A stretch of DNA of 64,000 nucleotides from assembly GCA_038496445.1 (NCBI GenBank), contig JALMLS010000250.1, forward strand, positions 8,683 to 72,682, written 5' to 3'. Every line of letters begins with the position of its first letter. Positions within the stretch are counted from its first letter, which is position 1. The position numbers were made by a program, and so were the translations under genes. The DNA comes from Trichosphaerium sp. ATCC 40318. Taxonomy: Eukaryota > Protista > Tubulinea. Under the pieces are notes generated by a model, which ran no database searches, was not told the origin of the DNA, and worked only from the letters and a program-made list of their open reading frames with translations. This document shows, piece after piece, positions 1 to 64,000 of this stretch.

Positions 1-33
1 TCAAGAAAGGACTTGCTCTAGAAAACAAAATCA

Positions 34-414
34 CTAAAAAAAGAGCTTTGTACGTTGATGGACATACGAAGATAAGGGAAGTGTAGCAGATGCTTGATGT
101 GTATGATGTGTGACGTGGGTGTTTTGTATAACGTTTATTGGTTGAAAATTTACGCTGTTGTTGAATGATGGCGTTGACGCGTCAACATTATTTATAGCTT
201 GCATTTTTCGCGGTGCGCGGCTTCCAGAAGTACGATTTACTCTACTTAGACCCCTGGCAGGGTTATTTCGTTGTGTGTTCTCCATTGACTGCATTTTCCT
301 TGTAGACCTGCTTTTTGAGCTCTTGTTTTTTAATTTAGACATACTAGACTGTTGTAGCGGCTTAGACGGCGCCAAGCCTGCCTTGGATCTTCGCTTCTCC
401 ATGAGTTGCGGCAA
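34..414 (-). CDS. Hypothetical basic, low-complexity protein (possibly the last exon of a small gene)
   Basis: 126-aa K/R/S-rich ORF with no recognisable domain; a possible upstream exon near 450-510 could not be joined convincingly. Confidence 0.3.
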   Translation of the reverse strand: MPQLMEKRRSKAGLAPSKPLQQSSMSKLKNKSSKSRSTRKMQSMENTQRNNPARGLSRVNRTSGSRAPRKMQAINNVDASTPSFNNSVNFQPINVIQNTHVTHHTHQASATLPLSSYVHQRTKLFF

Positions 415-669
415 AGACTATGTGTTGTTCAAAGAACACGGTATAACCGTTTTAGGCTAGCAACACTGTTGCTTGCCAAAAACAATGTACACTTTTTCGA
501 AAACATGCGCGCATGGTGACTATGTTGGTCTTGTGACGTGGTGTTGCTTATGATAAGACCGTAATAGCTTAAGTATGAACTTCTTCTATATTTTATTTGA
601 TTGTACATACCAAGGATTTCATAAAACAAAGAAAATAAGTTTATAACATGTCATTGAATGCCTCTATTT

Positions 670-2182
670 TTAATCCTTGGCTGTGATAATAAATATAGGC
701 CACTCAACGTTAACAAGAGCTTCGAGTCCCATGATACTCGTCAATCTTAAATAGACTGTTAATAAAGGAAACTGACATAAAAAAAAGAAAAAGAAATTTC
801 GATATTTTTTTTGGATTCTCGAATTGTCCATTTGAGAGGTAACATAAGGCACTCACTTTTCTTCCAAGGTAGCAATAGGATCACGTTTATCTGGTTGTTT
901 CTCTTTCATTGTCTTTATGACAGAAAATGTACCAACATATCCAATGAAGTCTCTGACTTTCATTCTGTACTTCATTGTAGTATCACTACGCTCTACTGTC
1001 TTAAAGTCTGGTTTAATATCAGCGTATTGGTTATGAATATGTTCTCTAGCAGGTGCCCAATGCTCTCGTGTGGTGTCATAGAACTATATCAGAGTAAGCA
1101 CAGAAACACGAAGAATAGAAAGCCAATAAAAGAACTAATAACCACATTCATGTCTTGCTCAAGTTACTCATAGATTTTTACGCAAGAACAATACAGTTTC
1201 ATGGTTAAATATGAAGTTGTGTACACGTGGGGTATTTGAGTTATAACAGAGAAAGATAAATGGCATGATTTAAATACCTCTGAGAAGATACGTTGACCGT
1301 CCTTGTCATCTAGTTTTGGTGTACCATACGCCCATAAGGCTAATTGACCACCAGGAGCTAAATAAACCAGTCAATATATCAACACATCTCTTTAATCAAA
1401 AAATTACATCATTTATGCTTGTATAGCCACAATAATGTACTGTACGTACCTAAGACACGTTTGGCTTCCTTCCAGAAAGCTTCTTGCTCAAACCTAAGGT
1501 GTTTCTCAGTATGTACTAGCTAGAAAAAAATGAAACAGCAAAATGTACTCCAAGTGGCATTACAAAGTAAGACAAAACGCATAAATACGCACCAGTGTAC
1601 AGCGTTTGCAGCAGTGACCATGTTAGCGCTTGCATCGGCCACTTTTAAATTCTTACAATCACCAAGCATGAATTGACAGTTATCTACATTGTGTTGGATT
1701 GTATATTAAGCAAGCAAACCGGTTTGTTGTATTTGGGCGGTTTTTTAAAAAGCTTTTCGTGCTGTGACTTCACCACACAATAATGGTGTACCTGGTGGTT
1801 CTAGTATTGCTTCAAGCATGTGTTTTCGTGGTTCGACACCAACGACCTAGTTTTTGAATGGTTATAATGTTGTAACTGTACGGGGTGCGATAATTTATGT
1901 TCTACTGTGCGATGAGAGCATTTTTAGCGAACCTTGTTGAAGTATGGGCTCAATCCTTTTGAGGCCATTCCTGGGCCACAGCCAGCGTCGACAACCATTT
2001 TTCTCTTGTCTAGCCTTGTGTCAGAATTTTCGCGTTTACAACATGCACGTACTGTCCGGTAACTTCGCAACTACTCGTTCATACACTTTTTTAGGGAACG
2101 CTGGACGAAAAGCTTTGTAAGGCGAATCGCCAAAGCGATCCTTGAACCTGCTAGTCCTCTTTGCCATAGTTACTACTCTCAT
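670..2182 (-). CDS. Class I SAM-dependent methyltransferase (Methyltransf_11 type, Tmt1/Crg1-like), multi-exon
   Basis: Spliced translation: YKAFRPAFP, motif I VVDAGCGPG, VVGVEP, ANMVTAANAVHWF, EAKRVLAPGGQLALWAY, C-terminal VNVEWPIFIITAKD*. Confidence 0.85.
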
Positions 2183-2450
2183 GGTGATTGTATGAGGGTT
2201 AACGCTAATTCAACTTTTAGAACTTAGTGGTTGACTTAATTCCATTTCTCGCTAGGCGTCACCAATGGCAGTATGTTAATGTATTATCCCAATGCATATG
2301 TGATCCTCACAACACAAGTTGAGGCAATTTACGGCCAGAACAATCGAGAAAATTAGAGTGTTTTCAAATAAAAGTTTTTCTATTTTACAATTACATTATG
2401 TACAATGTTGTCTGAACGGGTTGCTAAGTTATAGCAGTTTCACAACAGCG

Positions 2451-3350
2451 CTATGCTCTTTCATCTGCTTTTTTGAAATGAGCTAGCAGGTTACCAAAAC
2501 TCTCTTGAAATTTGGGTATTGCATCTTCGCTTAGAGGCTTATTCCACACTCGTCTTTTCTTTAATGGCGGCTCTGATATTACTATAGCACTGACAGGTCG
2601 TTTGCGAAACCTATGATATGCCATTGCTGTATTTGGCGCGCTTGGGAGTGATGTGGTGGTTGTTTTTTGTTGTGTTATTGGCACTTGTTTGTTTGGCGTT
2701 TTAGGCATCAATTTCTGTAGTAGCGAGGCGTAGCTGTATTTTAGAAATACAGTTTTCTTGTTTTTGTCTTCCATTACACTTTGTTGTAGCCTCCCAGATT
2801 TATTTAAAGTACCTGATACAGTTGTAAGAACGCACAGCTTAGTTTGATCCAATTTACAAAAAATAAAATAACGTGCCTGTGCCAGAGAAACCTTGTGTGT
2901 CCGTTGTACTAACCTTGATATGACCAGTCTGAGCATAGAAGTTAATACAAAATAACGTAACTAGTAAGTTAAAATGTACCCTACGTTTCCTACGGTGTTT
3001 AGAAGAGTACCGTGTCGTGTCCGCAGTCATTTTCTTAGTGCTAGGACCGGATGGTGGTGTGATTGAAATAAATGTTTTGACGCGTGCGCTAGTTTCTTCT
3101 TCTACGACCTGTATAAGTTGTTAAGAATCGTTAGGGCATTTTTACAGTTGCGTACGTGTGCAGCAATAGCGTTTGCGTTGTAAGGCATATATTTCGATGG
3201 TACAGGCTTTCTGACACCGCCACTGCTGTTTTTTACCCGACTTTTAGACATTTGTGCCAGTTGTAGCTGTGTTGAATATTGGAATGGCTTTTTCTCTTTA
3301 GTTCCGTGCACTACGCTCCAATCTCTTGTTCCGGATATACCAAACTGCAT
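2451..3350 (-). CDS. Hypothetical basic protein with NLS-like motifs, multi-exon
   Basis: Exons join in frame through GT-AG introns and one GC-AG intron (donor at 2876); contains KHRRKRR and PPLKKRR; no known domain. Confidence 0.5.
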
Positions 3351-3789
3351 TTTTGTACTACTGCGTTAAAATAAACTTTGTTGTTGCCGATACTATCTTC
3401 TTTGCTAGCCAGAGTAGGTGTTATTTACTAAGACTGAGTGCTACATAAACGGTGACCGTGAGATTATGAATCAGATTAAGTAATCCAAGCTCACACGTGG
3501 TAATCAAAGTTTGCCTTTTGTAGAGCGTAAGTAATTTTGCCCGACAAGTGCAGGTTTGCATAAAAAAACACTGTCGGTATTGTTAATACCATCTATACGA
3601 TTTACAAAGTTGGCACGTGGAGAGCACAAAAAACGCGCGACTAGTACACACTCCAAAACAACTACGTTACGATGTGGTGTGAGTAGTCACGTATTTAAAA
3701 CTCGTTGATATCCGAGTACCCTTGCTGTATGCTGTGCACAGGTCATAATGTTTGAAATAATTAGATATCTAGCCAACCTGAAAGCCATT

Positions 3790-4410
3790 AATAATAGAAA
3801 ATGGCTCTATTTTGCTTGACATCGCTTGCTTCACGATCTATGGAAGCACTTGGTAAAAGGCGCTCTATCGGTTTGAACTACATGTTTAGTAAACAATTGG
3901 ATGGTTGGTTAAAAACTAGAATCAAGTTGGATTTTCGACCTAGGATATTCAGGATCCTTTTTCTGCAACTCCATTTTAATTGAATTGAGGATTTATTGTA
4001 TGTACATTTACCACTATGAATTCATACTCAGAAGGAATAACCTGTACCTCATATTCTTCACAGAGATCTTCGAAGCAAAGCTCAGTATATTTTGCATTGT
4101 ACTTCAGTTCCCATTACAACTTGTAAAAGCTTCAACGTTGTCGCAATGTCCAGCTAAAAGCGAAAGAAATGTAACCTTGTCCGTATTCTCCGTTACCTTG
4201 TAGCCCAACAAAGGCCCGGCTTTGTCTGAAAATGCCACTAATTCAGCCCATAGCTTACTAAGTTTGTCGTAGGAGCAAACTTTGGTCGTTTATGTCTTAT
4301 CGTCAGCAGTATACTTACACACCGGCCGACTTTAATTCGAGGACAATGTAGGAAGGTCACGATAACTTCGTCAATATCTCCACCGAGCTCGGAATATTAT
4401 GCAATGAGAA
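3790..4410 (+). pseudogene. Possible decayed protein kinase (TKL-like) remnant
   Basis: Fragments in kinase order, interrupted by stops: ENGSI (~3798), PVPHILHRDLRS (~4041-4076), ADFNSR (~4326-4343). No intact frame. Confidence 0.25.
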
Positions 4411-5700
4411 ACTGAACGAAGGTTTTGCGCTAGAGCCTGATTTTTCTTCTCGACATCTTGAAAGTTATCAAAACGTATTGAACAAAAAAAGTCTATGCTA
4501 TAACAAAATCACAGTTTGAAGAAGGCTAGGTTATAGATGCCCCTAGGGCTACATGGTAATATATTCGTAGAAAGTGAAGCTAGCATTGCAACTTGTTTAC
4601 TTTGCTGTCAGTCACGTGATATCTAGAGTTTTCTTATTAACTTCATCGCATCTCTTAGCTCAAAAGAGTTGAATACTACCTTCTAGTTTATGTTTGTAAC
4701 CTGTAAAAACTCTTCATTTCATCCTTTTACGATTGCCTGACAAAGCGTAGAGTTGTATTTTGTATCACTGGTGGCATTATTTCTAAATTGTGGTAGGTAT
4801 GAAAGTTATAAGGCATGAGAAGTACTAAAGTAAATGACCTGGATTGCGACATAATGCTTGATATTGGCTGTTGTTGTGATTGTTAGTGCGATTACGTTTA
4901 TTAAATTGTTTATCTCACTCTGGCGGAACCTACAGCAGTTATTTTGCTTGCTAAAACAGATATGCAATATGTTGATAATTCAATTGATCCAAACCATCGT
5001 GGTCACTTGCATTAGTATAAGAGGTGTTATTTACAGCTACGTCCTCTACAATTACAAGTGCAGTTGTTTTCTTGCGAACGGGAACGCTGATTGATTTTTG
5101 TCAACGCTGAGAAGTTATTCCTGGTCAGTAGCTAGCTAAAATTGCTTCTTCCAGAGGTATATATGTACTGATTTTTGTTGCCTAGTTGTTGCCAGTAAAC
5201 CTGCCTGCAACCAGATCCCTTTTGACATACATTCCCAATTAGAATAACCTACATGCGGGACTGCTTTAACATGATACTTACTGTTGTCATAAGGATTTCA
5301 GAAGTGCACTCTGTTACTGAGAAACTGCAGCACATTATGACTATCTGGCCTGAGATACCAGTGCATTAAGAAACTGTGAGAGCATAGTAGTAACATGGGC
5401 AAACAGAAGGTTACGGAGAAAACCGAAGCTTCATGGGTTTGGCGATTCACTGATTTAGCGTTGGTAAGAATATTCTTTCAAAGCTAGTGTCTCTTGGTAC
5501 GACTTGTCATGTTGTCCTTGTTTGAATCGAATAAAAAAAAAGAAAAACAGTCGCAGCTTCTGAATTGCAATCGCAGATGTAACTTCTGTTTACGCATTCA
5601 GCCAAAACTTGGCGAATAGCGAAACGCGAGGCTGTTTTAATTTGTGTGACACATAGTAGCACTCTACAAAACTTTTCTTTATAACCAAACACGTTCTATT

Positions 5701-7788
5701 ATGGGTGTATCGTGTTCCAGATGCATATATTGCGGTCCTGCGCGTGATGACATGCCATTGATGCCATTATTGTCAGGAACGTTGCTGCGACAGAAATTAC
5801 GTACGTTAAAACAGTGTTTGAAAGCGTAGGCTAATACATTCAAAGGGTATGAGTACGAAGTAGCGTACTCCGACGATTTTTCTGACATTCACGTCCTTCC
5901 TCTGGCAAACTCGCTATGGGCACGCGGCAAGGGTGTTCATGCTCGAGGTTTGTACTATTTACACTGTTTTTAACCCTGAACGTCAAAAACCTTGTTTTTG
6001 TGATTTTTCAATAATTTTTTTCGAGCCTTGATTCACGTGCGACAAGTGCTCATTTTTTTTAGGCATTGGGTACACTGATGCCACCAATTTTGAGTTTGAA
6101 ACATTCCAGGCAATCAAGAAAATAGCTACACCTGAGGACTTGGAACTCCTAACGTACTGAGTGCTTTTACAATTTGATAAGAAATTGCAACATGCAAAAA
6201 CTTGCTTTTGTTTCACACAAGTTTTCTATGGTTAAACTGTAAAATATGACATTTTTTAGACATCACCCTTCTTCTATTGTTCGTGTTTATGCTTTCGAAG
6301 CTTTATTTTCGTCAAAAGCTTTCGATGGAGACATCAATGCAATTATAGAAAAAGGTCAACACTTATTTTTTGATATTCGAACTTTTCAACTTCGTTCCGG
6401 ATCATGTGGTGCGCACGTTTTTCATAAACTAAACCAGTGCTAACATAATACATAAGGGAGGTACCAAAGTGTAAATCAAACTTTTTTGGACAGTATAAAG
6501 GCTTCAACACACAAGGAGGTAGAAAACCGTGAATATTTTTAGTGATTGACTTTTTCCTTTTCAAAAGGCGTACAAAGTTCTGTTTGACAGGATAGTTAAA
6601 GAAAAAATTCTATGCTTCCAGCTACTACAACACTTAAGCGGTCTTCGTCAGACCGAAGAAAATCATACATACATCCGAAACATGGCCATAGAAGGACATA
6701 TTCTAGATTCCATCTACTATCTTGCTTGGTACGTTTTGATTCACGTGTTTTTTCTTGTGTTCATTGTTCTGACTGACTCTTGTAGCTACAAGAGAGAAAG
6801 TGATGTAGGATTAATTATGCAATATTTGTTAGCGCCAAACAATGATAGAGTAAATGTTAAATTCGATAGTTTGGTAAGGAACTAAGAAACACTGACATGT
6901 GCTGTTTTTTTCTTTAGCCGTTTTTCTTCTTTGCTAAATATCTTTTGATAGGTTAATCTTTGTTTAAAATCTTTGTGGAGAAATAAACAAATGAAAGGTG
7001 AAAACAAAAAAGATATTACAACTCTCCCAAAAGAGCTCCAATATAAATGGTAAGAACTTGTACAAAAAATGTTACTACTTTCTCAGTTTTTTCTAATTTG
7101 TTTGTTCAAGGCGTGTTTTACAGTTAAGACATGAAGCCCGTCAACTTTACCTCGCTACAGGATTAAGACATGCTGAAGTATCCGATATATGGCAACTAAA
7201 GCCACTACCGACATCGCTGTACTTTGGATTCAAGGCAGTTTGTCAATTTCCACATCCAAGTTTTTTCCCTTTTTTGGAACGATATGTTCGTAACCACCTT
7301 GATGCTTGGGTAGAGAAACGCGGTATAGAAGGTTCGTTAAAACATCAGCATTATATATAGCTACCAAATTCTAAAAATTGTTAAAGGTCGAGACTACTAT
7401 GAGCACGGGATTGGAGGGAACTTGTTGACAGCTATTATGAAATACAATACAAACGAAGCGTTAGAATTACTCCAAGATGCAATGGTTTATGTACAAGCAC
7501 ACCAAGCTGGCGATGACTATGGATACGGAGAAAGTCCTGCTTGGTGTTTGAAGCATGGAATTTACTTGGTTTTGGTACGAGACACAAACTAATTTCGGGG
7601 TTTTGGTTAAGTGTTTTGTTGTAGGTTAAGCCGCTTGGGAGATGTCCAAATTTTGGTACGTTTGAGCTTGTTTCTAAGACTATCTTACTAACTCGGTTTT
7701 AGATATACTACTTTTACGTCTTGTTAGAGAAAGAAACAGTCACGTACCAAGTAAAGTAATGGACTACTTGAGAAATAAATTTCAATAA
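5701..7788 (+). CDS. Helical (HEAT-like) protein with N-terminal MGVSCSRC lipidation motif, multi-exon
   Basis: Spliced: MGVSCSRCIYC...GIGYTDATNFEFETFQAIKKIATPEDLELLTHHPSSIVRVYAFEAL...YIRNMAIEGHILDSIYYLACYKRESDVGLI...YLRNKFQ*; GT-AG introns; internal 3' exons less certain. Confidence 0.65.
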
Positions 7789-7917
7789 AAAAGAAAACTC
7801 AACAAACAACAATAATGCCTTAGTTGTAGATAATCAATAATTTATGGGTTGTTTTTTTTTAATGTACATTTTTTGGCTGTTCTTGTGCTTATTTTTGATT
7901 TGAAAAGCATAACCTTT

Positions 7918-10900
7918 TCACTCCTCTGGTGAACTTAAAAAGCTTTGTAAAATTATATCCATGGTTGGTCTGTCTTCAGGCTTGAATGCCCTTAAAAAAA
8001 AAACTTAGTAAATGGAGATTGTCGTTTTTTTTTTGTCGTACCAACACAGTTTCATAAGTGCCCTGAATTTAGGTGTAACAACATTATCGCTATCACAAAT
8101 TATAGGTGTTTTACCATTATTTCTTATTTCAATGGCAAGATCCATAAGCATATCCATCTCATCTTCGTGAGGTGGTTCTTCGTGAAAAACTTCCCACTGT
8201 ACAAAAAATTAAACAATTTGATTCAAACGCCTGTTGAGTGACAAGAATAACACGTGTTGTCGCACGTGGTTTTTAAAAAAAGTAATATGTGTGACGTACC
8301 ATAAGTATACCATAACTCCATACGTCGGATTTTACAGAGTACTGCTTACGCATATTTTCTGGGCTCATCCAACAGATCTTTTGAAAAAAAAGATTTAGTA
8401 TTAACAAAAGGTATGTCATTTTGTATGCCGTACAGGTCCAAATTGTGTTGCTGTTTTGCCACTAACATTATCATCACTTACCATACGACTCATACCTGAT
8501 AATAGTTGTCAATATCAATAAAAGCAAGAACGCAAATTTTTCTGTTTTGGCACGAACCGAAATCTGATAATTTAGGCTTTCTATGTTTGTCCAGTAGCAC
8601 ATTCCTACAGTCTAATTAAAAATCCACTTACAAGTCAAAATATTATATTCACTTACCTAGCTGCTAAATCCCTATGTACAATACCCTCTTTATGTAAGTG
8701 ATACCTTTAAAACCAAAAGTCAAAATCAAAAAGATCTATTCGAACTGAAAAGAAAAAAAACCGTACAATCCTTTAGCAACACCGTGACATATTTCAATCT
8801 TCTCTTCTAGAGAAAACTTTATCTCATAATCAAATAGAATTTGATCTAGAGAACCACCAGGTAAGTATTCCATGACAACCATATTTGCGTGTTCATTAGA
8901 GGCCAATCCAAAAATCTTGAAAAAAAAAAAGTCAGAAAAAAGTATAAACAGTTTTTCGAGCAATCGTAACGTGCTGATGTTGTAATTTTTTTCTGAATTA
9001 TTTAGGTGCATACCTGGACTACATTGGGGTGCGGTCGAAGTGATACCATAAGTTTACCTTCTTGAAAAAAGTTGTCGGCTTCACCGAGATCATTACAAAA
9101 TTTTATGGCGACATCGTGATACCGCCATTTACCCTTTTTTACAACACCATAGCTACCTACAATATATTAATAAGGCAAAGAGTTGTAAAAAATCGAGAGT
9201 ATTGACTAGACACAATTATCAAAAGTGCGGCTTCAATCAAGATTCTTTTCACGTGAAAAGAGCCTCAAACTGCCAGCACATGCGTCGTATTATAAGAAAC
9301 CCTCGCTCTTAAAGTGAGAGTGATATCAAAGATAATTTTGAGCCAAGAGGAAAGGAAAAAGAGCAATATTTTGGTACAAACAAGATGGTTAGTTACCTGC
9401 ACCAAGTGTTTGTCCTATTTCTAGTTCATTCATTTGAATTATCCAATCAGTTACACCTCTGTCTCTACCTTTAGATGTTCTCTCTGAACTAGCGAATTGA
9501 TTATACTTGCTATTAGATTGTATTTCAAAACGACTCGCTTAATGATCATTAGTACAACAAACTCAGTTTATAACAAACAAACATACCATTATTGTCGCTA
9601 GATATCCGCGGATATGCTGTGCTGGGTACACCTGTATACTCAGATATACTAGGTACACCACTGTAAGTTGATTGATCATCTGGATTAGAGTCTGTTCCTA
9701 AAAACAATACCACATAAGCGCCAACACTCAAAAAGTGAAATCTTGTTCAACGTACTTGAAGTAGCAACCATATTAATTGATCTCTCTTTGTTCCTTTTCT
9801 CTCTATTCTTTCTGTATAACCAGAATGATATAGTACCAACAATGATTATTATTATTATAATCAGTACAACGCATATACCAATGATAATAGGCAAAGATGA
9901 ACTTTCTCCTTCAGGTGAACCTTTAACATTGCTTGCGCAATCTTTTTGTTGATGTAAGTTGTTTGTTGAACTGGAGGATTGGTATTTAGCGTACCTGAAG
10001 CACCAATACATCCAGCAAGTGATATATCATCTAAAGCGAGTCTATCTTTAAACTCTTGACCACAACAAAGTTCTGTACTCATTTGTTGTTGAGGTAATTC
10101 CTCTAAAAGCAAAAATGAGCTTTGATTCCTTATGTTTGAGGATAAAAACTACATACGTTGTGGAGGCACTGAAATATCTACTACCAATGTGGCTGTCTGA
10201 GTTTGACGCTTTGTTTGTGTCAACGACACAAACCTATGACGATCAGTAAGTATTACGATTACTACTAATGCTGGAGGTGTACTTTACTATTGTGTCTGGC
10301 CAAGTTCCTGTTAAGAATAGGCTAATTATAGTCTCAAGACGCTGACCATCTGTTTGTGATGAAAAACCACCAGTAAATATAAGATCCAATGATAATTGGA
10401 ATGTGGTTGGTGGCGCAGGAACAACAGGTGCTACTAGGGTATTTGCAGGTGATTGAGCAGAAATAGGCTCTATTGAAGACTGTGAAGTTGGCTGGTTTGT
10501 AGTTGGTTTAGCAGTTGTAGGTATCTCTGTGGGCGCCACCGTTTCCAGGCTTGTAGGTGCTTCAGTTGGGGTAGTTGTGGTTGGTTCTTCTTGCGCCTGT
10601 GGAGCATCTGTTGTTGGTGCTTCAGTTGGACTAGTTGTGGTTGGTGCTTGTTGCACCTGTTCAGTTGGAGCATCTGTTGTAGGTGGCTCTGAAGTTGGCA
10701 GTTGAGTTGGAGCTTCAGGTGTCGGTACTTCAGTTGTAGGAACGTTTGTGGTTGGTTCTGGTGTTGGCGCCACAGTGGTCGGTTGTAATGTAGGACTTGC
10801 TGTTGTAGGTGTAGCTGTACTTGCCGAACCTGGACAAGGACCAATATTGAGGTACTATGAACGATGATTTAGTGTTTTTTCATTCACAAAGTTAGCTTTA

Positions 10901-12516
10901 GATGTACCTGAGAGAAGCCTCTCAATGAAGGTATAGACACTGTGCCTAGGGGTAATCCTGAACTAAGTTCTACAGCGACAATCTATTGATTAACAGCGTG
11001 TTAGTGCTACATAACTAAACGCTATTGTACCAAGTCGTTAAAGAAGGAAATTGTGTAAAGAACACCAGTGTCTTTATCGACTGTATTATCAAGTGCGCTA
11101 TTTACGACTGTGGAATTAGGACCGTATTCGGTCTGATTGAATTCACCAGTAATCTACAAAGAAAGTTATAAGTACAAAGATGTTTATGTAATGCCGCTGG
11201 TTCTTTTGTTTTTGGCTTTATTAATACTTACTATGTCGTTTAAGAACATGCCATCACCACTCCTTTTAGTACCAGTTACATACGTATCTATGATATAATA
11301 AGTAAGAAAATATTACTAATGGGCTAGGGGTTGATAGCAGTCGACTCCATTAACATCTTTGAATTTTTCAAGTTCTTTTCAGTTTCGGTCAAAAAACATA
11401 CTGGCACTGTGTTGAGAACCGCCCGTGAAAGGCTTCAGGCTTGTTCCATTAAGAAGTTCGTATGAGTTATTGGAAGGAAAGAACTTCTATTGAAAGGGTA
11501 AGCAACTGGCAATTAAATTTTTTTCGGTCAACACGTACAATCAAGGCGTCAAAGCTCATCACTGTGAATGCATCGCCATTATCAACTTCCTTAATATGAT
11601 CACAAAATATAAAATCTCTACTTAGATCCAGAGGCACACCAGCACCCTTTGAAAGCGTTATTATTAGCGTAAAGGGCAAAAAACAAGGAATTGAAAAACA
11701 CCCCAAAAAAAATAAATGTATTGCGTCTACCAAAAACGTACTTCTATTATATCGTCTTTAATATCTATTTTTACTAACCCTTCTCCATCTACTCCACCAC
11801 TATTAAAATCACAGCATGTGTACAAAAAATCTCCATTTTTATCAGCACCAAGACCTGCTGGTGAATGTTGTAGTGCGTCATCTTGTACACACCTATAAGA
11901 TGTAAGGAGACACTAAATAAAATAAAAAAAAATTCTGTTTAAAGACAGTAATGGCCTTATTTGGCAATCCGTTTTTTCCTATTTTTTTGATTTTCGGCAA
12001 AAGCAAATTGACAAAATATAAAATATCCCATAGTGTATTACACGATGAAAGCGTTAATTATCTTTTCATTTTTTAGTTTATTGTACCCAAAGGATGTAGA
12101 TAACGTCGAAATATTATTAACAACTAATGTAGATGTTGGTGACGCGTATGTGAGGTCATAACGTAAGATTTTTTGGTCAAACGTTACCACATAAAGGTAT
12201 CTATCTTTCACGCTATTATCATTATTAGACGCTTACAGCGAGGCCGCCAGCAAACACAAACAAAAAACAAACTATTTTTGTTGACGCCAACGTACATTGT
12301 GCTTCCTGTTACATGTAAATCATTTAACGTTAATATGAGACGATTTGTAGTCGAAGGGAAAGGAGTTGGCACGTTCTGGTTCGCTACATCGTATACATAA
12401 ATGTTTGTATCACCCTCAACGCTTCCAGCACCATCTGGAGAGAAATCTGTATGGTACAAACACTTAGACGCTACGTATAGCGCCATAGTGATTATAACAA
12501 GCAGTTTTACCAGCAT
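7918..12516 (-). CDS. Receptor-type tyrosine kinase: signal peptide, extracellular domain, Pro/Thr-rich stalk, single TM, kinase domain
   Basis: Signal peptide MLVKLLVIITMALYVAS; PT-rich stalk ~10440-10820; TM LPIIIGICVVLIIIIIIIVGTISFWLY; kinase motifs LGA-GSYG, VAIK, MEYLPGGSL, HRDLAARN, SDFGMSR, FGPICWMSPE, SDVWSYG, PEDRPT. Confidence 0.9.
10440..10820 (-). repeat. Coding PT-rich mucin-like repeat (PTTEAPT/PTTDAPT units) in the kinase stalk
   Basis: Repeated PTxxPT/TEAPT units in ORF 10243..10773. Confidence 0.85.
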
Positions 12517-12636
12517 AAAGCGAAAGGAGTGTTTGTTATTACGGACAAATTTTCACCCCATGAAACCTAAGCGACGTTCTGATATTGCGTTGTTAAGTCT
12601 ACAATTAAGTATACGTTAAGAGTAAACTCTACAGCT

Positions 12637-13551
12637 ATGGCTCTCTACTATGATATTGATTCAATAATTGCAGAGAACGAGGTAACCGTTGAGATGAAAA
12701 ATAACGCTAAAATGTCTTACTAGACTGTAAATACGACTTGGAATGAAGAAGTTGAGCGTCTTGGATTCCCTGCTTCGCGGTCACGTAACGTAGGTATTGA
12801 TTAAGGTTGCTAGTAAATATTATTTAGATAGAGCAAAACAGCAAAACACAGCAACCATACTGGTTAGCAAAGTCATTTGCATCGTATGGATTGGTCAGAA
12901 TAAATTCTCCAGCGTCACATGGGTACAAATGTTAAAACGGCGGCAAAAAAGTTGCTGACTATTCAAAAAGACGTTCATGTATGAATGCTTTGAAAGCTGA
13001 AGCGTCAGAGGTGAAATTGGCGAACCAATCAACATACTTTTATAAACTAGGCTTAGAATACGCTCTACGGTAATAATACATGACTAAATAGCATTAAATA
13101 ACGTTGTATTTTAGATTTTTAAACAGCACACTTTGCAAGGACATAGAAAAGGCGTACTTGGATAGATACTCACAAGTGGTTGATAAATCGTTTAATTGGG
13201 GTAGAGCAGACCCTACTAGCTATACATCAACGCTTCCCTTCATGGAAAGAAAGAGTATGTCATCGTTTGTTATTCAATTAAAAAAAAAACGTGTTTTCAC
13301 ACAGAAATTTTTTTACTCCATTGTACATGGTAGCCATGTACAACGTGTATGTTCTTACGCCTGGATATATGGTTTTTAAGACATCCTTTCAACCAACTCT
13401 ACCTCTACCTTTTTTGTTTAATGACTGTGTAGTGTTCTATGCTAACTATGCTGCTAAAACAAATTTTGAGAATTGGAAATCAAATAAAAGTATAATGAAG
13501 CGTGGAGGCGGTGGAAAGAGAAAACGTATCTTTACCTCTACGAAAAAATAA
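12637..13551 (+). CDS. PSF3: GINS complex subunit Psf3
   Basis: Spliced: MALYYDIDSIIAENE...PYWLAKSF...MNALKAEASEVKLANQSTYFYKLG...MERKMFYANYAAKTNFENWK...KRKR; matches Psf3 hallmarks (YYDIDxIxA, PxWLA, NALKAxxxxVxL, FY). Confidence 0.85.
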
Positions 13552-13732
13552 CATTTTAGAGTGTATACTATTTCAACACCCTTGTAGAATAATAAATAAA
13601 TAGCTACACCGTTAACACATCTTACAAACTTTCAACAGCATTCTTTGAACGGAGTTCGGAAAATTGTAGCGTTATCTCCGAACGTGATAGAAAATTAAAT
13701 AACAAAGGAACCGATTGGAGTTGTGTTACAGG

Positions 13733-14885
13733 ATGATGAAGAACCTAATCACGTTTTTATGCTTTACGTTATTTCTGGTCGTTACAAAAACGAATTTAGT
13801 CTTAATTGATCCGCTCGCGTTCGTTGTAGAAGAAAGAACTCTAGATGATCCAGGGAACATTGATAACAGTACGTTCTTGTCTTACTATTGAAAATAATAC
13901 AGCAATTTATCATTTAACTTATTAATAAATGCAGCTATATTCGTGAGCGGCACAATAGTAGATGTGGCAATGTACACGTGGTCTTTTGAAAAAAAATACA
14001 ATAAAACTAAAAATGATTAGATCACGCACTGAGGTAGTCTACTACGCAGAGGATCCCAATATGATTAAGGATGATGCTAATAACGTACACTTTAATTATT
14101 TTAGTAACTCTCATTCTAATTTTGCCATAAGCTCGAATGCTTTATTAATGAAGACTTTGTCACTGGGTTAGATGTATTTGCAGGGTACTTGATTTTTTTG
14201 TTTTAATGGCAGACTAACTTTGGTTTTTTTTACAGAACTTTGCTGTATTCCGGATCTATTTCTCCAACGTTCCCTCCAGTGATTGCCAAACTAAACGATC
14301 TACCACCACTGACATCATGTGGATCAACTATACTGTGTGAATACGAAAACCAGGAAGAAATGAAATATTGTATTCAACAATGTCGTAACTTTTCATTTGG
14401 TTTTAACTTCTGCATGTAGTAGTAAATATTGATGACACTACCTTTGCTCAAATACAAACAGAACCAGATACTATAGTACTACATGACTTTCCAGAAAGTA
14501 TTGGGGCTACATGTGAGAACAGAAGAGCGTATCTAATTCCACAATCTTGCAGTCCATCAGGCACGTGTTTGTTTTAGCTTTTGAATATTTATTCAACCTG
14601 TTCGTTTTGGTATGACATTTAACCTCTTTCACAGGACTTACTAGACTTTCTAATGTGGCTGTCGGTATTCTTTGTTTAGAAGGCGGTGTACTAGACTTCA
14701 ATATCAGAACGTACCGTTTTGGACCAAGCGCCTATCCAGGATTTGAAACAATCCCAGGGCAACGTACAGGTATTGATGTAGCTTTCCCAAGAACAGAAGA
14801 ACAGAAAGGTGCAATACGTGCTTTGAGAAGAGATATCGAAGCATTTGTTGATCCTCCCAAACGATTCAATTTCCAAAACCAATAG
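13733..14885 (+). CDS. Secreted hypothetical protein, multi-exon
   Basis: Signal peptide MMKNLITFLCFTLFLVVT; exons join in frame including a GC-AG intron 14561-14634; ends ...FNFQNQ*. Confidence 0.65.
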
Positions 14886-15548
14886 CTAAATTCAAATGTA
14901 ACAAAAAACACTACCAAACTTTTTATTCTTCCTTGAGTACAACAAAAATGGTTGGAGAATGGTTCTTTTACTGGCAGTGCAGCAACATACCAGGTCTACT
15001 AGTTACACCTTTCAGGGTGCCTAGCAGTCCACTTTATACCATTTTCTGTGGTACAAAGTTGGAGCGCTAGCATAGGCAGTGTATTACGTACACTAACGTT
15101 TAACGTTAAGAAACGTGTAACACATTATGGTACTAAAGTAACAATAATGCATCTACCATCTTGAGAGCTTTACAGACCCATCAAATGGCATTTATCCTAT
15201 CCAAGTAGTAATACCTAGGTAAGGATACCAGAACCCATCATCAATGACAATACCAACCACTAGTAACAAGGTGTAGAGTCGTTTTAGTATTGCAAAAAAT
15301 TGGCAATAAGAAAAAGTGGTAATAATGCTTTCTCTCAGAGAATCGTTTTGGATGGGCGTCTTAATTAAAACACGTTGAGGCCAGTTGATAACAAACTATT
15401 CGTTTATTTCCTTAGCGTTTACAAATAGAACGTCACGAATACGTACCAAATGAGGGTACCGTCGCGATACCTACCTCTCTAGGTATTAATGCTACGCAAA
15501 ATGTCGAGAATATCTTTGAATTACCAGTACCAAGCAATACTACTTACC

Positions 15549-16648
15549 ATGGGATCTTCAGAGCCTATTGATACCAGTGATGCTTTTTTAATACCTGAAA
15601 TGATGCTCGCAGTAATAGAGACTTGTGATTTTCCAACACAACTAATACTGCGTCTGGTAAGCGTCAAGACAAAAGTATTGGTAACAACGTCGCTTTCATT
15701 CAAAAAGGTAACAAAACTATTTTAAACAGCTCAAACCGCTGCGAATATCACTTAAACTGCGTAAAGGCAAGACGACAAGGCGCTAGACGCCTCAGAAAAG
15801 AGTACCTACTATTAGAGAAACAAAACGACGTCATACTCCATATCAACTTAATATCTCACACCAGAAAATGGGAAATAACATTTAAAGGACCGGTACTTAT
15901 GCAACCACGTGATAAGCCGTTTTTACTTACTTTGAAACAAGAAAGAATCACCTTATGTTGGAGGCTACTTTGTTGTCGAATTTAAGTTCCCAGTACGTCT
16001 CTTAACACGTGATAATGAATGTGTTGTAATCTTTTAAGGGTCTTCAACACCTTAAAGCAGTGTAAACACTTCTACTGTACCCAGTGATTACTTGCTTTAT
16101 CATTCAACCCAAAAGCAACTTTTTTTACCTTTTTTGAACAATTTGTACTTCAGCTAATTATAGCTCAGTATTAGCATCAAACAAAAGTTTTGTACTAACA
16201 AAATATAGAAAGGGTATCCTTTTAAACCTCCAGTGTGTACAATGAAAACAAAGACTTACCATCCTATGGTATGTTGATTTTTATATTATCCACAAAAAAA
16301 AAACCAAACCAACAGCATCACAACTTTTATGTTTGTGTTCAAACCTTCTATTGTAGGTGAGTGAACTAGGATACTTATCATTTAAATTAATTCATTATAA
16401 TTGGTCTCCTGCAGTTAAAGTTTCAAACGTAATTGAGTTTATTCTCACAGAAATGGCCAATCTTGATAGTGGTACTTTTTTGATAAAAGTTCATATCCCT
16501 CAAATTGTTCTGTACCCTAACACATTGCTCTATAGAAACAATTCTTAACGTAGAAGCACACCAGCTTCTGATATCGAACAGAGAACAGTTTAAGAGAAAG
16601 GCAGCTGATTGGACACTGCTGTATGCATCAACCCCACCTCCTGTGTAA
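15549..16648 (+). CDS. F-box-like + inactive ubiquitin-conjugating (UEV) fusion protein, paralog 1
   Basis: Exon 1 LIPEMMLAVIETCDFPTQLILRLVSVKTKVLV (F-box-like); then RRLRKEY...WEITFKGPKESPYVGGYFVVEFKFPKGYPFKPP...TKTYHPMVSELGYLSFKLIHYNWSP...NREQFKRKAADWT; Ser at the catalytic Cys position. Alternative start at 15489. Confidence 0.8.
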
Positions 16649-16922
16649 GCATACTTGCTGTTTTACCATTGGATAAGCAGCATTACCCTCAGGTTCTAGA
16701 ACTGTTCACCTTGTGATTATCATATTCAGTCTTACTTGTAAATACTGTATAATAATTCAATCCATTCAAAGGAGTTTTTACCAGTCGAAAAAGTGCAAAT
16801 GTACAACTATCAATTTTCTGTAAGCTTGAATGAGCAATAACTGTAATCACGACCGCAATGTAGCTTTCTAACTTCTCAAATATCAAGAGTTGGTTCGACA
16901 TACCTTTTAAACTAGAACACAC

Positions 16923-17408
16923 ATGAAAGTCCTTAAAGATATTTTAAAGACAAGACAGTACAAAGTCATGAATAATACAACAAAGCTTCGTGAAAATCAC
17001 TTCTCTATTTTATGTACGGGTGCCGTAAAATCAAAGCAACACTGTATAACAAATAATGATCTGAAAGCACTATAAGGCGTTGATAGCATTGACTTAAGTT
17101 ACACTTCAGTGTCTGATGAAGGCATCAAGGCTTTCAGGTGTTCAACGATCAATCTTAGTTCAACATCAGTTACAGATGAAGGAGTTAAGACAGTACAAAT
17201 TGACCTGAAAGCACTTCAAAAAGGCATCAAAGTGCTACAAGATGTTCGTAAGATTACTTTAACATCTACTACAAATGAAGCCATCTATGCACCAGCAGAA
17301 GAGCTATTTTCCATAGGTGTGACAGATATCGACTTGAAAGAATTATCATTTCTTATTAAATTCTTAAACAATGTGCACATCTTTGAACTACTCGCAATCA
17401 TGAGATAG
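16923..17408 (+). pseudogene. Intronless LRR gene remnant (ITDEGIKAL-type repeats)
   Basis: ITNNDLKAL*GVDSIDLSYTSVSDEGIKAF...INLSSTSVTDEGVK, with an in-frame TAA at 17073-17075; related to 25735-26115. Confidence 0.65.
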
Positions 17409-17551
17409 TTTAGGGTGTTCACCGTTCTTGTAACCTAAATAAACGGATACAAAATGCTCACATCACTGTATTCTTACTAGCAAATGCAGACAATTAAGCC
17501 CAAGTGTTCACAGGCGAAAGAAGTAATTTTTATTGTATTTTAATAGCGAAA

Positions 17552-19956
17552 TTACAAAAACTCTGGTATCGTAAAGTAAAATCTTTCCTTAGGTTCACGT
17601 GCTTCCATTGGTGGTACGTCAAGGAGAACTTCAGAAGATTCTGGTATCTTTTCTTCCCAAGTGATATCAGGCCTTAAAAAGGACAGTGAGTACCATGTCA
17701 AGTGCAAATACAAACACTATTGTCAACATAAAAAGGCAATTACCTGTAATGTGTGATTGTCTTCTGTATTGAGCCAATATCTCCCTGTAGTAATAAGTGT
17801 AAGTGTATATTATACTCTAATAGGTAAAAAATATTTTCAATAACGTACTTTCCACCAGAAAGGTATTCTGACTACAGTGTAACCTAAAAAAAAAGGTGAA
17901 CAAAACTAATGAAAAAATAAAAACAAACCTAGTTTTGTCAGGTGACCGTGTTTCTCTTGCTCTCTCAATGCGTCAACTAGTTTAGGTCCAAACCTAAATC
18001 CATTTTGTGCTTCAAAATAGTTTTCGCGATCTAAGGTACAGAGTAAGAAGCTTAGCAAAAAAAAAATAAAAAAATAAAAAGGCGCTCTTACCTTGCCAAT
18101 CCAATACAAGTTTAAGTTTAGGAATATAAACAGTAACTTCAGTGTTCTTTTCAGTAATAGAAAATTTATAGCTGTCTAATACTTCATATGGCTTAAATAG
18201 AAGAACAGAATGTTTATACAAGTGCCTAACAATAAAAACATTAAGATTGATTTTCAACAAAGTTTTTCTTCATCATCAAGCGATTGAAGAATAAAGAACG
18301 TACCTCTTTGGACCGTTATCTGCTTTTGAAAAACAAGCAAATTCCCAGAGATAGTCTGGGTTTGAAAGTTGGAAGATACCAGGATGATACTTAAGTATCT
18401 CTTTTCCTTTTTCAAGCTTTCCGATCTCTGAGCGTGTCTTCCAATACCACTGCTCTGGAGATGTAATACCCAACTCTTTCTCAGCAGCTTTACAATAAAT
18501 AAGTACCAAGAACAAATAGAAAAAGTGTAAATGCTAAACAACTCATCACGTGTATAGAGTAACAAAATTTGAAAGAAAAACTTTTCACTTGTACTTTTTT
18601 TTGGTAGTACGTACTTTTGATGTAATCTATAAGTTCTTGAGATGGTTTTTCATCTTCCTTTGGATATGGTTTTGGATAATTTACAATTTCTTTTTCACGA
18701 ATAGTATCACGGCTGTAGATATTTAATGAATCGCAAATTGAAAAAATAAAATTTTCTCAAACAGCAATACATACCCGCGAAAGATGGAATCATAAAAATC
18801 CCATTCTGGAAATACTGTACGGCACATGTTCAATAGTTTTCCCTTGTAGCTTTATAATATATATTAGCACACATGTAATTCATTTATACAACGTTGGATG
18901 TGATATTAGCCCGAGATAGGACGAAAAAGATTTGAAAAAAAACATACAATTCATTCAGCTTTTGGCCGCCTTGTCTTTTTACGATATCCTTTGTGACTTG
19001 TGCCCAATCATATGGTGTCATATACCCTTGGGCTAGTGCCAATCGCTCAAGGAAATGGCGTGCCATACGTACTTCCTCAAAGTACTTTTGTAGAGGCTCT
19101 CTAGCACCAATCGTTAAATTAAACATAAACAATTCAATTTTGGGTTTGTATGACACTTACTTGAAAACCCACCACTGCCATAAGTACTCTGGATACAATG
19201 CATCTAATGCATGGAATATTGAGTCGTATCTAACGCCAAACAGGTGAGCAACACAAGAAAATTGGCTCAACAGCAAAAAAAGTATTGAAAAAAAGATGAT
19301 GAAATGCTTATGGACTCGCTAAACCGCTGTGTGCTTAAAACGCGGATTCACTGCGCCAAAGCTAAGTGTAGCGTCTTTTTGGGGAGTTCTTGAACGTACT
19401 TGTTGAGAATACCTGCGCCTCCGTATCTCTTAACCTCTTGTATAGTGAATTTATACCAATGCTCCGGCCTGTTGACAAGTGTCAGTTTTTACAAAATCAT
19501 GTAAGCTGTCGTGGAGCGCATTCGCAGGTTAAACGCTATAGACGTGTACCTAGAGATTTCCATGCGTTCTGTAATGTTGTTTTCAATAAATCGCCGTTGT
19601 TTACCGCCAATGATTCTGTACTTCTTTGGTCTGAAAGATGCTGCTATAGTAGTGGAATCTATTGGTTTTGGGATAGGCGGTAGATAACCTACATCCTGCT
19701 CTTCTTCGTCCTCTTCGTATCCTTGGCGTTTATTAAGCATCATATAAAGTTTTGGTAGCGATTAACACATGTTAACGCCAGGGCTAAGTAAAAAACGTTC
19801 AAAGCTATTTAAATAGCGTCGATCTGTAGTGGCAATAACAATTTCATTGTTGTCAAATTCGTTTAAGTAAAACGTACTGGCATAGCAACGAGTAGACTGT
19901 ATTACGCTATTATAAGTACGAGAGCTAACTTTCTGTAGAGTTCTGCAAAACATCAT
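17552..19956 (-). CDS. Predicted mitochondrial protein with three WY..GG..YP..W helical repeats and a degenerate C-terminal PD-(D/E)XK/RAP-like domain
   Basis: R/S/T-rich, acid-free N-terminus ending RCYA; repeats PEHWYKF..RYGGAGILNK..YPEYLWQWW, PYDWAQV..RQGGQKL..FPEWDF, PEQWYWK..NPDYLWEF; C-terminal EVTVYIPKLKLVLDWQ...EQEK...LGYTVVRIPFWW. Confidence 0.7.
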
Positions 19957-20169
19957 CTGTAGCTACCAACTATACGCGTATAAGGATGAAGATGACCTGC
20001 TGTAAGATGCTTGCAATTTAAATTCGCCACAGCAGTGAATTTAAGGTCAAAGACTTGCGCACACTTATTTTTTTTGTTTTTTTTTTACTGCCAAACAGGC
20101 GCTTATGACGCAACAAGACCTTGGGCCACTAAGAGTGTTTACAGAATGTGGTTAACTGCAGAAATGTCG

Positions 20170-20432
20170 GCATACACTTTGCAGTAAAAATGCCGAATAT
20201 TGTGCAAGTTTCCCTGTCATTTAGAGCGCTTTTTATAAAGAAAACTCGTAAAGTTTTCAGCTGTAGCGTTTGTTGTCATTTTTTGGAGTGTTTACAAAGA
20301 AAACTCGCACTGTTTTCGGCTTTTTTGCCTCTCGCTCACAACGCTCCTGAAACGCATACAAATTGTCGAAATTGGCTCTACCACGCATGCAAAGCTATAC
20401 AGAGGCGGAAACGCAAAAGTGGAATCGACATC
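20170..20432 (+). repeat. Dispersed non-coding repeat, copy 1 (~260 bp)
   Basis: Highly similar to the reverse complement of 53905-54170 (shared aaagaaaactcgtaaagttttcagctgtagcgtttgttgtcattttttggagtgtttacaaagaaaactcgcactgttttcg). Confidence 0.9.
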
Positions 20433-20596
20433 TCAAATTTTTGCTCGATTGTATGTACAACCTAACCAACGTGTAACCAAATATTTTACAGTCAAGACGT
20501 CTCTGTGTAGATTTCTTATTGTTTTCGCATCGCTTGGTATTCCTCTGCCTTAAACAGCCAATAAATTCATTCGTTCCACTCACTAGCTAGCGCTAA

Positions 20597-21073
20597 ATGC
20601 AGGTCAATACCCAAACCCGCAACTGGACAATGCATACAACGGCCAAACTCATTTTCTGGTTCCAAGCCGTTCAAGGTGTCTTTTTTGCTGGCGCTCTAAT
20701 ATTCTTCCAACAATTCTACCTTGCTTTGATGGACTTTATTGGTACTAGTGTGCTAGGAGGACCAACTGACAATTTGTGGGCACGCCAACAGCACGACACC
20801 TTTCATATCTCTTTTTCAGGAGCTGGATGTCTTGTAGCTACATTTGGATCATTGTACGCGCTGTACGTGGACAGATATGAAGTTGTAAACACCGTTTTGC
20901 TTCAGCAACAAGTTTGGATGTGGTCTGGAGCTATATTGTTTCTAATTGATGGTATTTTGAATGGTTCTGGGCATGCTGCTTATTTCGGTGCATCTGTTTG
21001 CGCAATTCAAGCAATTTGGTTCACAATCGCCTTCTTGACATTAAAAAAGCCTGTAAGCACAAAGAGAGACTAA
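20597..21073 (+). CDS. Intronless membrane protein with ~4 TM segments, unknown function
   Basis: 158-aa ORF with four hydrophobic segments; AATAAA overlaps the stop. Confidence 0.75.
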   Translation: MQVNTQTRNWTMHTTAKLIFWFQAVQGVFFAGALIFFQQFYLALMDFIGTSVLGGPTDNLWARQQHDTFHISFSGAGCLVATFGSLYALYVDRYEVVNTVLLQQQVWMWSGAILFLIDGILNGSGHAAYFGASVCAIQAIWFTIAFLTLKKPVSTKRD

Positions 21074-21241
21074 ATAAATGATAAAACTCGTGTTGTAATC
21101 GCGAAACATCTTTCATTACACAGTAGCACTAAGCACCGCGATGGCCAACGCGACTTTGAAAAATATTGAAATTTCTTGAATTTTATTGCGTTTTCAAAAT
21201 AGTCAGCCACTCCTGAGATGCACAAACGCCTTCGATAAACG

Positions 21242-24200
21242 ATGGATTATGTAGAAAAATTCTTTGATGGCCTCCAGGGGTATTTTAACCTCAATGCGGC
21301 CACTTTGAGTGGAGCTATCGATATCGTGGTGGTAGAACAACCAGATGGCACTCTGAAGTGCACTCCGTTCCATGTCCGCTTCGGCAAACGACAGTTGATT
21401 AATTCAAGGGAGAAAACGGTAATTCCATTAGACTGGCACTTTAAAATTTTTACATGCGCTCTAAACCTCAAATACCGCATTCGTGCACAAACTTCAGCGG
21501 TTAATAGTGTTTTAGGTGACTATTTACGTTAATGGAGAACCTACTGAGATGAGGATGAAGCTGGGCTCAAGGGGTGAAGCATACTTCGTTGCAGAAACAA
21601 AAGTACGCACAATTTTTTTCTACAGCACTCAAGTCATGGGCTCGAGTGAACCCTTTGCACAAGCGCTTTCTCTGGCGCTAACAAACGACCTCCACAGCAA
21701 AATGTTTAACACTTGTTACTTCTGGAATTTACTTCAATAGGAAGCTCCACCAATTGGCCAAATGGCAACCTCACCTATTGCTTCTCCTTCTCTCACTCGG
21801 GAAAGTTCCAGAACAGTACGTCAACTTTTTTTATGTAATTTGGCAATATCGCTACTTCTACGGCTCATCAAACATCTTGGGTCTTGAGGGCCTGTTTACT
21901 GCAAAATAAATTTCATCACAACTCAAGTAACAAACTTTTTTTCCTCCAATTGGGACTGTTCTAAAATATTCGTAGCGCATTCCAGACAAGCGTGACCCTT
22001 TATCTATTCCATTGACTGCATACATGGAGGAAGCGAATGAAGAAGAACCACTCATATCAAGCTCAGCGCCATTACCAATCGTTCGCATTAATGGTACATA
22101 TTTTATAGAAAAAAAAATTTGCGCTGGAAGTGTCACTTTTACGAAAAGTTTTTCCGTTTGGGTTTTTTTTCATGTTTTTTATTCGTAACTCGTAACCTCT
22201 GCTGTAGAACTTACACCACGGTCTCGTAAGAAACTTGAACCTTATTATGACGCCGAAACAATTCGACTATCATCATCATACGTCGCTCCAAGCGAGATCC
22301 CAGTGAGTTTATATTTTTGTTTTCTAGTATTCCGACAACTTTTTTTTATTTTCCGTTTGTGAAACTTGGCCTGATTATTTTTGTTTAGGCTTTACAACAA
22401 GCGCAACCAGGTGTTACTTGGTCTTGGGGAGATGTGCCTGTTATTGAAAGAAGTGAACAGGATATGGCACGTAACGTGCTTTCAGACAGTGAAGGTAAAA
22501 ATACATTCAGACTTTTTTTGTTTTCTGGATCTATTAAAAAAACACACATTCGAGTTTTCTCGACTACTGAAACAGATTATTTGTTCTTTAATCTAACACG
22601 CAATAGTAAACGTATACAATGCCCCTGAACCTGAGTTAAATAATGGTACGCACAAGCACGAAATTAAATAAAATTAACAACAAGACCTACCAAAATCATC
22701 TCTCCTAACACATCGTTTAGAAGCACGTAATAAAAGTTGGCTTTCTTGGCTATCGTTTAGTCGCGCTCAGAACCCTAAATCTGTACGGTGTTTTGTAGTT
22801 TTTTTTCATATAATTGTGCTGACGTGGATTTTTTGTACAGGATTCTACAGCTGATGTGGAAGGGCTAGACGATGGTACGTTTTTTTTTGTTTTGATCAAC
22901 TAGGTTTAAAATCACCTTACTCGATTTTAGAATCTCCTATTGTTGGTAATCATAGGCTCCCTGTGATAGAGGGAAGTTCTGAATCCTCTGAGTTTGTTGT
23001 AGATACTGACATACCAACTGGTACGTGGTAAAATTAATTGTACCAAAAATTACAGCAAACCCAAAAAATGCGCTGTATTGCTTTTTTATCTTCCGCAATT
23101 TGCTAATACTTGCTTGAAGGCGTTATTGAGAAAGATGACGATATGTTTGATATGGACCTAGATGAGTCACCAGGTAAGCATCATCACACGTGATAATTAT
23201 GCTTGAAACGTAGAAGATAGTTTTAACTATTTTTTTTTTGTGTCTAACTTGAGCTTAGAGCATCTTACTGTCTCTGAAGTGAACGCAGAAAGAGAAAGAA
23301 CAGATTCAAAAGAAGTTTACAGACAAGCAAATAGTAGTGATACAACACAAGTTACTGCAGCATTAAAGAGGATGGAAAGCCTAGAACACGACGATGTCGC
23401 AAAAAATATACACAAACATACAGATGAAAAGGTAACCTTGTTCTTGTTTTCTCATTAAATCTATTTTACTTCGTTGTTCCTTATACAGTTCTTAGCATAA
23501 ATTAAATGGTATTGATTGGAGTAAGCTTGAGGAGTTGGATATTCAGTTGAGTCTTTGCGGAAGAGATATTTTTCAAGAAGATGATGAAGAGGTATGGCTT
23601 GTTTTTTTCTTGTTTGCTTTAATTTGTTGTTGTTGTTCGTTTTTCGCTTACAAAGTATGTAGAAAGCCGTTGCGCTATTCCAAGAACACGCTTTGACACT
23701 TGATAAAATGGCAGAGAACCCTCAGGCTCTTGCATCGCCTAATCTAATCGCAAAAATAAAAAATAAGTACGTTGGATTCAGTAAAACTCTGACGACGTTG
23801 TATCTTTCCTACTCGCTCTTATTGTATACTAGATATCTGCCATGGTCAATTGCTAGTACTGCTATTGTATCTGTCCTAGTATTTAAAACACCACTGGATT
23901 CTAAACTCATTGAAACTCTTTATGAAGATTTTTTAATCGAAGTAAGAAAAGAAACTGAAAAAAAGAATGTTGAGCAAGGTGGTTGGAGTTGGTTCTGGCC
24001 ACGTAGACCAAGCTCTACAAGTGTACGTTATCCCTTAGGCGCATGACGGCATATATTACGCGATACGAAGTTAACTTCGGTCTACAGGATACCCCAAAAC
24101 CAGTCATTCCAAAAGAAGTTAATAAAGAGGCGACCGAACAAGCCGTTAGATCACGATCACTAAGTCCTGTCCGAGGATCTGATGATGAATCTGTCAGTAC

Positions 24201-25560
24201 GGATCCAGAGACATTTTACCAAAAGAGTGTTATGCCACCACCAGAGATGCTTGTACGTACCATCCCTCTTTTTGAAAACGAATCGAACGATGAACAGCCT
24301 GCTGTTTTGTATAAAATTTAGTTGATTGTTCACTTAGAAAGCACTTAACTTGGTCCCTGGACGTAATGAAATAGTCTTCAGTGTATATAGTACACTTCAA
24401 GGCGAACAAAACGTACGTACATGAGTGTTAAGTCACTACAAACATATTTCTAAACTTAAACTTTTTAGGTGCACGCAAGCATTTACTTTTACACTGCAAA
24501 AGACAAACTTGTCATTTCTGATATAGATGGAACTATCACAAGGTAAGAGTGGATTAAAACACTATTTTATTATCCTCTGACTGTCTCTAGATCTGATGTT
24601 TATGGTCATGTATTGCCTTGGTTAGGTAAAGACTGGTCTCATGCTGGTATTGCTGAGTTGTACACAAATATTAAAAAGAATGGATACAAAATCATATATT
24701 TGACATCACGTGCAATTGGTCAGGTAAACCAGTCTATCTTCTTGGTTTTTTTTGTAGACAAAGATGTTCTCTAACTGTTTTATTACAAAGGCTGAGATTA
24801 CAAAAGCGTTTTTGGAAGGTGTTGCACAGTTTAAGGATGACGCTCTCGCAAATGAAATAGCTAAATCAGAGAACCCTGAAGAGGCTCTGAATGATGCTAG
24901 AAGGGCTGCACTTGTACATACATTACCTGATGGACCCGTTTTCATGTCACCTGCGCGATTGTTAAGCGCTATCAATAGGTACAAAAAAAAAGGTAAAGCA
25001 ACGTCAGTGCTAAGGTTTTTTACAGGGAGGTTATTCTACGCAAGCCTGAAGAGTTTAAAATCAAATGCTTGAGTGATATTAAAGATTTATGGCCTAATGG
25101 AATAAATCCTTTCTACGCTGGTTTTGGAAATCGTATTACCGTACGTTTAGCGCTAGTGTAAATTGTTTTTGGTGATTTGTTTTTTTGTGGATATTTTTTG
25201 GATTTTTATTCACTTGTTGTTTGCTCATACTTGTTACCTAGGATCAACGTTCATACTTGAAAGTTGGTATTCCAGATGGTAGAATATTCATTGTTAACCC
25301 AAAGAGTGAAATTACGATAAATAACTTGAATGGGTCTAACTGGACGTACGTGGAAAAAAAAAAGAAGAAGAATGCCTTGTAGTTTTTTTTGTTTATTTCT
25401 ACTTAGGTACAAAAACATCAATCAGTTGCTTAAGAGCGTTTTCCCAACATTGTCTACTACTCAAAGGTCTGAATTAGAAGCCTTAGAATACAGTGACACT
25501 TCATACTGGGGTGCTACATCAAATGTGTATGACTCAGACGACTTGGAAGATTTTGTATGA
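21242..25560 (+). CDS. LPIN: Lipin / phosphatidate phosphatase (Pah1/Ned1 family)
   Basis: N-LIP ([35 protein letters not shown]), middle domain (LSLCG), C-LIP with [43 protein letters not shown]. Confidence 0.95.
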
Positions 25561-25734
25561 AGAACCAACAAAAAAGAAAAAAAAATCCTGTAAATACAAA
25601 ACTGTACAAACATTAAAAAAAACCTAGCTAATATCGTGTTGATGCGTTTCACTTATAAAGAACCTACTTTAAAGCTTGCGTACAATTGAGTAAGAATTCT
25701 TTTTTAAATAGCACAGCTGTTGTAAATTACTGTC

Positions 25735-26115
25735 TTAGATTTGCTTTTTGTTGCATAAGATTTCATCGAATAAGATTTCATGAATATTACCCAATTGCAT
25801 GACATATTTATCTATTATCTGTTGGCAACCCAAAGTGATTTCATGCGCGCTTGACAATGCCTTGATACCCTCATCTGTTACATTACAGGAACTCAAGTCA
25901 ACAGTATGAACACCAGCCAATGCTTTGATGCCTTCATCTGTTATATTACAACAGCTCAAGTTGATCTTAACACCAGTCAATGCTTTTAAACCTTCGTCTG
26001 TAATTCTTCTATCCATTAAAGATATTTCATATACACCAGTCGTAAATTGCACGTGATTATCTTTAATGTGCCCATGTAAAGTAATTGGGGTAGCCTTTGT
26101 TGCCGTATTTATCAT
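25735..26115 (-). CDS. Intronless short LRR protein (ITDEGIKALAGVHTVDLS repeats); may be a fragment
   Basis: Three to four repeats: ITDEGLKALTGVKINLSCCN, ITDEGIKALAGVHTVDLSSCN, VTDEGIKALSSAHEITL. Confidence 0.65.
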   Translation of the reverse strand: MINTATKATPITLHGHIKDNHVQFTTGVYEISLMDRRITDEGLKALTGVKINLSCCNITDEGIKALAGVHTVDLSSCNVTDEGIKALSSAHEITLGCQQIIDKYVMQLGNIHEILFDEILCNKKQI

Positions 26116-26440
26116 TATGTGCTGTTGAATGGTATTCTGTTTGCTTTGTATCTAGCCGTTCAGTCATGTTTGTTAAACACAAGAGCGAAGCTGCTGAGGC
26201 TCTTAGCAAGCTTAAAGAAAAGAGGTATGCTATTCAAATAACAAACTTAGAACAACGGTCAAATTGTGAATGACAGTTGCATTTGTTGAGACTAATAGGC
26301 CTATGAAGACTGGAAATCATTTAAATGTACAACACGTATTGATGCACAATTTTAGTTACATTGTCACTTTTTTATGCTCACTATGGACTTAAATAGCAAA
26401 AGGATTGCTTAAGCCAAATCTCCAAGATATCTTGTACAAA

Positions 26441-27893
26441 ATGACGTTACGGATCATTTTGTTAATCGTGGTTACCCTATCCTTGGTCTCATCACAAGGC
26501 CTAGTTGAAAAACTAAGCGATTATGACGTAGACACTACAATCGAGCGATTAAGAACCTTCATCACTGTGCGTTGTGTATAAGTACTATTTTTTAGACGTT
26601 AATGTTGTTGGAAGGAAAACACACCAATATCGATAATAGGACAGATAGACCATAGCGCAAACGCAGCTAGGTACCTCTTTGTCTACATACAAAAAAAATC
26701 ACGTGATTTACAAACGGTTTAGTGTAGGGTTGAGTCTGCCGCCTTCAAAAGTTCTTATTATTGGAAATGCGAATATTGGCACTGTTTTTATGCGCGCTGA
26801 TCAGAGGTATGGTATAGAAGCACCAATACGTATTCTTGTTTGGGATGACGGAAACGGACAAGTATGATTTATCATTTATCGATTGTGTGTAACATTATAC
26901 ACCAGGTGCACGTGACATACAATGATGCAGAACACAATCGTCAGAGGTTTTGTATTTCTGATCTTGATGCTACTTTTATGATGACAAGAAACGCCTTGAA
27001 CGGAATTACAAACGCTGCTACAGGACGTGATGATACTGTTGAACCTTTACCTCCTCTTGGAGCGTGTGATCCAGAAGACCTTGATGCAGTGCGTGACAAC
27101 CTACCTGTAAAACAACATTAGCTAATTTTGGCTCAATAGGCTGGTTTAGTTGTAGTTAAAAGCGAAAATTCTGTGTCTGTGACAGTTCATCAACTAGTTG
27201 AATCATTCGAAAATACACCTATACGTGTTGTTCTTAATTTTGATCATCAGGCAAACGCATTCAACGTATGTATAACGTCAACTAATACTCTTTATTTGAT
27301 CCTTTTTGCACTAACATACCACAAAACAGAGTGGATTGGAATTACGCCCAACTACAGTTGTATGGTTCGGTAATCCTGCACTGGGAACACCAGTAATGAA
27401 TAGCAATAATAGAGCTGGTAATGATCTTCCACAAAAGGTTATTGTATGGGAAGCAGAAAATGGGGATGTTTATCTAGCTTACAACAATCCTAACTACATA
27501 AGAGACAGATACCAAATTGTACAATTTGTCACGTGTTTAAACAAGTTTCTTTTTAACTTTCTCCACCGACTTTAGGACGATCAAGATCACATTTTTACTA
27601 CGTTTGGAAATGCTCTTAGTACATTCACTGGTATTGCAGCAACAGAAGCATCTCCTTCTGTTTGCGTGACACCCCTATTTGACCTTGAAAATGAAATTTG
27701 CAGGTAACGTAGATATGCAAGTTTGTAAGAGTTATTTGACAGTTTCTCCAGGTGCTATACTGTATTCTGCACAAGACAAGGTAGAGACTTTGTATGCCCT
27801 GGAAGATTACCTTTCTGCTCTTTCTTGTATAGCAGTCAAGGGAGGACAATAACAGCCAGAGAGCGTCACCAGTACTGCACCTGCAGTTTTTAA
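26441..27893 (+). CDS. Secreted tandem DUF302-domain protein with Cys-rich tail, multi-exon
   Basis: Signal peptide; domain 1 IDHSANA..LPPSKVLIIGNANIGT..P.RILVWDD..VTYND; domain 2 FDHQANA..LRPTTVVWFGNPALGTPVM..DLPQKVIVWE..YLAYNNP; last exon CRCYTVFC...YCTCSF*. Confidence 0.85.
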
Positions 27894-28119
27894 ATTGTAT
27901 TTTTTGTCATGTCACGACAAACTAAAACGTGCAGGTTTGCATCTCACTGTTTACCCCCTTTCAACTTTTTTTTTTCATAATTAATTGCGTCAATGATTTA
28001 AATATATAAACCTGCTCATCACACGTGACTGCGGAGCAACAAATCAGAAAATAGTCAACACGATTATTTACTACAATTTTCAAAAGCTTTTCGCTTTAAA
28101 CGGGTCTAAACAACAAAGT

Positions 28120-29621
28120 ATGAAGGTAGTTATAACTGGAGGATTAGGTTTCATAGGCCAAGAACTAGCCAAGGCTCTATTAAAGCGTGAAACTCTTTCC
28201 GGCCATAAAATCGAGAAACTCGTTCTATTTGATATTGTAGAGCGCGAAACTGCGCTTTCTAAGGTATTTTAACCGTTTATGTAACTGTTATTCATATTAA
28301 TCGTTTACAGGACGCAAGAGTCGAAGTAGTACAAGGAAATATATCCAATGCGTGCGTCAATAACGAATTCGTTAAAAAATGCCTTCTTCTCACCCTGTCA
28401 CTTAAGTGCCACAGTCAACACTGTCCTAGAAACAGACAAGCCATTAACGGTGTTCCATTTATCGTCTATTATGTCCGGTCAAGGAGAACAAGTATGAGAA
28501 ATAATCACTTTCTTGTATTTCTCTGACTTTTTTTCTTTTTTCGTCAAGGACTTCGACTTGGCTCATAGCGTTAATCTTACAGGAACTTTGAATGTTATCA
28601 ATAATCTACGCAATAGAAGTGATACACCAAAAATTGTATTCACAAGCACGTGTGCTGTATTTGGACCACAAGAGACTGTTTCAAATGAAACACGGTAAAC
28701 CCTCATTTATTTCTTCATATCCTTGATCATTGCTCCTCACCATCATAAGATTGTTGCCACAAACTACGTATGGATGTACCAAAGCGTGTTGTGAATTGCT
28801 ACTAAATGACTACACCAGAAAAGGTACCTCCCACGCAAAGCGAGGGTCATATCAGTAAATATTGACTTCGCACTATAGGATTTTTGGATGCAAGAATTGC
28901 AAGACTTCCTACAGGTACGGTACTTTATTATACCTCTCGATCATTAACATATTCTAGTTATTGTAAGACCTGGAAAACCTAATGCGGCTGCATCGAGTTT
29001 TTGCTCTGGGTTGTTCCGTGAGCCACTACAAGGTAATGAGATGTTTTTCTTAAAATGTTTACCAAGGCTTTTATTAGGTGTTGATGTTGAGATCCCTGTT
29101 CCACTTGATACAAAGGTAGCTTCAAACTAGGCGTGGCATGTATTAGCTTAATTGTTTTATAGGTGTTCTTGACAGGATATCCGTCTGTTATTGCAAATCT
29201 AATTAAATTACATGAGCTACCTGTCGAGAAGTTTACTTTTGATCGAACAGGTGGTTTTTTTTTCTTCTTTGTTTGCCCTTATGAGTATTTTAGCTATACT
29301 TCCTGGATTCACACAAACAGTGAGTGAAATGGTAGAGAGTCTAAAGAAAGTACATGCAGAAGTAATGCCAAAGAAACCTCTTGGTAAAATCATCGTAAAG
29401 GTAACAACCGATGGATTTTTATGAAGTGACAGCGATTGTTTTTTACTACTTACAATGTATTGTTGATGACTTATTTATGTTACTAGGTTGACCCACAAAT
29501 ACATAAAATAGTAGCAAGCTGGTTAACAAACGGCGAATGCGCTAATGCAAAGCGACTTGAGTTGCAACAAAGTGATTTACCAGAAGCTATCATAAAGCAG
29601 TTTATTATTGATTTTTTGTAA
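28120..29621 (+). CDS. NAD-dependent epimerase/dehydratase, D-erythronate dehydrogenase (DenD)-like
   Basis: MKVVITGGLGFIG; YxxxK motif (PQTTYGCTK); RLPTVIVRPGKPNAAASSFCSGLFREPL, characteristic of the DenD subgroup. Confidence 0.85.
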
Positions 29622-29819
29622 AACTGGAAGTTACTCCTCTCCATAAATTACAACCCCTTTCTTGCACAATTAACCACTTTATTATACTACCATTACAAAA
29701 ATGTTTCAAGGGAACCCACACCGACACAAACAAAGGAGCCCTGGTTAAGTCAAGGCTGGAACTATCGACCAACTTTTCATTTCGCAACAGAAAACTCACC
29801 TCCCATTTCATAACAAGAT

Positions 29820-30831
29820 ATGTCTTCCGCCGTTACAATTTTTCTGTTTCTATGTATAGCGATCAATATTTGTTTATCAAATACTTGCGTTCCCACGTGC
29901 CAAAACAATTGGTGTAATAGACAGGTCCAACCGCGTTAAAACTAATCCTACTAACGAAAGTAGCCTCCATTTGAAGCTTGCTGTCCAATAGCATACAAAG
30001 TAGATCCTTCCTTACCTACAGCAATGATACTTGGTGATTCGGTGTCTATAGGATACTGGCATGTAGCAGAACAACTATTAGACGGAAAGGTACGCGAATA
30101 GGCCATTTTTTTATGGAATAAAAGTTTTTTTAGGCTAATGTCATTCACAATCCGCCACAATTTGATGGTAGTGCTGCCAACACGTTAAAGGGAACTCTTT
30201 GTATTGAACGTAAATATCTAAATTAATATCTTTTGTGCTAACTATGGTCCAGAGTGGCTTTTTACAAAACCTGTTGTGAAGATTGATGTTATCCATTTCA
30301 ATTTTGGCCTTCACGATGTTGACACACGTGATAACGGGTTTGAGCACGTTGATTTGCCTAAGTACAAAGAATACCTTGGAAAAATAATACAAACGCTTAA
30401 GCTCACTAATGCAACACTTATATGGGCTTCAACAACGCCAGTCCCTTCGCCTAACACTACAGTACGTCCTATCCGTTTCGACATTGTCGAATATTTACTA
30501 TTTGTTCAAGAATTGTGTTATTGCGACAAGTGAAGCTTCTGTAATTGAGTATAATGAAGCAGCGCTTGAAGTGGCGAAAGAAAACGGTGTTACTATAGTA
30601 GACGATCTACATAAGGCCGTTAACGACTTTTGTCATCCAGGTTACTCTACCTGTTCAATACAAGATGAAGGTACGCTGAGTATTTGTTTGTTTTGGGTTT
30701 TTATTGATTGTTTGTTAGGATGTGTACACTACCGCAAAGATGGATATGAACTACTTGGAAAAGCTGCTGCAAAGTCTATAGAAGCACATCTACCACAAGT
30801 ATCCGCTCTCGAGCAACTAGGAACAGAATAG
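29820..30831 (+). CDS. Secreted SGNH/GDSL hydrolase
   Basis: Signal peptide; ILGDSVSIGY (block I), HFNFGLHD (block III), WASTTPV, CVHYRKDGY (block V). Confidence 0.85.
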
Positions 30832-30902
30832 TTGTACAATTTAACATAGTAGCAAGATTACAGTTTGATTTTATAACATACAAAAAATAGTCTTTTTTGT
30901 GT

Positions 30903-33900
30903 TTAATTAGGATTTCCCGCTCCTCTATGAAAGTGATACTTATTTTTATAAAAGTGATTAAAGTCAAGTCGAACAGTAAAATTAGCCAACTGGTAATCGT
31001 ATTCAGGCGAAGAGAACGTAGTGAGCGAAGCTACAAACAAAAAAATTAGCAAATTGTTGAAAAAGAAAAAAATCACGTGACAGTACTTATTAGGTTGCGT
31101 ATGTAGTAGTTGAAGAACTTTTCGAACTTCTGAACATTTCCAGCAAATTCTTTACCGAAACCCTTTTGAGCTTGTCGTTTAACGGCCTGAAAGAAAAGAA
31201 TAAGTGATACTAGTATTTTCTCATTTTTTTCTAATTATAAAGTTCTTTGACAAAGAAACCATAACAACGGACATGCTTAGAGCGGGCATACCTCGATACG
31301 TTGTTTCCTCCTTTGGTATCGCTGTTTGCTGTACTCCTTTGGATTAGTTTTTTTTGTTTTTAGAGGAGGTGCAGCGACATCTTTTGGAACAAGGGAGTTA
31401 ACACTACTCATTGTGAATTTTGCGAATCTGACGCAAATAGTAAGCAGCTTCTGAATTGCCTATGAACCACTAAGTATAATCTAACATATTAAGTATTCTC
31501 GTGTTACCGCAAATAGATTAGGCTCAGTTAACATGCACTGGCGAAGACAATTATCAAGGTAGGAATGATGAAGTCTAGCAACTTGTTCAACTGTTTCAGC
31601 CTGTAAAAAAGCAATGAGAATCTTGCGCAGTGTTTCGCGTAAGTTTTACCGTTTTGATATTTTTTACTAAATCAAGGTAGTAAGGTTCAATAACCTCCAC
31701 CATCATATAGTACTCAAGATTCTGTACGAAGTGAAGCATTTTTTGTCGTAAACTGAAGGATGGAGCCAACGCTTCTCGAACACAAAACTCTGTTGTAGTT
31801 TGATGAGAAATCCAAGTCTAAGTAAAATATTACTGTCAGCTATGTCCCCTTCAAACTTGGTGTATAACATTGTCCATACCTGCGCCAACAAGCGTTCAAC
31901 ATACTTGCAATAAAATAGATGTTTGAAAAGAAGTTGGTACTTAGTTAATGCCCTCTCACTTAAAATAAGCGATGAAGGCCACTCCACTTTGTAGTTTAAG
32001 GACATTGATAAAACACCTTCACAAAAACAGTTAACAGTTTGAGAAACAAGCAAGTTTTGGAGCGAATGTAATTCAAAGCGAACTGGAAAAAATGACAAAC
32101 TTACCTGTAAAGTCTGGGTCGCTTTTACCACGTGCAGGTGATGGCTGAACAGACCCTTCAGTTTGCTTGTAGCCCATCACTTGTGTTAAGAGCCTTGATA
32201 ATAATTCACTTAAATCTTCTGAAGATAACCTCACAGTAAGCTTGTCAGCAAAGGCATCATCCTACGATTAACATTAACAACAAAAAAGAAAAACGAACAA
32301 AAGCTTACAGTGAGTACAGATGAACGTGTTGATATCTCTAGCATTGTCTGTAGAGAATCAACATCAATATGAGATGGATGTTTAGATAATTCTGAGGCAC
32401 CAATCTCTAAAAAGTGAACAAACAAGTCACCTGTTTCCAAAAAAAAGCAACACTTCAATGACCTACGAAGAAGTAAACAAACAGCCATAATACATTCTTA
32501 AAATTATCAAAGGATGCGTACTTTAACAGTTTTACTAGTCTATATTTATCTATAATAAGCTTTAATAACTCCTGATTGGCATACTTATGCCCTTTATCAA
32601 TCTGTTCAAGATACCTTTGAAAAAAAAAAAGATTAGAAATACACTCTTCATTTTCTTTTAGATAGGTTGATTGGTATCTCATAAACAACGACATAAAACT
32701 GAAAAATACTGCTACGTACTCTCTTTCCAATGGTGAATATACAAAATTAAGAGTTGGTTGCTTGTCCATTGAAACACCACAATTCCGAATGACATTAATG
32801 TATTTTCCAGTAGACAAAATCTTATCGGTTCCTCTCTTCAAGAAAATAGGAACATTCTCTGCAAATATACTAAATCTACCATCAAGAGACCTAATAGAAA
32901 TATTACAACTCAAGCATATCAAAAAAAAACCTAAAGAGTGCAACGTACTTTAATTCACGTCTTTGATTTGAACCTGTGTCTCTTATCATAAATTCGCCAT
33001 AAGGATCGCTGAGAGATCCTTGCTGTACCCACTCTTGTAGCATATTTAAGTATGGTCTCGATGCCTTCTCAAGCAAGAAAGAGAGTAGTTTCTGTAGTAA
33101 TGTATCCCTTTTAAAAAAATATTAACTCGACATAAAGAAAAAACAATCTTTAAAAACTCACCCTGATACTCTTTGAGCTGCAAGGTATAGATGATTTAGA
33201 AGAGCGCCTCCTTTTAAAGATTTGTTCGTTTTAACAACAGCCTTTACGGCTTTCCATATACGCATCCAATCCTGTACGTAGCACCACATGCCCTGCCAAG
33301 AGTCAGAAAATTATCTTCTTTTTCCTTAAAACGCACATGAAGTGTCAACTCTAATTTATTATAAAGCGTCTCCAATTGGCCTACGCGTATAAGGTAGTCC
33401 TAAGCTTATGGTTAAAGCTTGAAGATGTGATTAAAAAATTCAATAACTAAAATACCTTTGCAAGCTCATCAATGGCAGCGCATAGCGCGTGAGATACCTA
33501 TGAAACTAGTTAAAAATTAAGTTTCAAACGGTACGCTCACAAAGCCGTATGAGAATTCTGATCGTTCCCGCGCGAAGTTAGCGACATACATGTAGTCTGA
33601 ACATAGTGGTAGTATAGCATCAATAAGACCATGCAATGAAACATCTGGTTTTTTTGGTTTAGCGCCATTTTTTACAGCTTCAGTACGCACGCAATGCTGT
33701 GTCTACCTCCCATTGAACTTCCTCTGTTTTTTTTGAACGTTTTACTTTGATGTATTCTCCTTCAATGCCCTACACGCATTAATAGGCGATATTAGGCGTA
33801 TAGCGTGCCATGAGAGCAAAAAGAAGCTCATCTAGAATGGCGCTTTCTTGAGCTTCGATTGGTTGTACGGAAAGTGGTACTCGCTCCGCGTAATGATTCT

Positions 33901-33939
33901 AAGCGATTTGAATAAAACGTCAGGTTCTATAACGCTCAT
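30903..33939 (-). CDS. TUBGCP2: Gamma-tubulin complex component 2 (Spc97/GCP2)
   Basis: QESAILDELLFALM/GIEGEYI, YGFVSHALCAAI, KGGALL, PYLNMLQEWVQQG, KILSTGKYINVIRNCG, FFLETGD, LNYKVEWP..KYQLLFKHLFYCKYVERLL, RLDFNHFY. Confidence 0.9.
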
Positions 33940-34121
33940 TTACCTCAGGAACTCTGTTATTGAGTGTTAAAAAGTAATTTGACGCCTGTGCCATTTCGCT
34001 AGCCCACAGTGCAGTCAAAAAAAAATTCCAATTGAAAAAAAAAAAAAGTCAAAGGTTTAGTCAAAGAATTACCAAGATCACAAGCGAGAGGGCCCTGGCA
34101 TTTGCCCTTCATCAACCAGTC

Positions 34122-36734
34122 ATGCTATCACTACAAACACTGTGTAAAGATACAGTGATTCGATTTATTGGCCAATACACAAGCTTGGAAATACCGACAG
34201 AGCTTGTAGTTAATATTCTATCCCACTTACAACAACGCAGTACCCTAACAGATAGGGTGTTGCCATTATTTACAAATTTAACACATGTTAATTTCTCGAA
34301 CTGCAACATATCATCTTCAGGCCTAATCGCATACATAAATACATCTGGTACAACAGTACGTAATTCATAGAGGTTTCAAGATATTTACGACAAAACTAGC
34401 TTCGCTCATTCATCGCTAATAACGTTGAAATGGACCCACTGGTAGTATCAAATATAGCTTGGAATTGCCCTGCACTAGAATTATTATCTCTAAATGAATG
34501 TGCACACGCTGTCTTAGACAGCACAATACATCTTATTTCACTTCATTGTAATCGACTGAAATCGCTTTCTGTAAACGGTACGCAGCGCCTTTTCGCATTT
34601 TGAGAAAACCCTTTTTGCTCATCTTTTTTCGGGAATTACCAAAACTAATATGCACGTAGGATGTTGTTTGCTTTCAGATGACGCTTTAAGAAGCCTTTCT
34701 ATGGCGTCATGTTTAGAAAATTTGGAATTAACATGTTGTCAGAAGTTAACGGACTCTGCTGTATCTATTATTCTAAAGTCTACGCTTACGGAAACACTGC
34801 GTTCTATTAATTTAAGTGGGTACGTACTATCTAACATCATAATGAAGTACAAACCGAAATGGTGTTTTTCCCCCTACTTACTGTCCTAACTTGTACTGAT
34901 ACTTTTAGATGCGTAAATATATGTCCTGCAGGGTTTTTGTTCCTAGTTGCAAAATGCAAAAAACTTGAAGACCTAAATATTTCCGGAAACCCCCAAATAC
35001 AAGATATAGACGTTAGAAGTATACTAGAAGGTGCGTGTGGCAAAGTAAACTGGTTTTAAACTCACTGAGCAATTAGTTAATTCTAGTTTGAGAACTATTA
35101 ATCTATCGTATCTATCAGGCATATCTACGCAAACAGTAGAGTTTTTAAGACGAGTAAACCACAAGAATCTACAAAAAATTGTATTCATAGGAAATACACA
35201 AATAGACAACAGACACATGCGTACAGTTATCCGTCAAGGACGTTATAAAATAGTTGGGGGTGACATAAACTTGACAGTGCTACGAAACAGCGATGAAGTG
35301 GAAGTACGCCTTTTTTATGACCTTTTGTTTTCCTGTTGTCAGAATAAAAGCTTAGCTTACTTTTTTTCTCTTAAAGCCTTTCACCACGTCTGTTGATAAA
35401 TACACAACTTTTGATGCGTTTAAAGATATTGTTCAAACGCATATCAACACCCAAAGTGGTAATGATCGATCTTGGGAAAAACATGAGCTATTTTGTAGAC
35501 ATGTCTCACATAGAAAGAATGGAACCAAGCGACCTTCTATTCTTATACGTAAGTGTCTTTCTTGCTTTCGTTTATATTTTTAAGAGAACTCGTTTACTCA
35601 GACGTTAATTTTGTAGAAGATGAACGACAGGACAAGTTAGTATGTGAGATGGCTGATGGGTGGCGTCATTTTTATTTACAACAGAACCAAGAAAAATGTA
35701 AGTGTATTTATTTTTATCAATTCGCCAAAAAAAAATATTTTCAACTTTGTTGGGGAATTCTTGAATACTTATTAACTACGCAGTACCTGCCGAAAACGAA
35801 AATACAATATACCTACGAATCAAGTGTTGGAATAGCACAACGTTACAACCAGAAGACGTAGGGGATTTGTCCGTGCCTAATACGATGCTTTTGCATGAAC
35901 TTAAAGCTCAGTTGCACAATGAGCTTATACACAATATTCCAGCGTCTGAGATGGTTTTAGTGGAGGTGCGAACAAAAAATAATTGAATAAATTTATTACG
36001 CTACGCGTTGTAGCCGAACTTGTTTTAAATTCTCCGTAGGAACAAACAGCGCTGAGATTCATGCTTCTAGAGCAGGATGATCTTTCATTAGGGCAATACG
36101 GTCTTGTTTCGGGAGATTTACTACACGTCGAAAGATTAAGACGAGGATTCCACACTGACGTACGTATTCGATGCGAAATAGCCTTTTGATGGCTTTACAA
36201 AAACGCAATTCGGCCAAGGTTTGATTTTTTTGGTAGTTACTTGAGAACCCTATGAAGCTTCAACATTCCATAACCGCGGACTACTATTACCAAAGAAGCG
36301 CACCAATCAAAGTTGAAGAAACTGAAGAATCTTATCGTCAGTACCTTCTACGGTTGTCTTTTAGTAAAGACAACGTATCAACAGTACCTAGACCATTCAC
36401 ATTTACTCTACAAATGAAGGTACATAACAGAAATTCCTTACCACGCGTCAGAGTCTCTAAATGTTCTTATTAAGGGTACTGACTCTTTTAAATCACTACG
36501 AGATCAAGTGAAAAAACACGTAGGTGTTGACAATTTTAACGTATTTACAAAAGTATGTCCGGACATTGCTCTAGGCGGTACGTAGTCGTGTTGTATTTTA
36601 GTATTGGTTGGTTATAGTTGCTGATTTATTGTTTAGAAGAACATTACAATGAGATTTTACTTAAAGCATTACAAGGTAGCCAGTGGCTTTTAGTTGATAT
36701 AAACTATGGTTATGATATGATGGAATTAGGTTAA
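34122..36734 (+). CDS. LRR protein (AMN1/ZYG11-like) with N-terminal BC-box/Cul2-box-like motif, multi-exon; 3' extent uncertain
   Basis: MLSLQTLCKDTVIRF...IPTELVVNILSHL, followed by Cys-containing LRRs (LELTCCQKLTDSAV, LEDLNISGN); downstream exons continue to ...DMMELG*. Confidence 0.65.
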
Positions 36735-36952
36735 ATTATAATGAAACAGAAAAAAAACAAAGAAAAGACGGCTTCAGTGAGCGGTGTTGTAAAACAGTGT
36801 AAATACAAAAAAAACAATTTGCAATCTCTTTTTAATTCATTCGAGAGGAAGAAAATTATGAGAAAACCTTCGCGTAGCATCTCGCGTAGGAGGTTCAATA
36901 ACTTTTTTTGAACAAGCCAGGTTGTATTCTTCTACAATTGTATTTATTCGAA

Positions 36953-37853
36953 TCAAAATACTCTTGCTTGTAATTTTTGAATATCTTTTTTGAGCATCTT
37001 AGAATCATTCACTGCTTTGTCATATAAAGTTCGTAGGCGCATAATCTCGTTAATAACAGTCTTTTGAGCTTCTAGAATTTCTTTCTCTTCTTCAACAGTA
37101 CTAGCTTGTGCAAGCCCTAAACACTCAAATGTAAACGTTTCACATTTTACCAAGAAATAGTAAAAAATGTCAAACACAAAATTGAAATTACATTGGCTTA
37201 CCATTTTCCCAATCATAAACTACAGGAGCAATCTCAGATTGAGGATGCTTTAACATTATATTATGAAGCTTCCGTGAAGGATCTATAAACGATATTACCT
37301 AGTAAACCACAACCGTTACATAAACTTCAAAAAATACACTTCGGAACGTACTCTGTATGTTTCTGATATTACAGGATCGCTTTTCTTCCTCTTCTTTCTT
37401 TGTGGCGGTGGCAACAGTTTTAAATCATGTTGGAACGTCACAGGTGATATACTCTCATCAACAAAGAATAATTCAATTTTAATCATAAATTCTCCCCATC
37501 CTTTTTCTGCGACCTGAAAAGGCGGTTTTTTAACGACTATGATATTGTGAGCATATTCATAACACGCTTTCATTGTATTTACGCCTTCTTACTTCGTAAC
37601 GGATTCGCAAATGACTCGTGAATGTGAAAATGAACTTTTTTTATAAAATACGAGATGTCTTGGTCCTCAACGACGCCTCTAGGTTTCTTTGGTTATTTTC
37701 GATCAAATTACACTTTGATAGTTCAAGTACGTACCTTACGTATGCCCTCCACGAGTGCGTAGCATCACCAGACTTTTTAGATATTACTTTCGCCGTAGAG
37801 CCGTAAACAATGCCTCGTTTATGTTCTACGCCATCTAGTATCAGAGCGTCCAT
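36953..37853 (-). CDS. YAF9: YEATS-domain protein (Yaf9/GAS41-like)
   Basis: IVYGSTA, THSWRAYVR, PPFQVAEKGWGEFMIKIELFF, HDLKL, C-terminal coiled coil. Confidence 0.85.
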
Positions 37854-38171
37854 GTAGACTAAATATAATCACCACTGTTGGTTCGTTATCAATTGAACTT
37901 TTCACTCAACAAGTTTCGCACGTGACACTTTTTGAAGTCAATAAAAATCAAAACTTGTTGCAATCTTTGCTTTTCTTGATTTGAAACCATGGAACATCTC
38001 TTCGGTACTGTATGATAGTGAATGAGACGTGTTAGAAATAGGAGCATTGAATCAATATCTTCGTTTTTCGTCAGTGATTAAAACAATTCAATGAAGTCAT
38101 TTACCTACAAAGGAACATTAATTTTCAACATAACCGAACACTGAAGCGTGGCTTACATTAACACGACAATA

Positions 38172-39415
38172 ATGGAATTAACAAAAGAACAAATACCTTC
38201 AACATCACTCGCCCACATCACATTAGAATTAAACGTTAGTCAAGACAATGTTCAATCGACATTGCAAAAAATTCTGAACGCATGTGGTGTTCAACCAACA
38301 GCTGAAACAATACAGAAGGTACACTGAAGTTATACCATTATAAAACTAAATTTGTATGCAAGGTTTCAAGCACGTGCTCCGTAGAACGGGGTGGTACCTT
38401 AAAGTTAACAGCATGCGAAGACATTAAAAACCTTCAAGTTTCTATTCGCTCAGCAGAAGATTCTGTGCTCGTTCGAAAGATTAAATCGAATCATAAGTTC
38501 CTTAAAATCGTTCCTGAGGAGCAACAAGGATTGTGGTTGGATGCACTTATACAACTACAAGAGCTTGGATACGATAGATGGAAACCATGTTTCAATACAA
38601 TGTACAAAATTGGGTTTTCTGGAAATATACAAGCCGTCATCAATGCAATGGAGGAACATAAAGCTTGGCGCCTCCAAAAGCGTGAAGAAAAGCGAGTGTA
38701 TAGAGATCTTAAAAGGAAGCACTATTCTATGGATGATCATCACAAACACACCAACAAATATAAAAACAAGCATGCCCAAAAACGTTTGAGAATAGCTCAA
38801 GCAGAGTTGTACGTATCTCCTTGCCCTCCTGTACTTTCAATTTTTGTTTACATTAATTTAGCGATGAAGAACCGGCTATTGAGTTCCCTGACGATGTCAC
38901 TCACTTGTTGCTAGATGCAAATAACATGATATTTATCACGCAGACTTTGCGAAATATGTTTCTAAAGGGAGACAAAAAGAAGGTTGAGAGCATATTCTTC
39001 GAGATGGCTAAAGATTTCGCTTCTTTATACCCAACACTTAGATGTGTTGAAGTATTATTTGATGGTAAATGTGACCAACAAACCCATAGGTAAGACAATT
39101 TTTGGAAATATACATTGTTCAAATGTTTGTAACTTCAATTGTAGGCTTGACAACGGCGTGGTCGTCACTTTAAGAGGATGTGTGCCTGAACACAATATTG
39201 CAGATGACGCTTTAGTACATTGGGCTCATGCAAATCCAACATTATGCCAGAGAACCCTCGTTGCAACTTCAGACAGGGAACTTAGTGACCGCTTAATTTC
39301 AGCAGGTGTCAAGTACATATTCAAATCAGGAGAGTGGATGAAGTGCGCTGTACTTGATTTAATCGGTGAGGATATGTCACTAGATGAATGGGCATATTCC
39401 TATGTTAACGAATAG
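38172..39415 (+). CDS. Protein with a UBA-like segment and a C-terminal NYN/PIN (YacP-like) ribonuclease domain
   Basis: LIQLQELGY..GNIQAVINAM (UBA-like); LLLDANNM, VLFDG, ADDALV, LVATSDRELSDRLISAG (NYN acidic motifs). Confidence 0.7.
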
Positions 39416-40321
39416 GACAAAGTAACTGAACTCTATTCACTTCATTGTAAAATAACCAAAAAAACAATTGCCCAAAAATGTTTTACGATAATGTGTACTC
39501 CCGCTAAAACGGTTTATCATGCAATAACGCCAGTTGTTACAACAGGGTACCCAGCATTGCTTCAATGCTATGTCATGATGAAAAACTTTCAATGAAGCCT
39601 TCCTTTCATAAAGAGCTGAGGACGTCGCTTTTACTTGTTAGGAATATACTGTAGAAATGTTGTTCAGTAATGCTGTTTCGTTCTAGTCTATGTTAGACAA
39701 TAATACGCCGTAGTTGCTTTTTTAAATAGAACACAACATATCGATAAGCACAGTACCTTTTTTAATGCATTGTGCAGTATTGCAAAGCAATTAACTTTAT
39801 CTTTAAATAGTTAGGTAAACTATTTTACCCAAAGTGCTTTTAAACCGTAAATATTGATGAATGGTTAGCGTTGACGCTATATATATAGAGCTTATGGAGT
39901 GCGGAGATGGACAGAAATAGAAATTGAAATGTAGACGAGGAGTTGACAACCCGAAAATAATAAAATAAAGCATTAGCGTCGTCTTTGCGTATCATTACGT
40001 TTGGAAGAGTTTTTGACAAGATACTGTCTATAAAAAAACGGAGTCTGTCTGAATTAGCTTTTTGTTGTCTAATTGGTACCCTGTAGTATCTACCTACCGT
40101 TTTGATGACCGAAATTTCAGCATTTTAAGGTATTTTAGAAACATCCGATTCTCCTTTAATCAGTAATCGGCAAAGTATTCTAACTTGATAATAGACCACG
40201 TATTTTATAAAATGAAGCAATTTAGGCGTTAAAATTGAGCTCTCATCCGGTCATAGCTTTTCAAATTAAAAAAAACTTTAGCCTAGCGCAGCAACTCAGT
40301 TTACTTTACTAAACTGATAAA

Positions 40322-42190
40322 ATGAGCGAAGACATTGATAAGCATATACTTAAACGATACGAAATCGTATCGAAGCTTGGAAAAGGAGTAAGCACTTTTT
40401 AAAACCTTTTCTATATCCTATTCGTTGCCTACGTTGCAAAGAGCAGCGTTATTTTAAAATCAGAACCGCTTGTCGAACTAGACAACGATTCACTTGTAGG
40501 AGTGACTTTTTGTCGTTTGGCCTTGAAATCTCTTCTTACTTCGCTCTTTCAACACTGCAAACAGTTCTAACAATGGAACGCAGTGAGCTCCGATCTATTT
40601 TCAGCAGCTTTATAGTATGACGCTAACTTTACCCAGGCGTACGGTATTGTATGGAAGTGTATCGACCAAAAGACAGGAGAAACTCTTGCTTTGAAAAAGA
40701 TTTTCGACGCCTTTCAAAACGCCACAGATGCACAACGTACTTTCAGGTAGCTCTAACACTAGCGTGTGACCCTAATTAACCTCGATCTTAGAGAGATTCT
40801 ATTTTTGCAGGAGTTTAGTGACCATGAGAATATTATCAAGCTAAAGAACGTCTTGAAGGCAGAAAACGACAGAGATATCTACTTAGTGTTCTTTTACATG
40901 GAGACCGATCTACACTCCGTCATTCGCGCCAATATTCTAGAAGGTAAGTACCTTATTGCATTCTCTACACTCTCAAGTGTATTTTGAAACGTTTAAAGCT
41001 TCGTCGTATCTTTTTACTGACTTTCTTGTTTTCAGGTGTTCACATGAGATATATTGTATATCAACTACTCAAAGCAATTAAGTTCTTGCACACTGGTAAT
41101 GTGTTGCATCGTGATTTGAAACCAGGTACGTTTTGATAATACGACGGATAGGAAGTAAAAACAACTTCTTTTTGTTTTTTTGTGTTTTTTCGGTTTTGTT
41201 AAGTGCTATTTAGGTAATATCCTCATTGATTCCTCTTGCGACGTTAAAGTAGCTGGTACGTTGTTGTTTTCCTTAGCGTATGCTTATTTTACTTGAGATT
41301 TCGGACTTGCCCGTCTCGTTGATGACGATAGCAAGGAAAAAGTCGCTCTTATGACTGACTACGTTGCCACTCGTTGGTACCGTGCTCCAGAGATTCTACT
41401 GGGTTGTAAAAAGTATACAAAAGGTATGTTTAGCGCTTTTTTTTTCTTTCGCTAATTAACCGCCTAGGTGTTGATATGTGGTCCATTGGCTGTATTTTGG
41501 CCGAGTTACTCGGTGGAAAGCCTTTGTTCCCTGGTACATCTACAATGAACCAATTGGATCGTATCATGGAAATTACTGGAACTCCATCCGCCAGCGATAT
41601 TGCTTGCCTTGACTCAAGTTATGCAGCTACTATGATAGCGTACGCTAGTTTCTCCGGCATTTGTATTTTTGTGCTGACTATTTTCGCAGTTCTCTACCTA
41701 AATCGCATCCTAAGTCGCCGGAGCAACTATTCCCACATGCTCCTCCAGATGCTATTGATCTGTTGATGAATCTTCTTGTATTTAACCCTGACAAGCGTAT
41801 GACCGCTGAGGGTGCCTTGAAACACGAATACGTGTCTCAATTTCACAATGAGGAAAACGAACCTTGTTTTACCCACAAGATTACGCTCCCATTCGATGAT
41901 AATACTAAGTTTACCATCGAAGAGTATCGTAACAAGTTATACTCGATGGTAGATAAAAAGAGGAAAGAACGAAGAGTTCAACGCGAAGGACGCCGCGAAC
42001 GTAGAAAGAGCAGAAATGTAGAATCTACTAAAAAGGACAAGAAAAAACGTACGTTGATTGACAACCAGTGCTTCTCTCGTTTTCTGACTCTGGTTTAGAT
42101 AGAAAGAGTTCGGAGAAGACTCGTAAGTTAGACGACAAGAAAGCACGTAAGAAGGAAGACAAGAAATCCAAAGGTGACGACGATTCTTAA
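40322..42190 (+). CDS. MAPK15: Atypical MAP kinase ERK7/MAPK15 (Dictyostelium ErkB-like)
   Basis: [68 protein letters not shown]. Confidence 0.95.
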
Positions 42191-42395
42191 ATCCGTCCCA
42201 AATACTGTAATCTAGCGTGTTAGAAATAAAACTTTCGTAGTCATTTGTGTTGTTTGTCTGTTGTCCTGTACCTCATAGTCCCGTTGACACGTGGTAACAA
42301 GCGATTGGTAAACTAGTAAATTTTTTTTCGCTTCAGGCCTTAATTGCTTAAGTTACATTTTTGTACGCAACGTCAGCAACTGGTAGCAACAAAAC

Positions 42396-44874
42396 ATGGT
42401 TGTATTTGCTGTTGCTGTTGTTTCTAAGGCGGGCAAAGGTAATTGGGTGTATGATTTTTCTATGTGAATAATGTATTTCTTTAGCGCTCCTATCGCGACA
42501 ATTTATTCATATAACTCGCTCGCGCATCGAGGGTTTATTGGCAGCTTTTCCCAAGCTGCTGGGTTCTGGAGGACAACAACACACGTATATAGAGACTGAT
42601 TCTGTGCGGTACCTCTACCAACCGATGGATACAATGTATATGGTAGTATTGACAAACAAAGCGAGTAATATACTTGAGGACCTTGAAACGTTACACATAC
42701 TCACAAAACTAGTGCGTGATGGCGTGTTAGTGGTAATACTAACTAGTTACGTTTTAGGTGCCCGAGTATTGTCGAGGCGTCAGCGAACAGGAGGTTTTAT
42801 CAAAGGCTTTCGATTTGAGTGCGTACAACGTGGTTTAAAAGCGAAAAAAAACCTTTTAATTCGCAATTTGATCAAAAAAAAGTAGTATTGTCCCTTACCT
42901 ACGCTAGTATTTGCTTTTGACGAGGTTATTGCCATGGGTTACAAAGAAAAAGTGACAGTGCAACAAATCAAACAATTTACCGAAATGGACAGTAACGAAG
43001 AGAAGATTGCTGAGATGTTACAGGAGGTATGAACAAGCAATCTTTATTGAATTTTTTTTTCAAATTATCTTTACAAAAACCACGTGGCTTGAGGACACTG
43101 TGAAGCAGCAAGGCTGTTGTTTTTTGCGTTAACAAACAAAAATATTAAGTGTTTTGTAGACCAAGATAAAGGAGGCTCGTTTGAAAGCCAAGCAAGTGCG
43201 CAAAGAACTTGATAGGTGCGTTTTTTTTTCTTTTTTTTTTTTGATCATTTTTTGATTAAATTTGGACGTTCTTACTCGTTTCTAGGCAGCGTAGAGAGCG
43301 AGAAAAGATGGGTATCAGTGATATTGGTCCAAATCGTAGCCAAGGTTATGGTGGCGGTAGAAATCCTGAGCCTTATATTATTGATAATAACTCACGAGGC
43401 GGTTACCAGAGGTATGCTTTGTGTTTTTTTCTCTCAAATCCTTTTCGTTTATTGAGACTTTAAAGGGATGAACGTGGCCCTTCTGTTGGTGGTAGAGGAT
43501 ATGGAAGACCAGAACAACAACAAGAACAACAACAACAGACTTCAGGCGTAAGATAAAGATTTTTTTGTTGTTATTTGCTTAAGTGCTGATTTTCTTCCAA
43601 GGGATTTGACCTTAGCGGTAAACGTCGTGGTGTTGTGAACCAAACAGATAAGTATTTGAGGAAGATGCAAGAAGAAGGAGATATTGATGATATTGGTGAC
43701 CGCCCTGCTGCAAAGAAAAAGCAAGTAGCAGCTGCTCCAGTATCAAACGATCCGTACGATTCTTATCTTGTTTTTTTTCTCGACATGTCGGTCTCATTCA
43801 TGCTCGCTTGCTTTATTTTTGTTTTTGTTAGGTGCCTTTTCATTGCGTCTTATGGGTTTTTTTTTAGTATTAATATCGCTATAACCGAGCACTTAAATGT
43901 AAGCGTTGACCGTGATGGTGGTATAAACAGAATGGAGGCAAAAGGTGATTTTACCATTTCTATTACACAACAAGGATGCACTCAACCGTTTGTTCGCGTA
44001 ACAAATAACACTGATAAGAGCGTACAAATGAAAGTAAGTAGTATATTTTAACCGAATGAAGTGAGACAGAGCCTTATTAATGTTTGTTTAGCCTCATCCA
44101 AACATTAACAGACAACGTTGGGCTAAGGAATCCGTTATCTGCGTTAAGGATGTTTCTCGTGTCCATTTACCTCTTCATACACCAACAGGTGTATTGAGGT
44201 GGCGTATGCAGAGCAAAGATGAAGACAAGTTACCACTTAAAGGTAGAAATATTTGGTTTCTTTCTCCATCTTTTTTTTGTTTGTTTTTCTAAGACGATGT
44301 TTTAGTAAATTGTTGGCCATCCAGCTCTCCAGAAGGTATCACAATAGTAAATATGGAATACGAACTAGGCGAACAACGCGCTTACGAGCTCCATGATGTT
44401 ATTATTCGCGTTCCTGTAGTGTACGTGCTTACGCTGAGTGGCGATGTTTTTTTTTTGCTCTAACTTTTTTTTAGAGGTAAAGACGCTCCAATGGTGAACC
44501 AAATCGAGAGTGGAACTTATGATTTTGACGCAAGATCTTCCACACTTGAGTGGAGAATTCCTTTGATTAATGATGATAACCGTAATGGCACTCTTGAGTT
44601 TGAGATTGCTAAGTGGCAAAAGGATAATACAGATACTTCTTTCTTGTTCCCTATTGATGTAGCATTCGTATCAAACAAGACTGTCGCACACTTGGAGGTT
44701 TGTCCTTTTTTTTTTTCTCGGACTTTTTGGACTTTTTTGCACTTTTTGACGTTTTTGGGTGTTAATCTTTTGTCTTAGGTTGAGGAAGTATTCAATTCAG
44801 AAGGTGGTGATCCATTGAAGTATTCTATTACTTCACAATTAATTGTAGATTCGTACACTATTGACGATGATTAG
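42396..44874 (+). CDS. ARCN1: Coatomer subunit delta
   Basis: [53 protein letters not shown], mu-homology domain (HPNI, VLRWR, VNCWPS, NGTLEF, FPIDVAF). Confidence 0.95.
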
Positions 44875-45214
44875 ACTTATAAATTTTTTTCTCATTATCT
44901 CTTGTTTACTTTGTTTTTTCGTTTGCAACTTACCCTTGTAAGATTTATGCATCGTCATTTGCCCCTGTCTATAACGACTTCCCTCAATGTACCTTTAAGT
45001 TGTACTTTTTTGGAAGTAGCAGACACCACGTTCAGTAGGACTGTGGAACCTAAACTACAAGTTTTTCTTGAGTTTTCCCTTATTTGTCTTTTTCAGTTCG
45101 TGATACTACTATCCATGATTGATAGTAACGGAAATAATTCCAAATGTATCAAGGTTAAGTGTAACATATACGTGGTTGTGAGCGAATGAAGCGTTCTCGT
45201 TTCGGAACTTTATT

Positions 45215-45672
45215 CTAGACACGCGATTTCTACAAAAAAAGTATCTATTTTACCCTTTGGTATTCTCTCTTCCTTTGTGTTATGAAAAATGCAACAATAA
45301 GTGACACGCATGAAATTGTGAGTAAGCTACCAACAATAATGCCGATAATGGCTCCTGGCGGAAATGGCTTGGCTAGAAAGTGTCAATTTGGGCGGAATTG
45401 TTATCTTCAAGTTTTTCATGTAGAAAAAACCTCTCATCGGTTTAACGCACGTGAAGGAGCTATTCATAGTGTTAGTCTCTGCGTTAAGCTTAATTCTACT
45501 GAAAATTACCTGTACTATTTCCTGTACTGTTGTTACTTATAAGTACGCTGTCTAGGGGCTTGGAGGTGCTGGTTAGACTCGTTTAGAGGGTTTTTTTTGC
45601 TACGAGTACCTCAAATGCTATTGCCGATATAAATAATAGACTGAGAATAATGTGCGTAGTTAGCTTATACAT
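45215..45672 (-). CDS. Small type I membrane protein (signal peptide + TM); middle exons unresolved
   Basis: MYKLTTHIILSLLFISAIAFE...PFPPGAIIGIIVGSLLTISCVSLIVAFFITQRKREYQR/KSRV*. Confidence 0.55.
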
Positions 45673-45749
45673 TTTGTCACGTGAGTGAAGAACAAAAGGT
45701 TTTGAGCATTTTTTCTTTGCTGTTCCAACAATTTCGTCTTGTTTAGTAA

Positions 45750-46200
45750 TCAAATCATAGAGAAAGTTTAGGGTGCGCTGAATGGTCACAGTTTGAAACT
45801 TCTGCCCTGAAGGATGAGCCTTTGGTGAATGTATGTTTACTTATTAGCTTGGAGAAGCATTTTTTTCTACTACGTATCTGTGACAACGGTGTTAGTCCGC
45901 CTTGCTTTTTGGGAAACAACAAGGCAGAAGAGGGAAGGCAAGATTGGCATGTGTTTGCACACGATACTTTCACTCCTATACCTTTACTGTCAGGGTAATG
46001 ATTGATCTTCAGAAGGACATGATTGTGCGCCAGTGTTGGTAAATGATGCTATGTCAATCGGACAGGCAATTATAGTTTTGATTGCCAACCTAGTTGACAT
46101 TGTAAATCGCACTGAAGTCTAGTGTTCTGTGAATGATATTTCACAAGGCTTTAAGTCTACTTTTGAGCGTTTAGACGCATTAAACTTTTAACGTTCAAGG
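45750..46200 (+). ncRNA. Candidate structured non-coding RNA, identity unknown
   Basis: Several nested complementary pairs (gtcacag/ctgtgac, gccttg/caaggc, cttcag/ctgaag, gtgcg/cgcac, atgtcaa/ttgacat, ggcaat/attgcc, tgtgaa/ttcaca); no convincing ORF. Confidence 0.3.
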
Positions 46201-46210
46201 CCTTGTGACG

Positions 46211-48784
46211 ATGAGTGGGTACAAGTTGCGAGAGTTACAACAGATGTTCGCAGGGAGAATAGCAGACGACGTAATTTCTCTCATCTACGATGCCAACAGG
46301 CGGGATTTCGAACAAACGCTAAATTCGTTGTTACAAATGGATGTAAACACGCCAGAAAAGGCGCCTGACCCTTCGTTATCTCTGAGAGATAATTCAGAGC
46401 GGGACCTTGCACAACAGCCTTCAATGAGCAGTCGAACATCTCTGAATACTCTCCCTCGGCCAGATATAACGTACGCGACATAGTTACAGTGTTTTACAGA
46501 TGAATGAACCTCAATTCACTCAACCAGTTCCTATAGCAGAGCATCACGTAATACACCGCAAGAACCGCTTGTTGCAGTTGATTACATGGAAATAGATTCG
46601 CCAGGCCCTTCAAGTCCTGTTTCATCGCCAACACGACAGCGAACAATACTAGATCTCGTATGGAATATTTATTTACGCGTTTTGTAGCTTCTCAAAACGT
46701 CAAGGCGTTTGACAAAATTAAAAGAAAGTTATTTGTTTTTTTCTTATTTATCCCTTTAGACAACCTCTCCAAACATAACATCAAACCGTCGTTATCGACC
46801 TGCGTTTGTACCAGATTCACCTATTTGGCCATCAACTCGTGATAATTCTTCAGAAGACGCCTCCAGGAGGTCTAGTAGATCTAGTAGGCGGTCGTTAGTT
46901 TCAGACTCACCAAGCTTGGATTTTTCGGTTCTCTCTGATGACAGTTCTTCAGAAGAGGACGGTGATTATGTACCACCAAGCCCAGAATCAGTTGCAGTAC
47001 GCTCACTTAAAAAACTTTTTTTATTTTGGTTTTTCTTTCTGTTGAGCTTATTGCCTTTGGCTCTTTTTAACCGTTAGTATAAATCACGTGGTAGTCCTAT
47101 TATTTTATAGTGGTTACTGGTGGTTGTATTGACTTGAGGCGGGATTAAACCGCGCCAAAAGTTTCGTTAACATTCTCAGAAAACACCGCTTTATTACACG
47201 TGTATTAACTTAACAATCACTCGTAAACCCTGTTTTTTTATGGTGAATAACACTTTACAAGTTGCTCGTATTTTAATGCAAATACAATTCGTTCACTGCC
47301 TCTTTTGGATGTAGCTACTTTGAAAGAATTATTTTTTGTTTTTTTTTTGTTTTTGTTTTCTCGTTATTTAACTTTTACCAAAAACAGGATGAAACATATG
47401 CACGTGAATTACAAGCCAAATTATACAGAGAAGAAATAGCTGCTCTTGATGATGAATTAACGTCAAGCCTTTCGTTTATACCAAGAAGGACAGAGAATCA
47501 AACAAGGTCTCCTGGAAGGTCTCCTGGTGGAACTTACTTCGAGAGGAGAAGAGCAGCAATAGGAAATAATGAAAGGGCAAGAAGAGAAGCAACAAATCGA
47601 TCAAGAAGAGCAGCAAATCACTCGAGAAGAAGAGAAACAAATGATAGAAGTCCAACAACAAACTTTTTATCTCGGTTAGCTTTTATTTTTAATTAGCCTT
47701 AACAGCTATGCAACTCCCTCTAACATTCTTTTTTAGGAGCATGGATGTTACAAGACCATCTAGACGACGTAATTCACGAGGAGAGAGACGAAGGCCAAGT
47801 GGTACGGGATTTTAAAATGCTGAAAGCAATTTTATGTAAGATTGATTTTATATTTAGAGGGGAACGCTAGTGAAGGTGTTCCAGATGACTCAACTCGATC
47901 TAGAAGAGAAGAAACAGATTCTGAAATCGCACGTAGAGTACAGGAAGCCCAAGATTTTGAGTTAGCAAGGCAATTGGCTAGAGTGAGTTAACAATTAAAT
48001 AACAATAAAAAATTCACTCACTTTTTTCTTATAGCTAGAAAATGATGATGATGGCCCATATGTACCATCTTTTCGACGTAGGAGACCAAGACGTTCAAGG
48101 TAATAATATGAGTTTAGTGGACGTATTTCTTGGTTTAACAGTTGTAGTGATGAAAGGCTTGGCGGTTTCACGTTTGAAGATGCTACGACGTCTACAGAGG
48201 CAGCTGATGCTCTTCGCGATTTAATAAGTGGAAGAACTAGAAGATCAAACCCTTATCCACCTTCAAATGAAGGTAGGCGTTACAGAGTGATGCCTAGAGC
48301 AGTCCCTAGACATTTTAGATTACGTGATCGTGGATTGAGACTGGGTGGAATGGGTGGAATGGGTGGATTGGGTGGACTTGGTGGAGCAGATTCTTACGAG
48401 GTATGATTCTGTTATTTTTGTTTTTTCTATTCTGTTTCAAAAGTGGGAATCGGTTTTGGCTCATATTTATCTGTTTAGGATCTGCTTGCTCTTGGAGCAA
48501 GACTAGGAAATGTCAATGTTGGTGTATCAACAGAAACGTTATCTGCGTTACCAACGTTTAATTATGCAGGCGAGAAATTTCCAGAGATGACGTATGTTGG
48601 TTAAACATTTTATTGATTTGCTCATATTTTCTTTAGTTGTTCTATCTGTCTTGCCGAGTATGATACAGGCGAAAAACTAAGGAGATTACCTTGTTTACAT
48701 ATATTTCATTGTGATTGTATTGATCCTTGGTTAAAGGATCATAAGGAGTGTCCGATATGTAAAAACGTCGTAAAAATATCATAG
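46211..48784 (+). CDS. RING-H2 E3 ubiquitin ligase with N-terminal CUE domain and MIU/UIM-like motifs
   Basis: CUE-like [23 protein letters not shown]; [27 protein letters not shown]; [14 protein letters not shown]; [29 protein letters not shown]. Confidence 0.88.
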
Positions 48785-49224
48785 CCAAATCAAAAAAAAG
48801 AAAACGATGAGAAAAGCCATAACAGAAAAAAAATTGTACAACAAAAAAAAATTGATGAAAACCATTTTACAAAGAATTATTTTTCAGTTAAAGATATATT
48901 AATAACTTGTTCGCTTGTATCTCTACCAACACGTGCATTTTCAAAGGTTGGTGGACGAAAGGCGCGTTGACAAAGTGATAATACTGTTCAGAAAATGAAA
49001 TGCAAAAAAAACCTTATCACAATTTTGACACGTGCTAAGCTCTGCAAGTACATGTGGAGTAACACATTCTAATATTGTTGTTGCTCTATTAACGTTTTCG
49101 CAAGGTTTTTGAGGGTGTTCCTATTTCTTCAAAATTCGTAAAGTTGCAGCTTTCACTGAAAATAATTTTAGGACGTAGCACAAGAAAACACAATAAATTA
49201 ATTGATAACATTAAAGAGCGCATC

Positions 49225-50843
49225 ATGTCTAAATACGCAGGTAAGAGGAAGGAAGTGAAGGAAATAAACGACTTACAACGATTAGAACACCATGAAGACC
49301 TAAAACTTGTTCAAAAGAAAGCAAAGCAGTTTGCTGATATGCTGCGAGCATCAAAACACTCGGTAGCGTACACAGGTACGCAAACAATATAATTTTGATC
49401 CATTTTTAACTTTTTTCCCTAGGAGCTGGTATTTCTACCTCCGCAAACGTCCCTGACTACAGAGGGCCTACAGGAATATGGACGCAAAAAGAACAAGGCA
49501 TAAAGCCCAAACTAGAAGGTTTTATGGACGAAGCTTGTCCTACATTCGGCCATATGGCACTTATGGAGATGCTGAAGCCGTAAGTATTAATTTTCGGAGA
49601 TTGCACCGCAGCGTCTTGGTTTTTTTTGACAAGTTTTAAAGGAATCACCTCAGCCATATTGTCTCGACAAATGTTGATTGTTTACATCTGAGAAGCGGTG
49701 CACCTAGATCTAAAGTATCTGAAATACATGGTAATGTATTCAAGTACGTACTTTTTAAAGACCTAAAGATAGTGAATTCGTACTAAGTGAACACTTAGGG
49801 AAGTGTGCGCTGATTGCGGAGCTGAATATTTCCGACACTTTGATGTCCTTGGACGTGTTAAAAATAGACAAACTGGAAGACTGTGTGAAAAACGTGGCTG
49901 TAAAGGTGTACTTAAGGATTGCATCATTAACTTCGGTGAAGTACGTATACGTATACTGCTAGAGCACGTTGAAGTCAAGTATTAACATGTATACCTTAGT
50001 TCCTAAGTTCAACTGAACATTCAAATGCAGTAAAAAACTCAAAAAAAGCTGACTTGGCAATTGTAATGGGCACAAGTATGCGTGTTTCATCAGCTGCAGA
50101 GTATCCTCTAGCGTAAGGACTTAAATTCATATCAAAAAAGTTACTTATTGATCGTGTTTAGCGTTGCAAAAAGAGGTGGACAACTTGTCATTATTAATCT
50201 TCAAAAAACTCCTTATGACAAGAAAGCAACACTTCGTGTTTGGGCAAAAACAGATGTATTCCTAGAGATGGTATCAAAAGAGCTTGGTATAGATGTACCA
50301 GCCTACGATATGTCGAAAGATCCAATATTGAGTGTTCCTAAAGAGACTAAAACGCTTAAAATTAAGAAACTATGGAAAGGAGTGACAAAAGAAGATGTCA
50401 AAGATACTTTTAGTAAACATGGCAAAGTCAAACATGTGTACTACTATGATAGCTATGCATACGTTGTATTTGATAAAGTAGAAAGTGCTGTAAGCGCACT
50501 GGCGTCAATCAATGAGGTACATACTCAGAAAAAAGCAAGAATCTCGCCAACGTCTTTTTTTTTTACTGCTTTTGGTTTTTAACCTCATTTTTTCTCTTAG
50601 GGTGCTGATAAGCTTAAAAATGTAGTTGCAGATTATGCATGTGGTATCGTGAATCCTGATTTTGAGCGAATGAAACAAACAGTATCAACTGTCAGTGGAA
50701 GTTCTATGGCTGATGATGAGCCGTAAGTTTTTACATGTTCTAAATATTTGTTCTTTTTCTAATTTAATCACCATAGACCTCCACCTGCACTTCTAGCTGA
50801 AGTATTGACAAAATTCAATAAAGTCCTGAAACCAGCAAATTGA
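49225..50843 (+). CDS. Class IV sirtuin (SIRT6/7-like) fused to a C-terminal RRM
   Basis: [34 protein letters not shown], Zn ligands [26 protein letters not shown]; [45 protein letters not shown]. Confidence 0.88.
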
Positions 50844-51002
50844 TGCTCAACTATTTATTTGCAACTTAGAATAAAAGATGTACCAAAAACTGTACAATAA
50901 AATAGCATTAAATACATTCTTGTTTACATTACCGCTTTTGGAACAAGCTTCGAAGCTACTGTTATTTCAATAGAAAAACGAGAAGAAGTGGTGTTTAATA
51001 TC

Positions 51003-51939
51003 TTAACTTGGTGATGGTGGCATAGATGCATGTAACTTTGTCATCTCAGCTGCTTTTTTCATAAATCCTTCTCTATCTTCCTTCAACATTTTGTATACTT
51101 CTGAATTATTGTAGTACTCTACTGCAGTACTTGTTAGCCTAATGAACTTCAAGTATTGTTTCACGTGTTACCATCGTCAAAATTAGTTAGTAGTTCTCGT
51201 ATAGTTTTAACAACATCTACCATCCAAGACACCGGACTCCAATCCTGGTACAGCATCGCTAAATGTGTGCCTCCATGAGCAAACAACTGCGCCTGGTTAG
51301 CTGGAAGTATACGTTAACAAAAGGGGAGGTTACCATTGGATGTATTAGCTTAGTTTTGAATTTTACAAAGGGAGCCTTAAACGGGTAGTTGTCCTAAAAA
51401 CAGAATCATCATTTGCAGAAAATCCGTTGTCTTTTTGTCATTTTTGTCCTTGTGCGTACATTTAATCTAAATATGAGGGTGAAATATCCTTCCTCATATG
51501 GTGTATCTTTCTAGGAGCAGCTTCGTTAGCAAAATAGCTTTCTTTACTTATGTTATTGTAGTACAGGTCCAGGGAACGTTATTTCCCACGTTTTATCCCA
51601 TGTTTGTACGTTAACGTGTAGTTTAGGATCGGTTTGATCACATAACTTATCATACTCCATTTGCAGGCGTTTATTGTACGAAAATTTGCTTCTTATTAAC
51701 CCCTTGAGCGGTTTTATTCATTTTAAAGATAGTTTTATCAAAATAGCCTGCGATTTGCTTACTTTTCTATAAGAAGGCGTTCTCAATACCAGTTCTTTTG
51801 TTCCTACGCTTACTAAGCGTAATGTGAGTTGTGTGGTAAAATCGCATGAGCCAATAATGGCAAACATCATTTCAGGTATTATCAATGGCTCAAAGTCGCT
51901 CTCATAACATTTGTGCTCCATGTGAGAGTGTTTATTCAT
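51003..51939 (-). CDS. F-box-like + inactive ubiquitin-conjugating (UEV) fusion protein, paralog 2
   Basis: IIPEMMFAIIGSCDFTTQLTLRLVSVGTKELV; KRLQMEY...WEITFPGPKDTPYEEGYF..NYPFKAP..TKLIHPMAQLFAHGGTHLAMLYQDWSP...DREGFMKKAAEMT; His at the catalytic Cys position; intron positions match paralog 1. Confidence 0.8.
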
Positions 51940-52382
51940 GCGTTAGGTACACCGTATTTACTTGACTGTACAAGTTTGGAAAAAGTCTAAATTATAAATT
52001 ATAAATTTGGCTTGCTCTTCATCACGTGCGGAATAAATCACGCTATACGAGTCGGAGAAGGTAGGGAAACCATTGCCGACTATTTAGCCTGGCATCCAAG
52101 TAGACGTTAGTGTGATGTACAACAAATACATTATTCCAGAAGGTGATTTTGGATATTCCTTCAGATCGTACCGAGTCCTACTGGTTAAGAGTATGTTGAA
52201 CAAATGCAATTGTTGGTGTTAATTAAATAAATATACTGATGCCACGCCGTCTAGTTGGGATCCTTTCGGGCCTTTCGTACTTTCATAATAAGACTTCGAC
52301 AGTCAACATTTAGTGTTTGTTTCTTTTAATAATATGGCAATCGTGATCAGTACTTAGGGATCTTGATAACACTTCATAAGCA

Positions 52383-53826
52383 TCATTGAGGCAAAAAGAC
52401 TGGCATCAGTGATTCTACAATAGTTTCGGTCACTTTTGGAATTGAAAACGTGATTCTGATTGTATGTACATCCAAGCTCTCCTCCTCAATCAAAGTCTAC
52501 ACAAAAGAGTATCAAACAATGAAGTTGCAAGCGATTTTGTAGGTGTAGTAAAACGTACAGCTGATTCTAAGAATGCACACAATATAGTCACAAGTTTTTC
52601 ACGCATCAACTTGTTGTGTACTACTACATTGACATTTGTTTCCAACAATGGACTACGTCGATATTAGTAAACAGCCTACTTAAAACAACAATTGACGCAC
52701 TCTACACCGATCAAATAATCGTGGTGCATTGCTTTTCGATCAACTAAAGTTGAGTAATATATCACCACAAATGTTTCTGATCCTACCATTGCTCGTTTCA
52801 TATAGGATTTACTTAAACTTTCCTTTGTATTATATAAGTGCGCCCAAATAGTACGTTGTGCTTTTGCCCACAACTCTTCCGCTGAGAGACGTAAGGGAGT
52901 GAACTTGGTATAAATTACTAGTACCCAAGTTGGAATAGTCCCATTTTATTCCTGAAATTGCATCAACACATCTCGCCTTTACAACTTCCGGTCCAATTTC
53001 ATTATCAGTCCATAATAGTCTAAACTCACCATTATCGAAACTAGGGTACTATTTGAAAGAATAAATACAGAACAGGTTTTGTCTATATGCGTACCATACC
53101 ACAACGTTGAAAGTACTTTGTCGTCATTGATCTACCAAGTTCTGTTGCTAGATATATTACCGTGCCACTTGCTACCGTCTCGGCACAGAAAACACTCTTC
53201 ATGCGCTTGCCGCGCCGTGCCTATAAAAAAGTTTGTTGTTGTACTCAAAGAACACTGTACATCACGATGCAGAATTGCTACAAAGTCGTGTTGCCACTGT
53301 TTTTGTAGACGTCCAAGAATATGAATGACTGTTAAAATTGGTAGTTTACACTCTGGTACATGTTAGTGTAATAACAAGATGTATTAAGCACGTGCTACAA
53401 GGTATGTTCATATCTTCCCATACAATGGGTACGCCATAGTATTCAGCTGCAAACCATAAGCCTCCAGGATCTTCGATACTTGTCATTTCTTCATTTTTCA
53501 TCAAACTCAATATTTTCGGGAGATGCTTTGAATGACTATTTTTGGAGAGTACGTTATTTTGTCGGATGTGTTTTCAAATATTGTCTTTTAATTAAGTAAG
53601 GAGCGCACCTACATTCCTCCAAAAGCGTAGTAGTTGATGAATTATCTTGTAATGATTCAAAATGTACTTTAGACGCGAAAAGAGACGATGGATACGCGTT
53701 TAGGAGTGTTTCTGACAGTGCGAAGGTATAATTACCACATATAAACTGTACTGACGTTTTAGTTGTTGGTACAGATGTACCAGGTGCCTGATTCAATTTT
53801 CTTTTCTTTAGTTGAGGCTCTGACAT
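52383..53826 (-). CDS. NLS-BTB/POZ family gene, copy A
   Basis: MSEPQLKKRKL; KCTD-type BTB F.LSETLLNAYPSSLF...LPKILSLM..LWFAAEYYGV; exon structure shared with the other copies; ends LMPVFLPQ*. Confidence 0.8.
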
Positions 53827-53904
53827 GCTTTACTCTAAAATAACGCAAAGTCAACGTCGTTATTGAATTGTCTAGCCCGATAAAATAGAGTTATTTAGAA
53901 CTAA

Positions 53905-54170
53905 TAATGTCGATTTCTACTTAAACGTTTCCGCCTCTATATGGGCTTTACATACTTGCATAGAAGAGCCAAGTTCGACTATTTGTATGCGTTTCAGGAG
54001 CGTTGTGAGCGAAGGCAATAAAGACGAAAACAGTGCGAGTTTTCTTTGTAAACACTCCAAAAAATGACAACAAACGCTACAGCTGAAAACTTTACGAGTT
54101 TTCTTTGTAGCAAGCGCTCTAAATGACAGGAAACTTGCACAATTTTCGGCTTTTTTGCCGCAAAAGCGGA
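53905..54170 (-). repeat. Dispersed non-coding repeat, copy 2 (inverted relative to 20170-20432)
   Basis: Reverse complement matches copy 1; lies between the divergently transcribed BTB copies A and B. Confidence 0.9.
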
Positions 54171-54501
54171 AATGTTTAAGTGGTGCCAACATTTCAAAAG
54201 TAACCTAACGAATAGTACCACTACTTTTTTTGTTGTTCTACAAAGGCGTAGCGTTTGAAAAAGGGTGCAGATCTTTGCTAAAACTAGGAACAAAGTGCAA
54301 CATGCGTATTAAAACCTGGAGTAAGTTGAACTGAGCTACTTGGCATATTATCAAAGTGACTTGTTATTCTATGCAAAGAACTAGCTGGTAAAAAACTAGA
54401 GTGCCATTAGTTTTTGTATTTATCATCCACTTTTTTTAGCACCAACAAAGTCCATCGCTTTCAAGATTGATTTATTAGTCTGTTACTTTTACAACTTCTT
54501 T

Positions 54502-55930
54502 ATGTCTGAACCACCAAAGAAGAAGAGAAAGTTGGATTCTAAAGATACAACACCACTAGCAACTGGTAGTGAAAAGTTTGTTTGTGGTGACTTTAGTTTC
54601 ACACTTTCAGAAACACTTCTAAACGCGTATCCATCATCTTTTTTCGCGTCTAAACTTCATTTTGAATCATTACAAGATAATTCATCAACAACAACAGTTT
54701 TGGAGGAATGTAGGTACGCATTACCCGTCATATACACCAACTATCACTCTAGTGTTCTAACTCTTCAAAACCAGTCATTCAAAGCATCTCCCGAAAATAT
54801 TGAGTTTGATGAGAAATGAAGAAATCACAAATATCGAAGATCCTGGAGGCTTATGGTTTGCAGCAGAATACTATGGTGTACCCATTGTGTGGAAAGACAT
54901 GAACATGCCTTTTAGCACGTGCTTAATACCTCCTTTAGTACTTACAATACTAGGATTTAAACTGCCGATCTTAGCTGCAATAAATATTATCGATGATCTG
55001 AGAACAGTGTGGAAAGGCAATCTGAAGACAAATCTACGTCGTGCCGTACGTTATCTTTGTAACAACAACAAACTGTTTCATAGGCAAGAGGAGGTAGTTT
55101 CACAATCACTCTTTGTAGTGCCGAGAAAGTTGCACGTGGTAGCCCAAAGTTTTTAGCATCAGACCTTGGCAGATCTATAACAGTAAAGTTCCTTAAACAC
55201 TGTGGCTTGGTATAATCATCCAACTTATTCTATATTAATTTTTTCGAATAGAATTGTAGCTTTGCTACTGGGGAGTTCAGAATCTTATGGACAGATGAAG
55301 AAGTTGGACCTGCAGTTGTAAATGCGAGGTGTATTGACGCAATTTTGGGAAAACAATGGGTGTATACCAATTTGAGTAGGGTTTTTACTACCATTGTTCG
55401 CTCTTAATTTTACTTAGCGGAAGAGTTATGGGCAACATCACAACGTAAAATGTGGGAGCATCTACTCCGTGAAAAAGAAAGTATACATGCGACCTATGTC
55501 GAACAAGCAATGATAGGATGGGAAACATTTGTGGTGATGTATCACTCAACTTTAGTCAAAACAAAAAAAAGAATATATTATGACTATCTGATCAATGTAG
55601 AGTATGTACACCTCACCATTTGATTGATGACAATATTTTACTAATGCCACATAGTCCATTGTTGGAAACAAATGTCAATGTATTAGTACACAACAAGTTG
55701 ATGCGTGAAAAACTTGTGACTATATTGTGTGCATTCTTAGAATCAGCTGTACGTTTTCACTGCATCTACACAGCTTCATACTTTTTGGTTCCATTGGCTG
55801 ATTACATTTTGTGTAGACCTTAATTGAAGAGGAGATATTAGATGTACACACAATCAAAATCACTCTTTCAATTCCAAAAGTGAGCGGAGCTATTGTTGAT
55901 TCATTGATACCAGTCTATTTGCCTCACTAA
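54502..55930 (+). CDS. NLS-BTB/POZ family gene, copy B
   Basis: MSEPPKKKRKL; spliced LEECSHSKHLPKILSLMRNEEITNIEDPGGLWFAAEYYGV; ends LIPVYLPH*. Confidence 0.82.
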
Positions 55931-56198
55931 CAGCAATGTGCCAGTACGTTGTACAGTCTTTAGGGAACATTGACATATTCCAAAGTTTGTTTATCAAGCT
56001 GAAAACATCATTTGAAAGATATCTCGCTTCGACGAGTAAACGAAACATCCCTAACAATAAATGTTTTTTTGGTGCCTGAGTTTGTTCCCGTGTTGTTGCA
56101 CGTTAAACATCATTATGTATTGGTTGCTTGTATAATTTACTGATGCAATATTATGTACGTACGGCCAAGGTAGCCTTTAAAGAACTCCAGTATCTTTT

Positions 56199-57537
56199 AT
56201 GAATGAAGCTACCCGTGAAGACGCTTGTGAAGTTACTCATTGTCACATCAGTTGTAATTCGAAAACTAAAACGATTTCGACTTTGGAGGAATGTAGGTAT
56301 GTATCATGACGCATCATCAATAAGTATACGCACTGACTGAGTATCAGCCATTCAAACTTTCTTCCAACAATCGTAAGTTTGATGAGAAAAGAAGAAATGA
56401 CGAGTATTGATGATCCTGCAGGATTATGGTTTGCAGCAGAATACTATGGTGTTACGATTGTTTGGGAACACATAAACATGCCCTTGGGTATGTGGTTCAA
56501 ATACTCAACTCTTTGTTTGTTTACATATCATAGCACCTAAGCTAGCAATTGTCGCTGTTGTAAACATATTCAGATAGATACGAACTTTTTGGGAATCCTT
56601 GAAAACTTCACTTAAAAAAAGAGTAAGTGTTCTCAACGTATTCCACAAGTGTATTAACTCGTGTTAAAGGCAATCCGTGGTTACAACTCAGATACGGTTT
56701 GTAACCATGTTGAGGAACCATATTTAAATACGCGATTGGGTAGAGCTGCATTGGCAAAGTACTTTAATCACTGTAACTTGGTATGATATTAGCGAGCTTA
56801 TCGAAACTAACAACACCTCAACAAGCACCATAAATACTCAACAAATGAAGAAGGCGTATGCGAGCTGATAGTGCTTTGGACAGACGACGAGGTTGGATAT
56901 GAAATTGCCAATGCTAAAAGTTTTGCAGCAATTACAGGTGGATTTTGGAAGTTTGCCAACTTCAGTATGTTGTTTTCCTAGATGTACACGTTGTGATGTA
57001 TTGTTTAGCTGAAGAGTTGTGGTGCAGATCACAATATGTACGATGGAAAAGATTGTACGCAAAAAAGGAAATTCTAGAGCAAACCTACGCCCAACGAGCA
57101 AAAGATGTTGCAGAAAAAATTGTTATTTTGTATTGCACGCAGTCATTACCCCAAACAAATATTTACAGTGACGTTATTATTCACCCTGTGTATGTCTATA
57201 TTTTACAATTCTTGATACTAACGTGTATGAGCTAGTTCAAAGTTCTGTACTGTCAAAGCTATTGCAGACAGTTCGCAGATGCAGAAAAAACTTTGTAGTC
57301 TATTGTGCACTTTCTTGGAACTTGCAGTGAGTTCTTTTGTTTTGTTCAATACCTTATGATATATTGATTTGTTGCTAGACTTTCATTGAAGATAAAGTAC
57401 ACGACAACGACAATTACACAATCACATTATCAATTCCAAAAGTAGATGATTCATTGCTTGAAAGTTTTTTACCGATATTTCTTACTCCTTATGATCGAAA
57501 CCACCAAGTATATTTTGAGAAATCTAATGCCTGTTAA
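56199..57537 (+). pseudogene. NLS-BTB family, copy C (5' end replaced, premature stop)
   Basis: Homology begins only at ..TLEEC; NLS and first half of the BTB are missing; in-frame TAG at 56575-56577 in exon 3. Confidence 0.75.
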
Positions 57538-58100
57538 GAGTAATAAATAAGCTTCTATTGTATTGGTTTCCGTAATGGTACAGTTATGCTAGAACTACAT
57601 ACCTTCATAATTTTTAATACACATTGTATTTGGCATCAAGTGAATCTTCTTGCCTTACAAGAATAGCCACAGCAAGTATTAGCGATACTATGTTATTTAC
57701 TTTAAGTTTTTGCAAACAATAAAGAGCCCACGAGCGTTCCCTACACAAAGTAAGGTTTTTTTGATTTACTCTCAACTACGTGTATCCCTCGTGTACTGTG
57801 GAAGAAAACTGGTGCAATAATTCAATCACCACCAAGTTACATTTGCTTAAATTACACAAATTTTCCTTCATCGGGTAGAGTTCCGAAACATAACACAATG
57901 TCAACTATAAAGCCACTTGCATTTATGGTAACAACACCGCTCAATGTCAATGCGCCCTAAATAAAAGCTATGCAGTTGTCGTAAATGTTCCTTGTGCATA
58001 GTCTAGTTTGCATTCGTATTTGGTCATGACTTTTAGTAGTAGCAAGTGGAATCAAAATATGTTAATTTTTCTGGCAAGATAGACATCGACTCTTCTTGCG

Positions 58101-59526
58101 ATGTCTGAACCACATAAAAAGAAAAGAAAATTGAATCCAAGGGCTAAAACAACAGTATCGGCGACAGAAACATCAGTGCAATTTAAATGTGGTGACTTTA
58201 TGTTCACACTGTCAGAGGACAATCTTAGCGCGTATTCATCGTCTCTTTTCGCGTCTAAAGTACATTTTGAATCACTACAAGATAATTCATCAAAATCAAC
58301 GCTTTTGGAGGAATGTAGGTGCGCTCCTTAATTAAAAGACAAAATAATGTAACACTCCAAAAACAGTCATTCAAAGCATCTCCCGAAAATATTGAGTTTG
58401 ATGAAAAATGAAGAAATCACAAGTATCGAAGATCCTGGAGGCTTATGGTTTGCAGCTGAATACTATGGTGTACCCATTGTGTGGGACGACATGAACATAC
58501 CTTTTAGCACGTGCTTAATACCTCTGTTGTTACTTACAATACTATAGAAACTAAGTTGCCCATTTTATCTGTTATTAACATTCTCGAACTTCTGCAATTA
58601 ATGTGGAAAACCAACTTGAAAGAACTGCTGCTGGAAGATGTACGTATGTTTACTTGATGCCAACAACAAACTTTTTAAAAGGCGAGGGGTGGGAGCCGCA
58701 TGAACAATCTTTGTTCTCCTGAGAATATTGCAAACGGTAAGCCAATATACGTAGCGACAGAGCTTGGTAGATCAATAACAGTAAAATACTTCAAACAATG
58801 TGGCCTGGTATGATAAAAAAGAAACATTTCACATTAACTTTCCATAGCATGCCAGTTTTGATACAGACGGTTTAAACTTATTGTGGACTGATGACGAAGT
58901 TGCAAATGAGGTTGTAAAGGCGAGATGTATTGACGCAATTGTAGGAAAAAAATGGGCATATTCTAACTTGAGTATGTTTGTTTATTTCAACACTAGCTCC
59001 CCTTTGTAACACCATTTAGCGGAAGAGTTATGGGCAACATCACAACGTAAAATGTGGGAGCATATACTCTATGAAAAGGAAAGAATGCATAAATCCTATG
59101 TCAAACAAGCAATGATAGGATGGGAAACATTTGTGGTGATGTATCACTCAACGTTAGTCAAAACAAAAAAAAGAATATATTATGACTATCTGATCAATGT
59201 AGAGTATGTACACCTCACCATTTGATTGATGACAATATTTTACTAATGCTACATAGTCCATTGTTGGAAACAAATGTCAACGTATTAGTACACAACAAGT
59301 TAATGCGTGTAAAACTTGTGACTATATTGTGTGCATTCTTAGAATCAGCTGTACGTTTTATTGCACCTACAAAATTGTTCGTAAGTTCATTGGTTGATAC
59401 TCTTTTGTGTAGACCTTAATTGAAGAGGAGATATTGGATGTACATACAATCAAAATCACATTATCAATCCCAAAAGTGAGTGAAGATATTGTTGATTCAT
59501 TGATACCAGTCTATTTACCTCACTAA
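58101..59526 (+). CDS. NLS-BTB/POZ family gene, copy D
   Basis: MSEPHKKKRKL; eight exons splice in frame to ...LIPVYLPH*. Confidence 0.82.
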
Positions 59527-59826
59527 ACAACCTTTAACGATATAGCCATTGTGTAAACAGAGGTTTTACCAAGGAGCTGTAATTGTATTTGTAGGATCAA
59601 CAATAGCGAACATTTTGCTGTGGGAGTATCCGAAACAGCAATAAACTATTCTCGTCTGTTTAAATATCAGGTTGTTGTAACCGTGTAAGTACGAAAATTG
59701 AGTTGCTACATGTGCTTGTTATTACCGGCAACGGTTGGGGTGACGTTCAGAGAACTAAAAAATTACACTGGGACTTAGCAACGAAAGCATCTTCTGACTG
59801 TAGAAACAGCAAAACAGTTCGAACTA

Positions 59827-61259
59827 ATGTCTGAACCACCAAAAAAGAAGCGGAAACTATATGTGAGGACTAAAACTACCTCAGGTCTAAAAGAAAATGA
59901 CATTCATTTTAAATGTGGCGATTTTAGCTTCGCACTTTCAGAGGACCTTCTCAACGCGTATTCATCGTCGCTTTTCGCGTCTAAAGTGCATTTTGAATCA
60001 TTACAAGATAATTCATCAACAACAACGATTTTGGAGGAATGTAGGTGCGCTTATACTTAAACGACAATATTTGAACAAATAACACTCCAAAAACAGTCAT
60101 TCAAAGCATCTCCCGAAAATCTTGAGTTTGATGAGAAAAGAAGAAATCACAAGTATCGAAGACGCCTCCAATTTGTGGTTTGCAGCAGAATACTATGGCA
60201 TACCTATTGTTTGGGAAGACCTTAACATGCCTTTTGGCACGTGACTCTTTAAGTCTGTATTCATTGCTAACGTACCTATAGCTTCAAAGTTATCAATTCT
60301 GGCTGTTACTAGTATTTTAGCCCAAGTACGATCTCTTTGGGACACGTTAAAAACAATACTACGGAACAACGTATGACTCCGTTGGTTGTACACACGTATT
60401 AACTTTTGTAGGCAAAAACTGGCTCCTTGAAATATATTATATGTAAGGTTAAAAGCAATACGGGCGGTGCTACAAGCTATTTCACTACAAAATTGGGTAG
60501 ATTGATATTGGACAAGTATTTCAAACACTGTGGCTTAGTACACAAGTAACGAATGTTAGTCGCTAATGTTTTACCAGTGTCATAACTGCGATGATGATAT
60601 TTTAACTATACTATGGACGGACAATGAAGTTGGTCCTGACCTTGTAAAAGCAAGATGTATCCAAGCACTCACTGGACAGTTTTGGGAATTCACAAACTTG
60701 AGTACGTTTTCTGATATCATTTCATTTGTAACTGACTTAATAGCGGAAGAACTATGGGCATATGCTCAATATAAAACGTGGCAAGATCTTGAGATTGAGA
60801 GGGAGAAAATGATACGATCGTATGTGAGACAAGCATCAAAAGGTGCAGAGAAATTTGTTGTATTATATCGTTGTGCAAACACAGACCACCCTCGAGATTG
60901 TGGTATATACTACGATTATCTTATAGATGTTCAGTATGTACACTTGTTAAAAGTCCTATTTTGACTAACTGTATTGTAGTCCATCAATCGAAGCTTCTGT
61001 TGATGCTCTAGTCAAAGATGAAGGAATGCGTAAGAAGCTAGTTAGTCTATTCTGTCTATTTATAGAAACAGCAGTACGTAAACTATTCGTCATTCCAACT
61101 CTGATTGTTTTCTTGCAGACGTTCATTGAAGAGAAGATATTGGATAAAAAAACAATAGAAATCACATTATCAATCCCAAAAGTGAGCGAAGCTATTGTTG
61201 ACGATTTTTTACCAATGTATCTCACACCATTCACACTTCCAGCAAATCAAAAAATTTAA
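59827..61259 (+). CDS. NLS-BTB/POZ family gene, copy E (divergent C-terminus)
   Basis: MSEPPKKKRKL; BTB nearly identical to the other copies; C-terminal half strongly diverged; ends PANQKI*. Confidence 0.82.
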
Positions 61260-61538
61260 TTTGTAAATACATGCACAATGTCTTCATGGACCTGAATCAC
61301 AGCTATTTAACCTGACTTTTTAACATATCTCTGGTTGTTCGTTTGCAGTTTGTTTAATACCGTGAGTTGATAGATGTTCCCGCAAAATCTAGCCACACGT
61401 CAACCTTTTGTTTTGATTATCAAACCTTTGTGAGCATTCAAAAACTGCGTCAAGCCCTTTACCATGGTTTTTTTACACCTTTCAATCAAGAGTGCATAGA
61501 AAGCTTGCTTAATCTAGCTTGTTGCAACACTCAGAGCA

Positions 61539-62989
61539 ATGTATGAGCCACGAAAGAAAAGAAAGTTGAATCCAGCCAATGAGACAAAAGAAATATCAAT
61601 ACAGTTTATTTGTGGTGATTTTAGCTTCACACTTTCAGAGGAGCTTCTCAAAGCGCATCCAGTGTCTCTTTTCGCGTCTAAAGTACATTTTGAATCACTA
61701 CAAGATAATTCATCGAAATCAATGCTTTTGGAGGAATGTAGGCACGTATAGCGCTAACTATAATCCTGACATAATTATAACAACTATACTCTGCATTCTA
61801 ACACTCCAAAAACAGTCATTCAAAGCATCTCCCGAAAATCTTGAGTTTGATGAAAAAAGAAGAAATGACAAGTATCGAAGATCCTGGAGGCTTGTGGTTT
61901 GCAGCAGAATACTATGGTGTACCCATTGTTTGGAAAGATATAAACATTCCTTTTAGCACGTGCTTAATACCTTTGTTATCATCTGTTATTACTTACAAAA
62001 CTACAGCAAGTAAATTGCCCATTTTATCTGTTATTAACATTCTCGAACCTATACAAACAATGTGGAAAGGCAACTTGCCAAAAATACTTTTGGGAGATGT
62101 ACGTTTTTCTTGATGACACCAACAAACTATTTCGTAGGCAAAGGCTGGGAAATGCGCAACCATTATTTGCACTGCCCGCAGCGTTGCAATTGGTAGGCCT
62201 TTGTATGTAGCAACAGAGCTTGGTAAATCAATAGCAATTAAGTACTTTAAACACTGTGGCTTGGTATGGTATCAAACGCATTTGTTCAATATTAACTCTT
62301 TCAATAGCATCCTAGCTTTGATAATTTTGGCTTAAGGCTACTGTGGACAGACGAAGAAGTTGGCCCTGAACTTGTGAATGCAAGATGTGTCGATGTAGTT
62401 TTAGGAATAAAATGGGAGTATGCAAACTTGAGTAAGCTTATTCAATGACAATGTATACTTGTTTATGCACTTCAGCGGAGGAGTTATGGGCAATATCACA
62501 ACGTAAACTATGGAAGCATATACGACTTGAAAAAGAAAGTATACATAAATCCTACGTAAAACAAGCAATGATAGGATCAGAAACATTTGTGGTGATGTAT
62601 CACTCAACTTTAGTCAAAACAAAAAAAAGAATATATTATGACTATCTGATCAATGTAGAGTACGTACACCTCACCATTCGTTAGGTTAAATGAAGAGTAT
62701 TTTACTAATAATGCTGTAGTCCATTATTGGAAAGAAATGTCAACGTATTAGTACACAACAAGTTGATGCGTAAAAGACTTGGTACTATATTGTGTGCATT
62801 CTTAGAATCAGCTGTACGTTTTATTGCACCTACAAAATTGCTCATAAGTTCATTGGTTGATACTCTTTTGTGTAGACCTTAATTGAAGAGGAGATATTGG
62901 ATGTACATACAATCAACCTCACGTTATCAATTCCAAAAGTGAGCGAAACTATTGTTGATTCACTGATACCAGTCTATTTGCCTCACTAA
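61539..62989 (+). CDS. NLS-BTB/POZ family gene, copy F
   Basis: MYEPRKKRKL; GC donors at introns 1 (61742) and 2 (61956); ends LIPVYLPH*. Confidence 0.8.
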
Positions 62990-63684
62990 TCGCATTTCAC
63001 AGTCTTTCTTGATAGTGAAAACACTTCAAGATACTACTATTATGTAATACTGAGGTGTTGTCAAAGAGTTGAAACTGTATTTGTAGGATTAAAATCGCTT
63101 CAAACTGGCATTGTAGCAAGAGTATCGAACAATAAACCACGGTCATATAGTCATTCACACTTCCACCTGAGTAACTAAATATGTAACTATTGTAGCATCC
63201 TCGTTGCTGTTGTGAGTGAATCCTGGTACCAGGTGCTTCATAAAGTTCTTACAATTGTCGTTACGGGCTGCAACAGCTTTCTGAACTAAAGCGTAGATGA
63301 GGTTGTAAAGGATTTAACCTGAAATAGCTAAGCCTACTTTTTAAAAGGCCACTCCCGATTTGTAGCATGCACGTGACTTTCTATACTTATGCTCACTTAA
63401 AGTACTCCATAAGGATACACTAATAGTATAGCTCTCAGAGTTGCAAAAGGCTACGTATGTTCACAAACTGTCTCGAAAAATCTGGCTTAGGTAAAATCCA
63501 TAGTCTTTTTATGAGTAAATGTACCCTACTTTAAAAAGAGCTAGAGTACGTAGCGTTCCGCAATCCTCCTTGGCTTAATGTACTTTAAAACACCTGATTT
63601 AATAGTTACTAGAAGAACTATGGGCTTGCGTTTGATATAAAACATAGCAGATCTAGACTGACAAGATCAATTGATCCTTAAAAA

Positions 63685-63742
63685 AGGCGAAGCTATTGTT
63701 GACAACTTTTTTTAATGTATCTCACACCATTCATGCTTCGCC
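63685..63742 (+). pseudogene. Short fragment of the last exon of an E-type BTB family gene
   Basis: gcgaagctattgttgacaacttttttt..aatgtatctcacaccattca matches 61186-61232 with an indel. Confidence 0.7.
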
Positions 63743-64000
63743 TTGTAAATAGGTTCTGTTTAAATAAATTGTTTGCAAGTACGCTGTTTAGTTAACTAAT
63801 TTATTTACTCCCTTTCTCATATGGTGTGAGATAAATTGGTAAAAACTTGTCTACAAGGGCTTTATTAACCCGTGGAATGATAACGTGAAAATGATTGTGT
63901 TTTCACTCACTATCTCTTCTTTAACAAAGGTCTATACAATAGTTAATACACAATTTACCTCATATTGTACATACTGCTGTTTTCAACAATAAACACAATA

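Follow-up and report, generated by a model that had tools for sequence, protein, structure and literature searches.

In a 64,000-nt stretch of the genome of Trichosphaerium sp. ATCC 40318 (the window; all positions count from its first letter) we find a six-exon gene, at 15549-16648 on the plus strand, whose 207-aa product carries an N-terminal module resembling an F-box directly ahead of an E2 (UBC) fold that has lost its catalytic cysteine. We propose, with a probability that we put at roughly 55%, that this protein is an SCF adaptor, with a divergent F-box that would sit on Skp1 and a dead E2 fold that would act as the recognition domain. The gene is transcribed and spliced, and a second, anciently diverged copy lies in the same window; the two are referred to here as paralogs 1 and 2.

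Gene structure and transcription

The window has a G+C content of 37% and reads as AT-rich eukaryotic nuclear DNA with short GT-AG introns. Paralog 1 opens with an ATG at 15549 and closes with a TAA at 16646-16648, and its parts are listed in Table 1 together with those of paralog 2 and of two neighbouring genes. The transcript evidence comes from a public sequencing run, X1, which is stored as Logan contigs and recorded only as 'RNA?', a guess at its type. Over 15300-16900 it provides two contigs, 99-100% identical to the window, and because both are spliced at GT..AG introns the run has the character of a transcriptome, from this organism or from a near-identical strain. One contig reads 15591-15707 and then 15767-15892, skipping the 59-nt first intron, and the other reads 16365-16471 and then 16536-16641, skipping a 64-nt GT..AG intron. 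The joint between 15707 and 15767 is in frame, so the entire 53-aa N-terminal exon, including VSVKTKVLVTTSLSFKK, is spliced to the first UBC exon. The earlier note on this DNA had proposed RNA-seq as the means of confirming that exon 1 is joined to the UBC exons, and this joint confirms it; its description of an F-box-like motif ahead of a complete UBC fold after splicing is likewise upheld, by these contigs and by the exon-wise E2 matches given below.

The joints between exons 2 and 3, 3 and 4, and 4 and 5 are predicted: their introns have GT-AG ends, the frame is kept, the exons align collinearly with E2s without gaps, and paralog 2 has its introns at the same positions. Other splice sites were considered and rejected: an end of exon 1 at the strong GTAAGC donor at 15657 is ruled out by the spliced contig, in which the exon continues to 15707; a last acceptor at 16553 is ruled out in the same way, as the intron ends at 16535 and ETILNV is thereby added to the protein; and an acceptor at 15729 breaks the reading frame. 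The open frame of the ATG at 15549 has two further in-frame ATGs upstream, at 15489 and 15501, so the protein may be 16-20 residues longer, and in paralog 2 another 6 aa could come from an ATG in frame at 51939; these possible N-terminal extensions are not conserved between the two copies.

The ORFs neighbouring paralog 1 belong to ordinary housekeeping genes (a gamma-tubulin complex component, a kinase fragment and an RRM protein), and no functional cluster is evident among them. Just downstream, an ORF at 17109-17408 (+) contains a repeated S.TDEG[IV]K that resembles leucine-rich repeats of the RNI type; it has no Pfam match at E 0.01.

Table 1. Coordinates of paralog 1, paralog 2 and neighbouring genes within the window
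Feature	Position	Strand	Description	Basis
Paralog 1 exon 1	15549..15707	+	53 aa; start codon, 13-aa variable tail, F-box-like module at about residues 14-51 (IPEMM...RLVSVKTKVLV)	ATG/ORF; spliced contig over 15591-15703/7, continuing at 15767
Paralog 1 intron 1	15708..15766	+	59 nt, GT..AG, phase 0	X1 contig joint, 113 + 130 letters flanking, 0 mismatches
Paralog 1 exon 2	15767..15892	+	42 aa; UBC helix 1 and first strands (ARRQGARRLRKEY...WEITFKGP)	covered by the exon 1 spliced contig
Paralog 1 exon 3	15942..15992	+	17 aa; KESPYVGGYFVVEFKFP, UBC strands 3-4	predicted: GT-AG ends, frame, equal-sized paralog 2 exon
Paralog 1 exon 4	16209..16268	+	20 aa; KGYPFKPPVCTMKTKTYHPM, E3-contact loop YPFKPP, HPM replacing HPN	UQ_con and UBE2L3 matches
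Paralog 1 exon 5	16357..16471	+	38 aa + 1 nt; contains active site (VSELGYLSFKLIHYNWSPA...), catalytic Cys replaced by Ser, WSPA loop kept	E2 alignment; RNA contig 16365-16470
Paralog 1 exon 6	16536..16648	+	37 aa + stop; C-terminal UBC helices, tail ASTPPPV	spliced contig acceptor; Ubc1 alignment
Gamma-tubulin complex component exons	31706-32943	-		Pfam GCP_N + GCP_C
RRM protein	50148-50579	+		
Paralog 2	51921-51003	-	predicted, 215 aa	tblastn, sequence, gene model
Paralog 2 exons	51921-51763, 51702-51565, 51510-51460, 51393-51334, 51292-51172, 51121-51003	-		predicted

An E2 fold without the catalytic cysteine

The UBC part of paralog 1 (its C-terminal 150 residues) was compared with E2s exon by exon, as short pieces, and its exons match E2 enzymes in order and without gaps. 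Exon 4 matches Pfam UQ_con with E 5.7e-4 (profile 56-73) and, in the PDB, residues 61-77 of UBE2L3 with E 4.7e-4 as well as more than 100 other E2 chains; exon 5 aligns gap-free to UBE2D2 81-106 and to Ubc13 82-109, and exon 6 aligns to yeast Ubc1 124-149, all in the PDB. Exon 2 alone has neither a Pfam nor a PDB match, and its WEITF.GP is conserved in paralog 2. Judged by these alignments, the C-terminal part of paralog 1 is a complete core E2 fold, including the C-terminal helices. UQ_con is the sole E2-fold family in Pfam that any exon matched, and since only short exon pieces were scanned, the absence of a match to a UEV family is weak evidence; UEVs of the TSG101 type form a separate Pfam family.

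The junction of exon 4, which ends at 16268, with exon 5, which begins at 16357, creates HPM followed by VSELGYLSFKLIHYNWSP. When GYLSFKLIHYNWSPAVKVSNVIEFI is aligned on UBE2D2 81-106 there are no gaps and a serine falls on position 85, so that the Ser of paralog 1 GYLSFKLI occupies the position of Cys85; the best-matching PDB chain, a UBE2D2, itself has a serine there (GSISLDIL). The earlier reading of this segment, in which a gap-free active-site alignment puts Ser in place of Cys and Met in place of the HPN Asn, is therefore borne out. In an active E2 the catalytic Cys stands eight residues ahead of the Trp of WSP, and HPN has its Asn. Paralog 1 has Ser and paralog 2 has His at the Cys position, and both have HPM; the Asp that follows the active site is also lost in paralog 1 (SFK). 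With the catalytic Cys and the HPN Asn both replaced, formation of a thioester is impossible. The elements through which E2s contact E3s, namely the basic helix 1, YPFKPP and WSPA, are kept in paralog 1.

The N-terminal module

We consider it likely, on the similarities described here, that the module in paralog 1 is an F-box. Among all 24,736 Pfam families, exon 1 of paralog 1, within which LIPEMMLAVIETCDFPTQLILRLVS represents residues 14-38, matches one only, the F-box family PF00646, at E 0.075. The match aligns residues 16-51 with positions 6-41 of the 43-position profile, in register with the [LI]P.E start, and scores 13.4 bits against a gathering cut-off of 20.5, which places it below threshold. 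In a language-model search of the ESM Atlas, the ten best named clusters are all F-box families for each of the paralogs, with a top score of 0.90, although with 118-134 shared features this value lies in a range that chance matches or distant relatives also reach. The IPEMM and LRLVSV stretches are invariant across both paralogs.

Other tests of the module were blank or poor. Exon 1 of paralog 2 has no Pfam F-box match, and the second F-box family, PF12937, is not matched by exon 1. The tryptophan usually found in helix 3 of F-boxes is absent, as is any Trp in residues 1-53 of either paralog. Sequence searches of the PDB with exon 1, including one with a two-sequence profile, yielded no F-box chain but only chance matches or none. 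An AlphaFold2 model of exon 1 built on a two-sequence alignment has a pLDDT of 61.5 and two helices (16-25 and 28-50) rather than three, and a Foldseek search of the PDB with this low-confidence model returned nothing. No canonical F-box suitable for a comparison within the genome turned up when the window was scanned with a regular expression. The F-box assignment of the earlier note thus stands in part: the sole Pfam match and the F-box neighbours in the Atlas agree with it, but the score is sub-threshold, paralog 2 is without a match and the structural model is poor. The same holds for the Pfam comparison that it had suggested, in which UQ_con was matched by exon 4 of paralog 1 and by exons 4 and 5 of paralog 2, while PF00646 stayed below its cut-off and PF12937 gave no match.

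A second copy under selection

A tblastn search of the window with the paralog 1 model found one further copy, on the minus strand about 35 kb away. All five introns of the two paralogs lie at the same alignment positions and in the same phases, the splicing of paralog 2 being predicted. The predicted intron 4 of paralog 2, at 51293-51333 (-), is 41 nt long (GTAACC...AACCAG), is shorter than all of the paralog 1 introns (49-216 nt) and belongs to the sole model that preserves the frame. In run X4, whose type is undeclared, 35% of the sampled words of paralog 2 are present. In paralog 2, UQ_con is matched by exon 4 at E 1.8e-4 (profile 56-73) and by exon 5 at E 0.045 (profile 78-110); in addition to its HPM and its His at the Cys position it has a 2-residue insertion in the active-site loop, and its loop-7 motif is changed to WSPVSW. 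After the last UBC helix both copies end in a conserved proline-rich tail, YASTPPPV at 16625-16645 and HASMPPSPS at 51006-51029, which could serve as a short linear motif or be phosphorylated.

The two proteins are 41.5% identical overall, and this identity is unevenly distributed. It is about 8% in the first 13 residues (pS 0.66, pN 0.67), 74% in the F-box-like core, residues 15-45 (pS 0.74, pN 0.13), and 39% in the UBC part, residues 54-207 (pS 0.72, pN 0.42). Synonymous differences are saturated, which means that the duplication is old and that the likeness of the copies does not stem from recent gene conversion. Purifying selection acts on both copies, and it is tightest on the N-terminal module. 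A conserved docking module combined with a diverging recognition module is the pattern expected of F-box families.

Relatives and precedents

Relatives elsewhere were sought with a two-sequence profile of exon 1 of the paralogs, that is, of the N-terminal module. Against 1.84 billion representative proteins the profile found no true relative; two matches near E 7e-4, to an ankyrin-repeat protein and to a repeat protein, are spurious and arise through repeated short stretches. There was no self-match in this library, from which the organism must be absent, and the null result therefore extends only to close relatives of the module in the organisms sampled. A word-indexed protein collection gave no candidate, and none of the pattern matches was confirmed among the 378 in JGI metagenome contigs or the 96 in IMG/VR viral contigs. 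By these searches the amoeba version looks lineage-restricted.

The earlier note knew of no characterised family that combines an F-box with a UEV, but there is one: Morgue of Drosophila (CG15437) consists of a zinc finger, an F-box and a UEV in which the active-site Cys is changed to Gly (PMC3787007). As the layout had already been described, which the earlier note itself had named as grounds for refuting it, the claim to novelty is weakened; a literature search for further fusions of an F-box with an E2 or UEV found nothing beyond Morgue. The F-box of Morgue mediates its binding to SkpA, and the protein also associates with polyubiquitin linked through K48; its reported occurrence is confined to a limited set of protostomes, in Lophotrochozoa, Platyzoa and Ecdysozoa (PMC3787007). 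The family is recognised by a C4 zinc finger of the pattern CX2CX12CX2C at the N-terminus, by five Trp that are conserved in the F-box, and by a Gly that does not vary at the position of the active-site Cys (PMC3787007). If the N-terminus of the amoeba proteins is accepted as an F-box, they have the same order of domains as Morgue, an F-box and then a Cys-less E2 fold. They differ in every Morgue-specific feature that was compared. With 207-215 aa they are less than half the size of that much larger protein, in which the active-site residue is Gly421; the zinc finger is missing, the first 53 residues having one Cys in paralog 1 and two in paralog 2 and no CX2C; residues 1-53 have no Trp where the Morgue F-box has five that are conserved; and the active-site position has Ser or His in place of Gly. 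Since none of these Morgue-specific features is shared and the UBC part is closely similar to core class-I E2s, an independent origin is the likelier one, and the amoeba layout is probably separate in origin from Morgue, which was compared here by its published description.

The resemblance to core class-I E2s (UBE2D/UbcH5, UBE2L3/UbcH7, UBE2E, Ubc13 and Ubc1) is that of a gap-free, collinear UBC core, and paralog 1 shares with them YPFKPP, HP-, WSPA and the two C-terminal helices; the paralogs differ from them by the additional N-terminal module and by the replacement of the catalytic Cys and the HPN Asn. The UEVs Mms2/Uev1a and TSG101/Vps23, whose role is to bind ubiquitin or peptides non-covalently, have an E2 fold without an active-site Cys, as do the amoeba proteins. 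To our knowledge neither the C-terminal helices nor the HP(N) motif is present in these UEVs, whereas the amoeba proteins have kept the E2 core complete, with HPM. Canonical F-box proteins (Skp2, Fbxw7, FBXL/FBXO) have a similar N-terminal module of about 40 residues, with an [LI]P.E start and hydrophobic periodicity, followed by a variable C-terminal domain; against these, the amoeba module scores sub-threshold and is missing the helix-3 Trp, and it is followed by an E2 fold instead of WD40 or LRR domains.

A hypothetical mechanism and its alternatives

In the mechanism that we put forward, the divergent N-terminal F-box would dock on Skp1 and thereby on Cul1-Rbx1, and the dead E2 fold would sit where other F-box proteins have their substrate-binding domain. 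By analogy with Morgue and with UEVs of the Mms2 type, this fold would most likely bind ubiquitin or polyubiquitin non-covalently. The ligand might instead be a RING, U-box or HECT domain, because paralog 1 keeps the YPF and WSPA loops for E3 contact; the earlier note had suggested RING ligases, possibly of pathogens, among the conceivable targets. In either case the complex would act on proteins that are already ubiquitinated or on other ligases. Of the SCF-adaptor interpretation given in the earlier note, the architecture is real and expressed and the interpretation is the best available, but its evidence for an F-box is sub-threshold. The precedent does not settle the matter: the F-box of Morgue is dispensable for its over-expression phenotypes (PMC3787007), so that Morgue is no proof of an SCF function.

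Every sequence or structure test for an F-box was blank or below threshold, and this is what gives weight to a different view, in which the helical extension at the N-terminus is no F-box and the protein is an E2 variant that stands alone. Its place would then be outside SCF, where it would serve an active E2 or an E3 as cofactor or inhibitor, in the way that Mms2/Uev1 acts with Ubc13 or AKTIP/FTS acts in the Hook complex, with the conserved N-terminus on another partner. Lineage-specific N-terminal extensions are indeed common in E2s and UEVs, as a matter of general knowledge. On the other hand, the sole Pfam match of paralog 1 and the nearest named Atlas clusters of both paralogs are F-box families, the F-box profile is matched in register including its [LI]P.E start, and the module is the part of the protein that tolerates least change, all of which makes this view rather unlikely in our estimation. 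The retained E3-contact elements of paralog 1 (basic helix 1, YPFKPP and WSPA) could also serve a decoy or inhibitor of SCF, with the F-box on Skp1-Cul1 and the dead E2 on the E2-binding face of Rbx1, where it would block E2s or hold the SCF inactive. A linker of only a few residues separates the F-box-like module from UBC helix 1. The shortness of this linker counts in favour of a decoy, yet, to infer from published SCF structures, it also makes a reach from Skp1 to Rbx1 across the cullin geometrically unlikely, and the WSPVSW of paralog 2 together with a UBC identity of 39% fits diverging ligands better than a single fixed partner; we regard such a decoy as improbable.

Another possibility takes the serine of paralog 1 at face value, as a nucleophile that E1 would load with ubiquitin to form a stable oxyester, giving an F-box protein that carries ubiquitin permanently. 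Engineered Cys-to-Ser E2s serve to trap a stable ubiquitin ester, the serine coincides precisely with Cys85 in the alignment, and a UBE2D2 chain that itself has Ser there is the top PDB match. We nevertheless consider this very improbable, given that the HPN Asn and the Asp after the active site are lost as well (HPM, SFK) and that the nucleophile differs between the paralogs; as paralog 2 has His and not Ser, it is not conserved in the family. Finally, the copies might be functionless, decaying duplicates of an ordinary E2 gene, as the lost catalytic residues and the failure to find relatives in any collection searched might suggest. To this we give almost no credence: frames and splice sites are intact in both copies although synonymous sites are saturated, pN is much lower than pS, spliced transcripts of paralog 1 exist, and purifying selection on both copies counts against a pseudogene.

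Implications

What a protein of the F-box-UEV layout does has yet to be worked out even for Morgue, and the layout was thought to be limited to some invertebrates. Were the N-terminus of the amoeba proteins not an F-box, they would be merely a lineage-specific UEV, of modest interest. If it is one, as the SCF-adaptor reading holds, then the amoeba version is much smaller and free of a zinc finger, it exists in two ancient copies, and its docking module is under the tightest constraint. It is conceivable, at somewhat less than even odds, that the amoeba lineage independently evolved SCF receptors with a dead-E2 recognition domain, convergent with Morgue, and that the paralogs now have different ligands. 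If true, this would point to a design reached more than once, with an E2 mimic through which SCF ligases recognise ubiquitin chains or bind other E3s. The amoeba proteins would offer a minimal system for the role of a dead E2 fold on an SCF ligase, and they would show that the F-box-UEV layout arose more than once.

Follow-up and report, generated by a model that had tools for sequence, protein, structure and literature searches.

An F-box-like head joined to a Cys-less E2 fold: a four-gene family in the amoeba Trichosphaerium and its likeness to Drosophila Morgue

Does a gene of the amoeba Trichosphaerium sp. ATCC 40318 that appears to join an F-box to an E2 fold without the catalytic cysteine belong to a maintained family, and what could such a protein do? 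The gene lies in a stretch of 64,000 nucleotides (hereafter, the window), with about 37% G+C and a dense set of short GT-AG introns. The Trichosphaerium sp. assembly comprises 70.87 Mb at 37.69% G+C, with a mean intron of 75 bp and F-box enrichment (PMC10521059). An earlier note, made from the letters of the window alone, had described the gene as the second, diverged F-box–UEV paralog of a gene at 15549 and had regarded the pair as evidence of a maintained family.

The gene, termed B here, occupies 51939-51003 on the minus strand and comprises six exons separated by five GT-AG introns of 41-66 nt each. It starts with an ATG at 51939, preceded by an in-frame TAA two codons upstream, and its open frame encodes 221 aa if exon 5 starts at 51292 or 219 aa if the downstream acceptor at 51286 is used. 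The features of B and of its paralog in the window, A, are as follows; A′ and C are two further members of the family described below.

51763..51939, minus strand: exon 1 with the start codon; N-terminal module of 59 aa, open frame
about 51787-51882, minus strand: F-box-like core, residues 20-51 of B, within exon 1
51703..51762, minus strand: intron 1, 60 nt, GTAAGC...AAG, phase 0; same position in A, A′ and C
51565..51702, minus strand: exon 2; GL linker (as in C), UBC helix 1, first strands, GP end
51511..51564, minus strand: intron 2 (54 nt, phase 0), following GP; CTAAC branch point, 15 nt from the 3′ splice site
51460..51510, minus strand: exon 3, 17 aa; PYEEGYF motif of the UBC fold
51394..51459, minus strand: intron 3, 66 nt, phase 0; common to A and A′
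51334..51393, minus strand: exon 4, 20 aa, YPFKAP...HPM; Met codon 51336-51334 in place of the HPN Asn
51287..51333, minus strand: intron 4 in the preferred model, 47 nt; CTAAC branch point, then GCGCAG at the intron end
51172..51286, minus strand: exon 5; former active-site loop and helix 2; UQ_con match; His codon 51265-51263
51122..51171, minus strand: intron 5, 50 nt, phase 1; CTAAC branch point, 12 nt from the 3′ splice site
51003..51121, minus strand: exon 6; C-terminal UBC helices, short Pro-rich end, stop TAA 51005-51003
15549..16648, plus strand: paralog A, 207 aa, six exons at matching positions, Ser at the Cys position, HPM

B matches A at all five introns, in position as well as in phase, which bears out the shared architecture that the earlier note had reported; the four intron sites named there held, but the count is five, the intron between 51460 and 51393 having been omitted. 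The identity between the two proteins, described before as moderate, is 41.5%, and both frames are indeed open, with Pro-rich ends that are short (PPSPS / PPPV). Database, family, and fold searches used single-exon queries, and exons were joined only locally, for the paralog alignment and dN/dS. We consider it very likely that B is an intact gene with an E2 fold.

One junction of this model needed closer attention, as intron 4 has three candidate acceptors. The first (CCAG; intron end 51301, exon start 51300) shifts the frame and leads to a stop after 13 codons, the second (AACCAG directly before the exon; a 41-nt intron to 51293, exon start 51292) adds Ala-Gln, and the third (GCGCAG directly before the exon; exon start 51286) yields the canonical 8+8 spacing exactly. 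A perfect CTAAC branch point lies 37 nt into the intron in the 51286 model, with 10 nt from there to the acceptor. Where family introns show a clear CTAAC, the distance from the branch A to the 3′ splice site is 10-15 nt, and in short family introns with a recognisable branch point the A follows the 5′ site by 37-49 nt; the frame-breaking acceptor (51300) would require a branch point just 20 nt from the 5′ splice site. Because the 51286 model alone fits the family branch-point spacing, the two-residue insertion after HPM claimed for B, which is present only with the AACCAG acceptor, is probably an artefact of acceptor choice. We also considered a splice variant carrying a catalytic Cys and rejected it, the sole nearby Cys frame being the truncated one entered through the first acceptor; no in-frame acceptor that restores Cys at the catalytic position of B was found.

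The state of the active site was as first described. The catalytic position, eight residues before the Trp of WSP, holds His in B (codon 51265-51263) instead of the Ser of A, and HPN is changed to HPM in both genes. Both hallmarks of an active E2, the Cys and HPN, are therefore absent from B. The fold itself was recognisable exon by exon: exon 4 of B aligned to positions 55-73 of Pfam UQ_con (PF00179; 21.5 bits, E 1.8e-4) and exon 5, colinear with it, to positions 78-110 (13.8 bits, E 0.045), and exon 4 of A also matched UQ_con (E 5.7e-4). Each single exon of B falls below the UQ_con gathering score of 27 bits, and the UQ_con genome scan gave 28.9 bits at gene B with frame neighbours included. 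Exon 4 of B had 197 PDB sequence matches, and all 60 of those listed were E2s, aligned at residues ~60-77; exon 6 of A gave weak alignments (E 0.3-1.4) with yeast Ubc1 and Ubc13, in their C-terminal helices. Exons 2 and 5 of B returned nothing meaningful from the PDB with phmmer, and exon 3 of B, even extended to 20 aa, had no Pfam match, being too short on its own. A Cys-less UBC fold in an open frame under constraint, the combination that marks the UEV class, is what B presents.

Using exon 1 of B as the query, we recovered three places in the 70.3-Mb genome: B itself, A, and a third gene, A′, on contig C25 (G000:C25:212133-212888, minus strand). A′ is intact, has the exon layout of A, and shares 94% DNA identity with A over about 1.4 kb, with a flanking context that is otherwise unrelated; it is a gene-sized duplication of A, not a haplotig. 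A fourth member, C (G000:C185:97323-98437, plus strand; six exons, 213 aa), was found through a comparison of E2 intron positions and is newly identified here. Exon 1 of C resembles the A/B head in hhalign (E 2.9e-5), and BLASTP aligned it to the family head (4e-5) along its full length, gap-free and up to the same exon boundary; the linker of C opens with GL, like that of B. A profile built from all four heads found just these four genes in a genome search, which settles the copy count that the earlier note had asked for. None of the four keeps the Cys (A Ser, A′ Ser, B His, C Asp), a spread indicating that the position varies freely.

Member C is the more conservative of the family, A and B being strongly diverged. 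Its exon 2 equivalent covers UQ_con positions 1-37, and its UBC domain keeps HPN, YPFKPP, WSPAL, and PNPDD and has Asp precisely in the place of Cys85. Both A and C retain YPFKPP, WSPA, and the C-terminal helix motifs. Exon 5 of C matched only UBE2D1-3/Ubc4 chains among the 60 PDB matches listed, at about 1e-9, with the Asp aligned to Cys85. C has a one-residue insertion in the HPN-to-Cys loop, and its last intron is of the GC-AG type (donor GCAAGC). It is C that connects the family with UBE2D and makes the F-box link stronger, and for C the exon 5 matches answer in the affirmative the question of a Ubc4/5 derivation: judged by sequence similarity and through this member, the ancestor of the family was a Ubc4/5 (UBE2D)-type E2. 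For B, whose exons either match E2s of several subfamilies to a similar degree or match nothing, UBE2D descent would follow from its homology with C.

An active canonical E2 gene on contig C7, one with no N-terminal extension, likewise carries the phase-0 intron that follows HPN/HPM in the family, and this sharing of an intron with an active E2 gene of the host argues for an endogenous origin of the family. Elsewhere in the genome, a diverged E2-like pair (G000:C15:180593-181182 and G000:C324:16493-17063) has HIN for HPN and keeps the Cys (GQICW); its exon breaks fall at about the same UQ_con positions (~55, ~76) as those of the dead-E2 family. Relatives of the head outside this genome were sought among 1.84 billion representative proteins, viral contigs, and JGI metagenome contigs, and none was found. 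Within these searches, the family is so far known from one species only.

We then asked what the N-terminal module is. It consists of ~45 conserved residues, the most constrained part of the protein, and had been labelled an F-box. That label stood in profile-profile comparison but did not reach the Pfam cut-off. The heads of A and A′ scored 13.4 and 13.2 bits against the Pfam F-box (E 0.075 and 0.087; cut-off 20.5), and the heads of B and C had no match to it (PF00646 / PF12937). A profile of three head sequences was negative against the F-box in hhalign and became positive after C was added. The F-box reference alignment was made from eleven strong F-box domains of the same genome; against it, the four-head profile gave E 8.1e-5 and a probability of 61% over 39 of 47 columns, in the register expected of an F-box (IPE-hh-x-h-I with LPxEil-x-I, and LRLVS with lrl-VC). 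A local rerun of hhalign scored 20.9, as compared with a column-shuffle null of 8.2 +/- 1.9 (maximum 18.6; 0/300 shuffles reached the score) and with 9.1 for a reversed-alignment control. In a language-model Atlas, the heads of B and C lay nearest to F-box clusters (0.90; all ten of the ten best named), which we treat as a lead only. More than 1,400 F-box candidates were counted in the genome, which also encodes Skp1 in several copies, one of them at G000:C137:79701-79844. With moderate profile-profile support and sub-threshold Pfam scores, the head is probably an F-box.

The alternative that survives best is that the head is a lineage-specific helical extension, and that the proteins are free-standing UEVs of the Mms2/UEV1 or AKTIP kind, which would partner an active E2 or bind ubiquitin with no link to SCF. 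Besides the Pfam results, several observations are in its favor. Searching PDB sequences with the head profile yielded no F-box and nothing relevant; the only match of the three-sequence profile among the 1.84 billion representative proteins was a spurious repeat protein; AF2 modeled the head alone with low confidence (pLDDT 58; poor and unusable) as two helices rather than three; and the conserved F-box Trp is an invariant Lys across the family. Foldseek found no PDB match for the head model, and C is without the LP motif. This alternative has to contend, however, with an hhalign match that holds the expected register and that no shuffle equalled, with two diverged heads (B and C) that both fall on Atlas F-box clusters, with a location N-terminal to a binding domain that is the standard F-box layout, and with the highest constraint in the protein (omega about 0.09), as expected of a docking interface. 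We regard a non-F-box head as unlikely, while giving it more weight than the other alternatives considered here, and continue with the F-box reading.

Next, we assessed how the genes have been evolving. Between A and B, synonymous sites are saturated (pS 0.70) and pN/pS is 0.55 (bootstrap 0.44-0.66). By NG86, omega comes to about 0.26 for the protein as a whole, 0.09 for the head core, and 0.30 for the UBC part, all upper bounds given the saturation. The loss of Cys is old, as proposed before: the A-B synonymous sites are saturated, and C is also Cys-less with yet another residue. The young A/A′ pair behaves differently. Its first 45 head residues are identical, and its dN/dS reaches 1.18 over the whole protein and 1.8 within the UBC part, where 19 changes are non-synonymous and 3 synonymous; these values are compatible with neutral evolution, and omega <= 0.3 is rejected (p < 0.001). 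The purifying selection on the fold claimed by the earlier note is thus borne out over the long term between A and B but not in the A/A′ pair.

Could B be a silent or decaying duplicate, for example one spliced at the first AG of intron 4? Its head exon is without a match in the representative protein library, intron 4 offers a frame-breaking acceptor among its three candidates, and A/A′ exemplify neutral drift of family members. Against this, all five introns of B keep GT-AG, 219-221 codons have stayed open despite saturated synonymous sites relative to A, and the frame-breaking acceptor would put the branch point 20 nt, rather than 37-49 nt, from the 5′ splice site. Furthermore, B retains 39 of the 54 residues (72%) common to A and C, and a relative-rate test with C as the outgroup counted 20 A-specific and 15 B-specific changes (p 0.40), with no acceleration of B. 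These balanced rates and retained residues indicate that A and B have been under equal constraint and that B is not a copy that died long ago; we consider decay improbable.

The former active-site surface had been proposed to diversify in the manner of a binding pocket. Its fast change is evident: the stretch from HPM to NLDS has the lowest A-B conservation (4-6 identities per 20 residues, as compared with 14-15 in the N-terminal module), and, lying in exon 5, it holds 9 of the 20 amino-acid differences between A and A′ (p 0.009). Non-synonymous divergence between A and A′ in exon 5 is 0.102, four times the intron value of 0.026 (Fisher p 0.0017), but synonymous divergence is raised there as well (0.079), so that omega is about 1.3 and not significant; the diversification of a binding pocket is indistinguishable here from relaxed constraint. 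The weakest alternative, that the family is a target or tool of conflict, for instance with giant viruses, and that its former active-site surface is under positive selection, could draw on these same exon 5 figures and on the many virus-derived F-box genes of the genome (PMC10521059), but we think it very improbable, as a conversion tract or relaxed constraint accounts equally well for the pattern, the intron positions common to the host E2 argue against viral import, and viral contigs hold no relative.

B had also been placed about 450 bp from the end of a copy in an array of BTB genes. The distance was accurate, in that B begins 443 bp downstream of the last array copy, which is on the same strand and has an open frame ending at 52383, but the BTB label was not confirmed: four array exons had no BTB match in Pfam even at E <= 10. 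The array, tandem and inverted, extends over about 53.1-62.1 kb and contains five to six related genes with first exons 62-72% identical. Array copies are absent from the rest of the window, including the surroundings of A, and from 10-kb stretches on one side each of A′ and C, so that adjacency to the array does not recur at the other members within the flanks examined. The neighborhood of B and the array looks coincidental, and a functional link is unsupported.

Two further observations concern the window. The convergent neighbour of B (50148-50842, plus strand) has an RRM in its last exons (Pfam RRM_1, E 4.7e-8), and we take the part of its frame preceding the RRM to resemble the C-terminal end of a putative sirtuin-type domain. 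An 11-nt palindrome, TCTCTSAGAGA, occurs in two exact copies (15331-15341 and 46379-46389; 0.02 expected by chance), one of them 208 nt upstream of the start codon of A; none lies upstream of B.

What might a protein of this layout do? The head is predicted to dock on Skp1, which would bring the protein into an SCF-type cullin ligase. The dead E2 fold, with no thioester to form, would be unable to carry ubiquitin and may instead work as a binding module, either for ubiquitin or ubiquitin chains or, through its retained YPF and WSP(A/V) loops, for a RING/E3 surface. The protein would then be a Morgue-like receptor or decoy, not an enzyme. This mechanism of Skp1 docking combined with a dead E2 as a binding module is put forward tentatively, as a possibility that we lean somewhat away from. 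The reading as a whole, in which an F-box-like head and a dead UBE2D-derived E2 form an SCF-linked, Morgue-like receptor or decoy, strikes us as evenly poised. It would be a long shot to suppose, further, that amoebae independently invented Morgue-like, SCF-docked pseudo-E2s from a Ubc4/5 gene, as decoys or ubiquitin-chain receptors within cullin ligases, with a former active-site face that changes rapidly in a conflict such as one with the giant viruses that have filled this genome with F-box genes.

Pseudo-enzymes recur in the ubiquitin system and are poorly understood, and a second independent invention, if true, would point to a general logic for a Skp1-docked, non-catalytic E2 surface. 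The family also forms a graded series, from the near-canonical C to the diverged A and B, and offers natural variants (Ser, His, and Asp; HPN/HPM) for biochemistry.

Among known systems, the UBE2D / Ubc4/5 class I E2s share the colinear UBC fold with the amoeba family, and the intron after HPN is common to an active E2 of the genome; the family differs from them in the absence of the Cys from 4/4 members, in the HPM of A, A′, and B, and in its added N-terminal exon. Stand-alone UEVs resemble it in their Cys-less UBC fold. They are ancient and widespread families without an F-box, whereas the amoeba family derives recently, and in this lineage only, from a UBE2D-like gene; the two were set apart by their descriptions. 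Stand-alone UEVs, which include Mms2/UEV1, the TSG101 UEV, and AKTIP/FTS, have a Cys-less UBC fold that binds non-covalently (PMC3787007).

The best functional analogue is Drosophila Morgue, in which an F-box likewise lies N-terminal to a Cys-less E2 fold. To our knowledge, Morgue, whose mechanism is still unclear, is the only characterised protein that combines an F-box with a dead E2. It binds both SkpA and K48-linked polyubiquitin, carries an N-terminal C4 zinc finger (CX2CX12CX2C) and an F-box with five conserved Trp, has an invariant Gly at the Cys position, and occurs in protostome invertebrates only (PMC3787007). In contrast, the heads of A, B, and C are without a zinc finger (exon 1 of B contains just two Cys, with a spacing of 21 residues), none of the four amoeba heads contains a Trp, the Cys position holds Ser, His, or Asp rather than Gly, and the amoeba proteins are about 210-220 aa long, with member C being UBE2D-like. 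Since the defining features of Morgue (the zinc finger, the Gly, the Trp-rich F-box, and the protostome range) are absent, the amoeba family, compared with Morgue by its published description, is probably an analogue of separate origin and not a member. The layout itself was thus already known from Morgue; what is new here is the finding that the array link does not recur, the acceptor analysis of intron 4, the constraint on B like that on A, and member C.

What the first reader, a model, noticed from the sequence alone, without database searches (positions are those of the whole stretch)
52383..63742. Tandem array of nuclear BTB genes with a constant adaptor module and variable C-termini
Seen: five apparently intact copies, one pseudogene and one fragment, one copy inverted. 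Intact copies start with an SV40-type NLS (PPKKKRKL or a variant) followed by a KCTD-like BTB. The block tcgcgtctaaa..cattttgaatca.tacaagataattcatc..ttggaggaatgtag and the next exon are almost invariant, even in copy E, whose C-terminal half is very divergent. The ~200-aa C-terminal region matches no domain I recognise. Established: BTBs recruit Cul3; nematode and plant F-box/MATH-BTB families show conserved cullin-binding and rapidly evolving substrate-binding parts with birth-and-death turnover. Inference: a nuclear CRL3 receptor family under diversifying pressure, possibly an intracellular defence against viruses, transposons or bacterial effectors.
Basis: partly seen in the sequence, partly recalled or inferred. 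Interest (0 to 1): 0.78.

Follow-up and report, generated by a model that had tools for sequence, protein, structure and literature searches.

The report
Orphan nuclear BTB-like gene family array

Summary
The array is real. It holds five intact 8-exon genes (358-373 aa; one inverted), one pseudogene with three lesions, one decayed remnant, and a further inverted copy cut by the contig end. It is an outpost of a family with at least 45 loci in this genome, most of them on contig C31.

Each protein has three parts: an SV40-type NLS-like motif, a ~95-residue conserved module, and a ~240-residue C-terminal region with no detectable relatives.

The BTB call is probable but unproven:
- No Pfam, PDB-sequence or profile-profile match.
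- Zero hits in 1.84 billion proteins.
- Language-model neighbours and the top Foldseek matches in three runs are nearly all BTB/T1/Skp1/Elongin C, but all below significance.

The N-terminal module does evolve 2-2.4 times slower. However, dN/dS is nearly uniform (0.23-0.35), and no 20-codon window exceeds 0.49. The contrast therefore reflects lower synonymous as well as non-synonymous divergence, together with patchy gene conversion. It does not show diversifying selection.

Cul3 binding is untested. The cullin gene inside the main cluster is Cul4-like.

Word searches of earlier scan notes found no prior report of this family.

The parts
52383..53826 (-). Copy A: intact 8-exon gene, 362 aa, inverted relative to the rest.
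   Evidence: Splice model and translation; re-derived independently by my dynamic-programming exon modeller.
54502..55930 (+). Copy B: intact 8-exon gene, 361 aa. Exons: 54502-54713, 54775-54914, 54954-55045, 55084-55209, 55252-55375, 55418-55601, 55655-55748, 55817-55930.
54511..54534 (+). NLS-like motif PPKKKRKL of copy B. The equivalent motif sits at residues 4-11 of every intact copy.
   Evidence: Translation. The motif is conserved across 32 paralogs as MSEPxKKKRKLNP. It fits the classical monopartite K-K/R-x-K/R core (established knowledge). Localisation is untested.
54577..54914 (+). Conserved N-terminal module of copy B (residues about 26-117), the probable T1/KCTD-type POZ/BTB domain. 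It is split by intron 1 (54714-54774).
   Evidence: Highest conservation in the family. AF2 secondary-structure order is B1-B2-A1-A2-B3-A3-A4. Nearest ESM clusters are BTB_2. Foldseek top lists are POZ-dominated but not significant.
54915..54953 (+). Intron 2 of copy B, with a GC donor (GCACGT). This is the boundary between the conserved module and the variable part.
   Evidence: The donor is GC in A, B, D, E and F and GT in C. It is GC in 23 of 32 modelled paralogs.
56199..57537 (+). Copy C: pseudogene of a different subclade. Exon 1 is truncated at its 5' end, there is an in-frame TAG at 56575-56577 (exon 3), and exon 7 (57243-57326) is 84 nt long, which shifts the frame.
58101..59526 (+). 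Copy D: intact 8-exon gene, 363 aa.
59827..61259 (+). Copy E: intact 8-exon gene, 373 aa. Its C-terminal half is divergent and it has a longer tail.
   Evidence: It lies outside the A/B/D/F clade in every partition tree.
61539..62989 (+). Copy F: intact reading frame, 358 aa. The intron 1 donor is GC instead of GT.
55414..55757 (+). Gene-conversion tract in copy B (exon 6, intron 6, exon 7), shared with copy D at 59016-59350.
   Evidence: B versus D is 93/98/97% identical across exon 6, intron 6 and exon 7, against 58-73% in exons 3-5 and 65% in intron 7.
63612..63739 (+). Decayed remnant of an E-like copy: pieces resembling exon 6 and exon 8, with an internal deletion.
   Evidence: blastn against copy E: 79% over 47 nt and 87% over 54 nt.
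63821..63947 (-). Exon 8 of a further, inverted copy. The rest of that gene would lie beyond the contig end.
   Evidence: blastn against exon 8 of B, D, E and F: 72-77%. The window ends at the contig end.

Best explanation
The array is one cluster of a lineage-specific multigene family with at least 45 loci in this protist and no detectable relative elsewhere. Each gene has eight exons and encodes a protein of about 360-390 aa with four parts. First comes a classical monopartite NLS-like motif (MSEPxKKKRKLNP). Next is a short, variable T/S/E-rich linker. Third is an acidic module of about 95 residues that is most probably a very divergent POZ/BTB domain of the T1/KCTD type, made of the core fold only. 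Last is a family-specific C-terminal region of about 240 residues, with a conserved framework and variable patches.

The most likely mode of action is inferred, not shown. The protein enters the nucleus. The POZ module makes it self-associate, as T1/KCTD domains do, and possibly docks a cullin. The C-terminal domain holds a partner that differs between paralogs.

What the sequence does show is how the family evolves. It grows by tandem duplication and inversion and loses members by decay. It is patched by gene-conversion tracts of a few hundred bases. Purifying selection acts over its whole length. The N-terminal module diverges 2-2.4 times more slowly at both synonymous and non-synonymous sites.
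For: - Gene models and intactness.
- Family size and clustering.
- NLS motif conservation. Distant subfamilies carry PKAKRVKV or PKAKRQKL.
- POZ evidence, language model: the ten best named ESM Atlas clusters all belong to the POZ clan, with BTB_2 first at 0.89.
- POZ evidence, predicted structure: two AF2 models give the element order beta-beta-alpha-alpha-beta-alpha-alpha.
- POZ evidence, fold searches: Foldseek top lists against the PDB (twice) and BFVD are almost entirely KCTD/T1, Skp1, Elongin C and BTB-Kelch. The best hit is a T1-type BTB at E 0.043, probability 0.82.
- Selection: omega is 0.23, 0.35, 0.28 and 0.32, with tree lengths of 11.6 against 24-28 substitutions per codon. Sister-pair windows give 0.16-0.49.
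- Gene conversion and mosaicism.
- Codon identity at conserved residues: 0.71 in the N-module against 0.58 in the C-terminal region.
- Absence elsewhere.
Against: - No significant match to any BTB by sequence, profile or fold. Pfam finds nothing. hhalign against two local BTB_2 domains gives probability 0.2. All Foldseek E-values are above 0.04, with TM 0.2-0.35, and VIA Z never exceeds 3.8.
- The structural models had to be made from natural read-through ORFs that carry 17-20 residues of translated intron inside the domain. Their global packing is therefore unreliable (pTM 0.32 and 0.46).
- There is no transcript evidence, so splice sites are inferred from conservation alone.
- Nuclear import, oligomerisation, cullin binding and partner binding are all untested.
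- The C-terminal region could not be folded, because no continuous reference exists for it.
Confidence: 0.55

Rival explanations
1. The N-terminal module is not a BTB. The whole protein is an orphan with a new or unrecognised fold, and the BTB-like signals come from a common small alpha/beta arrangement.
For: There are zero hits in 1.84 billion proteins with a 54-sequence profile. Pfam and PDB profile searches find nothing. A genome-wide PF02214 search finds 82 places but none in these arrays. hhalign finds nothing. VIA also aligns the N half to ubiquitin-like beta-grasp domains at the same Z, 3.0-3.6.
Against: Three independent Foldseek lists and the language-model neighbours all converge on one clan, which makes up far less than 1% of the libraries. 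The two halves align colinearly to the matching halves of BTB domains. Distant subfamilies show a T1-like '...NTGK...' helix motif and a B3 strand ending in LEEN/LEEC at the position of T1's FFDR (comparison by eye, B3/FFDR as described in PMC1257465).
Confidence: 0.25
2. One reading: nuclear Cullin-3 substrate receptors whose C-termini are under diversifying selection, acting as an intracellular defence repertoire like the nematode MATH-BTB and F-box families.
For: Tandem arrays with pseudogenes and about 50 paralogs. The C-terminal half diverges 2-2.4 times faster. The most variable stretches (residues 141-170, 251-260, 281-310 of copy D) lie between conserved framework segments, as binding loops would. 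The genome has several cullin genes.
Against: Omega is 0.28-0.35 in the C-terminal partitions and no window exceeds 0.49. The rate contrast is shared by synonymous sites. There is no evidence for Cul3 contact. The only cullin linked to the family cluster is Cul4-like. No expression data exist.
Confidence: 0.12
3. The copies are cargo of a mobile element or remnants of an integrated giant virus, which often carry large BTB paralog families. They would not be ordinary host genes.
For: High copy number. Clusters lie at contig ends (C31 start, C236 end, the whole of C363). The best BFVD fold hits are giant-virus BTB proteins.
Against: Every copy has seven short spliceosomal introns at conserved positions. 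Only the genes are similar, while flanks are 17-43% identical, with no terminal repeats. No relative was found in 2.9 million viral contigs. The neighbours are ordinary eukaryotic genes.
Confidence: 0.05

Closest known systems
KCTD proteins and Kv-channel T1 domains (Pfam BTB_2, PF02214)
   Same: The domain is short and made of the core fold only, placed near the N-terminus and followed by a family-specific C-terminal domain. The nearest language-model clusters and the best fold hits are of this type. T1 domains are known to be very distant from other BTBs in sequence (PMC1257465).
   Different: There is no significant profile match to PF02214, although the same genome has at least 80 canonical BTB_2 matches. 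The FFDR-type B3 motif is replaced by LEEC/LEEN. An N-terminal NLS is present. The C-terminal domain is unrelated to any known one.
Nematode and grass MATH-BTB and nematode F-box expansions (adaptive birth-and-death adaptor families)
   Same: Dozens of tandem paralogs with pseudogenes, and a conserved adaptor part joined to a faster-evolving part. These family expansions are described in PMC1257465, PMC4091423 and PMC8120010.
   Different: Here the variable part shows omega of 0.28-0.35 with no window above 0.49. The variable part is C-terminal and is not MATH. The rate contrast is partly synonymous. Cullin binding is unknown.
BTB paralog families of giant viruses and poxviruses (BTB-Kelch, BTB/POZ)
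   Same: Large lineage-specific BTB families associated with amoebae. They are the top fold matches in the viral library.
   Different: No sequence relationship. The genes here are rich in host-type introns. There are no Kelch or other known partner domains.
Arthropod Tramtrack-group BTB transcription factors
   Same: A lineage-specific expansion of nuclear proteins with a multimerising BTB at the N-terminus (PMC11426971).
   Different: Those carry zinc fingers or other DNA-binding domains and the long BTB form. Here the C-terminal region has a near-neutral pI of 6.4-8.9 and no known DNA-binding domain.

Membership tests
BTB/POZ fold, T1/KCTD type (Pfam clan CL0033, PF02214) | Significant match to a BTB-family sequence profile. 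| tested here: not met
   Pfam scans of exon peptides and of three natural exon1-intron-exon2 read-through ORFs gave no BTB family even at E<=10. A PF02214 search of the whole genome gave 82 matches, none in the arrays. A profile against PDB sequences found nothing. hhalign against two local BTB_2 domains gave probability 0.2.
BTB/POZ fold, T1/KCTD type (Pfam clan CL0033, PF02214) | Core fold of about 95 residues with a B1/B2/B3 sheet and five helices in the order B1-B2-A1-A2-B3-A3-A4-A5 (PMC1257465). | tested here: met
   AF2 secondary structure in two models: E3-8, E11-16, H17-22, H24-31, (E34-38), E44-49, H64-80, H91-100. A further predicted helix is encoded by exon 3. This is a prediction only.
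BTB/POZ fold, T1/KCTD type (Pfam clan CL0033, PF02214) | Three-dimensional superposition on solved BTB domains. | tested here: inconclusive
BTB/POZ fold, T1/KCTD type (Pfam clan CL0033, PF02214) | Self-association (dimer, tetramer or pentamer). | not testable with these tools
   No multimer prediction was available. It needs SEC-MALS or a solved structure.
Cullin-3 RING ligase substrate receptor | The BTB binds the Cul3 N-terminal domain. | not testable with these tools
   No complex prediction or assay was possible. T1/KCTD-type BTBs do not all bind Cul3 (my own knowledge).
Cullin-3 RING ligase substrate receptor | A Cul3 orthologue is present in the genome. | tested here: inconclusive
   Cullin (PF00888) matches lie on seven contigs: C86, C31, C66, C47, C49, C37 and C121. 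Only the C31 one was typed, and it is Cul4-like.
Adaptive birth-and-death adaptor family (MATH-BTB / F-box type) | Tandem arrays with frequent pseudogenes and lineage-specific expansion. | tested here: met
   At least 45 loci, several without an intact model, plus remnants and inversions. No relatives outside this genome.
Adaptive birth-and-death adaptor family (MATH-BTB / F-box type) | Positive selection concentrated in the substrate-binding part. | tested here: not met
   Region omega is 0.28-0.35. Twenty-codon windows over 10 independent sister pairs give 0.16-0.49. Site-level models were not run.
Classical monopartite nuclear localisation signal | K-K/R-x-K/R core in an exposed, disordered segment. 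| tested here: met
   KKKRK at residues 6-10 of all intact copies and of 32 paralogs. The segment is low-confidence, without helix or strand, in AF2 model 1. Nuclear import itself was not tested.

The most novel reading that the evidence does not exclude
The family is a germline-encoded repertoire of nuclear, self-assembling POZ-scaffold receptors, each with a new C-terminal recognition domain aimed at foreign or selfish nuclear targets (viruses, transposons, effectors). The conserved GC-donor intron at the module boundary lets the cell switch, by intron retention, between full receptors and NLS-plus-POZ-only decoys that poison or tune the oligomers.
Probability: 0.08. Interest if true: 0.8.

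Novelty: new variant of a known kind. Interest (0 to 1): 0.42.

Why it matters
If the N-terminal module is a true BTB, this would be a large protist-specific expansion of BTB adaptors carrying a recognition domain seen nowhere else. That would add a case to the recurring pattern in which ubiquitin-adaptor-like families expand lineage by lineage. It is also a cautionary example. A 'constant module plus variable tail' can arise with uniform purifying selection, because synonymous divergence and gene conversion differ along the gene, so the pattern alone does not indicate an arms race. The orphan C-terminal domain of about 240 residues is a reasonable target for structure determination. As it stands, the finding is a well-defined orphan gene family of unknown function, not a demonstrated defence system.

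Tried and rejected
**Left out by instruction.** I ran no search, fold or family scan with the joined spliced protein. External tools received only single exons or natural read-through ORFs, all by reference. Joined coding sequences were used only inside scripts, for alignment, trees and dN/dS.

**Tried without result:**
- A junction pattern searched in the genome's own sequence to find a processed, intron-less copy: none.
- Word searches with the N-terminal ORF, a neighbouring canonical BTB_2 gene and a C-terminal ORF of the C34 subfamily: no hits.
- ESM Atlas on exons 5-6 of copy E: no usable hit.
- Pfam on the C-terminal exons: nothing.
- An alignment of all exon-1 and exon-2 pieces together was misaligned by MAFFT. 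I replaced it with bridged alignments A2 and A4.
Rerun with an exon-2 alignment, it found nothing.
- The site-wise counting test needed ancestral codons. The machine declines these and I did not work around it.

**Considered and rejected:**
- That the cullin gene inside the C31 cluster links the family to Cul3. It is Cul4-like.
- That copy E's module is kept similar by homogenisation with its neighbours. Its nearest module is a C31 copy.
Full report
**1. What is in the sequence**

The window is eukaryotic. It has about 37% G+C, no tRNA genes and short GT-AG introns. Earlier notes of this scan call the organism an amoeba-like protist; I did not verify that.

Repeat analysis finds 12 direct and 21 inverted repeat families between 52.4 and 63.9 kb. 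A six-copy nucleotide alignment lets every exon boundary be placed at a conserved column with canonical splice dinucleotides. After splicing in a script:
- Copies A (minus strand), B, D, E and F give open frames of 362, 361, 363, 373 and 358 residues from eight exons.
- Copy C has lost all but about 17 nt of exon 1. It carries a TAG at 56575-56577, and its exon 7 is 84 nt long, which shifts the frame.
- Downstream lie a decayed remnant resembling copy E (63612-63739) and the last exon of another, inverted copy (63821-63947). That copy is cut by the contig end.

**2. The array is part of a large family**

Exon-level searches of the whole assembly give 67 exon-1 matches and 40 exon-6 matches. 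Chaining exon hits on the fetched loci gives 61 gene-like groups. Their distribution:
- About 38 groups lie in the first 105 kb of contig C31.
- Contig C363 is a 92-99% identical haplotig of part of C31.
- Pairs or singletons lie on C44, C3, C6, C7 and C74.
- More distant subfamilies lie on C34 (four in tandem), C37 (two), C107 and C1.

A dynamic-programming exon modeller reproduces copy D exactly. It returns intact 8-exon models for 27 further paralogs plus the five window copies. It returns no intact model for nine loci. Intron positions and phases are shared by all.

**3. Protein anatomy**

The 32-protein alignment and its conservation profile show these parts:
- An N-terminal MSEPxKKKRKLNP motif.
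- A variable T/S/E-rich linker.
- A strongly conserved acidic module, residues about 27-119 of copy D, with block identities of 0.5-0.9.
- A C-terminal region in which conserved framework segments alternate with poorly conserved stretches. Framework examples are YLKTELGR..KYFKxC, W(T/S)DxEVGPEVV, NLTEELWA, MRxKL..LLCxFLE and TITLSIPK. The variable stretches are residues 141-170, 251-260 and 281-310.

The KKKRK core fits the classical monopartite NLS (established knowledge). Subfamilies C34, C7 and C107 carry PKAKRVKV, PKAKRQKL and PIAKRLK instead, which resemble the c-Myc type (my own knowledge). This suggests that the function, rather than the exact sequence, is conserved. Import itself is untested.

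**4. Is the module a BTB?**

Sequence methods say no:
- Pfam on exon peptides and on natural ORFs that read exon 1, an in-frame intron 1 and exon 2 continuously (L037:4868-5284, L031:7740-8147) gives no BTB, even at E<=10.
- The PF02214 model finds 82 places in this genome but none in the arrays.
- phmmer and a 54-sequence profile against PDB sequences find nothing relevant.
- hhalign against two canonical BTB_2 domains that lie next to family members gives probability 0.2.
- The same profile finds zero proteins among 1.84 billion representatives.

Three weaker lines of evidence agree with a BTB assignment:
- The nearest ESM Atlas clusters are BTB_2 families (0.89). All ten best named hits belong to the POZ clan.
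- Two AlphaFold models give the element order of the core BTB fold described by Stogios et al. (PMC1257465). Their pLDDT values are 63 and 75.5 and their pTM values 0.32 and 0.46.
- Foldseek top lists against the PDB, for both models, and against BFVD consist almost entirely of KCTD/T1, Skp1, Elongin C and BTB-Kelch chains. All are below significance. The best is a giant-virus T1-type BTB at E 0.043, probability 0.82.

The models necessarily contain 17-20 intron-encoded residues between B3 and A3, which probably spoils the packing of the two halves. I put the POZ/BTB assignment at roughly 70%. Membership is not established.

**5. The C-terminal region**

No Pfam family matches any exon. There is no Atlas neighbour and no word-search hit. 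No continuous reference sequence exists for it, so it could not be folded. Its pI is 6.4-8.9, which gives no hint of DNA binding.

**6. Selection**

Three analyses give the same picture.

| Analysis | N-terminal module | C-terminal region |
|---|---|---|
| Nei-Gojobori, five window copies: dN/dS | about 0.3 | about 0.3 |
| Nei-Gojobori, five window copies: dS | 0.32 | 1.05 |
| ML codon model (GY+F3X4+G4), 30 paralogs: omega | 0.23 | 0.35, 0.28, 0.32 (exons 3-4, 5-6, 7-8) |
| ML codon model, 30 paralogs: tree length (substitutions per codon) | 11.6 | 28.1, 24.0, 23.9 |
| Ten independent sister pairs: omega | 0.25 | 0.29-0.34 |
| Ten independent sister pairs: dS | 0.42 | 0.53-0.69 |

In the sister-pair analysis, 20-codon windows range from 0.16 to 0.49 and none approaches 1. 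At columns where the amino acid is conserved, two copies share the same codon with probability 0.71 in the module against 0.58 downstream. Residues 51-63 are almost invariant even at six-fold Ser codons.

So the 'constant module' is real. It is slower at silent sites as well, and the variable part is under purifying selection. Site-wise tests were not possible, because the machine declines ancestral sequences.

**7. Mosaic structure**

Segment-by-segment identities show tracts that contradict the overall relationships:
- B and D are 93/98/97% identical across exon 6, intron 6 and exon 7, but 58-73% in exons 3-5.
- D and F share intron 7 at 97%.
- A and B share exon 7 at 99%, with flanking introns at 48-63%.

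These are gene-conversion tracts of a few hundred bases. Conversion favoured in the most similar segments would explain the low silent divergence of the module.

A, B, D and F form one clade in every partition. Copy E lies outside it, and its module is closest to a C31 copy. Copy C belongs to a third subclade.

**8. Relatives elsewhere**

None were found in the 5.8-billion-cluster word index, the 1.84-billion HMM library, JGI metagenome contigs or viral contigs. A search for a processed, intron-less copy in the genome's own sequence found none. Word searches of this scan's earlier notes found no report of this family.

**9. Interpretation**

The best reading is an orphan, lineage-specific family of probably nuclear proteins. 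It has a divergent T1/KCTD-like assembly module and a private C-terminal partner-binding domain. It evolves by birth-and-death with gene conversion under purifying selection.

A CRL3 receptor role is possible but has no direct support. The one cullin physically inside the main cluster is Cul4-like. The defence and diversifying-selection idea is not excluded at single sites, but the data here do not favour it.

**10. Limits**

- Searches and folds with the joined spliced protein were left out.
- There is no RNA evidence.
- The organism is unidentified.
- dS in the C-terminal region is near saturation for distant pairs.

Noticed in passing
L038:4214-6103 (G000:C31:94265-96103, minus strand): A cullin gene lies inside the main family cluster on C31. 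Its exon peptides match human CUL4A/B best (E 1e-13 to 1e-16) and CUL3 more weakly, so it looks like a Cul4 orthologue rather than a Cul3 partner.
   Followed up: partly
L025:7814-8608 (+) and L045:2546-3274 (-): Canonical Pfam BTB_2 (KCTD-type) genes lie directly beside family members. One sits between two array copies on C31 and one sits next to the C7 singleton. Profile comparison shows no detectable relationship to the family.
   Followed up: partly
window 54915-54953 and the equivalent intron 2 of copies A, D, E and F; 32 paralogs genome-wide: Intron 2 has a GC donor (GCACGT) in 23 of 32 modelled paralogs, and intron 1 has one in 9 of 32. Introns 3-7 are almost all GT. Reading through intron 2 meets a stop within 2-86 codons, so retention would give a protein with only the NLS and the conserved module. 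Whether GC donors are common genome-wide was not checked.
   Followed up: partly
window 54640-54690 (residues 47-63 of copy B) and equivalents: There is a run of near-invariant synonymous sites across about 30 paralogs, for example Ser TCT 30/30, Ser TCA 29/30, Gln CAA 25/25 and Asp GAT 29/29. This points to gene conversion or a constraint at the nucleotide level.
   Followed up: partly
G000:C363 (L031, L039, L032) versus G000:C31:11-41 kb: Contig C363 is an inverted haplotig, 92-99% identical, of part of the C31 cluster. Raw match counts therefore overstate the number of family loci.
   Followed up: yes
I did not examine it.
   Followed up: no
window 50148-50582, 25735-26115 and 41661-42098: Neighbouring ORFs are ordinary eukaryotic exons: an RRM domain (E 5e-8), LRR_6 repeats (E 2e-14) and the C-terminal end of a protein kinase domain.
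   Followed up: no
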